This document shows, one piece after another, positions 1-64,000 of a stretch of 64,000 bases of DNA. Positions within the stretch are counted from its first letter, which is position 1. Every line of letters starts with the position of its first letter. The DNA comes from Octopus vulgaris (lineage: Eukaryota). Position numbers and translations under genes: made by a program. A model generated the notes under the pieces. That model was not told the origin of the DNA. It saw only the letters and a program-made list of their open reading frames with translations, and searched no databases. The stretch covers positions 189,224,001 to 189,288,000 of the forward strand of contig OX597815.1 in NCBI GenBank assembly GCA_951406725.2, given 5' to 3'.

Positions 1-800
1 GGGAGACAATGGAGTTGCGCATAAAATAATCTAGTCCGGCTTTTACATTTCATGTCCTAATACATCTCCTGCTGTCGCTGTGTAGTCCTATCCTGGACAA
101 ACACTCCCTCTGGCAGGTGCCGCAAATGTAGCGAAGACTTTGACTGGCTGGTTGTAATGTCATACTTTCTTGTTGACGTCTTTTCTTGTCTTTCCATTTC
201 TCCTCTCCCTCTATGTCACTCCTTTATGTTCCCTCTTTTACGGTAAGTCGCCAATCTCTACGGTTGCTGGCAACTGCTTCCCAGTTGGTAATATTGATGT
301 TGCAGGTATTCATGTCCCTTTTGCAAACATCCTTGTATCGTATGAACGGTCTTCCCACAGACTTAGTGCCCCTAGCAAGCTCTCCGATGAGTATGTCCTT
401 GGGTATTCTGCCATCTTCCATACGGCTAACATGTCGAAGCCATCTCATAGATCTTTGTGTGAGGAGTGTAAACATGCTTGGTATTCCTGCTTGCTTGAGG
501 ACATCTTTGTTGGGGACATGATTCTGCCATTTGATGCAAAGGATTTTCCGGAGGCAGTGCAGGTGAAAGATATTTAAGCGACGTATGGCGTCGTATGGCG
601 TGTGTATGGCGTCCAAGTCTCACTTCCATACAGTAGAGTGCTAAGTACACATGCCTGGTAAATCTTGATTTTTGTGGTCTTGGTCAGCTTATTGTTGTCC
701 CATGCCCATTTGGAGAGTTGGGCCATCACAGCAGCTGCCTTGCCAATGCGTATATTGAGCTCAGTATCAAGGGATAGGTTGTAGGTGAAAAACTCCAGAA
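1..800 (-). mobile_element. RTE/BovB-clade LINE, 3' fragment (RT C-terminus, Cys/His tail, 3' UTR running off the window), frameshifted
   Basis: Minus-strand peptides KIYQACVLSTLLYGSETW, RRLNIFHLHCLRKILCIKWQ, RMEDGRIPKDILIGELARGTKSVGRP and terminal YICGTCQRECLSRIGLHS (stop at 50-52). A 10-bp tandem duplication near 580-612 breaks the frame. Confidence 0.93.
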
Positions 801-1026
801 AATCTTCGATATTCAAAAACTGAATACTCACCATGTAGTGCCTTAATGTTTTTTGCTGGATTTTACCTCGAGAAAGGAACCCCGAGGAAGGAGGGCTGAA
901 TTTAGAATACTTCGTACAACCACTTTTCTGAAACGGCTGCAGGTTGGGAAAAAAATTTTAATCGCCTCTTTCAATTTAGGTTTTTATTTTTCATGTTTAT
1001 ATTCGTATTTCATTGTTATGTTTATA

Positions 1027-1592
1027 TTGGGTTGTCCGGAAAGTTCGTTCTGATTTTTAAAGGAAAGTAAAAGTCACTAAATACTTGCCATTACATTTTT
1101 AATGAACCAAATCTGAACTATTTCGTTACACAATACGTCTCCATCTTTCCTTTAACTTGAAAATACCCTCTTCCCAGAATTGGGGTGGTTTCAAGGCAAA
1201 GAATTCGTCAAGGTATCTTTTTACGTCATCTAAGGAATTGAAATTTTTACCATTAAGACTTTTCTGCAGAGACCTGAATAAGTGGAAATCCGAAGGAGAA
1301 ATATCTGGGGAATATGTAGGGTGGGGGTAACACATCCCAGCCGAGCTGCAGCAATTTTTGTCTGGTTCCCAAAGCATCAAGTGCCGAAAATGAATTTTCT
1401 CATCTTTTATTTTAAAGGGTTACAGAATTAACACAGGTTATAGGAATATAAACCTTCTTCCACGAAAAGGTAGCTTAAACTGTGCTCTAAATAGAGGTGT
1501 AGTCAAATCCTATTTTATGGACTCAAACATTTTCTAAAATAAGTCGAAAGATAAGCTACTATAAATCGGCACGAACTTTCCGGACAACCCAA
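1027..1592 (-). mobile_element. Internally deleted mariner element with both TIRs
   Basis: TIRs TTGGGTTGTCCGGAAAGTTCGT / ACGAACTTTCCGGACAACCCAA flanked by TA. Peptide PHPTYSPDISPSDFHLFRSLQ...GIFKLKERWRRIV is a mariner transposase C-terminus. Confidence 0.95.
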
Positions 1593-1837
1593 TATTTCTA
1601 AATTTTTATCATGAAACTCTTAACATAAATATGTGTATATTCGTATGGAATATTACCTCATGTGCTACATCTGAATTTTCTTGTCTGAATGTTTTAAGAC
1701 AAATAGCCGAAATTCTTATCGTATACCGCATTTTATTAATACTTTGCTCATATATGGAGACAAAAATGTTGTACTATATACTGCAGTTTATCTCCATTAA
1801 CATTCCCGTATTATATACATTATATATATATAATATA

Positions 1838-2564
1838 CACACTGGCGAAAATAAATTTAAGACCGATGATAAAAGTTCTATTTCTTACAAAATATTGTTA
1901 CTAGTCCTTTGCCGATCTTTATATTGACCAGTCTCCGAGTATAACTTCCACGCTTGCACGCAAGCCGGTTTACTGCACTTTAGTTGCTTGCTGATGTTCG
2001 AAAAGGAAACTTTTTGCTGTAATATACGATTTTTGCTCTCGTGACTGGACTAAGACTACGTTGTTTTCCCATTATTAATAAATTGTATAATAACATTAAA
2101 TTATAACTTTATATGGTGCATTTAGGCTCGTTGTGTAACCACCCACTTTGGCCAAAAACATTGCATACATATTACATGGTCTTAAACTAATTTTGCCGGT
2201 AAATTTGAAACGTTTATATTACGTTCTGAGTTCAAATTCCGCCGAGGTCGACTTTGCCTTTCATCCTTTCGGGGTCGATAAATTAAGTAGCAGTTACGCA
2301 CTGGGGTCGATGTAATCGACTTAATCCGTTTGTCTGTCCTTGTTTGTCCTCTCTATGTTTAGCCCCTTGTGGGCAGTAAAGAAATATATATTAATTTAGC
2401 ATTAGAATTCTTCAAGTTGTATAAAAATTGTTTGCATCATTCGAAAGAGAAATAAATTTTGCATAAGGTGTAAAAGATATAAATAATTTGTATGGTGTTA
2501 GTAACAAAATATTTTGTAAGAAATAGAACTTTTATCGTCGGTCTTAAATATATTTTCGCAGGTG
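1838..2564. mobile_element. MITE with ~65-bp TIRs and TA flanks (Tc1/mariner-like), interrupted by a SINE
   Basis: GCGAAAATAAATTTAAGACCGATGATAAAAGTTCTATTTCTTACAAAATA at the left matches the reverse complement of about 2500-2564. Confidence 0.8.
2219..2387 (+). mobile_element. SINE family A, 5'-truncated copy
   Basis: B-box GAGTTCAAATTCC, central GCCTTTCATCCTTTCGGGGTCGATAAA domain (resembles the Meta-SINE domain, from memory), tail GCCCCTTGTGGGCAGTAAAGAAATA. About 20 copies in the window. Confidence 0.9.
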
Positions 2565-2572
2565 TATATATC

Positions 2573-3310
2573 TCAGGTCATCCCATAAGTTCTGTCCGAA
2601 TTTTGGATAAAGAATCCAAGTGATCAAATGTTATATTTAATTGAAAATTAATAATCAATGTACTTTCCCTAATTATCTATGACTTCCTTCCATCTTTTTA
2701 CAAGCTTTTTAATCCAATTAATGTAAAACTCTTTTAGTTTCAAAGCGAAGAACTCTGAAATGTCAGGTTCGACCTCCTCCTGGCTTGCGAAAGTTGTGTC
2801 CCCCTAATAATTCTGTAAACTATGAAACAAATGGTATCCTGAAGGAGTAAGGTCAGAAGAATAAATTGGATGAAGAAATTTTTCCAAACCGACCTCTTCG
2901 ATCTTCTGTGATGTGATCTTTGTAGTGTGGGGTTGCGCATTTTCCTGATGAAACATCACTCGTTTTCGACTCACTGAAGCGGCTCTTTTTTCCTTCAAGC
3001 TTGGTTCAAACGCTCTAATTGCTGACAGTAGACTTGAGCATTGATTGCTGCATTATGTGGTAACAATATAAAGTGAATTACGCCTTTGCAATCGCACCAA
3101 ATAGAGTAGAACCTTTTTCCCATGAAGTTCCCTTTTCGGTTGTGGTTGAGCATTTTCTCTTTTACCAAACCACTGCTTACGACGTTTAACATTTCGATAG
3201 AAAATCCATTTTTCATCACAGGTCTATCGAAAAAGGGTGAAATGAGTTTGCGAGAATGGAGAGAAGAGCAGATGTCAACTCGGGATTTGTGGTTACTTTT
3301 GAACAATACA
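2573..3310 (-). mobile_element. Mariner transposase fragment with one TIR, frameshifted
   Basis: Peptides IWCDCKGVIHFILLP, INAQVYCQQLERL, FHQENAQPHT, HPIYSSDLTPSGYHLFHSLQN. TIR-like TCAGGTCATCCCATAAGTTCTGTCCG at 2573. Confidence 0.92.
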
Positions 3311-3442
3311 TGGGCAGTAAAAAAATTTTTTAAATAATAATAATAATATATACATATACATGTTTTCTAAAACTTTTGTTTGCTAACCACACACACACAC
3401 ACACAAGCATTAATATATATAGATATTTTTATGTATGTATCT

Positions 3443-3473
<31 letters not shown>

Positions 3474-3545
3474 AGTTAACATAAATTGTTAGAAAAGATC
3501 ATTTTCAGAATAAAAGCAGTTTCTTCATTGAAATTAGGGTGTAAA

Positions 3546-3690
3546 AATTTAGAAGTTGTGTAATGGTTTTACACAATAAAAGAGATAAAAATCTCAAGAT
3601 TCATTGCAATTTGACATTGGTGAATCTTATCCTTCAATAACCAAAACTTTTTATGAAAGCTGTTGGCTTTGCAAAAACAATATTAACCCA
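3546..3690 (+). pseudogene. Penelope-like reverse transcriptase relic
   Basis: Allowing frameshifts, reads EVV*WFYTIKEIKISRFI(Q)FDIGESYPSITKT..MKAVGFAK, matching the FDIxxFYPSI RT motif context of Penelope-like elements. Confidence 0.65.
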
Positions 3691-4104
3691 TATATGTCCA
3701 CAGAAAAATTTCCCTGTATTTAGATTAAATGTTATGGTAGGCTTTCACAATCTGGAAGAGAAGAACGGTATGCAACTGTTAGGTACGGGTGTTGACTCCC
3801 TACTGAGCATTTTCTATGCTCAGTTTGATGCTTTCTGGCGAGTTCATGTCCAAATAAGTAGGAGCAGGTTTTGCATTGCGAAAGCACAACCAGGGGCATA
3901 TATATTGGTTAATGAGTTGAACATTGATATGATTATGAAATGAAGAAAATTCGTCCTACTTTTCAGCAGCAACAAATGGTCGAAGAAAAGAGATGCAACA
4001 AAAGAGACAAAGGCTATTCAACTCTGAAAGCAATACTCCAGCATGACCATAGTTGTGATGAGTAAAATAAATTAAAAAAGCACATATTCATATAAAAAGC
4101 GTCA

Positions 4105-4428
4105 CTCCATCTGTTGCAACAACAAAGATGGCTCCAGTTCATCCAATCAGCAGAAAAGCTCACTGGTGAAATTAACATGCAAGTGGCTGAGTATACCACA
4201 GTTACATGTGCAATTAACACAGTTCTCAGAGAGATTCAGCACAACACAGAATGTGACAAGGCTGGCCCCTTTTGAAATATAGGTACAATTCATTTCTGCC
4301 AGCGGATTGGACTTCAACAACATGAAATAAAGTGTCTTGCTCAAGGACACAATGTGTGACTGAGTATTGAACTCATGACATTACGATAATGAGCCAAATG
4401 TCCCTAACCAATCGGCCACATGCCTTCA
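4105..4428 (-). mobile_element. tRNA-derived SINE family B, degenerate
   Basis: Minus strand has A/B-box head (TGGCCGATTGG..GAGTTCAATAC), then GTGTCCTTGAGCAAGACACTT, then a tail shared with 30640-30790 and 40690-40870. Confidence 0.75.
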
Positions 4429-4435
4429 TATATAT

Positions 4436-4808
4436 TCTTTACTCTTTTATTCTTTGACTTGTTTCAGTCATTATGACTGTGGCCATGCTGGTGCACCACC
4501 TTTCATTGAATAAAAGCCTGGTACTTTGTAAGCCTAGTACTTATTCTATTGATTTCTTTTGCTGACCTGCTAAGTGACAGGAATGTAAACACACCGGCAT
4601 GGGTTGTCGAACAATGATGGGGGAGGGACAAACACAGACAAACAAATACATACATATATTTATATGCATACATATATGATGGGCTTCTTTCAGTTTCTGT
4701 CCGAGGCTAAAGTAGAAGACACTTACACAAGGTGCCATGTAGTGGGACTGAACCCAGAACCATGTGGTTGGGAAGCAAGCTTCTTACCACACAGCCATGC
4801 CTGCACCT
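4436..4808 (-). mobile_element. SINE family C (bipartite, internal microsatellite)
   Basis: Homologous to the full copies at 8144-8560 and 16947-17388. Confidence 0.85.
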
Positions 4809-4809
4809 A

Positions 4810-4885
4810 CACACACACACACATATATATATATATATGTGTATATGTATGTGTATATATATATGTGTATATATATATGTATGTA

Positions 4886-4966
<81 letters not shown>

Positions 4967-5009
4967 GTATATATATGTATATATATATGTATATATATAT
5001 ATATGTATA

Positions 5010-5091
<82 letters not shown>
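4810..5091. repeat. (TA)n/(TATG)n microsatellite
   Basis: Direct reading; source of the YI-repeat ORFs. Confidence 0.98.
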
Positions 5092-5598
5092 CTACAGGCA
5101 TCTTTCAGTTTCTGTCTACCAAATCTACTCACAGGCTTTGATTGGCCCAAGGCTATAGTAGAAGACACTTGACCAAGGTGCCATGCAGTAGGACTGAGCC
5201 TGGAAACACGTGGTTGGGAAGCAAGCTTCTTACACCACAGCCATGCCTGAACCTATATGTATATACATACACAGCCAAATACATGCATGCATATACATAC
5301 ATATATATATATACCACTTTATTCAAATGCTGAATTAATTATCGATTCATTATAAGCGTTAGTTTCATCATTTCTTCAGATCATACCAACATTAACAGAA
5401 TGAAGGTGGTTAATATTATTGCCTGAAGATCTGAGGAGACAGAGCAAACCTGGTGGTTGTAATATATTTAATAAATAATCAAACGTTTGAATAAGGTTAT
5501 TTGACTCTGTATATTTGTAATATATCCTTTAATAAATGTATTAAATATATGTATATATAAATACATACATATATATATAGATAAACTGACTTGGAAAC

Positions 5599-5664
5599 TA
5601 TAATAATAATAATAATGATAACAATAATTATAATAATAATAATAGTAATAATAATAATAATAAC

Positions 5665-5716
<52 letters not shown>
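5599..5716. repeat. (AAT)n microsatellite
   Basis: Direct reading. Confidence 0.98.
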
Positions 5717-5717
<1 letters not shown>

Positions 5718-6045
5718 GTGGCAATATTAGGTAAATATAGGATTATTTATTATTGTATAATATAGGACAATCAGTAAGTTGTCATTATAGTACTCGGAGT
5801 TTCGACATATATATATATATATATATATATATAGTAGAAATATGTTACAAAAAGAAAATATAAAATACACGTGGAAATGTAAGGGTAAAAATATGAAAAA
5901 TCAACGAAAATGCACATTGCAAATAAAAAAGGCTATTTATGACAGGTAGTGACAAATATATACATTTAGATGGACTGAGGTAGTAATAAGAGTCATAAAA
6001 GTCATTATTATGAGATGATTATAAGATGATAATAAAGTAAGAGAA

Positions 6046-6088
6046 CAAAGCGAACCATGGTTTCGGCAAAAAGCTATTCATCGCTTTG
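6046..6088 (-). ncRNA. Decayed type I hammerhead motif (core CUG deleted)
   Basis: Minus strand CAAAGCG-ATGA-ATAGCTTTTTGCC-GAAA-CCATGG-TT-CGCTTTG: perfect 7-bp helix I and palindromic helix III. Confidence 0.55.
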
Positions 6089-6358
6089 ATATATATATAT
6101 ATATATATATAAATTAATAATAATAATATTAGGGAATAAATCCAAACTTACAGGGAAAAATTAGATTTAGGATTAAATCCAATTTTATAGTATAAATAGA
6201 TTATATTATATTATATTAAATTAGAGATAAAACCACTATTAGGCAAATCAAACAGTGAAAAACATAACCCAATACATAAAATTAATTTAAAAATATAAAA
6301 GTTAAATTAAAAAATTATTTAAATAATTTAAACTTATATATTTTAAATATATATATAT

Positions 6359-6404
<46 letters not shown>

Positions 6405-7085
6405 ATTTTTATATTTATATATTATTTTATTTATTAATTTATTTATTTATTTAAAGAAATTTTTTTTTTTTATATAAATATATACACACACACACACACA
6501 TTTATATATATGATACAAAGCAATGGATTGATGAAACTGCTGTCTTCTTCAACATCATTTCATTCACTTATTGTTCTTGTACTATTTTCAGCAATGTCCA
6601 CCTGAATCCCTCAACATATCGATTTAAAAACTGTAACAGCCTCCTGCACCTGTCGAGTCAGCTTTAAATAAGTGTTTGCGTATTTGTCAGCAGATTCACA
6701 CAATACTATTTACAACCATTGTTTTTTACATTTGATTTGATATAAAGTTCATTTTGCAGCTGTGTTGTGTTTCATTTTCGGGAATATGAGACTCTGAGTA
6801 ACAGAAGCTGTAGGTACAACTCTATTCTTTTATTTTTTCATTCCTTTATTCTTTAACTCTATTATTCTTTTACTAATAATAATAATAATAATAATAATAA
6901 TGATAATAATAATAATAAGCGGACAACAAAAGAATGAGACTTCAATATTAGGTAAATAGAGGATTATTTATATTTGTATAATATAGGACAATCAGTAAGT
7001 TGTCATTATAGTACTCGGAGTTTCGACATATATATATATATATATTTCCTCTGTCTTCCCTTCTCTGGATCTTTCCTTCTCCTAT

Positions 7086-7120
7086 GTTTCCGACGAAGAG
7101 CTCCGCTCGAAACGTTAAAC
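7086..7120 (+). ncRNA. Minimal hammerhead-like motif (U4C variant)
   Basis: GTTT-CCGACGA-A-GAGC TCC GCTC-GAAA-CG-TT-AAAC. Confidence 0.55.
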
Positions 7121-7535
7121 CCTCCTTCTTTCCTGAGCATCCAATAATACTTTGGTATTTGACTGCAACCATGCTAGAGTGTTGCCTTGAAAGATTTTGG
7201 TAAAAAAAATCGACCCTAGGACTTATTTCTGAAGCCTAGTTGTCATTCTATCGGTCACTTGGGTTGAATAGCTTAGTTATGGAGACATAAACACACCAAA
7301 ATTGGTTGTCGAGTAGTGATGGGGGATAAACACAGACACAAAGACACACACAAATAGATATATACATATCATATATATATACAGGCGTAGGAGTGGCTGT
7401 GTGGTAAGTAGCTTGCTTACCAACCACATGGTTCCGGGTTCAGTCCCACTGCGTGGAACCTTGGGCAAGTGTCTTGAAAATAATAAAAAGGAATTTTGTT
7501 AAATCTTCGTTCAGCTCCATTTCTTCCTACACTAA

Positions 7536-7566
<31 letters not shown>

Positions 7567-8143
7567 CATACAATGCACACACACACACACGTATTCTTTT
7601 ATTCTTTTACTTGTTTCAGTCATTTGACTGCGTCCATGCTGGAGCACCACCTTAGTTGAACAAATCGACCCCAGGACTTATTCTTTGTAAGCCTAGTACT
7701 TATTCTATTGGTCTCTTTTGCCGAACACACCAACATCAATTGTGAAGCAACGGTGGGGGTGGGTACAAACACACACACACACACACACAAAAATGCACAA
7801 AAAAAATTAATAGAAACAGCAGGTTGCAATGTTTCACCAAAAAGGAAAATTATAATTGTCACTAAATGTGACAAGGGTGTTGAGAAACACCTACATTGCT
7901 AGAAATAAGAGCTAAAATGCCCTAATGCTGTACAATAACAAATATGAATTTCTGTGCATCTGTCCACATAGCTTCCTGCTTTCCCCACTATGGTCAACCC
8001 AACAAATGGCATATATTGGGAATCAGGGTAACCCTAGTAATGTTTCTCTGCTACTTTGTCCCACCAGCTTGTGGTACAAATTTAGGCCACCCAACAACCC
8101 ATTTAATGCTTACAACCAGCATAAAGCAAACTAAAAAATATAA

Positions 8144-8560
8144 CAGGTGCAGGAGTGGCTGTGTGGTAAGTAGCTTGTTTACCAACCACATGGTTCTGGG
8201 TTCAGTCCCACTGCGTGGCACCTTGGGCAACTGTCTTCTACTATAGCCTCGGGCCGACCAAAGCCTTGTGAGTGGATTTGGTAGACGGAAACTGAAAGAA
8301 GCCCGTCGTATATATGTATATATATATATATATATGCATGTGTGTGTTCGTGTGTCTGTGTTTGTCCCCCTAGCATTGCTTGACAACCGATGCTGGTGTG
8401 TTTATGTTCCCGTTACTTAGCGGTTCGGCGAAAGAGACCCATAGAATAAGTACTGGGCTTACAAAAGAATAAGTCCCGGTGTCGAGTTGCTCGATTAAAG
8501 GCGGTGCTCCAGCATGGCCGCAATCAAATGACTGAAACAAGTAAAAGAGAGAAAAAGAGA
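8144..8560 (+). mobile_element. SINE family C, full-length
   Basis: tRNA-like head AGGTGCAGGAGTGGCTGTGTGGTAAG..GGGTTCAGTCCC, ACCTTGGGCAA box, internal (TA)n(TG)n, 3' half ending GCATGGCCGCAATCAAATGACTGAAACAAGTAAAAGAG. Confidence 0.9.
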
Positions 8561-8984
8561 AAAATAGAAAGCAGATATATGGGGAAAGAGAGCAGACAAG
8601 TTGGATATTGCTTGTGGAATTATATTAAACCGATTTAGAACTTGGAAAAGAAGCAGAGAGAATAATTAACATTTTTAGAAGTCCTTTAACTTTTACATGT
8701 GGTTTGGCAGTAAAGCACTCTTCACGTTGGTTTGGGAGGATGTGTTGTTTCTGAGTAGCAATTTTGTTATTGATCAAATACTTTCCCTCCAGACAAAATC
8801 CATGGAACATGAAATGAAAGTTTCTTTGTATCGATTGTGGTCTCCGAGAAGAAAAAGTTCTTTTATAACATGAGCCAACTTAATTTTTCTTTCAGACAAT
8901 TTCAAAAGTCAAACTAAGAATTCAAAAATGTTGGTTGGGAAGTTAACTTCTTAACAATTGTGTCTGTGAAGCACCCCCTCTCTC

Positions 8985-9098
<114 letters not shown>

Positions 9099-9339
9099 TA
9101 TATTTATATTGAGCAAAGCACTTCATTCCATTTGACGTTGAATGTTCGAAACGAGGAGTAGATAGACAACTGACAACTGACGAAGGGTCCTTTCTCTGTG
9201 TTTACTTGTCCTGTTTTGCATTTTTTTCTCGTTGTTTACGTATTTTACTCGTTTGTTTATGCATTTCGTGTTATTTACACCACGTCCTGTACCCATGTAT
9301 GCATGTATATATATATATATATATTCACATATATGTATA

Positions 9340-9597
9340 TGCCGGTGGCACGTAGAAAGCACCATCCGATCGTGGCCATTGCCAGCCTGGCCTGGCCTCC
9401 GTGCCGGTGGCATGTAAAAAGCACCCACTACACTCATGGAGTGGTTGGCGTTAGGAAGGGCATCCAGCCGTAGAAACATTGCCAGATCAGACTGGGCCTG
9501 GTGCATCCTTCTGGCTTCCCAGACCCCAGTTGCCCCATCCAACCCATGCCAGCATGGAAAGCGGACGCTAAACGATGATGATGATGATGATGATGAT
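9340..9597 (+). mobile_element. SINE family D (internal ~58-bp tandem units, (GAT)n tail)
   Basis: GGTTGGCGTTAGGAAGGGCATCCAGCCGTAGAAAC..CCAACCCATGCCAGCATGGAAAGCGGACG followed by (GAT)n. Also near 22070, 25440, 47650, 49568, 52230, 53745 and 57345. Confidence 0.85.
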
Positions 9598-10572
9598 ATA
9601 TATCTCATGTGAGATATATATATAGATAGATAGATAAAACTTACTTGGAAATGGATGTGTGGCGTTCGATCATATAATAACAAAATAATATATAAACATA
9701 TGCATATATACAGACATATATGTACATACCTACATCTATATGTATATATACATGCATATATGGGTACAAGACATCAAAAAACGTTGAACATAATGAGAAA
9801 CGAAAACATAAACTCAAAAACATGGAAACAGACTTTTTTTCAAATAATGATAAAACAGATTACAAGACATACAACACAAGGAATATTCCCTTTCTTCAGT
9901 TGCCCCTATTTCGTTTACTCCACATTTCGAAGGTAAGGACAAGACGCAACTTCATTGAAACAGTCCTTCCCGCAAAGCAAATTAAATAAAATTTGGGGTT
10001 TTTTGTGGAGGGGTAAAAGTTGTAACAAGAACAGGACAGTAAAAACAATACAAATAGAAACAGTAAAAGGCAGGACAAGGAGAATAACATAGTAAAAACA
10101 AACGATGAGGGTTGTAAGCGAAGACGATGGAAAAATTATTTTGAATGCATTGAGAAGACAGCTTATGAGAAGGATAGGATAAGCCGTGTTGACATGTTGA
10201 AGATAGCAGTCGGAAAGATGGCTTCCCTCTGGTCATGTGTCAGTGACGAGAGGGAGGAAGAGGAGTAAGAGAGAGGGAACGGTGAAAGGGAGAGGAGAAG
10301 AATAGGGAAGGGTGGGAGAGAAAACCAGAAAAACCAGATTATGATGAGCACTCTTAACTTCTACTAATTCTCTTCTGTCTGTGCCTCTTCCTCCCTTGTT
10401 CTCTTGTTCTCCATCCTTTCTTGGCACCTGTGACGTCACAACTCATTTCTACAGTATTTCGAAATAAAGTGTCTTGCTCAAGAGCACAACATGCAGCCCA
10501 GTCTGGGAATTGAACTCACAACCTCATGATCGTAAGCTCGACACTCTAACCACTGAGCCATGTGCCTTCTCA

Positions 10573-10615
<43 letters not shown>

Positions 10616-10628
10616 ATATCTATCTATC

Positions 10629-10660
<32 letters not shown>

Positions 10661-11129
10661 TACATGTGTCTTGACAAGCAGGTAACGTTTGCAAATGATA
10701 TTTACTATTCCCTTCTCATTGTTTATTATATTCGTGAATAGAGGAGACATTCACAACATCTTTATTTATTCTTTATTTACAAAAATGATTCAATGTTTTG
10801 GCATCAGTTCCATAAGCAAAAACTTCCTTAAGTCGGAATTATTCAAGGTAAAGATAAACAACTTATAAGAAAATACTAAAAAAAAAAAATAGATAAAGGG
10901 AATATTTTCTTTCAAAAAAATGGTATCATTGAGTGCAAAAATATTTTTCTATATTTCTGTTTTGTAAGAATTTATACTATTTTCTAAATTTTCAAAACAT
11001 ATCAGATTTTTGCATGCAGGATAGACATTGCCAGGTTAATAAACAGTACGGAATTAATCAGTGTAAATTCTCATGGCTGTCGTTTGCTATTTGAATCACA
11101 ATTCTCACTTTTGAAGATGTTGTGCAGCT

Positions 11130-11545
11130 CATAATTATCATTATCCTCATCAGCATCATCGTCATCATCATCGTCATTTTCATCATCACCACCATCATAC
11201 TAGTTGTCGTCATCACCACCACTACCACCACTACCACCACTGCCATCATCATCATCATCATCGTTGTCATCGTCATCATCACCACCACTACCACCATCAT
11301 CATCATTGTCATCATCGTCATCATCATCAACATCATCATCATCTTCATCATCATCACCAACACCACCACCACCACCACCACCACCACCATCATCATCATT
11401 GTCGTTATCATCATCATTGTCATTATCATCTTCATCTTCACTATCTTCATCATCTTCATTATCTTCATCATCTTCATCATCACCCCCATCATCATCACCA
11501 CCACCACCACCATCATCATTGTCATCGTCATCATCATCTTCACCA
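11130..11545. repeat. Compound (ATC)n/(ACC)n trinucleotide repeat
   Basis: Direct reading; produces low-complexity ORFs in several frames. Confidence 0.95.
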
Positions 11546-11698
11546 CCCTCTCCTCCCCTTGCTTCTCCTCTGATGACAGTGATATTTTCATGCACCTACC
11601 AAGTGGTAACTAAATTACTGATTAAGTAGTGACATTGAATAATTCATTCAAATATATCTTAGTCAAAGGTAATTATTAGTAATATTAACATTACACTA

Positions 11699-11965
11699 AG
11701 GCACCGAGCTGGCAGAAACGTTAGCACGCTGGACGAAATGCGTAGCCATATTTCGTCTACCGTTACGTTCAGAGTTCAAATTCTGCCGAGGTCGACTTTG
11801 CCTTTCATCCTTTCGGGGTCGATTAAATAAGTACCAGTTACGCACTGGGGTCGATGTAATCAACTTAATACCTATGTCTGTCCTTGTTTGTCCCCTCTGT
11901 GTTTAGCCCCTTGTGAGTAGTAAAGAAATAGGTATTTCGCCTGTCTTTACATACTGAGTTCAAAA
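11699..11965 (+). mobile_element. SINE family A, full copy plus start of a second unit
   Basis: Head AAGGCACCGAGCTGGCAGAAACGTTAGC, tail AAAGAAATAGGTATTTCG junction. Confidence 0.9.
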
Positions 11966-13087
11966 CAAACAAACAAACAAGGCAATAAATTCCCTGATGC
12001 AGTACCAGGCAGTGGTTCTCATGGTTTCTCATCTTAACTGATTGGAAGTGTTATCATCTACACTGTTTTGTCTTGGTATAAAAGATGGGCTACAGCAAAT
12101 ATTCTGCTCAATACCACAGATTTGTTTGTCAGTTGTTTGACTTTAACAAGTTGACCATGTCCCTTGGTGGCTGACGATATGTGCATCTCTGATCATGAGC
12201 AGAAGTAGTGGGTGAGCATCATAGCCATGTGTTGAGAGGGATTTTTTGGAGTTTGAGTAATTCAGCTCTGGAAGCATGGATGTTTTGTTCATTTATATCT
12301 ACACTAATAAATATATGTGTGTGTATCTACTTCAATAAATATAAACAAATATATCTACAACAGTAAATACACATGCACACACACACACACATATCCATGA
12401 TAGATCGTTAGCCACTACACACATTTTTTTCTCTCCTTGTTTCAGTCCTTGTTTCAGTCCTTGTTTCTTTTTGCATTCCTTTCTGTAGAAGAGCGTAGGC
12501 TCAAAACATAAAAGACCTTTTCAATTCCTGAGCGTTATACTAATACATCTGTTTGTTTTCTACACTACCTGTCTTCGTCTTTTGTTTTTTTTCGTGAATT
12601 CTCCTTATATATATATATGTGCATATTTGTGTGTGTGTGTGTGTGATGGTGTCTGTCCTGGCCCTCCACCTCACTTGACAGCCAGTGTTGGTTTATTTAC
12701 ACCCTTGTAACTTAACAGTTTGGCAAAAGAGAGTGATAGAAAAAAGCACTAGTATTGATAAAGCAAGTGCTAAGATCAATTTATTTGACCAAATAGTAAA
12801 GGTGTTGCCCCAGCATGGTCACAGCCAAATGACTGATGCAATTAAAAGATGGTAATCGATACTAATCTATGCAAATAGACTATAAGAAGTATGAATAATA
12901 AACAACCGTACAAAATTAGTTGTTTGGGGAAAATAATCTGCTATTTTGTCTTTTTTTTTCTGTCTTTGTATAGCAAAACATGAAGAAGAGTTGTTTGTAA
13001 AGCACCATTTTATGAAAGGGGCACCGAGCTACAAAAGGTTGGGAACCATTGCTTTAGCAGATCCCATGCTGTTGCAGTCATTTAGAC

Positions 13088-13650
13088 CAAAAGTTCTCAA
13101 TTGGGGTCCATATAAGATTTTGCTGTTAAAATTTATCTGCAATAAATTAGGTGCAGGAGTGGCTGTGTGGTAAGTAGCTTGAAGTTGTCTGTGTATGGCA
13201 GGTTTGCTAGCCTTCAACTAACACTATCTCCTCCAAGACCCTGTGACACAAGTTGACCAAAATTGAGAGTATGATGGAATAAGGCTTGCTCTTCCTTCCG
13301 TAGATGAAAAAATTATTTACATCAAAAAGGTGCTTTTTTTCTATGAAAATTCCTGTTTTACGATTTTTTGACTGCTGTGTCACCATTTTTTGGTGTATTT
13401 CAACCAGAAAAATGTTCACTTAAAGAAAATAACAAGCTACATAATGTAAAATTTTTACTTTTCCAAAATTCCAATTCTAAAGGATCGAAACAAACCTGAG
13501 CAACGCCTGGCAATACTGCTAGTAATACTTAATTATACTTAATTATAAGAATATAGTAGGAACTTTTAAACATCAAATGTTTATGAGGGTCCATCCATGT
13601 GAGACAGAAATCAGGGGGCTCCATAAGAAATAAACATTTAAGAATCCCTG
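13088..13650. mobile_element. hAT-type MITE with 8-bp TSD, carrying nested SINE head and Helitron
   Basis: Perfect TSD ATTTAGAC at 13080-13087 and 13651-13658. Homologous to 40951-41212. Confidence 0.75.
13178..13522 (+). mobile_element. Non-autonomous Helitron, 5'-truncated
   Basis: Homologous to 27228-27617; ends in a short hairpin plus CTAG|T. Confidence 0.8.
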
Positions 13651-13763
13651 ATTTAGACAGTCCTCTTTCTGAGAATAAATAAGCCAACACTACTGGTGTC
13701 CTTTGCTCATTTCTGCTTCCTCACTACCATCCATCCATCCATCTCAAAGATCCTGTAAATATC

Positions 13764-14364
13764 TGTTTCTTTACTACCCACAAGGGGCTAAACACAGAGG
13801 GGACAAACAAGGACAGACAAACGGATTAAGTTGATTATATCGACCCCAGTGCATAACTGGTACTTAATTTATCGACCCTTAAAGGATAAAAGGCAAAGTC
13901 AACCTTGGTGGAATTTGAACTCAGAACGTAGCGGCAGACGAAATACCTATTTCTTTACTACCCACAAGGGGCTAAACACAGAGGGGACAAACAAGGACAG
14001 ACCTACGGATTAAGTTGATTATATCGACCCCAGTGCTTAACTGGTACTTAATTTATCGACCCTGAAAGGATGAAAGGCAAAGTCGACCTCGGCGGAATTT
14101 GATCTCAGAACTTAACGGCAGATGAAATACCTATTTCTTTACTGCCCACAAGGAGCTAAACACAGAGGGGACAAACAAGGACAGACAAACGGATTAAGTT
14201 GATTATATCGACCCCAGTGCTTAACTGGTACTTAATTTATCGACCCTGAAAGGATGAAAGGCAAAGTCGACCTCGGCAGAATTTGATCTCAGAACGTAAC
14301 GGCAGACAAAATACCGCTAAGCATATCACTCGGCGTGCTAACGATTCTGCCAGCTCGCCACCCT
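13764..14364 (-). mobile_element. SINE family A tandem trimer
   Basis: One head plus three ~185-bp body/tail units; flanking direct repeat ATCCTGTAAATA. Confidence 0.9.
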
Positions 14365-15021
14365 TTAAATATCCTGTAAATACCATGGGAGTTACCTCTG
14401 TCTTTTGACTAACCATAAAACAATATTAAAACGCTGGGCATAACGGTGTTGTTGTTTTGTTTCATGAGTTATGTTAGTAACATAATATTATGACTATTTG
14501 TGTTATCTTTATTTTTCACTACAAGTTCACCTTCTATTATTCAGATTGTTTTGATTGTCAGTTCTGAGATTCTAGATTTTTCTAAGTCTTTCTACTTAAA
14601 CAATGTCTTTAATTTCTTACAGAATTATGTTTTTATCTTGTGTGATTGAAACATCTATAAGCAGGCTATTCTTTTTTTTTTTTACTATCTAAGTAGTCTT
14701 CAACAATAATATCTGGACAATGTTCTTTTATTTTACTGTCAGTGTGTACATTTATATATCACACCATTGTTTCTCTATCATTTTCAGATATGTTTTGTTG
14801 AATGATTCGCTACCATTTATTTTCTGTGCGAGTTTTACAGAATGGTTCAGTTTCCACCCTCATAGGCGCAGGAGTGGCTGTGTGGTAAGTAGCTTGCTAA
14901 CGAACCACATGGTTCCGGGTTCAGTCCCACTGCGTGGCACCTTGGACAAGTGTCTTCTACTATAGACTCAGGCTGACCAAAGCCTTGTGAGTGGATTTGG
15001 TAGACGGAAACTGAAAGAAGC

Positions 15022-15128
<107 letters not shown>

Positions 15129-15977
15129 ATGTGTTTCTGTGTTTGTCCCCCCAACATCACTTGACAATCCATGTATAGAGAGATGTCCCATTTACACCAG
15201 CTTTGCCTAGCGGTCTACTTTACAGCTCTTCTAAATCTTATAACTGGATTAAAACTAGCAGCCACATGGCTTGGATAAGGGCATATGCTCTACCCTTGGG
15301 GGAAAAGAAATACACATACATGTATGTATGATGGGTGCCTTTCAGTTTCTTATTTCTTTATTGCCCACAAGGGGCTAAACATAGAGGAGACAAACAAGGA
15401 CAGACAAAGGGATTAAGTCGATTATATCGACCCCAGTGTGTAACTGGTACTTATTTAATCGACCCCGAAAGGATGAAAGGCAAAGTCAACCTCAGCAGAA
15501 TTTGAACTCAGAACGTAGCGACAGACGAAATACCGCTAAGCATTTCGCCCGGTGTGCTAACGTTTCTGCCAGCTCGCCACCTTACAACATGTGTCTTTCA
15601 GTTTCTATCAACCAAATCCACTCACAAGGTGTTGGTCAGCCTGAGACTGTAGTGGAAGAAACTTGACCAGGGTATCATGCAGTGGGACTGAACCCAGAAC
15701 CATTGGGTTGGGAAGCAAACTTCTTACTACACAGCCATGCAAAATTTTCCTCATTGACTTGTCCTTGTAATTAATTATAAACCACTGAGGTTATCAGGTG
15801 TGTTGTCATTTACTTAATCTTTTGTAGTTGCTATGATTAACTTAATAACCATGTTTGCTGGGATTGTCATCTGCCATTGTTGTTACTGCTTTTGTTGTTT
15901 AGTTTCAAGGTATCTCTTAGTCCTGGTATGTTAGGTTCCTACCTAATCTAGAATTTCATTTCTCATTTAATACATTT

Positions 15978-16290
15978 GTGGAGGCTCAATGGCCCAGTGG
16001 TCAGGGCAGCAAACTCACGGTTGGATGATTGCGGTTTCGATTCCCAGACTGGGCGTTGTGTATGTTTGAACGAAAACACCTAAAAGCTCCATGAGGCTCC
16101 AGCAGGGGGTGGTGGCACCCCTGTTGTACTCTCTTGCGCTAACTTTCTCTCACTCTCTCTTCCTGTATTTTGGGTATTGCTGCAATGGACTGGAGTCCCG
16201 TCCAGCTGCGGGGAACATATATGCCACAGAAACTGGGAAACTGGGCCCATGAGCCTGGCTAGGCTTGAAAAAGGCGCATAAATAAAGATA
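15978..16290 (+). mobile_element. tRNA-derived SINE family E
   Basis: GTGGAGGCTCAATGGCCCAGTGGTCAGGGCAGC..GGTTTCGATTCCC head. Related copies near 30428, 39368 (-), 40540, 43320 and 46002. Confidence 0.8.
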
Positions 16291-16539
16291 AAAAATAATA
16301 AAAAATTTATCACTTTTATTATGAAGTGATTTATTACCTCTGTTGGGTAAAGCCAGTGAAAAATATCTGCCTTTTACATTGTTTTTTGTATATCCAAATG
16401 TATATCTTGACGATTAAAAATAACTCTGAGGCACAGAAATATATCACGTTAGGATTGATAATGTTGAGAATAAGTTTTTATGCTAAATAGGTGCAAGCTG
16501 TGTGGTAAGAAGTTCACTTCCCACCCATGTGTGCCTTCA

Positions 16540-16817
16540 AATTTCCACCTGCTTTGGTCTCTTCAAAATTCATTAAATTTGTTAGACCTTCAACTATGAA
16601 GAGGATGTAAAAATTCACCTGGGGAAGTTTTTTTTTTTTTTTTGCCAGAAAAGACAGGAAATTCTTTGAGCAGGGTATAATGGATCTGCACACAAGGTGG
16701 CAGAAGATACTGGAATGAAACGGAAATTATATCATTGGTTGAATAAATCACTTTGTGTTTAAAATTTATGTCTTGTTTTCACTTAAAACTCGAATGGACT
16801 TTTTGGCCAACCCAATA
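16540..16817 (+). mobile_element. Mariner 3' end with TIR
   Basis: FFEQGIMDLHTRWQKILE-NGNYII and terminal GACTTTTTGGCCAACCCAATA. Confidence 0.8.
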
Positions 16818-16946
16818 ACTATTTATCGTCTCTCTCCCCTCCTCCTTGTCCCTTCTCTTTTCCCTCTCCCTTTCTCTCCCTCTCTCTCTCTCTCTTTCAC
16901 TCTCTTTTGTTATTCATACATATATACACATCCCACCTACACATAT

Positions 16947-17118
16947 AGGTGCAGGAGTGGCTGTGTGGTAAGTAGCTTGCTAACCAACCACATGGTTCCG
17001 GGTTCAGTCCCACTGCGTGGCATCTTGGGCAAGTGTCTTCTGCTATAGCCCCGGGCTGACCAATGCCTTGTGAGTGGATTTGGTAGACGGAAACTGAAAG
17101 AAGCCTGTCGTATATATG

Positions 17119-17159
<41 letters not shown>

Positions 17160-17388
17160 ATGTGTTTGTGTGTCTGTGCTTGTTTCCCTAGCATTGCTTG
17201 ACAACCGATGCTGGTGTGTTTACGTCCCCGTCACTTAGCGGTTCGGCAAAAGAGACCGATAGAATAAGTACTGGGCTTACAAAAGAATAAGTCCCGGGGT
17301 CGATTTGCTCGACTAAAGGTGGTGCTCCAGCATGGCTGCAGTCAAATGACTGAAACAAGTAAAAGAGAAAAGAGAAAGAGAAAAAGAG
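16947..17388 (+). mobile_element. SINE family C, full-length, near consensus
   Basis: Same architecture as 8144-8560. Further copies near 14863, 19143, 24307 (-), 26389, 34247 (-), 43634 and 59475 (-). Confidence 0.9.
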
Positions 17389-19943
17389 TATATATGAATG
17401 ATTGTAAATTTACACTTGGGTTTCAAATATCAGTACAGTCATTCTTACATTTATTTATTGCAACTGTCATTTTCATTTTCTTTTTTTTTTTTTATTTTCA
17501 TTGCTTTCTTATATTTCTCATTTTCTCAAGAAGTCAATAGCCAAATGTAGAAATATTCTTTTAAGAGAAACTATTTTTAAATAAGCATCAACTGATTTTT
17601 TTTTTCATGATCACAGATGAAGTGCAAATTGGCCACATTTATCTTCAATTATATCTTTTGTCATTACATCTTTCAGATATAATAAGAATTTCTGACTTCT
17701 TACCAATTAAATAAAAAAAAAAAACTAGAGTTTTGGCTAAAATCAATCTCCTGTTCTTGTTTAGTCACAGGTCAGTCATGATTCAGAAGACATACCATCA
17801 AAGGCAATACGATCATGGCCACCCTACCTTGCATTTTTCTTTTTCTTTCTTTTGTTTTTTTTTTATCATGGTGTGATGTAGGAAAATATTAGCCATTGTC
17901 ATCTCTTTTAAAGATAAAAAGATACGGATGCTGTGAGATTTGGTTTCTACCTCAAACAAGTTGTTTAATCATATAGTGCTTTATCTTATCTCTGTGATGT
18001 TAGTCATAAAATTCTTTTTGATAAAATATGAATTCATCACTCATTAATCAATCATACTGGCACTCCATCAATTATGAAGACAAGGGTTCCAGTAGATTGG
18101 ATAAATGGAACAATCTGCTCGTGAACTTAACATGCAAGTGGCTGAGCATGCCACAAATATGTGCAACGCTGAGGAATTTCAACCATGTTTCGTGGACTGC
18201 TACCACAACAGCTCCTTTATAGGATCCAGTTAGCTCAAGACATCATCAGGAGGGCAAACTACTCAGGAACAACAGCAATGTCTCAATTGTCAATGGTAGT
18301 ACTGCCCAGGTGTCGAAACCATAAGGATATCTGTATGGCAGCTGATGATGGAGGCATGTTGGATTGTTGGTATGGCTGTTTCTGTATATGTGGAATAGTG
18401 TTATAACACATCCTTTTGATATCTATGTGTGTGTGTGTGTATGTGTGTGTGTGTGTGTCTTTGTGTCTGTGTTTGTCTCCCACCACTTGTCGTCATGTTT
18501 ATGTCTCTGTAACTTAGTAGTTTAGCAAAAGTGACAGATAGAATAAGTACCAAGCTTAAAATAAAAATTAATATTGGGGTTGATTCATTCGGCTAAAAAT
18601 TCTAAAAATTCTTCAAGACAGTGCTCCAGCATGGCTGCAGCCTAATGACTGAAACAAGTAAAGGATAACAGCAGGTAGTTCAAGTAATAGAAAGAACAGT
18701 CAAGATCTCCCCCAAAACAAACCCAACCATCTTAGAAAAGGACCACATTGGATAATGTAGCTTGGATTAAAAACCAAACCAAAACATAATAGTTATTTAT
18801 TACAGGCCTGATGAAGCAGGTATGTTTTGCTATTAAATTACTACAATCACAATTGTCATGTTGACCTCCAAGGATGGCCATAATGATTAAAGCCATACTG
18901 ACCATAATTACAGCCATACTGAGGGTGAATATAGCCTGGGTGATTATGATCATGGCTCAATTGAGATTAATGAAAATAATCATGGCCATAACGACATTCC
19001 AGCCATGACAAGGACAGAGTGCATGACAGAACAGAGAAATAATACACAGATAATGCCATCGATAAATACACACACACACACACACACATACACACACACA
19101 TGCACACATGCACAGAGGATGTTACTTATAATTATATATACATAGGCGCAGGAGTGGCTGTGTGGTAAGTAGCTTGCTTACCAACCACATGGTTCTGGGT
19201 TCAGTCCCACTGTGTGGCACCTTGGCCAAGTGTCTTCTACAATAGCTTTGGGCCGACCAAAGCCTTGTGAGTGGATTCGTTTGACGAAAACTGAAAGAAG
19301 CCTGTCGTATATATGTATACATACATATATATATATATGTATGTGTGTGTGTATATGTTTGTGTGTCTGTGTTTATCCCCCCAACATCACTTGACAACCG
19401 ATGCTGGTGTGTTTATATCCTTGTAACTTAGTGGTTCAGCAAAAGAGACCGATAGAATAAGTACTAGGCTTCCAAAAAATAAGTTGTGGGGTCGATTTGC
19501 TCGACTAAAGGCGGTGCTCCAGTATGGCCACGGTGAAATGACTGAAACAAGTAAAAGAGTAAAAATGAGTATATACATACATACCTACAAGATGTCATTA
19601 ATAGATATATGCAGTATATATTTTGAGAAAGTCGCTAACAATTATATACACATACATCTACCAACTGTCACTAATAAATACATATTCATTTATATCTACA
19701 CTATTAAATATATGTGTGTGTATCTACTTCAATAGATATAAACAGATATATCTACAACAGTAAATACACACGCACACACAAACACACATATATCCATATG
19801 AACTTTATTAAACATAAACATATATACATCAATATTGACGCTAATAAATATATACTTGTACATATCTACTTTGATAAATATAAACACAAATTTATCTACA
19901 CACATATAAACATATGTATATAAACATATATATCTACAGTAAC

Positions 19944-19974
<31 letters not shown>

Positions 19975-20073
19975 TTGATAAATACAAACATATATATATA
20001 TCTCTACTAATAAACATATACTCATACATAACGGCTTTAATACATATATACACAAGTACATCTACACATACAC

Positions 20074-20106
<33 letters not shown>

Positions 20107-20865
20107 TCTGCAGAATATCACTAATAAATAAACCATTTCATATCAAGGACAAATCAACAACACATTTTCAAACAACTTGTGATTTTTCTACAGAATTTTT
20201 AAACTTTTGTATTTTAATCTTAAAAGCTCTAACATTTGATGATATTAATCTGTGAAAGAATGGTTAGTATTGATTATACAGTATGTTAAGTTGTTTCTAT
20301 AAAATTAATGGATATTTGTTGAATGGAATAAGTTTTCTTAATTTTTGTCTTTTGCCAAGTGTTGTTTGTGTAAACTCCCACACCACTTATTGTCAAAATA
20401 TTTCATTGTAACATTTAAAAATATTTACTGTTCTGGTTTCTGTTCGTTGTTAGTTGTTCAATAACCTTGATAGTGGAGTCCTGCTTCAACAGATTTTTCA
20501 GCAAGATTTAAGCCTAAGGAACACAAATAATCAACCTTTCAAACAAGAACCCCCAGGTATACAGATGCAAGAGGCCTTATGCTCTATAATCTAGATGATG
20601 TTTCAGTTTGGAATTTAAATGTTAAGAATAAAGTATTTGTGGTAAGAATAGATTTGTATTTTAGTCATGGTAATACTGTATTTATTGTGAAACTACACTG
20701 AATAACAAATTTTAAATTTTTGTTAGTATCTGGTCAGTGTTATTTCTATTTGCTTCTGTCTAGAAATCAAAGGAAGTGACAACTATTCCCTTCAAACTTT
20801 GCTTTTGCGACCCTGACATCAATGTTTTGAAACTGACCTGTCTTCATTTCAGACAGATTATGTCA

Positions 20866-20943
20866 GGCTGCTCTTGAGCACTACTGGTAACATGTAATCC
20901 AGTACAACCTGCCGCATGGTCGGGTCGTCAGCGACTAAACTGG
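20866..20943 (+). ncRNA. HDV-like ribozyme fold, decayed
   Basis: P1 GGCTGC/ATGGTC, P2 CCAGT/ACTGG, P3 ACA/CGC (mismatched), L3 ACCTGC, P1.1 CC/GG, P4 TCG-TCAG-CGA, J4/2 CTAA. Confidence 0.55.
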
Positions 20944-21195
20944 CAACCCCATCAAGCTTGCTTGGTGAGGAGGGTGATTTTTGGACACCCTGCGGGACGA
21001 AAAATAAGACCCGTCAAAGGATGCAAGAACTACTGTGTAGTCAATGGCCAATTCAACAAGTACCTTGTCGTGGTGAAGTGCGTGTGTGCTCCATTGACCC
21101 GGAGAGCTATACTGGAGGTAGGGGAATTTTCAGGCAGGTCTTATCAGGAGAGACAGGTCGAAGGGTAGGCGACAGACAAAACCTTAACAACAATA
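20866..21195 (+). mobile_element. RTE-like 5' UTR fragment
   Basis: GC-richer island containing ACCTTGTCGTGGTGAAGTGCGTGTGTGCTCCATTGACCCGGAGAGCTAT, resembling RTE/BovB 5' UTRs from memory. Confidence 0.55.
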
Positions 21196-21389
21196 AATCA
21201 AAGCATCAGTGTGGGAGTATGAATAAGTAATGTGTAGAAGTATAGGGCTGCATTATAAATATATCTGTGTCTATATGTTTATGTGTATGTATAGATATAT
21301 ATATATGTGTGTGTGAGTTTGTGTACGTATTTAGATATGTTTATATACATACATGTATATATGTGCCTGAGCATGTGTGTATATATATT

Positions 21390-21983
21390 TTTTGTTTTTT
21401 GAAATTAGCTATTTCATCTTTAAATATGAGAAATTAAATATATTAGGTTTTCATTATATACAATCGTTTATAGAGTTTATTTTCGATCTTGATTATAATA
21501 TTTATATATATTTTCATTGATAATTTATATATATTAGTCATTTCAAATATCTATATAAGTAGATATAGACTAAAATGGATATTAGAATATGGATTTTCTA
21601 CCTTATAAATTAAAGTTAATATTTCACATTATAGTCGATTTCGATATAATCATATTTAATAATAGAGTTTATTATAAGTAAATTTTTATTTAGATTATAT
21701 AGATTATTTATATCTTAAAAGTATTGATTATATTTTAGGTTTTGAAACCACCTGAAGAATGTCTCATAGAAGTGCTGACACGAAACGATCGTAGTGGTTA
21801 TTTTAATTAAATTTAATTTATATAAATTATTTTATGTATTGGCTTAAGTCTTTCTTTGTTTGATTTGCATAAAAGTGGTTTTGTCTCTAATTTAATATAA
21901 TATAATATAATATTTTACTATAAAATTGGATCCAATCCTAAATCTGATTTTTCCCTGTAAATTTGGATTTATTCCCTAATATT

Positions 21984-21990
<7 letters not shown>
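21390..21990 (+). mobile_element. AT-rich non-coding element carrying a hammerhead (Penelope-like terminus), ending in (TA)n
   Basis: Contains the hammerhead at 21746. Its 3' ~190 bp is homologous to the reverse complement of 6125-6320. Confidence 0.65.
21746..21799 (+). ncRNA. Minimal type I hammerhead ribozyme
   Basis: AACCAC-CTGAAGA-ATGTC..GACAC-GAAA-CGATCG-TA-GTGGTT: 6-bp helix I, complete core, palindromic helix III, GUA cleavage triplet. Confidence 0.8.
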
Positions 21991-22019
<29 letters not shown>

Positions 22020-22604
22020 GCATCAGCATGGCCGCAGCCCTGACCAGAAACTACAGAGAAAAAAAAATAATGGAGCCTGGTGCAGCCATCTGGTTTGCAA
22101 GTCTTCAGTCAAATCGTCCAACCCATGCTAGCATGGGGAGCGGACATTAAACGATGATGAGGATACTGCTGCTGATGACGATGGAATAGTACATTTCTAA
22201 ATCTTTCAGAGAGATTTATACAGCTAGCTGCATAGCTTGCTAGCTGTCGATGCCTATTCGCCTTTGAAAACAAAAGGAGACAGGAAATGTGTCAAGAGCA
22301 ACAGGAAACAGTGTTTCATAGGGCTGCGAGCTGGCAGAAACGTAGCCGTATTTCGTCTGCCGTTACGTTCTGAGTTCAAATTCCGCCGAGGTCGGCTTTG
22401 CCTTTCATCCTTTCGGGGGTCGATTAAATAAGTACCAGTTACGCATTGGGGTCGATGTAATCGACTTAATCCGTTGATCTGTCCTTGTTTGTCCTCTCTG
22501 TGTTTAGCCCCTTGTGGGTAGTAAAGAAATAGGTGTTTCCTAGGGCTAAATAGCAGTAGCATTCTTCCTTTCGTGGGACTGTCACATTAAGTTAACAACA
22601 TACC

Positions 22605-22644
<40 letters not shown>

Positions 22645-22714
22645 GTATATATATATTACGGAGATGTACTCGCATAGCAAGTGATTTGATCTGAGATCGT
22701 GTGCTGGAATGAAA

Positions 22715-23526
<812 letters not shown>

Positions 23527-23527
23527 C

Positions 23528-23578
<51 letters not shown>

Positions 23579-23595
23579 CAGATAAATAGATCGAC

Positions 23596-23647
<52 letters not shown>

Positions 23648-23851
23648 TGATTGATCAACAACCTTAAAATCTATAACATTCAGTGAAAGAATCACCATTA
23701 TTAAGAGGACAATTTTTCAGGTAACTTTCAATCAAATGGATGAAATTTTATCAAATAATCAGCAATAACTAGCATTGTGGGGATATTCATTCGTCAGTTT
23801 GGATGGACACCTCTTCACTTTTAGCATTTTCATTTCGAAATAGTCACTCAC

Positions 23852-23932
23852 CTAGATTGGAAATCTTCCACTGGTGATCTACATCATTTCTAAAAGAAGC
23901 CTTACCTGAGTTTACAGACATTGTGATGCCAC
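23852..23932 (-). CDS. Candidate 81-nt internal exon of an unidentified gene
   Basis: Acceptor atatttcccag, donor TAG|gtgagt, open phase 1-1 frame GITMSVNSGKASFRNDVDHQWKISNL, apparently unique sequence. No homology recognised. Confidence 0.3.
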
Positions 23933-24272
23933 CTGGGAAATATATTGATTATAACTCAATGGAAATAAAGTAACGAGAATATGTAGACAAACCAACAATA
24001 TACCTTCTATCAAAATAATGCTTTTTGTACAAAATTTGAAATTTTGTAATTTAATTGTAAAAAGTCACTAACATTTAATGATTAAAATCCTGCCAAAGAA
24101 TGGCTAATATTGTTTATAAAATCTGTTAATTAATTTCCATGAAATTAAGGAATATTAATTATATCTCAGTAAATTATTTTTTCTTACGTTTGTATTTTTC
24201 TTCTTTTTTTCCTTATTTAATCTTATGTTCTGATGATGGTATCTTTCCTATAGAAGGCAGAACTACACACTG

Positions 24273-24308
<36 letters not shown>

Positions 24309-24521
24309 TCTTTTACTTGCTTCTGTCATTTGACTGTGGCCATGCTGGAGCATCGCCTTTAGTCGATCAAATCGACCTCAGGACTTATTCTTTGTAAGCC
24401 TAGTACTTATTCTATTGGCCTCTTTTGCCAAACCGCTAAGTTACGGGGACATAAACACACCAGCATCGGCTGTCAAGCGATGTTGGAGGGACAAACACAG
24501 ACACACAAACATATACACACG

Positions 24522-24585
<64 letters not shown>

Positions 24586-25169
24586 CACATATATACGAAG
24601 GGCTTCTTTCAGTTTCCATCTACCAAATCCACTCACAAGGCTTTGGTCGGCCCGAGGCTATAGTAGAAGACACTTGTCCAAGGTACCACACAGTGGAAAT
24701 ATGAACCTGGAACCTTGTGGTTGGTAAGCAAGCTACTTACCACTCATCCACTCCTGTGCCATATACATATACTTATATATACTTATATATATATATATAC
24801 ACACACATATAGACCCCGTTTAATGACCGATTCTCACACAATATTTTGTTATTGATATTCACATAGAAGAATTTATTGGTTTATGTTTCCATTGAACTTC
24901 CACATACAAGAAGGAGTATTAATCGAATGGATGAGTATTTATTGCATGAATGAATATTTATTTCAATGTAATCTTTGTAATATATTTTATAATCATCAAT
25001 TAAACGAAAGGAGATGGTGTTTATTTTTTTTAACCCCTTTATGTTTATATCATCACCCACCCACCCATCATCATCATCATCATCATCATCATTTTAATAT
25101 CTAGATTTTGTAATCTGATGGGGGTGGGGTTCGCATTGATCAATAGTTAAGAATATTACCACTTTCGTC

Positions 25170-25411
25170 GTCGTTGTCATCATCATAATCCTCCTCCTCC
25201 TTCTCATCATCATCCTCATTATCATCACCATCATCATCAATCATCACCATCAATCATCAATCACCATCATCAATCAATCAGCATCAATCATCACCAACCA
25301 TCATCAATCATCAATCATCATCATCATCATCATCATCATCAATCATCACCAATCACCACCAGTCATCAATCATCAACATCAATCACCATCATCATCAATC
25401 ATCACCATCAG

Positions 25412-25442
<31 letters not shown>

Positions 25443-25455
25443 TATTATCATCATT
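25170..25455. repeat. (ATC)n/(ATCA)n compound repeat, tail of a family D copy
   Basis: Direct reading. Confidence 0.9.
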
Positions 25456-26569
25456 TAGTGTCTGTCTTCCATGCTGGCATGGGTTGGATGGTTTGGACTA
25501 GAACTGGTAAGCCAGAGAGCTGTGCCATGGTTCCAGTCTGATTTGTCATCATTTCTACTATGGCTGGATGCCCTTCCCAACACCAACCACTGTGTAGAAG
25601 GTTTCTTTTATGCATCAACCACATGGGTGCCTTTTATATGTCACCAGTACTGACCACGACTATGATTTCACCTAGCTTGACATTTCTTCTCAAGCACAGT
25701 AAATTGCCAAAAGCCTAAACCATTTATCCCCTCTGTATATTATCATGATTTTGAAACACAGTATCATGAGACCCAATCATGCCATGTCTTCTTCTGTAAA
25801 AGATACTCACTTACCAACGAGATATCACACATTTCCTTTCAAAGATATTAGCCAGCTGGCAGAAACGTTAGCACGCCGGGCGAAATGCGTAGCCATATTT
25901 CTCTGCTGTTATGTTCTGAGTTCAAATTCCGCCGAGGTTGACTTTGCCTTTCATCCTTTCGGGGTCGATTAAATAAGTACCAGTTACACACTGGGGTCGA
26001 TATAATTGACTTAATCCGTTTGTCTGTCCTTGTTTGTCCTCTCTGTGTTTAGCCCCTTGTGGGTAGTAAAGAAATAAATATTAGCCACCCGATTCGCAGT
26101 TCTGTACCAATGTAACTTCATCAGCTGAAGCTATCAATGATCAGCTGCTCTTTTAACTCACCTTTAACAAGTCCATCTTTTATGTGAGTTAATATTATAC
26201 AGGGTATCTAAAATGTCTGTGTACAATTTTATATATCGATATCTTGGTATGTATATTTGATAGAACAGATCTATAAAAATGTTAAGAAAGCTTGATGTGT
26301 CTAGACTTTTTTCTTGTCTTTAAAAAATGTGTTTATTATTTGTTTTGCTTATTATATTTTGATCATACTTTATCTATTTCTTGAAACTTAGGTGCAGGAG
26401 TGGCTGTGTGGTAAGTAGTTTCGGGTTCAGTCTCACTGTGTGTGCCACCTTGAGCAAGTGTCTTCTCCTATACCCTCAGGCCGACCAAAGCCTTGTGAGT
26501 GGATTTGGTAGACAGAAACTGGAAGAAGCCCGTTGTATATGTCTGTATATATATATATATATATATATA

Positions 26570-26673
26570 CTTTATTTAAAGCAGCAGAAAATTCAACAAA
26601 AACTGTCCGATGAACGGCAACGGGAAACTCAGAGTAACAGGTTTTGTTGAATTTTCTGCTGCTTTAAATAAAG
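26570..26673 (+). ncRNA. Hammerhead-like core capping a 37-bp hairpin
   Basis: Arms 26570-26606 and 26637-26673 pair at 36/37 positions; the loop is CCGATGA-ACG GCAA CGG-GAAA-CTCAGAG-TA. Confidence 0.7.
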
Positions 26674-27227
26674 CATATTACTCTACCACTGGTATTTGAG
26701 TACTCTTTTTTCCACCTTGTTTCACATTTATGTGTTTACTCCGGTATATATATATATATATATACATATGTTTGTGTATATGTTTGTGTGTCTGTGCTTG
26801 TTCCCCCCAACATCGCTTGACAACTGATGCTGGTGTGTTTACATCCCTATAACTTAGTGGTTCAGTAAAAGTGACCGATAGAATAAGTACTAGGCTTTAC
26901 AAAAAAATAAACACTGGGGTCAATTTGCTCAACTAAAGGCGGTGCTCCAGCATGGCCACAGTAAAATGAGTGAAACAGGTAAAAGAATAAACTTCAAAAT
27001 GAGGTTTTTTTTTTTTTTTGGTAGAATTGCTGTTTGGCAGAATCGTTGTTCACTGGAAGAGAAAGTAAACTGTATTCTTTGGCTGGCTGAACTAAAATCT
27101 ACCATCACTGTCCAAAGAAGATTTAGAACTCGTTACAATAAAGAAGCAACACACAGTAAAAAGTAATGTTTATTCAACTAAACCTTCATCTTTAGAAGAC
27201 TTGCAAACTAGGATGAATAATGCAATA

Positions 27228-27617
27228 TCTCTATATATAAAGCTGAAGTTGTCTGTGTATGGCAGATTTGGTAGCCTTCAACTAACACTATCTCCTCTGA
27301 GAAACTGCTGCGCTAGTTGACCAAAATTGAGAGTATGATAGAAGAAGGCTTGCTCTTACTTCCGTAGAAGAAAAAATTCAAATCAGACCATGTTAAGACC
27401 AAAAATTATTTACATCAAAAAGGTGCTTTTTTTCTATGAAAATCACTATTTTTTACGATTTTTTGACTGCTGTGTCGCCATTTTTCGGTGTATTTCAACC
27501 AGAAAAATGTTCACTTAAAGAGAATAACAAGCTACATAATGCAACATTTTTACTTTTCAAAAATTCCAATTCTAAAAGGTCGAAACCACCCCAAGCAACG
27601 CTGGGCGATACTACTAG
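27228..27617 (+). mobile_element. Non-autonomous Helitron, full-length
   Basis: A|TC start, subterminal hairpin CCCAAGC-AAC-GCTGGG, CTAG|T end, no TSD. Confidence 0.85.
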
Positions 27618-28711
27618 TTAGATGATATTACTAAAAACAAATAGCAAAATATTTTGCACGACCTACAGAATCATATTACTGTTTGTATACATAATGATGG
27701 TGGACATGCTGAAAAATAACAATCTCAATGATAATTTTAAATACTTGTCCTTTCTTATCATTTTTGCAGATTAATTCTGTCATGTATAGTTACAGAGTTA
27801 CAAATATTTTAAATTGCACCACATGGACTTTATAGACATCCTGTTCATAGGGAACTGATTATTGTTATCTCTCTTCTCACTCATTTCTGCGAGTCTTTTA
27901 CATTCACTGCACTTGATGCCTTAGTATATAGCATCATAGAATCTCATACAGGCTTCAAAGTTTCTGTCTTTTGTAGACCAAATATTTTTGTTTTCCCCCC
28001 AATGGCAACATTAACTCACCAAACTTCTTCCACCTCTTTCTTACTGTGGTGTATGCAGGAGATTTGAAATAGGGACACCTACCTTCTCTGCATTGATGCA
28101 GACCTCTCCAGCGGTAATGCACCCTTCCACGTGGCCCGACCCGAACGCTAAAAATAGCAGCTGCTTTTCCCCTACCTTGACAAAGTGCTCACACATCCAG
28201 CTCTGTTGGCTACCCTGACTGGAAAAGGCCCTATGCTCCCCTGCCTGCGCAATGATAAAATGAATTCTATGCAATACTGAGAGGATTTGCTAAATGATGA
28301 TGATTATGATGATGATGATGATGATGATTTACAAAGTAAGAAATGAAACTGAGGACAGATCTTTGATGACCACCTACCTGGGCACTAAATTCTTCACTGA
28401 ATTTACTGTTGGCTTTTGCTTGGTGCACAGCTTTATGGGTAAAGGGCTTGCTTCCCAGCCATATGGTCTTGTCTTCAGACCCACTGTCTAGCACCCAGGC
28501 AAGACATTTTCACTATAGCTTCAAGCCAAGCAAAGCCTTGTGAGTGGATAATTTACAAAGAAACTGAAAGAAACTTGCTGTTGTTATGGTGTATGTGTGT
28601 GTGTGTGTGTGTTTGTGCGTGTGCATGCATGTGTGTGTTTGCGTCTGTGCTGGGGTTTTTTACATCCTTGTAACTCTGCGTCTTGGCAAAAGAGACTGAT
28701 AGGATAAGTAT

Positions 28712-29265
28712 AAAATTTTTTTTTAAAATCATAAGTCCTGGAGTCGATTTGTTTGACTAAACCCTTCAAGGCAATCAATGCTCCAGCATGGCTGTAGTCT
28801 GGTGACTGAAACAAGTCAAAAGATAAAAGACTGAAAAACAATCTCACAAAGTCCTGGGTTTCCAAGCACTTTCCATACCAGAAAATACATTGCAAATTTT
28901 AAAAAAAAATCATAAGTCCTGGAGTCGATTTGTTTGATTAACCCCTTCAAGGCAATCAATGCTCCAGCATGGCTGCAGTCTGGTGACTGAAACAAGTCAA
29001 AAGATAAAAGACTGAAAAACAATCTCACAAAGTCCTGGGTTTCCAAGCACTTTCCATACCAGAAAATGCATTGCAAATTTTTTAAAAAAATCATAAGTCC
29101 TGGAGTCGATTTGTTTGATTAACCCCTTCAAGGCAATCAATGCTCCAGCATGGCTGCAGTCTGGTAACTGAAACAAGTCAATAGATAAAAGACTGAAAAA
29201 CGATCTCACAAAGTCGTTCCTCTGATCCTGGGTTTCCAAGCACTTTCCATACCAGAAAATGCATT
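28712..29265 (+). repeat. Tandem triplication, 181-bp period
   Basis: CATAAGTCCTGGAGTCGATT recurs at about 28730, 28911 and 29092. The unit is a SINE C-like 3' end plus flank. Confidence 0.93.
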
Positions 29266-30902
29266 ACTCTGTCAATGTCCTTCTTCAGCTTGATAAATGC
29301 AAAGTAGAATTATGTGTTCTGATCAAAGATAATTTATACTCTCATGTGATATTCTGATCGTAACCATTACTAACATGTTACTTCTATCATGTCTCAATGA
29401 CCAACCAATCAATTTTCCTGCCTATTATTCATTAGGTAAATTGGTTTGTCTTAATCATTTTGCATTAAATAGCTAGCGTATATCCTAAACAGCACTTCTC
29501 TTTCTTAGTCCTTCCACCCTAAACAGATGAAATATAAAAAGTTCTGGTTATTCTCAAAGACTATCCAGACAATGGCAGCCAAGGCTAATTCTCTCAGACC
29601 TCTGCCAGTAGTTGAAAACATCTATTAGCTAAGGCAAGTATCATAAATACCTGTTTTTCATTTATATATCTTTATTCTATTTATAGCTAAGAGAAAACAA
29701 AAAACAAACAAAAAAAAGCTAAGCTTTATCTAAGTGATTTTAATCATTAATTTTAATTTAGGTATATAGAATGCTACAGAAAATTTAATTAATCTCCTCA
29801 GTTGTAAAATTCTTATGTCATCATTTTGAAGCCCTGCAATTAAAAGAGGATGTTTTATTAACGAATTATTGAATTAACACATAGAAAATAAACTGAAAAC
29901 TAGAAAAGAAATCAAGGCGGCAATAACCAAGAAACAACTAAACAGATAAGAGATATTGATTTCTTACAAAGACACAAAGTCTCAGATTTATAGAAAAAGA
30001 AAAATTGGAAATTCTAATGTCCATGCTGCTTCTTCTAAAAGTATTAATCATAAAAAAAAAAATGAAAAAAAGCTTTTTATGAAACTGATACGCTGGTTCA
30101 TATCACTGGGAATATTCTTTCTCTGCCTAACAGTCAATAATGACACAACCATTGATTCTTATATATATTTCTTTATTGCCCACAAGGGGCTAAACATAGA
30201 GGGGACAAACAAAGACAGATAAAGGGATTAAGTCGATTACATCGACCCCAGTGCAAAACTGGTACTTTATTTATCGACCCAGAAAGGATGAAAGGCAAAG
30301 TCGACCTGGGCGGAATTTGAACTCAGAACGTAATGGCAGATGAAATACGGCTACGCATTTTGCCCGGCATGCTAACGTTTCTGCCAGCTCACCACCTTTT
30401 GATTCTTATATAGTTTATATAAGGCTTGTGGAGGTGCAATGGCCCAGTGAATCCAATGGCAATGGACTCGTGGTTGTAGGATCGCAGTTTTGATTCCTAG
30501 ACCGAGCGTTGTGAGTGTTTATTGAGCGATAACACCTTAAGCTCCATGAGGCTCTGGCAGGGGATGGTGGTGAACCATACTGTATTCTTTCACCATAACT
30601 TTCTCTCGCTCTTTCTTCCTGTTTCTGTTGTACCTGTATTTCAAAGGGCCAGCCTTGTCACACTCTGTGTCATGCTGAGACTTACGTTAAGGGTACACAT
30701 GTCTGTGGAGTGCTCAGCATGTTAATTTCACAAGCAGGCTGTTCTGTTGATCAGAACTGGAACCCTCATCATCATAATTGATGGGGTGCCACAATATAAG
30801 GCTTAAATGGCAATGGAAAGTAAGTGAAAATTGTTATGTTTGATGCATATTTAATATTGTGAATATATGTGATATATGTATATAAATTTATACATACATA
30901 TA

Positions 30903-31478
30903 CACAGACATGCAGGAAGTAAATAGACACCTTTAATTTTCCAAATTTCTGATCTAAGCATCTTAAAATGTTTTCTGCAGTATAGAATTTACAATGTAAT
31001 TATTCCTTTTTATTCCAAGTGCAATTATATTAAATATTTTTGAAGAGAAATCATGCCACACACAAAAAATTCAGCAGAACTATCAGATTTCCAAAGAGGT
31101 CGTATTGTTGGGCAATCTGAGGCTGATCTTAGCCAGCGAAAAATTACTGAAAACCTTCAAATTCCTTTTGCTACTGTAAATAGAATTATAGTGCAATTCA
31201 AAAGTCAAGGAAAAGAATCAACAGACTCTCATCCCAGCCAACCTGGGCCCTCAGAAAAGAAGCTTTGCTGTTTGAAGAGAATTGTGGAAAACGAACACTG
31301 TTTGAAGGCTTCTGACGTTGCAAAACAGCTAGAAGTTAGTCCAAGAACGTGTGTTACATATCTGCATAAGCTTGGATATTATGGACGAGCAGCTAGAAGA
31401 AAACCTCTCCTTCAACCAATTAATATCAAATGAAAGATTTTGAAAATTAAAAGTGTGTTTACTTCCTGCATGTCTGTG
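30903..31478 (+). mobile_element. Internally deleted Tc1 element, both TIRs, TA TSD
   Basis: CACAGACATGCAGGAAGTAAA / TTTACTTCCTGCATGTCTGTG flanked by TA. Confidence 0.92.
31053..31433 (+). CDS. Tc1 transposase N-terminal DNA-binding region only (126 aa, no DDE domain)
   Basis: [12 protein letters not shown]...SQRKITENL...TVNRII...[17 protein letters not shown]. Confidence 0.85.
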
Positions 31479-31512
31479 TATATATGCATACACAAACATG
31501 TACATGTATGCA

Positions 31513-32337
31513 CAGGATGCAATGGGTAAATTGTTGCCATTTTATATTTTTAATTTCATGCATGCACATTGTTTGGTTTTGATTTTGTTGACTACACAGT
31601 ATAGTAGGGTCAGTTGGGCACTGTCTGTGAGATAAACATCACCATGATGCAATGCACACTGCCAGAAATTTGGAAATGACATGTTATATTGCTTGGCATT
31701 CACACCGGAAGCTCCAATATGAACATTTCAGAGTGTTTGGGTGTCAATCTGAAGATAGTGCAATCAATCTGAGGACATGTGTTGAGAGTGATCACTAGTG
31801 ATGCTGACATTATGCCACCATTTTTCTTCCCACATGGCCTCACACTCAGCACGGAGGCCTACATCAAGTGCCTGTCGGAGATAGTGTTGCTCTGGCTACT
31901 GGAAGATCCTATGTCTCGTAACATGACTCTGCACCATACCACACAAGAAGAGAAGCCAGTCATGGCTGTCAGACAATTTCTGTGATTACATCACCCCTAA
32001 TATTTGGCCACCTAACTCCTCAGACTGCAACCCCCTTGATTATTATGTGTCGGGTACAGTGGAGCGAGAGACCAACAAAACTCCTTGTAACACCAAAGAT
32101 GAACTTATAGCAGCATTCACCAACTTAAACAAGGAGAGTGTCCAGAAGAGTTGCAGGACATTCCAAAGTCGTCTGGAGGCCATGGTTGAAACCAATGGCG
32201 AATTTATTGAATAAATTTACTCTTTAGTATTTCGAGATATTTCTATGTAACTTTGGTAAATATATCTGTTAAAATGAGATGTCAGTGTTATTTTCACTTT
32301 TGCGTAATTTAGACGACTGTTTATTCACTGCACCCTG
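31513..32337 (+). mobile_element. Deleted Tc1/mariner (maT/Tc3-like) element
   Basis: TIRs CAGGATGCAATGGGTAAA / TTTATTCACTGCACCCTG. Peptide IWPPNSSDCNPLDYYVSGTVERETNKTPCNTKDEL. Confidence 0.85.
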
Positions 32338-32375
32338 TATCCACACAACCACTTCACCCACCCCCCACACGTATG

Positions 32376-32430
<55 letters not shown>

Positions 32431-32595
32431 GCAAAGTCAGAAATCCAGAATCTAGAATTATCCAGTAATTTTTTACTTGTTTCATCTTGTCTCTTTGTTT
32501 TCTCTCCATGTTGATATATGGACAATTAAGGTGGTTTTAGAGTCAGATCATGGCTGCTATTTTCAGCATGGTGAAATCTCGTAGATACCCTAATT

Positions 32596-32648
<53 letters not shown>

Positions 32649-33429
32649 GAATAACATTATCTGAATGTTGAATATTTATGAGCAAGCCAATAAGAATAGG
32701 TTCAGTATTAAAAACAGATGTCAGAGGATTTCCATGGAAATGAATCTTTTAGATTAATATTAGAGAGAGAAAATAATCAGCATAAAAGATTTACAAGACA
32801 GAATTTTCCTTCATACTACTAAATAAAAATACACGACTTGTATTTGCTGTGACAATTAGAGGGGAAACGATGACTTGTTCAAAAAGCTTTTGCTTCTAGT
32901 AGATAAATTTAACACCTTGAAACAAAATGGCAGCTGGCTTGGCATATTTCTTCACAATTTTAAGCCTCCTGAACCTTAAATCCGAAAAATGTCTTTTGAG
33001 GAAATGAAACGGCAATAAACGAATAGAAAATCAATGTTTAGCTTTTAAGCTTTTCTTGGTTAGCATGGAGTCATCTCCCTTATTTATGGCTTGCTAACAC
33101 AGATAGACTGTAGTATGTGGGGGAGGTAGTTGCTATGCATGAATTGGGTTCAGAGAAGTGGCAAATATTATTAGATCATTCCTCAATGAAAAGAATGAAA
33201 CAAGAGGAATAGGACAAGATACCTTTGTAAGATATTGATTTTTGAGTCGAGTGAGAAAACAGGCAGATATATATGTGTGCGCCTGTTTAAACATCTGTGT
33301 AATATGCTGATGAATTAGTGGGGCACACAATGATCAGCATAGATGCACACAGCACAAATCTATATGTGTGTGTGTATATGTATTCTTAGATAAATATTTA
33401 TAGACTATATACTCACGCAATTGATATGA

Positions 33430-33735
33430 TATGTTTAAATACACATACACACATAAACACATATGTATATATATATATATATATATGCTATGCATATATA
33501 TATACACATAGATGTATATATATATGTATGTATATATATATATGTGTATGTATATATATATATATGTAGATATATATATATACACACATATATATAAATG
33601 TATGTATGTATGTATATGCATGTATATATACACATACATATACATATACATACATATATATAAATAAATATACATATATATATATGTATGTATATATACA
33701 TATATATGCAATATGCATGTATGTATATGTGTGTG

Positions 33736-33800
<65 letters not shown>

Positions 33801-34020
33801 ATGCATATATGCATGTATGTATGTATGTATGTATGTATGTATGTATGCATGTATATATATATGTGTGTGTGTATATATATACATATGCATATATGTAGAT
33901 GTGGATATGTTGGTATGTACGTTTGCATGTATAATATATATATATTTCTACTAAACATGTATACATATACAAACATACAAACGCATGCATACACACAGAT
34001 ACAAATACACACGCATGAAT
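33430..34020. repeat. Degenerate (TA)/(CA)/(TATG)/(GA) microsatellite field
   Basis: Direct reading. Confidence 0.95.
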
Positions 34021-34678
34021 ATCTGTCCAACTATAGCTTAGCTGGCTGAAATTTTGAAGTCACCATCAATAATATTCTTGTTTGAGAATAATTTGTACTC
34101 TACAAACATACAGAGCAAGCCATTAGATTAATGTGAAATTGTTATTATTACAACTGAACATAAAGACAAACATTAATATATATATATGTGTATATAAACA
34201 CACATTTGCGCACAAAGAAATACATATATGTATATATAATCTCTATTACTCTTTTACTTGTTTCAGTCATTTGACTGTGGCCATGCTGGAGCACCACCTT
34301 TTAGTCAAGCAAATCGACCCCAGGACTTATTCTTTGTAAGCCTAGTACTTATTCTATCGGTCTCTTTTGCTGAACCGCTAAGTAACAGGGACGTAAACAT
34401 ACCAGCATCGGTTGTCAAGTGAAGTTGGGGGGACAAACACAGACACACAAACACACACACACACACATATTTATATACATATATATATATATATATATAC
34501 GACAGGCTTCTTTCAGTTTCCGTCTACCAAATCCACTCACAAGGCTTTGGTCAGCCCGAGGCTATAGTAGAAGACACTTGCCCAAGGTGCCACGCAGTGG
34601 GACTGAACCTGGAACCGTGTGGTTGGTAAGCAAGCTACTTACCACACAGACACTCCTGCATCTATATATGTGTGTGTT

Positions 34679-34725
<47 letters not shown>

Positions 34726-35736
34726 ATATGTATGTTAGTATGTATTTATGGACATGTGTGTGTGTGTGTGGACATATGTTTGTGTGTATGTATGTATCTC
34801 TATATGTATAGGAGCACTCTGTCGGTTACGATGACAAGGGTCCCTGCTGATATGATCAACTGAACAGCTTGCTTGTGAAATTAATGTGCAAGTGGCTGAG
34901 CATTCCACAGACACATGTACCCCTAACGTAGTTCGCAGGGAGATTCAGTATGACACAGAGTGTGACAAGGCCGGCCCTTTGAAATACTGGTACAACTCAT
35001 ATTGACACAAAAGCTTTCAAGTGCCACCAGTCCATATGAGAGGTTCTCTTATGTTAAACAGTACTGTATTCTCTGTTCTAACAGAACTTGTAGAAGAAGA
35101 AGGTAAATATTTATTTCTTTATTGCCCACAAGGGGCTAAACATAGATGGGACAAGCAAGGACAGAAAAAGGGATTAAGTCAATTACATCAAACTCAGTAC
35201 ATGACTGGTACTTATTTAATCGACCCCGAGAAGACGAAAGGCAAAGTCAATCTTGGTGGAATTTGAACTCAGAACATAACGGCAGACAAAATACCACTAA
35301 GCATGTTAACGATTCTCTTCTACTCTAGACACAAGGCCTAGAAATTCTTGAGGAGGGTTCCAATCAATTAGATTGACCCTAGAACGCAACTGGTACTTAA
35401 TTTATCGACCCTGAGAGGATGAAAGACAAAGTTGGCCTTGGTGGAATTTGAACTCAGAACATAATGGCAAACGAAATACCGCTAAGCATTTCGCCCGGCA
35501 TGCTAAAGATTCCACCAGCTCGCCGCCTTAGTGGAAGATAAATATTATTTAATGGTATTAATTCTGCTTCTGTCGCTATTAATTAAAGTCTATTATTATT
35601 CTCAGGAAGTGCTATTGTAAAAGTAAAGTTCATCTCATGAAATGGTATACAATTTGTATATCGCTTTCCTTCCTTTCATTCTGTTTGCTAATATTTGGAT
35701 ATTTATTTTGACTTATCTCAACTTGTGTTCAGTACT

Positions 35737-36198
35737 ATGTGTGTCTGTGTGTACATGTATATGTTTGTGTGTTTGCATGTTTGTGTGTGTGTGTATGTGT
35801 TTGTGTGTTTGTGTGTATGTGTGTGTGTATGTTTGTCTGTGTATGTGTGTATGTGTGTGTTTGTGTGTGTATTCGTATGAGTGTGTTTGTGTGTGTATGT
35901 GTGTGTGTATGTGTATATAAGTGTGTGTGTGTATGTGTGTGTTTGTTTGTGTATGTGTGTGTATGTGTGTATGTTTGTGTGTTTATGTGTGTGTTTGTGT
36001 GTGTATGTGCATGAGTATGCATGTATGTGTATGAGTGTGTGTGTGTGTATGTGTGTGTGCTTTTGTGTGTGTTTGTGTGTGTATGTGTGTGTATGCTTGT
36101 GTATATGTGTGCGTATGTGTGTTTGTATGTATCTGTGTGTGTATGTGTGTAAGTGGGTGTTTGTATGTGTGCGTATGTGTGTGTTTGGGTGTGTGTAT
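35737..36198. repeat. Degenerate (TG)n array
   Basis: Direct reading. Confidence 0.95.
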
Positions 36199-36708
36199 CT
36201 AGTTTCAGCTCACGAGCTGTGGCCATGCTGGGGCACCGGCATTATGTATATCTATGTGTGTGTATGTGCATGTAAGTTGACACATATATGTTTGTAGTTT
36301 TGTTTTTACCTCTACAGTATTGTAGATGTCACTGTGATCTGGCCCCTAACTCCCCTTCTGCTGACCATCATAAACTCTCACCTAAGTATACCCTGTTATT
36401 CTATTCAGGAACTATCACTCTCTAAAATACAATATTGATTTCATGGAAAAGCACACAATTTTTGGAATGTCTTTCCATTTATTTTTATTCATATCTATTT
36501 CAACTTGTATTCAATGCTTTATATATATGTGTGTGTATTCTTTTCTACTCTAGGCACAAAGCCCGAAATTTTGGGAGAGGTGGGTGGGCAATCGATTAGA
36601 TCGACACCAGTATGCAACTGGTACTTAATTTATCGACCCTGAAAGGATGAAAGGCAAAGTCGATCTTGGTGGAATTTAAAATCAGGATGTAAAAACAGAC
36701 GAAATACT

Positions 36709-36941
36709 TATTTCTTTATTACCCACAAGGGGCTAAACACAGAGGGGACAAACAAGGACAGACATAGGTATTAAGTCGATTACATCGACCCCAGTGCATA
36801 ACTGGTACTTAATTTATCGACCCCGAAAGGATGAAAGGCAAAGTCAACCTCGGCGGAATTTGAACTCACAACGTAACGCAGACGAAATACCGCTAAGCAT
36901 TTCGCCCGGCATGCTAATGTTTCTGCCAGCTCGCCGCGTTA
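36709..36941 (-). mobile_element. Full SINE A nested in an older A-related SINE
   Basis: 12-bp TSD AGACGAAATACT at 36697-36708 and 36942-36953. Confidence 0.88.
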
Positions 36942-37507
36942 AGACGAAATACTGCTAAGCATTTCACCCGGCATGCTAACGATGAAATGTTTAGCAGTAT
37001 TTTGCCTGTCACCATGCTGAGAGTTTAAATTCCGCTGAGGTCGACTTTGCCTTTCATCCTTTTGGGGTTGATAAATTAAGTACCAGCAAAACACTGAGGT
37101 TGATGTAATCGATTATCCCGCTCCCTCAAATTTCAGGCCTTGTGCCTATAGTAGAAAGGATTATGTCATAACTTAATGCCAACAAATTTATAGATGGCAG
37201 AGCCATCTGTCATCGGTGATCTAGTAACTATTGTTGGATTATCAGCCTTGCACCGTTATGTAAATGAGTTTTGAGCCTAAGAACATTCTTGTTATCTTTT
37301 AAAAGATCTCTTTGATAGCTTCAGATTTGGTAACTAATGCAGTAAATCTTGTGAGAGAAACATTAGTAAATCCTGGTTAATTCTAAAATAACAATCTAAT
37401 TATTAATCTGATCATTATCCTAAATTACCAAAAACAAAAAAAAAAATGACTCAAAGGAATATAATTTCACAGCAATGTTAATTATAAACAGAGATGTTTC
37501 CATACAT

Positions 37508-38092
37508 TTAGTTAGTTAGTTAGTTAGTTAATATTTTGGCTCAAAAAGCAAAAAGCAAGGCCATGTAGGGGGACATGGAGTTATGTACAGGGTGGAGTTC
37601 ATGTAAAGAGTTCAGGCCACTTGAGATCAAGGGAGACTTTGAACAAAGCGGTCGTCGGCATCTTCACCATCTCGTCTGGCAGCTGGTTCCACGGATCCGT
37701 AACCCGGACGGAGAAAGCCCCTCTCCTTTGATTGAGATGAAATCGTCGCAGATAGAGCTTTTCGGAATGACCCCGCAGCCGACGCTCTGGAGCAGGAGTG
37801 AAGAACAGCTCTTTCGAGAGGTTACACTTTCCGCTTATGATGTTGTGAGCGAGAATGAGATCACCACGGCGGTGGTGTTTTTCTAGAGAATAAAGGTCGA
37901 GCATCTTCAGCCTTTCTTCATAAGACAAATTCTTGAGACCATGAACCATGCGGGTAGCCAGCTTCTGGACTCTTTCAAGATGCTGTATGTCTTTGAGGAA
38001 ATAAGGAGAAGAGGCTTGAATCCTGTACTCCAATATAGGTCTCACCAGCGTGACATAGAGCGGTAGGAATATAGCTGCTGTGAGCATTCCGA
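37508..38092 (-). mobile_element. CR1 LINE 3' end with (CTAA)n tail
   Basis: LYVTLVRPILEY..LERVQKLATRMV..LSYEERLKMLDLYSLE..RGDLI..LRGH..FSVRVTDPWNQLP. Confidence 0.95.
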
Positions 38093-38352
38093 ATTTATTC
38101 ATTTACTGGTTTCAGTAATTGAACTGTGACCAAGCTGGAGCCCCAACTTCATAGCTTTTAGTATCTATTTCAGTTTGATGCTTAACATGCATCTAAATTT
38201 ATCAAACGGCTCTATGCTAATGTTTTTGACAAGACACTACTTTTTAACCAGCAGTGTTGTATCAAACACATATACACAGTCACAAACATGGACACATACA
38301 TGTGTGTGTGTGCTTGTGTGCATCTGTGTATGTGTGTATGTGTATTTATATG

Positions 38353-38390
<38 letters not shown>

Positions 38391-38638
38391 TGTTTGGGGA
38401 AATTTCGAACCTGAGTTCTCATTCCTAAGGTATTTTTCACTGTTATTATTATCATTATCGGCCTTTGCCTTTCCCTTGGATAACATTGGTGGCATGGAGA
38501 GGGGAGGCCGGTATGCATGGGCGACTGCTGGTCTTCCATAAACAACCATGCCCAGACTTGTGACTAGGAGGGTAACTTTCTAGGTGCAATCCCATGGTCA
38601 GTGTCGAGACCGAATGGGGTCCTGGATCCCGGATATTA

Positions 38639-38694
<56 letters not shown>

Positions 38695-40950
38695 TTCACT
38701 ACCTGGAATCAAACTCAGAATCTGGTGGTTAGAAGCCAGCGCTCTTAACCACTACACCATATGTACATAATTCCTCATTTCTTAGATATAGAATTGAATG
38801 AACAAGACCATTGGTATTATGCCATGCCGGAGAAGAAGACCCATCAAGGTGAGCAAAATTACAGTCATGGCATATACTGGTGTCACACAAATTGGCACCC
38901 ATACCAGTGGCACATAAATGCACCCCGGTGTAACACAAATGGCACCCATGCCAGTGGTGCATAAACACACATGCGTGTGTGTATGTATGTATGTGTGTGT
39001 ATATGCTTGTGTGTCTGTGTTTGTCCCCACCAACATCGCTTGACAACCGATGCTGGTGTGTTTACATCCCCATAACTTAGCAGTTCAGCCTAAGAGACTG
39101 ATAGAATAAGTACTAATCTTACAAAGAATAAGTCCTGGGGTCGATTTGCTCGACTAAAGGCGGTGCTCCAGTCAAATGACTGAAACAAACTCAACATGCA
39201 CACACACATACAGAGCAGGCTTCTGTACAGTTTCTTTCTACCAAATTCTATTCGCACGGTATTCATCAATGTAAGTCTATGGTTAAAGATCCTTGCTCCT
39301 GGTGCTGTGCCATAGGATTGAACACATAACTAACACAGTTGCAAGTCAAACTTATTAACTACATGACTTTATTGTTGTTCCTTCTCGAGCCACACCTGGC
39401 TCATAGGGCCGGTTTCTCGGTTTTCTTGGCGTATAGGTTCCCCACCTGGACGGGATGCCGGTCCGTCACTGGTGAGCTGTAAAATGCAAGAGGAAAGAGT
39501 GAGAGAAAGTTGTGGCGAAAGAGTCAACAGAAGTTCGTCATTACCTTCTGCCAGAGCCGCGTAGAGCTTAGGTGTTTTGCTCATAAACACACACATCGCC
39601 CGGTCTGAGATTCGAACCCACGATCCCTCGACTATGAGTCCGCTGCTCTAATCACTAGGCCATGTGCCTCCACTACTACATGACTTTGCCTGCACATATA
39701 CTAACTAACGCTTTAAAAAGAATAAATATTAAAAAAACATTTTGAAACCAGAAATTGTTTTATAAAGCAATTGACTAAGATCTGTATGAATTTTAAATCT
39801 TTGCACAATTGCCTTGTTAAAATAGTAACATGTCCATTAAATGCATAGCTAAGCACTTAGCCATCACTCTACAAATATTAGGTCTCTTCTTAATGTGTCA
39901 GAACATTAATGAACAAAATATTTTGTATAATTATCAATAGGACTGACTGCCTTTGTAAATTTACTAAAGCTTAACCAATATTAATGGAATGATAACTGTT
40001 AAAGCTGTAGCCACTGTGCTAGTATAACTAATCTATCAAATATATTAGCAATCAGATGACAGAGATGGTGTTAAAGCTATCAAATAATTTATCAATTAGG
40101 TAATATCAATAATTTGTAAGTGGTGGTCGGCTGTTGAGGCATCCACGTCACTGCTAGAGTCATTAGTGATGTAATTGAAACAGCTCCTGTTGGGAATTGA
40201 AACTGAAACATGGATTCCACCTGCCTGTATCTTACTGTTACAAAATTAACAATAATCAATATGGAGATTAGTTTCTGGCGACCAATGGAAATCTGGAAAT
40301 ATTTTCATTGTTCTTTGAAATAAATGGCATCAAAATTAATACAAGTGTGTTTGCGCCAATGTTTAAGTGGTTCTGTGAAATAGAACAAGAAAGGTTGCTT
40401 AGCAATAAAGCCTGATATTTCAGACAATACTGTCACTAGCTCCAGCTCAACCGTAACTGAGCATAGCAATGATCAATGGCAATCCAGCCATGACCATCTG
40501 ATGCATTTTGGCAGTAACTAAGACAATATTATTTAACTGGGAGGTGTAATGGCCCAGTGGTTAGAGCAGCAGACTCGCGGTTGTAGGATCGCGGTTTCGA
40601 TTCCCAGACCGGGCGTTGTAAGTGTTTATTGAGTGAAAACACCTAAAGCTCCACAAGGCTCCGGCAGGGATGGTGGTGATCCCTGCTGTACCTGTATTTC
40701 AAAGGGCCGGCCTTGTCACTCTCTGTGTTACGCTGAATATCCCCGAGAACTACGTTAAGGGTACACGTGTCTGTGGAGTGCTCAGCCACTTACATGTTAA
40801 TTTCACGAGCAGGCTGTTCCGTTGATCGGATCAACCGGAACCCTCTTCGTCGTAACCGACGGAGTGCTTCCATCATTATTTAACACGTTTTTCATACATT
40901 TTAAAATAGAGGAGTATGCAATTTCTAGCTTATCAAACAACCATATAGAG

Positions 40951-41212
40951 CAGAGGTTCTCGACAATTTTTTTGCTTCTGGATCCCGTTGATTTTTATTT
41001 TACTCAATAGTCCCCCATAGCATTTTACTGTATGTGGAATGATCCTACCGTGTTTTTATAATCAAATATTATTAGGAATTATATGAAAAAATTAAAATAT
41101 TTTATGTACTGTAGAAGTATAACTGATTTATTACATGAAAGCTTTAACTATAAAATCTTATATGCACTTCCCCACCAGCAAGGCCTGTATGGACCCCTGT
41201 TGAGAACCACTG
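40951..41212. mobile_element. hAT-type MITE
   Basis: TIR CAGAGGTTCTCGAC / GTTGAGAACCACTG; 8-bp near-TSD ATATAGAG/ATGTAGAA. Confidence 0.8.
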
Positions 41213-41439
41213 ATGTAGAATTTCCCTCATTTGGACAACCATCCCCTTTCTTCTAACACAACAGCACTCAAAAATGTTAGCAATCTTTTATTATTTAAAC
41301 TAAAAAGAATCTGTAGATGGTCTGATGAGCTAGTCTTACTAGGACAGCATGTTACAAACTGTAAGACAAATTATTTTATTTCGTTTTGGATTTTAGTTTG
41401 CAAGATTCTTTATATGAGTTCGTGTGTTGAAGCATATTC

Positions 41440-41650
41440 TGTTGTGTCTGGGGAGAGTCATTTTCTTTTTGTGCCTTATAATATAACACACTCACCAGTA
41501 AAATTTCCACTTTTTCTCTTTCTTCTTTTCTTTCTCTTTTTCTCTCTCTTTTTTTTCTTTTTTTCTTCTTATTTTTAAGAAAAAAAGTGGAAATTTTACC
41601 GGTGAGTGTGTTAAGGCACAAAAAGAAAATAACCTTTCCTAGACACAACA
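41440..41650. repeat. Fold-back (inverted repeat) element, same family as 54624-54890
   Basis: TGTTGTGTCT..AAATTTCCACTT mirrored across a pyrimidine-rich spacer. Confidence 0.85.
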
Positions 41651-42630
41651 TGACAAATTATTTGTTTTTCCATTATACATGCTCTTATCATTTTTGTCTT
41701 CATAAAACAAATAGTTACCAATAGAAGATATGGTTTACTTCTGTAATAAACATGCTGAATATGTAACACACATTGTTAAGTTGCAATTTCTGAACTGAAA
41801 TTTTTCTATGAACAACGAGAGAGGAAATAGCATTACTATATCCAATTGCATTACTATTCAAAACAGAGCATCCAAATATCCTGAACAGTGAATAAATACC
41901 ATTCCAGCAATTGTCCTTGGACTTTCGGAAACAATGACACCATTCATTTTGATGAGGTGGAATAAATAGCTGAGCTATAACGAGTTAAATTGTGAGATTC
42001 TTGAATCTAGTTAAAATTCAACATGAAAAAGTGGCTTTAGTACAATAATCTGCAGTGTTATTGTAATAACTTTACATATAATTGTTTCAACTACTAATTA
42101 GGTTTATCAGAGCTTAACTTTAGCCAATATGATTATGTATAAAGGACATCAGAGAGAAAATGATAAAATCTCTTCTATAAACCACAACAATAACATTAAC
42201 GATATTCGGAGATGAAATACATGAGGAAGATGATTATGAAGCTAATTAATGAGATGAAATTAAACATATTTCTATTCAGAATGTTAGCATAACAACAATA
42301 TAAATTTCATTTATAATAAATCGAACAGAAAATATTATTAAAACAAAAATAAAAAAAAAAGGCAGGTAATACAAGGCAGGTTGCTACAGCAACAATAAAT
42401 GCACAGAAGCCACAGTGCATCGGAACTCACTGTATGAAAAGTGCCATTTCACAAGATCAGAACATTTATCAATTTGCAATAAGTCTTTCAACACTTGATG
42501 CTAAAGCCTGAATTCTGTACTGTGGCTTTTCCATAACTGGCAATCTGAATTTGGGATAAAATTACAGAGACTATTGTCAGAGATGTTTTGGCTGAGGTTT
42601 AAGCTTTCAAGGTTCAAGAGTTCAAATAGC

Positions 42631-43230
42631 TATTTCTTTACTACCCACAAGGGGCTAAACACAGAGGGGACAAACAAGGACAAACAAACGGATTAAGTTG
42701 ATTATATCGACCCCAGTGTGTAACTGGTACTTATTTAATCGACCCCGAAAGAATGAAAGGCAAAGTCGACCTCGGTGGAATTTGAACTCAGAACGTAAAG
42801 AAAGACAAAATACCAATTTTTTATTATCAACAAGGGGCTAAACACAGGGAGGACAAACAAGGACAGACAAACAGATTAAGTCGATTATATCGACCCCAGT
42901 GCGTAACTGGTACTTATTTAATCGACCCTGAAAGGTTGAAAGGCAAATTCGACCTCGGCGGAATTTGAACTCAGAACATAACAGCAGACAAAATACCTAT
43001 TTTTTTACTACCCTCAAGGGGCTAAACACAGAGAGGACAATCAAGGACAGACAAACAGATTAAGTTGATTATATCGAGCCCAGTGTGTAACTGGTAATTA
43101 TTTAATCGACCCCGAAAGGATGAAAGGCAAAGTTGATCTCGGTGGAATTTGAACTCAGAACGTAATGGCAGACGAAATACGGCTAAGCATTTCGCCCAGC
43201 ATGCTAACGTTTCTGCCAGCTCACCTCCCT
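42631..43230 (-). mobile_element. SINE family A tandem trimer
   Basis: Same architecture as 13764-14364; flanking CAAG(A/T)GTTCAAATA repeat. Confidence 0.9.
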
Positions 43231-45147
43231 CAAGTGTTCAAATACCTTTTATCACTTTTACTATTGAAATTACTCTGAACCAGTGGAGTTCTGTGGCTTA
43301 GGTGAAGGTGTGTGGTTTAGGTGAAGGCACATGGGTTAGTGGTTGGGGTGTTGGACTCATGATCTCAAGAATGTGGTTTCAGTTCCTAAACGAAGTGATT
43401 CATTATGTTCTTGAGCAATAACACCTCATTTCAATTTGCCCAAATCTACACCACTTGCAAAGGTGAATTATTCTGTGACAAACTGGTGTCCATTCCAGCA
43501 GGAAATATGTGTATCACAGAAACCGAAGAACCAGCTCTGTGAGTCTGTATGGCCCAGGGAAGATTAGTGATTGGCTCTTAGGAAACTTATAACCAATTTG
43601 CATGGCATATACAAAAATAATAAAACAAACAGAAATAGCTTGCTTACCAACCACATGGTTCCGGGTTCAGTCCCACTGTGTGGCAATTTGGGCAAGTCTC
43701 TTCTACTATAGCTTTGAGCTGACCGAAACCTTGTGAGTGGATTTGGTAGACGGAAACTGAAAGAAGCTCATTGTATATATGTATGTGTGTGTGTCTGTAT
43801 TTGTCCCTCGCCCCCACCATTGCTTGACAACCAATGCTGGTGTGTTTACGTCCCAGTAATTTAGTGGTTCAGCAAAAAGAGATCGATAGAATAAGTACTA
43901 GGCTTACAAAGAATAAGTCCTGGGGTCGATTTGCTCGCCTAAAAGTAGTGCTCCAGCATGGCCACAGTCAGATGACAGAAACAATAAAAGAGTAAAAGAG
44001 TAACGGAAAGAATTTAGTAATGATAAAAAGGATTCTAAACTTAAAGACAGTTAGTGATGAAGATAAATTATTGTAGAACTTTCAAAATTTGAAGAATTTT
44101 TGAAGCAATGTTTCTGCTTCCTTATCTTTGAGCGATTTTAATATGAGATCCAATTAGTTTAATGCTTTGCATAAAGAAAGAGATAACTAATCTAAATAAC
44201 GAAGGTTAATTTGTCTCAGATGGGAGATAGGTACGATCCACTTATAGATCATCAATATCAAAATATGCTAATATCCTAATATCTTTTGTAACATTATTCA
44301 GCTAAACATTAAGCTAATGAGGCGTATTTTATGTGGTCACTTGTCCTGCTAGAAATAACGACCGAATCTCCTTGAATTTGGTTTTTAAATAGGAAAAGGA
44401 TTTAGTTGTTAATATAGCCCTATGCACCACTGAAAATGTGAGGCTGTCATGGGTCAAATGATTTTTATTATAGGTTTCTTAAATCTGTGCTGACTTACAG
44501 CTAAATAGTAAAAACAACAACTAGATATAATAGTACTAAAATTACCTTCGATGATAAAATATAAAAGAGTGGAGAAAAATGAGTCTAGAAGGATCTATTT
44601 CGGGAGATCTGAAGGTCAAAAGTTTTAACTGATGATGAAAGACTGGAACAAATAATTAACAAGAATAAAATGATATATGTTATTAATATGAATAATGTAC
44701 CTAGAAAAACAATGGCAAAGTGCAAAATTTAGATAAAAACAAAAAGAAGAAAGAAGGAGGGAAGAGAACAATAACTATTTCTGATGTGGCAATTATTCTC
44801 TCTTGGATTAGACAAGTAATGATGTAAAGGAAAGGGAAGCAAGAATTAGGTAAAAAGAAGCAGCAGAAGGAATGGCATTTGATTAATAATTGTAATTATG
44901 ATAATTAACATTATCAGTATTCTGTTTGAAAGATACTCTTCAAGGATAGATTATGAACTTAGATTGAAATAAAGCAATGGATGTGATAAACTAAAATGTA
45001 AATTGAGGATGAAAAAGAAATACCCATTAATTAAGGCCAAGTCTTATTGAAATGCAGATTCGGAATTATAGAAATATAATTTGGTTGTCAACAATTCTTC
45101 AGTTTGAGAAATACTTTTGCTCTCTTCTCTATTCAACTCTTCCATCC

Positions 45148-45186
<39 letters not shown>

Positions 45187-45195
45187 TACATACAA

Positions 45196-45265
<70 letters not shown>

Positions 45266-45300
45266 ATGTATATATATATAGATAATATATATACATACAA

Positions 45301-45355
<55 letters not shown>

Positions 45356-46317
45356 GCATATATACATATAAAGTCAGATTTCAGAGGTGAGTATATCTAT
45401 TTATTTAACCACATGACTTCCATAGGCTTACAGCTGTTTCACAACCTTCTTCGTGTAGTATTAATTTCATTATGCAAAAAAAAAATTATGCATACATGTT
45501 TGCATTATGTATGCTCAGTATTATACAACACAATTAAATATTCACAGATCAATGCAAACAAAGAAAGCTAACTCATCAGATTAATGGACACAACATGGTG
45601 GATATATATGTGTACATATGTTTCTGTATACATGTTTCTATGTATGTGTGTATGTATATGTATTCTGTCTAATCCTGATTTATGTGCTGAGAAACATATA
45701 GAGGTGTGGCTGATATGTAAGTAAAATTCTTGAAAGTTCAAATATTTCTTGTGATGTTTTCATAACCTTGTTGAATTCCTATAAAAGTTTATTGTCATTG
45801 AACACAGTTTCTTGGCATTAGTTTGACCTCTCAGTCTTTATGCATTCATCCATGAATTCTGTAGAATTTTCACTTCATCAGTCGTTTTGTCCCCCACTTA
45901 CCCATCAGTGTAATTACTTTGGTAAAAATACTTTTATATTATTTGCTTATATTTTTATATATTTTATGTTATTTTATATTTTACTCTATATGTTATCTTT
46001 GTGGGGGCACGTGGCTTAGTGGTTAGGGTGTCAGCACCATGATCGTAAGATTGTGGTTTCGATTCCTGGACTGAGCAATGCATTGTGTTCTTGAGCAAAA
46101 CACTTCATTTCATGTTGCTCCAGTCCACTCAACTGACAAAAATGAGTAACACTGCGATGGACTGGCATCCCATCCAGCTGGGGAACACATATGCCATAGA
46201 AACTGGGAAACTGGGCCCATGACCCTGGCTAGGCTTTAAAAGGGAACATTTATTTTTTTATAAATGTTATTATATGCTATCTTTACATTATCTCCTGTTT
46301 GGTTATTATTATCTTGT

Positions 46318-46845
46318 TTAACCCTTTTGATACCAACCTGCCTGAAACTGCCTCTGGTACTGTAGTACAAATGTCTTAGAAAATTACTACTTATAAATCT
46401 TACAACAAGAGATATTCAGCAACAGTACTTTGGAGTAAAGATTATTTGCTGACATAACATGGCATTCCTGGTTTAGGACTAATGTTGCTATAATTTAATC
46501 CCAGCAGACATCGTCTCCAGCTGGCTATATGACATGATCTGTGTCCTTATATTTTTGAAAATATAAGGAAACAGATTGTGTTGTATAGCCAGCTGGAGAC
46601 GATGTCTCCTGGGGCTAAATTACTCAACATTAGTCCTAAACCAGGGCTGCCATGTTATGTCGGCAAATAGTCTTTACTACAAATGTCTTGTTTTCAAAAG
46701 TTCTGAATTAAAATCTACCAAACCTAAGTCACAATTTATGTTCCTCACATTAGCTTAATGATAAAAAATTCTTTGTTATATCTAAAATTAATTGAAAGAA
46801 ACACAGAGCATCTCAACAGAAGTATGGTAACAAAATATTAACAAA
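46318..46845 (+). mobile_element. piggyBac-like MITE (TTAA-CCCTTT start), interrupted; second 5' end at 46855
   Basis: TTAACCCTTTTGATACC start. Its 3' part matches 56985-57068, which ends CAAAAAGGGTT. Confidence 0.6.
46429..46683. mobile_element. Near-spacerless palindromic MITE (~127-bp arms)
   Basis: Symmetric about ~46556 (CCTTATATTTT-TG-AAAATATAAGG; CATCGTCTCCAGCTGGCTATA / TATAGCCAGCTGGAGACGATG). Confidence 0.88.
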
Positions 46846-46952
46846 TGATTAATTTTAACCCCTTTGATACCAGCCTGGCTGAAACCGCCTCTGGCTCTGT
46901 AGTACAAATGTCTTGTGTCCAAAAGTTCTGAATTAAAATCTTCCACGAAACC

Positions 46953-47214
46953 TGCTATGAAACCATCATAATCATTCATATTATTCTCTTCACAATAAGG
47001 CTGTCTGCAGGCAGCATGACACATAAAATTCACAATTTAAAATATTTCTGGTTAATTCTCAATTGCAATTTCGAAGTTAGAAACTTGTTGTCCTATATCA
47101 TATACCATATTGTGAAATAAAGGATATAAACAACACAACAGTTTCATTCTTCTCATCAGCAGACAGCGTTCTTGCGAAGAGAATAATACGAGTGATTATG
47201 ATGGTTTTATAGCA
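46953..47214. mobile_element. MITE-like element with ~56-bp TIRs
   Basis: 46953-47008 is the reverse complement of 47159-47214. Confidence 0.75.
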
Positions 47215-47397
47215 ATTTTGACTGCTATTTGTGTTTTCCATTTGTTTCTCTCATTGTTTGTGTATTGAACTCGTTTGTTTTCGCATTTCATGTTGTTTAG
47301 AGTTGGTGACGTCCTGTACCCATATGCATATGCCTGTATATATGTGTGTGTGTGTGTGTGTGTGTATGTATATATATATATGCATATAAATATATAT

Positions 47398-47459
<62 letters not shown>

Positions 47460-48450
47460 GAGAGAGAGATTAAGAGAGAGAGGAAAAGGAGTCAGTGAGA
47501 ATTTTAGATAATTCTTTATTAGCACTTTCATAATAAATTCTGACTGCCTCCTTTTTCTCAATATACAATATCTGTACAACCCCACTTCAATCACACACAC
47601 ACACACACATTTTCTCTCTCTCTCTCCATGTATATATATATATATACATTGTTGGTGCCATGTAAAAAGCACCTGTGCTGGTGCCATGTTAGAAGCACCA
47701 ATGCTGGCGCAACATAAAAAGCACCCAGTACACACTGTAAAATTATTGGCATTAGGAAAGGCATCCGGCTATAGAAGCCATGTGAAAACAGACAACTGGA
47801 GCTTGCTGCAGGCCTCTGTCAAAACCATCCCGTCAAAACCATCCAACCTATTCCAGCTTGTAAAATGGACATTAAATAATAATGATAATGATGATGATGA
47901 TGGTAGCATTAAGAAAATATACTCATCATATTGTTTAGCAACATTATCTAACGATACAAATAAACAAGAATTATAAACACATAACAAGTACTGTGTTACA
48001 GTAGCCTGATACCTATGCAAGAAAAAAAGAAAAAAAAATTAATCTGAAAATGTTTATTATTGGATAACTCTTTCTATTTTAACAAATAAATACCCAAGTT
48101 TTGTACAGGAGTGCTTCACAATGATAGGTTAAGAAACACGAAGGTCTATAAATACCATTAGTTATTAATCTCTTTTCTGTGTTATGCCCAGCGGAAACAA
48201 TCTATCCAGATTAATGCAGTTGAATATTTGCTAGATGCAATAATTCTTTTCTCCTTTCTCTCCTTTCTCTCCTTCCTCTCCTGTCATATTTTCTCTTCAT
48301 CTTTCGTTTGTGTAAGAGTTTCTTCGCCGTCTTTTGTAATTATTTCTGTATGTAGATTAAGGAATAAATATACATGATAAAGTATTGGTATTTATATGCA
48401 TGCGTGTATGTACGTATGTATGTATGTATGTATGTATGTATGTATGTATG

Positions 48451-48484
<34 letters not shown>

Positions 48485-48651
48485 TGTATGTATGTATGTA
48501 TGTATGTTATGTATGTTTGTATACATGTATGTATGAATACATGTATAGGTATATATATATATATATATATAAACATACATACAATGAAACCTACTAGTAT
48601 GCAGATACTTGCAATATTGCAATATGCATGCTTATATACATACATAAATAC

Positions 48652-48709
<58 letters not shown>

Positions 48710-48809
48710 ACATACAAACATACATACATATGATTTTTGATTTTGATTTTTCCAGTTTCAGCTTATGAGCTGTGGCCATGCTGGGGCACCGCCATATATA
48801 TGCATAATT

Positions 48810-48843
<34 letters not shown>

Positions 48844-48911
48844 CATATATCTGTGTGTGTTTTTGTATACGTATATATATATACACACACCCGTGTGTGT
48901 AAGTATATATG

Positions 48912-48954
<43 letters not shown>

Positions 48955-48960
48955 ACAAGC

Positions 48961-49002
<42 letters not shown>

Positions 49003-49242
49003 TTATCAAGCTAGCTAGCTATATGTACACACACACACACACTTGGTTGATTATGGAGGTGTGTCTTTCAAATTGAAAAATTCAATATAGCTACTACACA
49101 GGAGTATAATAAGTTATGTTGAATCACCTTGAAATATCAGTCAAAACTGTCCAACAAACAGGAACATGAAACTCTGAGTAGAAGTTTTCTGCGATATTTT
49201 ATGCTGTTTTTATAACTTCAATAATAAAGTATAAATATATGT

Positions 49243-49287
<45 letters not shown>

Positions 49288-49328
49288 TAAATATTTGTAA
49301 ATATATGTGACAATTATTTGGTAGCCAA

Positions 49329-49388
49329 GATAAAACTCTGAGTTTCGGATGCCGAGGTGGAAATCCCCCCACCATCTCTTCAGTTATC
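49329..49388 (-). ncRNA. Type I hammerhead ribozyme motif
   Basis: Minus strand GATAA-CTGAAGA-GATG GTGG..CCAC..CATC-C-GAAA-CTCAGAG-TT-TTATC. Confidence 0.7.
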
Positions 49389-49402
49389 CAGTTAGATGGC
49401 CA

Positions 49403-49463
49403 GATAATTGAAGAGATGGTGGTGTGGATTTCCACCTCAGCATCCGAAACTCAGAGTTTTATC
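49403..49463 (+). ncRNA. Mirror copy of the hammerhead motif (C3U variant)
   Basis: GATAA-TTGAAGA-GATG..CATC-C-GAAA-CTCAGAG-TT-TTATC. Confidence 0.6.
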
Positions 49464-50634
49464 TTGGCTACCGAATAATTGTCACATACTACATTTACAG
49501 ATAAATTCCTCTATTTGCATAATATTGAGGTCTCTTTCTTTCTTTTGTTATCTTACTGTTTTTACTAATCATCATCATCATCATCATCGTTTAGCGTCTG
49601 CTTTCCATGCTGGCATGGGTTGGACGGTGCAACTGGGGTCTGGGAAGCCAGAAGGCTGCACCAGACCCAGTCTGATCTGGCAATGTTTCTACGGCTGGAT
49701 GCCCTTCCTAACGCCAACCACTCCATGAGTGTAGGGGGTGCTTTTTACATGCCACCAGCATAGGTGCCAGACGAGGCTGGCAAACGGCCACGGTCGGATG
49801 GTGCTTTTTACGTGCCACCGGCACGGAGGCCAGGCAAGGCTGGCAACGGCCACGATCGGATGGTGCTTTTTTACGTGCCACCGGCACAGAAGCCTGTCGG
49901 GGCAGCACTAGCAACAGCCACGTTCGGATGGTTCTCTTATGGGCCACCAGCACTGGCATCACAGCTACAATTTCCACTCATGTTTTTACCAATATATATA
50001 TCATCATATCATCATCATCATTTAGCGTCCGTTCTCCATGCTAGCATGGGTTGGACGGTTCAACTGGGGTCTGTGAAGCTGGAAGGCTTCATCATATATA
50101 TATATGCATGTATATACGCATGTGTGTATTCATGCCACCAAGTTGATATCGGGAGAATTATATTCAGTGTTTTGTTGGCATATTTTCAACAAGCCATAAT
50201 GCTCTGCAGTTTAATTTTCCTGCTCATCTGTCATGTAAAATTCCACGAGTGCAATAAATCACAAGACGACAAAATAGAGATCGTGTCACTTGTGCTTTGA
50301 GAGCTGATGAAACCTGTTGATGTATTGATTAACCAAAGATAAAAGATTAGTCTATCATTATGATCAAGAGAACATCAAACAATCTAGAGAATGAAAATGG
50401 TTGAGGATTCCTTGACCGAAATCATAAAAAGCAGCGAAATCTACTCAGAAAATCATGATAGAAGTGCTCTGGAATTGGAAAGCCGTTTTCTCAGTAAAAT
50501 TCTTACTGTCACCCATTCCATGTCAGTAAGAGAGCCTTTATACTGTCATTCTTATTTACTTCCTTCTGTGGTCAGTTGTTGCGACTGTGACATCTCTTGG
50601 CTTTGGCATGACTTGATAAGCTTTCTCCATACCT

Positions 50635-50866
50635 ATTTCTTTACTGTCCATAAGGAGCTACACACAGAGGGGACAAACAATAACAGACAAACGGATTAAG
50701 TCGATTATATCGACCCCAGTGCATAACTGGTACTTATTTAATCGACCCGGAAAGGATGAAAGGCAAAGTCGACCTCGACGAAATTTGAACTCAGAAGGTA
50801 GCGGCAGACGAAATACCGCTAAGCATTTCGCCCGGTGTGCTAACAATTCTGCCAGCTCACCGTCTT
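50635..50866 (-). mobile_element. SINE family A with 16-bp TSD
   Basis: AGCTTTCTCCATACCT on both sides. Confidence 0.9.
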
Positions 50867-52176
50867 AGCTTTCTCCATACCTGTTAGGCTTTCATTTGTG
50901 TTTGCCATTTATTATGATCAGTTCCTTTCCATTTCATGTACCTTTTTTTCAGTGTCTTTGAATCTCTCAGTCTCGGTCTTCCCTGGTTTTCTTTTCCTTT
51001 GCATAGTTGGGAATGAAAAAATTGCCTGAGGAGTCTGCTGCTGTCCATCCTGTGTGCATGACATACACCTTTCGAGCTGACAGAAACTTTAGCACGCCGG
51101 GCGAAATGCGTAGCCGTATTTCATCTGCCGTTACGTTCTGGGTTCAAATTCCGCCTCGGTCGACTTTGCCTTTCATCCTTTCGAGGTCGATAAATTAAGT
51201 ACCAGTTATGCACTGAGGTCGATCTAATCGACTTAATCCGTTTGTCTGTCCTTGTTTGTCCCCTCTGTGTTTAGCCCCTTGTGGGTAGTAAAGAGATATA
51301 TTAATAACTACAAATTCTCCATCTCCCTCCAAATCATAAAAAAGTGGCAAGATGCTCTGGATAATGTGATCATGTAGTAGTTGATATATTTTGTCCATTT
51401 GTTTAACATCCATTTATCCACACCAGCATGTGTTAAATGAGTGGTTATTCCAGGCAGAATTTTATAGATGAATGCTCTTCCAGTTGCCAACTCTTGCCTC
51501 CTGTTTCTGAAGCAAGGGATTCTTTTTATTCCAGATGGCTTTGAAAGTGCTGAGTGAATAGTCACAATGTTTATTGGGAATGTGTACATCATCACCGTTT
51601 TGCTTGGGCAGCAACAAACTTGGAATATCGACTTCAAATTTTGGCACAAGCAAGCATTTCTGGAGAAGGGGCTAAGTTGATTACATCGACCCCAGTACTC
51701 AGCTGGTGCTTACTTTTTTGACCCCCCAAAAAGATGAAAGGCAAAGTCAACCTCAGTGGAATTTGAACTCAGAGCATAATGCCAGAAGAAATGTTACTTA
51801 GTGTTTTGTCCAATATGGTAACAATACTGCCAGCTTGCTGCCTTATACAAACTTGAAATACTGATATTCTTAGACTGACACGTATCCCCCACCCCCATCC
51901 CCACCCAACACATACACACATACAAAGGTATATGACAAGACTTCCTGCAGTTTCTGTTTACCAAATCCACTCACAAAGCAGTGGTTGGCCGATGAAATCA
52001 CTGATTCGTGATAATGGACAGTAGAACTGGACCAGAGGCCATTGTGAAGTGAACATCTTAACCATACAACCATACTTAGAAACTTGAGAAAAAAAAGCAA
52101 AAAGGGTGCAATGCTAAGAACAGGAATGCCTTTGATTACAGGTGTGCTAGATCAAGTCTGAAACAACATCATCATC

Positions 52177-52222
<46 letters not shown>

Positions 52223-53019
52223 CCATCATCATCATCGTTTAACGTCCCCTTTCCATGCTAGCATGGGTTGGACGATTTTGACGGAGGGCTGGCAAACCTG
52301 ATGGCTGCACCAGGCTCCAATCTTGATCTGGCAGAGTTTCTACAGCTGGATGCCCTTCCTAACGCCAACCACTCTGAGAGTGTAGTGGGTGCTTTTTTTA
52401 CTTGCCACCGCCATAGGGGCCAGGCAGGCGGTATTGGCAACGACCTCGCTCAAATCCTTTTACACATGCCACCAGCACAGGTGCCAGTAAGGCGATGCTG
52501 GTAACGATCACGCTCGAATGGTGCCTTTTTTACATGCCTGCTCTTGTTGACACATCTACATGAAGCAAACGGGAAGAAATTTCAATTGCTAACACACGTA
52601 CTTTTTCTTTTGCCTGACATTTTAAATATTCACTATGTTTTTAGTTGCAAAAGATACCTATTTCTTTACTACCCACAAGGGGCCAAACACAGAGAGGACA
52701 AACAAGGACAGACAAATGGATTAAGTCGATTATATCGACCCCAGTGCGTAACTGGTACTTATTTACTTGACCCCGAAAGGATGAAAGGCAAAGTTGACCT
52801 CGGCGGAATTTGAACTCAGAACGAGCGGCAGACGACATACCGCTAAGCATTTCGCCCGACGTGCTAACGTTTCTGCCAGCTCGCCGCAAAAGATACCATT
52901 TATTATGCAAGCTTTTCACAGCAGAATCGCATAATTCATCCATCAGATAAAGTGCTATGTAAGTTCTATTTATTTACTAAATTTTAAGGAATTGCAGAAA
53001 AATTACTCAGAATTCTGAA

Positions 53020-53370
53020 AGCAGTCACTGCTAACACCATCTGGTTGAATTTCCTCAGACATTCTTAACTCACATACACACCATTCATCTTAGTCTTGCA
53101 TTAGCTGAGGGAGCTCTTCAGGGAGGTACATAGTGTCTCTGGTTGCTTCATCTATGTACATTGTATTCAAATGACCTGCTCAAGTGCGGTCATGCATTAA
53201 CATGCATAGCCGCAGATCACTTGCCAGCTCTTGTTTAGCTCACCAGCAAAGTTCTGCAAAGCGCAAGAACTTCTCCCTTATAATAGTAGAAACAAGCAAG
53301 AGATCTCCAAACAGCTATTTCTTGGTTGAATGAGTTCTCCGAAATGTCTTCAAGACTGCTCTTAATATTC
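53020..53370 (-). mobile_element. Degenerate RTE-like LINE 3' fragment
   Basis: IREKFLRFAELCW*AKQELASDL...YIDEATRDTMYLPEELPQLMQD*DEW. Confidence 0.7.
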
Positions 53371-53744
53371 AAATGTATATTTCTTTACTACCCACAAGGG
53401 GCTAAACATAGAGGGGACAAACAAGGACAGACGAAGGGATTAACTCGATTACATCAACCCCAGTGCGTAACTGGTACTTAATTTATCGACCCTGAAAGGA
53501 TGAAAGGCAAAGTCGACCTCGGTGGAATTTGAACTCGGAACGTATCGACAGACGAAATATGGCTACGCATTTCGCCTGGCGTGCTAACGTTTCTGCCAGC
53601 TCGCTGCCTCGTATTCAAATGTAAGTTCCATCTACCTTGGATTTCAGTTTTTTCTCTATTAGCAAGAAATTTTGAAATAAAACTAAACAAAAGATGCCTG
53701 CAGATGGAAGGTCACATTAACATTATTACTAATTAGGTGTACCA

Positions 53745-54230
53745 GTCATTCACTGGACAATAAACTTTGCTTGCGAAGACCTATTTAGGCAAGTGAAATC
53801 AAATCAAATTCGCTGACCTGGTCGAACACAGTACCACCTGATTGGCACTCGTGCCAGTGGAACATTAATAGCACATCCGAGCATGATTGTTGCCAGGGCA
53901 ACTGATTGGCTCCTATGCTGGTGGCACGTGAAAAACAACATTCGAGCATGGTTGTTGCCAGTGCTGCCATACTGGCTCTCATGCAGGTAGCATGTAAAAA
54001 ACACCTTTTGAACATGGCCGTTGCCAGAGACTGACTGGCCCTCGTGCCGGTGGCACATAAAAGTACCCACTACACTCTCAGAGTGGTTGGCATTAGAAAG
54101 GGCATCCAGCTGTAGAAACTCTGCCAGATCTGACTCAGTCTAGTGCAGGCTTCTGGCTCACGAGTCCTCTGTCAAACCGTCCAACAAATGCCAGCATGGA
54201 AAGCGGACATTAAATGACGATGATGATGAC
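53745..54230 (+). mobile_element. SINE family D, longest copy
   Basis: 5' CACTGGACAATAAACTTTGCTTGCGAAGACC, internal tandem units, (GAT)n tail. Confidence 0.8.
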
Positions 54231-54449
54231 ATGCAAAATACTGTTTGAAAACGAAAGAGAAAATTTACTGAAACAAATTTTCTGAGTACAGATACTTTTC
54301 TCATCACTAACCCTTATCTGCTTCCAAGTGAGGTAATGAAGGACACAGCTTGCATGACTGAGACATTCGTTTACGACTATTATGTGATATCAGAGCAAAG
54401 AGACAATAACACACACACACATGGACACAGACAGGCACAAACATACGTG

Positions 54450-54480
<31 letters not shown>

Positions 54481-54623
54481 TCATTTTCATTTTCTCTTTG
54501 TCTTCAAATAGTATTTCTCACCTAATGCTTTGCATTAGTAAAGTGTAAAATAGTAAATATCCTGATAACCTAGAATAATTATTATTCCCTAAGTTTTTTT
54601 TAAATATGTTTATATACATACTC

Positions 54624-54890
54624 TTGTGTCTGGGGAGAGTAATTTTCTTTTTGTGCATTATAATTTAACACATTCACCGGTAAAATTTCCACTTATTTCT
54701 TATTTTTATATTCCTAAAATTTTCGTTGTGTCTTGCAACCAAAAATAAGAAATAAGTGGAAATTTTACCGGTGAGTGAGTTAAATTATAAGGCACAAAAA
54801 GAAAATTACTCTCCCCAGACACAACAGAATATGCTTCAACACACAAACTCACATAAAGAATCTTGCAAACCAAATCTAAAAACGAAATAT
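54624..54890. repeat. Fold-back element, ~84-bp arms, 33-bp spacer
   Basis: 54624-54707 is the reverse complement of 54741-54824. Confidence 0.88.
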
Positions 54891-55632
54891 ATATATATTT
54901 AAAAAATATATAGATATATTCAATGGGTTTCTTTCAGTTTCCATTTACTAAAGTCCCTCACAAGGCTTTGCTTAACATAGGGCTATAGCAGAATATACTT
55001 GCCTAAGGTGTCACACATTGGAACTGAATTCTGAATCCCTTCTTACCCCACAAACTTCTTACCCCACAGCCATATCTGTGCTTATGAAAATTACTTGAAA
55101 TCCAGAAACAATATCTAATTGGGGTAATTTTAAAACCTAAAAGAAAACATTTCCTTTTCATTTTCTCTTTTGTCTTCAAATAGTATTTCACACCTAATTA
55201 GTAATAATGTTAAAGTGACCTTCCATCTACAAACATCTTCCATGCCTTTCCCATATAAATGAATATATGGTAATTCAATAAACCTGAATATTTGCTCTTC
55301 TCTCCTCTTTCCTTCCCCACCAGAATAGTTCATTTTCAAAAACCTGCATAGGAAATCATCTTTCTTTGATAAATTCTCACAGTTAACTGTCAGAATACCA
55401 TCCCAACAGGCAGATATACAAAACCACTCACGCATTCATCACAGCAGGCAACATACACACAAACACATATAAACACACATACACATGTGCGCATGCACAC
55501 ATACACACGCACACACACACACACACATACTCAAATGTATCAATCTATTCAAGCAAATGTACAAGCACACAGACACACACACATTCATGCAAGCAATAAA
55601 CCAGTTCGAATGAAAACACAGACGCATTAACT

Positions 55633-55667
<35 letters not shown>

Positions 55668-55830
55668 ATACACACAGGTATTTCAGTAGGTAGCTTAGAC
55701 ACACAAGCATGCACACACACATAGAAATGATGAAACGAACACACAGACACAAAAATACCACAGGCATAACAGCTAATGATGATGCTGGTTACAAACAGAA
55801 AAGAAAAAAGAAGGAAGTGATATGCCCACG

Positions 55831-55903
55831 GGGCATATAGCGTAGTGGTTAAGAGCGCAGGCTACAAACCCCAAGATACTGAGTTCGATTCCAGACAGTG
55901 CCC
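55831..55903 (+). pseudogene. tRNA-derived short element followed by (AAT)n
   Basis: A box TAGCGTAGTGG, B box GAGTTCGATTCC, GGGCA/TGCCC ends, poor anticodon arm. A related copy lies on the minus strand at about 38690-38760. Confidence 0.65.
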
Positions 55904-55957
55904 TAAATAATAATAATAGTAATAATAATAGTAGTAATAATAGTAATAATAATAATG

Positions 55958-55988
<31 letters not shown>

Positions 55989-56369
55989 TTTATTTCTGTT
56001 GTCTTTTATTAAGAAGGTGGAATCAGTAACACATACTATTGAAACTAATAGAAGTAATGTAACAGCAGAATACTGAACCATTATTATTGCTGTTGTTGTT
56101 GCTGTTATTATTATTATTATTATTATTAATAATAATAATGATAATTATAATTATAATAATAATAATCATAATAATAATAATAATAATAATAATAATATTT
56201 TTTTTTTGACATTCACTAGTACAACACAAAAAACCCCCCAAATATATGGCACAGTAGGCATAACAACAACATGAACTTCCAACCTGTTGTCTCTTGAGGT
56301 CTCTGGGTGAGACTTGGAGCCAACTTGTACAAATATAAAGCAAAAGTCAAACATATAATAATAATAATG

Positions 56370-56408
<39 letters not shown>

Positions 56409-56422
56409 ACATAACAAAAACA

Positions 56423-56647
56423 CCAGGACTTACAAACACATATAACATACAGAAAATTGCACTACTAGGCACTGCACACATCCTATGCAGAACACTTTCC
56501 ATACAATAACCATCAGAGCATCACAACAAATCACAGCACATACCCAAGGCACACAGAGCTGCGCTCGGTAGTGAAGTGAAAGCACGCTATAAAAAATAAA
56601 ACTACTGAATAATAATAATAATAATAATGACGATGATGATGATGATG

Positions 56648-56692
<45 letters not shown>

Positions 56693-56792
56693 CATAAACA
56701 TCAGAGCATCACAACAAATCACAGCACATACCCAAGGCACACAGAGCTGTGCTCGGTAGTGAAGTGAAAGCACACTATAAAAATAAAACTAC
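56423..56792 (+). mobile_element. R4/Dong-like LINE 3' end in (AAT)n, with duplicated tail
   Basis: PGLTNTYNIQKIALLGTAHILCRTLSIQ* (QK..LLGTAHIL terminal motif). The tail 56511-56605 is repeated at 56699-56792. Confidence 0.8.
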
Positions 56793-58706
56793 AATGATGA
56801 TTTCATTTATTTGCCACAAGGGTGAAGGATGATGGGGGGACAATACAGAGACAGACATAAAGTGTTGGGGGTTTACATATAATAATGAAATGATTAAAAA
56901 CAAAATGAAGTATAAAAAACAAAGCTTTGCACTGGAAAAGAAGGAACATATGCAGAGAATACAAAGGTAACATTCAAAGTTATTTTACTAAATTCTTTGT
57001 TATATTTAAAATTAATTGAAAGAAACACAGAGCATCTCAACAGAAATATGGTAACAAAAAGGGTTGAATAATAGACTGCAATAGGTTAACTACGATATGG
57101 CAATGGTTTATGATAGAGAGGTGTTATAGAAAGTTTTGTCCTGGGTTCAGTCCCACTGCATGGCACCTTGGGGGTAAGTGTCTTCCACTAGTAACCTTGG
57201 GCCAACCAAAGCCTAGTGAGTGGATTTGGCTGATGGAATCTGAAAGAAGCCCTTTGTTAAAAGTGAAGTGTATCACTGAAACATATCATAACCAGAAGAG
57301 TATTATCAGACTCAACATTTAGAAATTTAACTTCTATATTTTTCTTGTCATCATCATCATCAGCATCATCATCATCATTTAACGTCCGCTTTCCATGCTA
57401 GCATGGGTTGGATGATTTGACTAAGGTCTGGCGAACCAGACTCCAAATCTGATCTGGCAGAGTTTCTACAGCTGGATGCCCTTCCTAACGCCAACCACTC
57501 CGAGATGGTAGTGGGTGCTTTTACGTGCCACCAGCACAAGAGCCAATTTAGTGGTACTGGCAACGGCCACACCCAAATGGTGCTTTTTACGTGCCACCTG
57601 CACAGGAGCCAGTCCAGCGGCACTGGCGACGACCTCCCTCGAATGTTTCATGTGTCACCAGCACAAGCGCTAGTAAGGCGACACGGTAACGATCATGCTC
57701 GAATGGTGTGCTTAACATGCCATCGGCACGAAGGCCAGCTTGTTGCTCTGGCAACGATCTCACTTGTATGGTACTCTTAGCGCTCCACTAGCAACGGATG
57801 CCAGTCACCGAGTTTGATTTCGACTTCGATCGATTTTCTTATATTACTGGTATTTTTCTATTATCAGCATTTAGAACATTTTTCATTTTGCATTCATTAT
57901 TTTTGCCTTGTATTTCTCCACTAGTAATGTCCTCTCTTTTAAATACATCAGCTGATATTTTTGAAGTCCACTGACTCTCTCAGTTCACCTGTGCTTCCAC
58001 TTTGCATGCAGATTAACCTTATATACACAAAAGATTGCGTTTGACTCATTTCCCTCCAGCTTCTGCAAGACTATTTCAATCGAGTATGGCTCTCTAATGC
58101 TGCATTCATTAAACTTCATGTCCCTAGGAAGGTTTCCATGCTTCACAGCTCACATCCCTCTCACAACAGATGCTACAACATCAAAGCCAGTAAGGGCAAC
58201 GGTAACATATATAACTAAGAGAGAGACAATGAAAACTTGATTTTACAAACACGGATACAATAAGCATTGCAGCTGATTCGGTAACTCTATCATTTTCTAG
58301 TCATTTTCCAAGAATAAAAATATTTGCATGTATCAGACTACAATCATTGATGCATAAGGTGTATCATGAAACAGATATAACATGCCTTGAGAGCAGCTTC
58401 ACACTTCACTTAACAAAGTACAGCAAAATTTTAACCAGAATTATTCCTCAGTGTCAAATAATAGAATGTTGGATTAACAGAATAATCACAATACTGAACA
58501 AAATGACATGTATTTCTTTTAGTTTCCTATATTTTGAGTTCAAATCTTACTGAGGGTCAAATTTGCCAATTATCCTTCTTGTATTTATGAAACAAAGTAC
58601 CAATCAAGTACTGAAGTTGATTTAATTAACAAATTCCTTTCCCTCAAAATTGCTGGCCTTGTGCCCAAATTAGAAATTATTAGTAATCTGATTTATTTCT
58701 AGATTA

Positions 58707-59072
58707 TCTGTATGTATAAAAGGCAGGATGTGAGTGTGTGTGTGCGTGTGCGTGTGTGTGTGTGGGTGTGTGTGTACGTGAATGCAATTTATGCACATCC
58801 ACAAATTAGCGCGCATGTTGCTCCAATTTTAGGAGGACATTTGTCATGACCCTAGCTGTATTTTTGTCAACTTATTTTTACCAAAGGCAACAGCGAATAG
58901 AAGTAAAAATAAATTTTCAACCAAAATTTTAAACAATTTTCAAGTCGGAGAAATCACCATTGTTTGCAAACAGGAGTTAAATCCCCTTCTAGTGACGAGT
59001 AAGTGTTTGTTAAGACTTTTGTTGTATTTTTTTTTCCGTTGAGCTAAAAAGTGTTTCGTTGATATACGGGCA

Positions 59073-59113
<41 letters not shown>

Positions 59114-59242
59114 AAGATGTATGCATACAAAAAACATGTATGCAATAGGTGTAAGTACGTATGTGTGTGTGTGTGTGTGATATATATATATTAGCTTAAT
59201 AATCCTAACTTAATCCCGGACGAAGCAGGATTATACTGCTAG
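58707..59242 (+). mobile_element. Second non-autonomous Helitron family
   Basis: A|TCTGTATGTATAAAA start; TAATCC..GGATTA hairpin then TACTGCTAG|T end. Confidence 0.65.
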
Positions 59243-59297
59243 TCCCAGATATAGATGCGTGGATTATTTCTAAGTTTGTGATTAGCTGACTCTATGC

Positions 59298-59709
59298 CAG
59301 TGGTTTTCAACCATTCTCCCCACCCCATGGGGACCCTTTGATTCCCATTTTACTCAATGTCAAAATAAAACCCTATCATATTTTTATAATTAAATATTAC
59401 TAGAAATAGTATAAAAACATCTGTTAAAAGATTTTGTAGATTGTAAAAGTATAACGAGTTTATCATTCTTTCATTCTTTTATTCTTTTATTGGTTTCAGT
59501 TATTTAACTGCAGCCATGCTGGAGCACTACCTTTAGTCGAACAAATCGACCCCGCGACTTATTTTTTTGTAAGCCTAGTACTTATTCTATCGGTCTCTTT
59601 TGCTGAACCGCTACGTTACAGGGACGTAAACACACCAACATCGGTTGTCAAGTGATGGTGGGGGAACAAACACAGACACATAAACACACACACACACACA
59701 CACGCACAT

Positions 59710-59755
<46 letters not shown>

Positions 59756-60110
59756 GACTGGCTTCTTTCAGTTTATGTCTATCAAATCCACTCACAAGGC
59801 TTTGGTCAGCCCAAGGCTATAGTAGAACACACTTGCCCAAGGTGGCATGCAGTGGAACTGAACCCAGAACCATGTGGTTAGGAAGCAAACTTCTTACCAC
59901 ATAGCCATGCCTGCACCTATTATCGCAGATAAATTTTAACTAGAAAATCTTATTTGGACCCCTAATGGTCCTATGGACTCCCAAAGGACCCATCGATCCC
60001 CAAAGGGCTTATGGACCCCCGAAGATCCTATGGACTCCCAAAGGACCCATCGATCCCCAATGGGCTTATGGACCCTCAAAGGTCCTATGGACCCCAGCTA
60101 TAAACCACTA
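59298..60110. mobile_element. hAT-type MITE with nested SINE C and ~20-bp minisatellite
   Basis: CAGTGGTTTTCAAC start, homology to 40951-41212, near-TSD CTCTATGC/CTCTAAAC. Confidence 0.75.
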
Positions 60111-61632
60111 CTCTAAACACTGGCTGTAATCAAACAACACTAACAATTGAAACACTTCACACGAAACTAAACTTAACAAACATGTTTGTTGCAAGTTAAA
60201 CAATATGATATCTACACTAACAGGAAATCAGGCTTCTGCAAATAGAATTATACATGACTGGAGATAGTAAATGTAGTTATGATTCTAAACTTAAAATGAT
60301 AATAAATTTGGGAATTGAGTGATCAAAGAATAATGAATAAGAAAAGGCAACAAAAGAAAAATTTTGAAGGAAATTTGCCAGTTTCTGAAGTTCACAGAAA
60401 AGCAGAATGACAGTAAAGAATTACAGTTATTCATACTTAGATAAAGAAGAAAAAATTCAATAAAACAGAGATAATTAATTCTTTATTTCCTATTCTTATG
60501 TTTCTGAAGCTAACCAAATTTTCATCTTCAGAGATAACAATTCAAAGACATTGTGATGTGATCAACTGTATATTCACTGTTTTGATGGCACCAGTTTTAT
60601 TTTATCTGTATTACCGTCTTTACTATATCGATAGGGATATAAAACAGATCAGGTCAGGTATACTTTCCAATAATTTTCAGCAATTCATAAACTCAAGTGA
60701 CTTAGAAATTTATCAATAAATATATTTTCTATCATTTCTGTAGAGCAGCCATCACAATCTCTTAGAGGAATAATGGTTTTATTCTATAATACGGTACTAT
60801 ATGTTTGTTATAAATCATAGTGTTTTCTGTCTGCAAGTATCAATGATGGTTCAGTAATTCCCCAGAAAGCTGCAAATAAGTTAACATTGCAATTAATATA
60901 TTTACCAGACAGCTTCCTCTTATTTGAGAATATATTGGCGTGTTTCGACCATAAACAGTCGCAGTTTGGATTCATTTATTTATCAATGCCATTTGTAACA
61001 GAACATACATTTGCTTGAAATTCTGAGTAATGTATGAAATAAACATAATTAAGAGCAAATATTTGAACATGACATTATTTCAAGCAGCCTAAATTGCATT
61101 CATGCTTGAATAATTAGGCAGGTAATGTTTGTCAGTGTTTCAGCATTGATCGCCTAACTTAGGAATTGCATTAACTTGTTAAATGTCTTCTGGGTGATTT
61201 GCACAAAGGAGGTTGTTAGATTTTAGATTGATGATGCTTTTAGTTAGTAAGTAACAATTACAGCAATGTGATAATCATCCACGTTTTAATACCCATTTTT
61301 CTATCTGCTGGTGGGGATTTTACGGGTTTACAATACGGTGTTTCAATACCCATCTTCTTCGATAGTTATCTCCTCTCTAAGATTCATTATCATAAGCTTT
61401 GACTTCATTGCTCCTTTCTAGATCCTCGAGGGATTCTCTATGTAGACACGCCATCTGCTAGAAGTAGCAACACAATCGTCCTCAAACCATACTCAACCAT
61501 TTAAAAATAAAGCAAAGACATATAGGATAATGTAATTCTTGGTTCCACTAAAAAGACATGGTGGCCATCACTGGAACCCCTTTTATCAATCAGGATGGAC
61601 TTGAAGCTCAACAACAATATTTCTGATATTTC

Positions 61633-62050
61633 TTATTTCTTTATTGCCCACAAGGGGCTAAACATAGAGGGGACAAACAAGGACAGACAAAGGGATTAAG
61701 TCAATTAGATCAACCCCAGTGTGTAACTGGTACTTAATTTATCTACCCCAAAAGGATGAAAGGTAAAGTCAACCCTGGCAGAATTTGAACTCAGAACGTA
61801 ACGGCAGACGAAATACCTATTTCTTTACTACCCACAAGGGGCTAAACACAGAGAGGACAAACAAGGTCAGACAAACGGATTAAGTCGATTATATCGACCC
61901 CAGTGCATAACTGGTACTTATTTAATCGACCCCGAAAGGATGAAAAGCAAAGTCAACCTTGGCAGAATTTGAACTCAGAACGTAGTGGCAGACGAAATAC
62001 CACTAAGCATTTCAACCGGCATGCTAACATTTCTGCCAGCTCGCCACCTT
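61633..62050 (-). mobile_element. SINE family A dimer
   Basis: TSD TCTGATATTTCT; fixed junction at about 61815. Confidence 0.9.
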
Positions 62051-62923
62051 TCTCTGATATTTCTGTCACAATTACCTATTATTTAGAGAACACAACTCTT
62101 TTACACACAGATTCCATTTCTTTTGAATTAAATATTCATACTAGTGCAACTTTCTCATACATCAGTTCATGTCTTTAAAATGGATGATAGAAGTGTATTA
62201 GGCATTTTTCCTAACATTAGTACCAATATTTAGAACTCCATATGCATTCTTATATATCGGTTTCAAATTTTGGCACAGGGCCAGCAGTTTTAGGAGGAGG
62301 GGGTATGTTAATCACATTAACCCCAGTACTTAACTGGTACTTATTTTATTGACCCCAGAAGGATGAAAAGCAAGTCGACCTTGATGGAATTTGAACTCAG
62401 AATGTAAAGATAGACGAAATGTTGCTAAACATTTTGCCCAATGGAGCTTATGATTCTGCCTGCTCACTGCCTTGCATCCTTATATAGTGAAAGAGAAAAC
62501 TCTGAAGAGAACTCATGGGTTTTAGTACAAGATTCCATTACAAACATCAGAGGGAACAAATAGAAAAACAAAAAAAAACAAAAAAAAAACTGGTGAGCAA
62601 ATTCATAAATTATTTAACTACATCACTTTACACATGTTTCAGTGGAGATTATGGTTGACTTGGTTATAAATCTCTTAGGAAGGGATTATCTAATAAATGT
62701 ACCTGGTTCAGATTGCATTATTCAACCTCATTGAAATACGTGTAAAAATAATGTAACTAAATAATTTATAAAATCAGAAATTTAAAGATGTTCAACTAGA
62801 AGAATTTGATAAAGATGAGGAGATAGAGATGACAACTGGAAGTTCCTACAGGACAACCTACAGAGGGACACTGATTAAAACTGTGCGGGGCGCAAAGTCC
62901 TGACCAGGGTGAGGATGACATGT

Positions 62924-63336
62924 TAAGGCGGCGAGCTGGCAGAAACATTAGCATGCCGGGTGAAATGCTTAGCCGTATTTCATTTGCCGCTACATTCTGA
63001 GTTCAAATTCTGCCGAAGTCGACTTTGCCTTCCTTTCAGGGTCGATTAAATAAGTACCAGTTACACACTAGGATCGATATAATTGACTTAATTTGCTTCT
63101 CTGTCCTTGTTTGTCCTCTCTGTGTTTAGCCCCTTGTGGGTAGTAAAGAAATAGGTATATCGTTTGCCGCTACGTTCTGAGTTCAAATTCCGCCAAGGTC
63201 GACTTAGCCTTTCATCCTTTCGGGGTTGATAAATTAAGTACCAGTTACTCACTGGGGCCGATATAATCGACTTAATCCGTTTGTCTGTCCTTGTTTGTCC
63301 TCTCTGTGTTTAGCCCCTTGTGGGTAGTAAAGAAAT
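62924..63336 (+). mobile_element. SINE family A dimer
   Basis: Head AAGGCGGCGAGCTGGCAG; junction AAAGAAATAGGTATATCG. Confidence 0.9.
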
Positions 63337-63821
63337 GTGTTAATGCAACAGGGAAGTAGATGGAGCTAAGAAGGCAAACAGACAAGGCCTTGGAAGGTTT
63401 TGGTAAAACGAGGGTTATCAGAGATTTAAAACAAATTGCTGGAAGTAAAGCTAGGCCTCAACTTTACATAGCAAAGGATGAAGTAGAAAGTAAGAAATTA
63501 GTCAAAGTTCTACAGTATGAGGATCAGAGGTATGAGGTGTCCAGATTGCAAGATTGTGGATCAGAGAAAATCGAGATGTTTATAGTTGAGAAATGTGTGT
63601 GTGGAAGGATAATGGTACACCTGCACATAGTAATTCTGAAAGGAAAAAGGCATGGAAGTACTAGTATGAAAGGTAACTAAATGTGGAGAATGCATTGGGT
63701 TAAGAGGGTCTTCCTAATGTCAACACATCGCAACACAATGCCCTGTCAGAGAACTGAACCCACAATCTCGCAATCATGAGTGCAACAACCTAACCACTAA
63801 GCCATGCACCTTCACACACAT

Positions 63822-63853
<32 letters not shown>

Positions 63854-63854
63854 G

Positions 63855-64000
63855 TTTCTTTATTACCCACAAGGGGCTAAACATAGAGTGGACAAACAAG
63901 GACAGACAAACGAATTAAGTCGATTACATCGACCCCAGTGCGTAACTGGTACTTAATTTATCGACCCCGAAAGGATGAAAGGCAAAGTCGACCTCGGCGG
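63855..64000 (-). mobile_element. SINE family A, cut by the window edge
   Basis: Tail and central domain present. Confidence 0.9.

What the first reader, a model, noticed from the sequence alone, without database searches (positions are those of the whole stretch)
26570..26673. Hammerhead core as the loop of a 37-bp hairpin
The arms pair at 36/37 positions and are a direct extension of helix I. The whole 30-nt loop is core, stem II (CG-GCAA-CG) and helix III (CTC-A-GAG) with GUA. The core reads CCGATGA (U4C), and the decayed relative at 49143-49188 also has CC, so the variant may be family-wide. Inference: a template switch at helix I copied the downstream arm. Cleavage would leave a nicked long duplex.
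Basis: partly seen in the sequence, partly recalled or inferred. Interest (0 to 1): 0.75.

Follow-up and report, generated by a model that had tools for sequence, protein, structure and literature searches.

The report
Fold-back insertion of Penelope-like retrotransposon
The hairpin is real, but it is one of thousands of short mirror-image insertions of a known kind of jumping gene; their ends suggest they were likely copied from the very start of the element's RNA, straight through a self-cutting motif that had likely not cut.

Summary
The hairpin is confirmed (36 of 37 pairs, 30-nt loop). It is part of a 175-bp insertion (26570-26744) in a (TA)n tract. The insertion belongs to a Hydra-clade Penelope-like retrotransposon with 6,345 exact core matches in this genome. 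Family insertions are typically two head-to-head arms that end at two fixed sites, +37 and +108 from the predicted cut; this is the known inverted-copy-plus-'tail' design. Here the arms were joined within helix I, which leaves one core in the loop. Such joins are rare (30 exact matches against 4,989 tail ends). C4 is not family-wide (41%); it marks the older subfamilies. Arm ends pile up 36-49 nt upstream of the cut (30 of 48 at risk), not at it (4 of 77), stop at -47, and often carry an extra G there. This suggests copying of a capped, uncut RNA 5' end. The two arms share subfamily letters (0 of 53 discordant at position 4). Cleavage and transcription are untested. This scan already noted head-to-head short-end/long-end Penelope insertions elsewhere in this genome.

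The parts
26570..26601 (-). Inverted arm: antisense copy of the element from the fixed 'short' end (+37 from the predicted cut) back into helix I; its last 5-7 nt are shared with the forward arm
   Evidence: the same outer end recurs in 60 of 81 short insertions
26595..26601 (.). Junction microhomology inside helix I (5 nt if the source read TAGC at -43..-40, 7 nt if TAAC)
   Evidence: A26602 is the native 5'-strand letter, where an inverted copy would have C; native upstream sequence; same join 9 times exactly in the genome
26597..26744 (+). Forward arm: pLTR piece of the Hydra-clade PLE from -40 to the 'long' end (+108)
   Evidence: 97% identical to the pLTR of the ORF-bearing copy L031 (row L001)
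26603..26640 (+). Type I hammerhead motif: helix I CTGT/ACAG, core CCGATGA (C4), 2-bp stem II with GCAA loop and A.G at 10.1/11.1, GAA, palindromic helix III ACTC-A-GAGT, A17; predicted cut 26636/26637
   Evidence: sequence; same layout as Hydra-2_aMil and Penelope-3_HM rows in Craig 2021 File S2; no Rfam match; activity untested
26674..26744 (+). 71-nt 'tail' between the two fixed 3' ends (+37 and +108)
   Evidence: 4,989 exact tail ends followed by TA
26545..26569 (.). (TA)n target, left part
   Evidence: sequence
26745..26766 (.). (TA)n target, right part
   Evidence: sequence
26396..26990 (+). Host: unrelated high-copy interspersed repeat whose internal (TA)n tract took the insertion (limits approximate)
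   Evidence: copies at 8298, 17096 and 19301 show the tract without the insertion; very high contig depth over its two halves
49143..49210 (+). Decayed relative of the same pLTR end (core CCAACAA; letters of the oldest subfamily type), followed by TA-rich sequence

Best explanation
The hairpin is a short two-armed insertion of a Hydra-clade Penelope-like retrotransposon in a (TA)n tract, likely made by priming reverse transcription from both target strands at two fixed sites on one RNA and likely joined here by microhomology between the two strands of hammerhead helix I. Steps: (1) Inferred: transcription starts in the pLTR at A(-47), 47 nt upstream of the predicted cut, at an initiator-like CC-A-TTCT, and the RNA is capped. 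(2) Inferred from a published in vitro study of another PLE: the RT-GIY-YIG protein nicks both strands of AT-rich DNA and starts cDNA at two internal RNA sites. (3) Shown: family arms end at two fixed sites, +37 and +108, usually one of each, head to head, and both arms carry the same subfamily letters. (4) Shown: most short arms run through the predicted cut and stop at -36..-49; inferred: they run off the capped 5' end of uncut RNA. (5) Inferred: the two cDNA ends are trimmed and joined at short homologies. Usually both arms keep the core; in about 1% of cases the join falls in helix I, leaving one core as the loop of a long stem, as here. The hairpin is likely a by-product with no function of its own.
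For: Family: 6,345 exact core matches, control 0; 4,989 tail ends next to TA. L031 is pLTR-ORF-pLTR with a 3,415-nt unit. Its broken ORF has RWK, DKT, CxCX5C, CxxC and CxH motifs and a C-terminal nuclease region, as described for Hydra PLEs. Unbiased tail-anchored sample, 97 of the first 100 tail ends on C1: 16 long arms; of 81 short ones, 60 have an inverted short-end partner, 1 a long-end partner and 20 none found. Ends at -49..-36: 30 of 48 long-end arms and 32 of 35 partner arms at risk; ends at 0..+12: 4 of 77 and 3 of 59 (Fisher p 2e-12 and 3e-18). At base resolution, 46 of 109 arms end at -47..-43 and 0 at -48. 452 arms have a purine at -48, where long copies have C or T; 62 of the first 100 listed have G. 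7 of 7 arms that match TATATA-G-(N)-TTCT have the G before A(-47), none before -46. Arms discordant at 0 of 53 (position 4), 3 of 76 (+4) and 2 of 74 (+28), against 46-51% for random pairs. Two internal RT start sites, both-strand nicking and uncut RNA as main substrate were shown in vitro for another PLE (PMC11167929).
Against: No RNA end was observed: the start site and cap are read from DNA junctions only. About half of the G(-48) cases among 30 contexts viewed can be supplied by the partner arm's CTAG, and TATATAGA is also a common microsatellite junction, so the cap reading is not proven. The -36..-49 cluster overlaps a CTAG palindrome and the base of helix I, which may each raise joining there (13 of 109 arms end at -44). 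End rates are also raised at -30..-1 (0.011-0.02 per nt against about 0.004). Arm identity could in part come from later gene conversion, and the arms differ at -41 in 6 of 26 cases, which a single template does not explain simply. 20 of 81 short insertions show no inverted partner. BLAST-defined ends are approximate by a few nt. No Pfam family hit the ORF or four homologues, and no RT tree was built.
Confidence: 0.8

Rival explanations
1. One reading: one cDNA (or second strand) switched template at helix I and copied the downstream arm, so the hairpin comes from a single priming event.
For: The join is inside helix I; helix-I joins recur in 30 exact matches at several registers. G/A discordance at -41 between arms (6 of 26) could reflect fold-back of cDNA at helix I.
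Against: The arm's outer end is the family's fixed +37 end abutting TA, the same as in 60 of 81 short insertions whose joins are mostly elsewhere. A fold-back copy would have no reason to stop at +37 when the template goes on to +108. In 6 of the 9 exact window-type joins the geometry is mirrored, with the tail on the inverted arm, and 1 of 9 has two short ends.
Confidence: 0.1
2. The short arms stop at -44..-47 because of a structural or protein block at the base of helix I, or because the CTAG palindrome favours joining, not because the RNA starts there.
For: The cluster coincides with the outer edge of helix I (natively about 12 bp plus a 4-bp AUUC/GAAU extension); 13 of 109 arms end at the palindrome, -44.
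Against: RT meets helix I first at +12, where ends are not enriched. A 4-nt palindrome does not explain the wall at -47/-48, the extra G, or arms that abut TA directly.
Confidence: 0.25
3. The fold-back is a selected, functional RNA: a ribozyme that cuts itself to leave a nicked long duplex for small-RNA or editing pathways.
For: A perfect 32-bp outer duplex would form if transcribed. Inverted Penelope copies give siRNAs in Drosophila (PMC3681739 passages). Extending helix I does not remove the core.
Against: Each helix-I join viewed is a separate TA insertion with its own flanks; there is no sign that the fold-back form spread as a unit. This copy has C4 (a U4C variant 'considerably decreases activity in vitro', PMC3088659 passage), lacks G10.1-C11.1, has a 2-bp stem II and a helix III that needs a dimer partner (PMC4209133).
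Confidence: 0.05
4. Assembly artefact or chance palindrome.
For: It lies in low-complexity TA sequence; PLE inversions trouble short-read assembly (PMC8557442 passage).
Against: z -10.3; ends match family boundaries to the base; the same join occurs at 8 other loci with different flanks.
Confidence: 0.02

Closest known systems
Hydra clade of C-terminal EN+ Penelope-like elements (Craig et al. 2021, PMC8557442; passages, section 11, supplement part 2 and two supplement searches seen)
   Same: RWK, DKT, CxCX5C, CxxC and CxH motifs, (TA)n target, type I hammerhead in the pLTR. Hydra-2_aMil has the same helix I (ctgt/acag) and helix III (actc-N-gagt-a). The paper describes the adjacent inverted 5'-truncated copy and the tail at one end.
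   Different: Unit 3,415 nt (described elements generally <3 kb); tail 71 nt (described 30-40); stem II cut down to 2-3 bp; C4 in 41% of cores. The hammerhead differs from that of Hydra-1_Obim (File S2), so this is another family.
Poseidon PAc of Anolis, in vitro (Frangieh et al. 2024, PMC11167929; parts 1-2 of 4 read, supplements not seen)
   Same: Two internal RT start sites bounding the tail, nicking and extension on both strands of AT-rich DNA, and uncut RNA as the dominant template.
   Different: There the start sites are inside the ORF and the evidence is mostly biochemical. Here they are upstream of the ATG and the evidence is the geometry of genomic insertions; the parts read do not describe joined head-to-head arms or run-off at a capped 5' end.
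Minimal/palindromic hammerheads of metazoan PLEs (Cervera and de la Pena 2014, PMC4209133; parts 1-2 of 4 read)
   Same: Type I, small palindromic helix III suited to dimers, low activity in vitro, dual motifs on opposite strands noted in Schistosoma.
   Different: Those motifs have a long helix II and a conserved G10.1-C11.1; this one has neither.
L1 twin-priming inversions and untemplated 5' G (review PMC4859970, passages)
   Same: A second primer gives an inverted arm; an extra G marks run-off at a capped 5' end.
   Different: L1 primes first at poly(A) and the second site varies; here both start sites are fixed and the target is (TA)n.
Non-LTR retrozymes (bioRxiv 10.64898/2026.07.22.740005; part 1 of 5 and passages read)
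   Same: Short non-coding sequences with a type I hammerhead, related to PLE pLTRs.
   Different: Retrozymes are head-to-tail tandems with a hammerhead in each unit; this is a single head-to-head fragment of an ORF-bearing element.

Membership tests
Hydra-clade PLE | Single ORF with RT and C-terminal GIY-YIG nuclease, flanked by pLTRs | tested here: met
   L031: YRDD RT motif and a VYRAK..TYTG nuclease region at the C-terminus, in three broken pieces colinear with a 713-aa homologue at 51-59% identity; pLTRs 3,415 nt apart. Read from motifs; Pfam gave no hit.
Hydra-clade PLE | RWK, DKT, CxCX5C linker, CxxC before E, CxH after N, no CCHH | tested here: met
   RLRWKAF, SDKTRN, CNCKNESSC, CKLCLLE, N..SELMNLCRH; no CxxC between the GIY and YIG halves
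Hydra-clade PLE | Insertion into (TA)n | tested here: met
   4,989 exact tail ends followed by TA (the pattern required it); flanks
Hydra-clade PLE | Placement in the Hydra clade by RT phylogeny | not tested
   no named reference sequences were on hand
PLE insertion architecture | Inverted 5'-truncated copy plus a tail at one end | tested here: met
   60 of 81 short insertions; this copy
Type I hammerhead ribozyme | Core CUGANGA / GAAA / UH | tested here: inconclusive
   all present except U4, which is C here and in 2,580 of 6,345 cores; U in 3,765
Type I hammerhead ribozyme | Helix II with G10.1-C11.1 and at least 3-4 bp | tested here: not met
   A.G at 10.1/11.1 and 2 bp here; A-U and 3 bp only in the oldest subfamily; several published Hydra motifs also have a mismatch next to the core but keep 4 bp
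Type I hammerhead ribozyme | Match to an Rfam hammerhead model | tested here: not met
   none at E<=1 over the window or E<=10 on two 221-nt stretches
Type I hammerhead ribozyme | Self-cleavage | not testable with these tools
   indirect only: cDNA ends are not enriched at the cut site
Non-LTR retrozyme | Head-to-tail tandem units, each with a hammerhead, independent of an ORF | tested here: not met
   single head-to-head insertion; sequence is the pLTR of an ORF-bearing element
pre-miRNA | Match to a curated family above its gathering score; small-RNA reads | tested here: not met
   only generic hairpin hits below gathering; no small-RNA data

The most novel reading that the evidence does not exclude
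Most insertions of this family are copies of just the first 85-155 nt of the capped transcript: one RNA, two fixed start sites, both cDNAs running through an uncut hammerhead to the cap, then joined head to head. The genome would then hold a base-resolved in vivo record of Penelope-type priming, showing that the hammerhead does not define the template's 5' end in this family, and some thousands of near-perfect 40-85-bp hairpins ready for ADAR or Dicer.
Probability: 0.55. Interest if true: 0.55.

Novelty: new member of a known kind. Interest (0 to 1): 0.33.

Why it matters
The hairpin itself matters little: it is a rare junction type of a common transposon insertion. The family pattern is more useful. 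How PLEs make their tandem/inverted ends, and what their hammerheads do, are open questions in the papers read. Here thousands of young copies give testable coordinates: two RT start sites (+37, +108), a candidate capped start (-47), and no excess of ends at the ribozyme cut. That agrees in vivo with the one in vitro PLE study. I found no report of cap run-off in PLE insertions in paper searches (open-access library only; none of the 15 listed of 18 papers held both 'pLTR' and 'untemplated').

Tried and rejected
Rfam: no hammerhead hit in three searches; miRNA hits are generic hairpin matches below gathering. Pfam: no family for three ORF pieces or four homologues; the 120 homologues listed were unnamed except one 'hypothetical protein'. 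Expression: no RNA holder listed. Contigs of four runs guessed to be RNA showed no splice joint and cannot show ends. Empty-site check in four other runs was uninformative because the flanks are high-copy repeats. Splice acceptor idea: the sequence 5' of -40 reads like a 3' splice site at the edge of helix I, as in D. virilis Penelope, but most arms keep the AG and run to -43..-47, and no shared upstream exon was seen; rejected as the cause of the cluster. Cleavage-defined ends: joins in the inner 4 bp of helix I, which a cut RNA would favour, number 11 exact against 9 for the outer join; no clear excess. Two-RNA (dimer) origin of the arms: not supported at most diagnostic sites. Naiad: rejected, the nuclease is C-terminal. 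A sequence look-up in earlier findings returned nothing. bioRxiv supplements were closed, and the supplements of PMC11167929 and PMC4209133 were not read; they may hold end maps or C4 variants that bear on novelty.

Full report
Observation. 26570-26606 pairs with 26637-26673 at 36 of 37 positions, with A26602 x G26641 as the only mismatch and a 30-nt loop. The fold is far beyond chance (MFE -50 kcal/mol, z -10.3). The loop holds the words of a type I hammerhead with C at position 4. The stem is what is stable; stems II and III are weak (pair probabilities about 0.09 and 0.24-0.30; the last helix III pair 0.000). Rfam has no hammerhead match. The hairpin is the left part of a 175-bp insert, 26570-26744, that splits a (TA)n tract inside an unrelated high-copy repeat. 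All positions below count from the predicted cut (26636/26637).

What it belongs to. A 20-nt core pattern matches 6,345 places in the 2.8-Gb genome, control 0. One hit (L030/L031) is pLTR-ORF-pLTR with a 3,415-nt unit. The ORF is broken into three pieces that align end to end with an unnamed 713-aa homologue. It shows RWK, DKT, an RT YRDD motif, a CxCX5C linker, a C-terminal nuclease region, and CxxC and CxH motifs. These are the features given for the Hydra clade of Penelope-like elements, which insert into (TA)n and carry hammerheads (Craig 2021, section 11). That paper's File S2 lists Hydra hammerheads with the same helix I and helix III as this one (Hydra-2_aMil); Hydra-1_Obim has a different motif, so this is another family. 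Clade placement rests on motifs, not on a tree. That the host is a cephalopod is my guess from recalled repeat features and from earlier scan notes; nothing here depends on it.

Insertion anatomy. Arms end on their 3' side at two fixed sites next to TA: +37 and +108, with a 71-nt tail between. 4,989 exact tail ends were counted. I took 97 of the first 100 tail ends on contig C1 (the last 3 were not fetched) as a sample not selected on 5' structure. Sixteen arms run 95 nt or more upstream. Of the 81 short ones, 60 have an adjacent inverted arm with the short end, 1 has a long-end partner and 20 have none found. In 46 of the 61 two-armed cases the arms share 37 nt or more (median 57), so long hairpins are the norm for this family. 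An inverted truncated copy plus a one-sided tail is the described PLE layout. Two internal start sites and both-strand priming were shown in vitro for another PLE.

This copy. The left arm starts at the fixed +37 end and reads back into helix I. The right arm runs from about -40 to +108. A26602 is the native 5'-strand letter, so the join lies in the 5-7 nt shared by the two strands of helix I (26595/26597-26601), not at the cut. The inner 10-12 bp of the stem are native helix I; the outer 25 or so come from the inverted arm. The identical join occurs 9 times, a join in the inner 4 bp 11 times, and a wider pattern for helix-I joins 30 times (12 at the outer AUUC extension, 12 in the middle, 6 inner). 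These are exact-match lower bounds, about 0.6% of tail ends; the unbiased sample has 2 of 97 (L058, L160). Each viewed case has its own flanks, and 6 of the 9 exact window-type joins carry the tail on the other arm. So the form arose repeatedly and did not spread as a unit.

The C4 variant. U4 is in 3,765 and C4 in 2,580 of 6,345 cores. Among 132 arms, the subfamilies order by internal divergence as C4/C7/GGAA/U11.1 (0.065, n=8), C4/C7/GCAA/G11.1 (0.036, n=6), C4/U7/GCAA/G11.1 (0.024, n=26; this copy's type) and U4/U7/GCAA/A11.1 (0.020, n=78). C4 is therefore likely the older state, and U4 likely arose later, possibly by CpG deamination (inference). The common variant sites fall at position 4, N7, loop II (which stays GNRA), 11.1 and the helix I mismatch. 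This fits a kept fold but is weak evidence: the arms were selected by core match, and the flanks are equally conserved. A natural U4C variant is described with reduced activity in vitro. The 49143 copy is a decayed old-type relative.

Where the cDNAs stop. Ends are not enriched at the cut: 4 of 77 long-end arms and 3 of 59 partner arms at risk end in 0..+12. They pile up at -49..-36: 30 of 48 and 32 of 35. At base resolution 46 of 109 core-bearing arms end at -47..-43, none at -48 and 3 at -49 (this sample was chosen on the core or the tail). A(-47) sits in a YYANWYY context (initiator consensus recalled, not tested). 452 arms have a purine at -48 in place of the native pyrimidine, G in 62 of the first 100 listed. 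In 30 contexts viewed, many of these G's can come from the partner arm, but some cannot (L203, L211, L213; both arms in L216). All 7 matches of TA-tract + G + arm have the G before -47. An untemplated G marks cap run-off in L1 and SVA, and the Penelope promoter of D. virilis lies in the pLTR. The simplest reading is that short insertions copy the 5' pLTR part of a capped, uncut transcript, while long ones start at the 3' copy of the same sites. This is inference from DNA; a structural block or palindrome effect remains possible.

One RNA or two. In 77 distinct two-armed insertions the arms differ at 19 of 411 diagnostic-site comparisons and 93 of 4,748 others. Position 4 differs in 0 of 53 against 51% for random pairs. 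Both arms thus come from the same RNA or source copy, or were later homogenised. The excess is mainly at -41 (6 of 26), which is unexplained.

Function. No run on record as RNA holds the element, and contigs cannot show ends, so expression, cleavage, editing and small RNAs are untested. Inverted Penelope copies yield siRNAs in Drosophila, so the family could feed such pathways, but nothing singles out this locus.

Earlier scan notes. e1-8669363 reported head-to-head Hydra-clade insertions with a short-end/long-end rule in this genome; I had reached and counted this before seeing it. e1-8666049 and e1-8666756 mention altered cores, including CCGAUGA in another repeat; I did not test those.

Verdict. 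A real feature, an ordinary product of a known retrotransposon class, and a rare junction type. The family-level end map is the part worth keeping. Interest 0.33.

Noticed in passing
G000 helix-I joins: 22 of 30 helix-I joins carry C4, against 41% of all cores; the older C4 subfamilies may fold back at helix I more often, or the pattern favours them.
   Followed up: no
element position -41 (L004, L009, L016, L018, L049, L070): The two arms of one insertion differ A/G at -41 in 6 of 26 cases, far above other sites; the position is a G.U wobble or A-U pair in helix I. A-to-I editing or repair of a folded cDNA are candidates.
   Followed up: partly
element -52..-40 (e.g. L032:4048-4060): Sequence just 5' of helix I reads like a 3' splice site, as reported for D. 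virilis Penelope; no spliced copy was seen.
   Followed up: partly
window:49320-49472: Another inverted repeat (33-bp perfect arms, 87 nt apart) next to a TA tract; similar sequence flanks L004 and L154. Probably a two-armed insertion of a different family.
   Followed up: no
window:22773-22902, 46467-46645, 54624-54824: Further long inverted repeats with non-microsatellite arms of 21-34 perfect bp.
   Followed up: no
window:13741-14430, 36525-37008, 42608-43297, 61611-62117: Dispersed repeat with 184-nt tandem units, 16-20 copies in the window.
   Followed up: no
window:7090-7112 and 21752-21790: Other strings with hammerhead core words (CCGACGA..GAAA and CTGAAGA..GAAA) found by a loose scan; not evaluated.
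   Followed up: no
L093, L208, L210, L033: Junctions between arms hold short templated repeats of the -47..-30 region, as if the RT re-primed several times at the RNA 5' end.
   Followed up: no
Craig 2021 File S2, Penelope-2_NV: The loop 2 entry of this sea-anemone element has the same 10 letters as the stem II hairpin of one subfamily here, which suggests this family keeps only the tip of a longer stem II.
   Followed up: no
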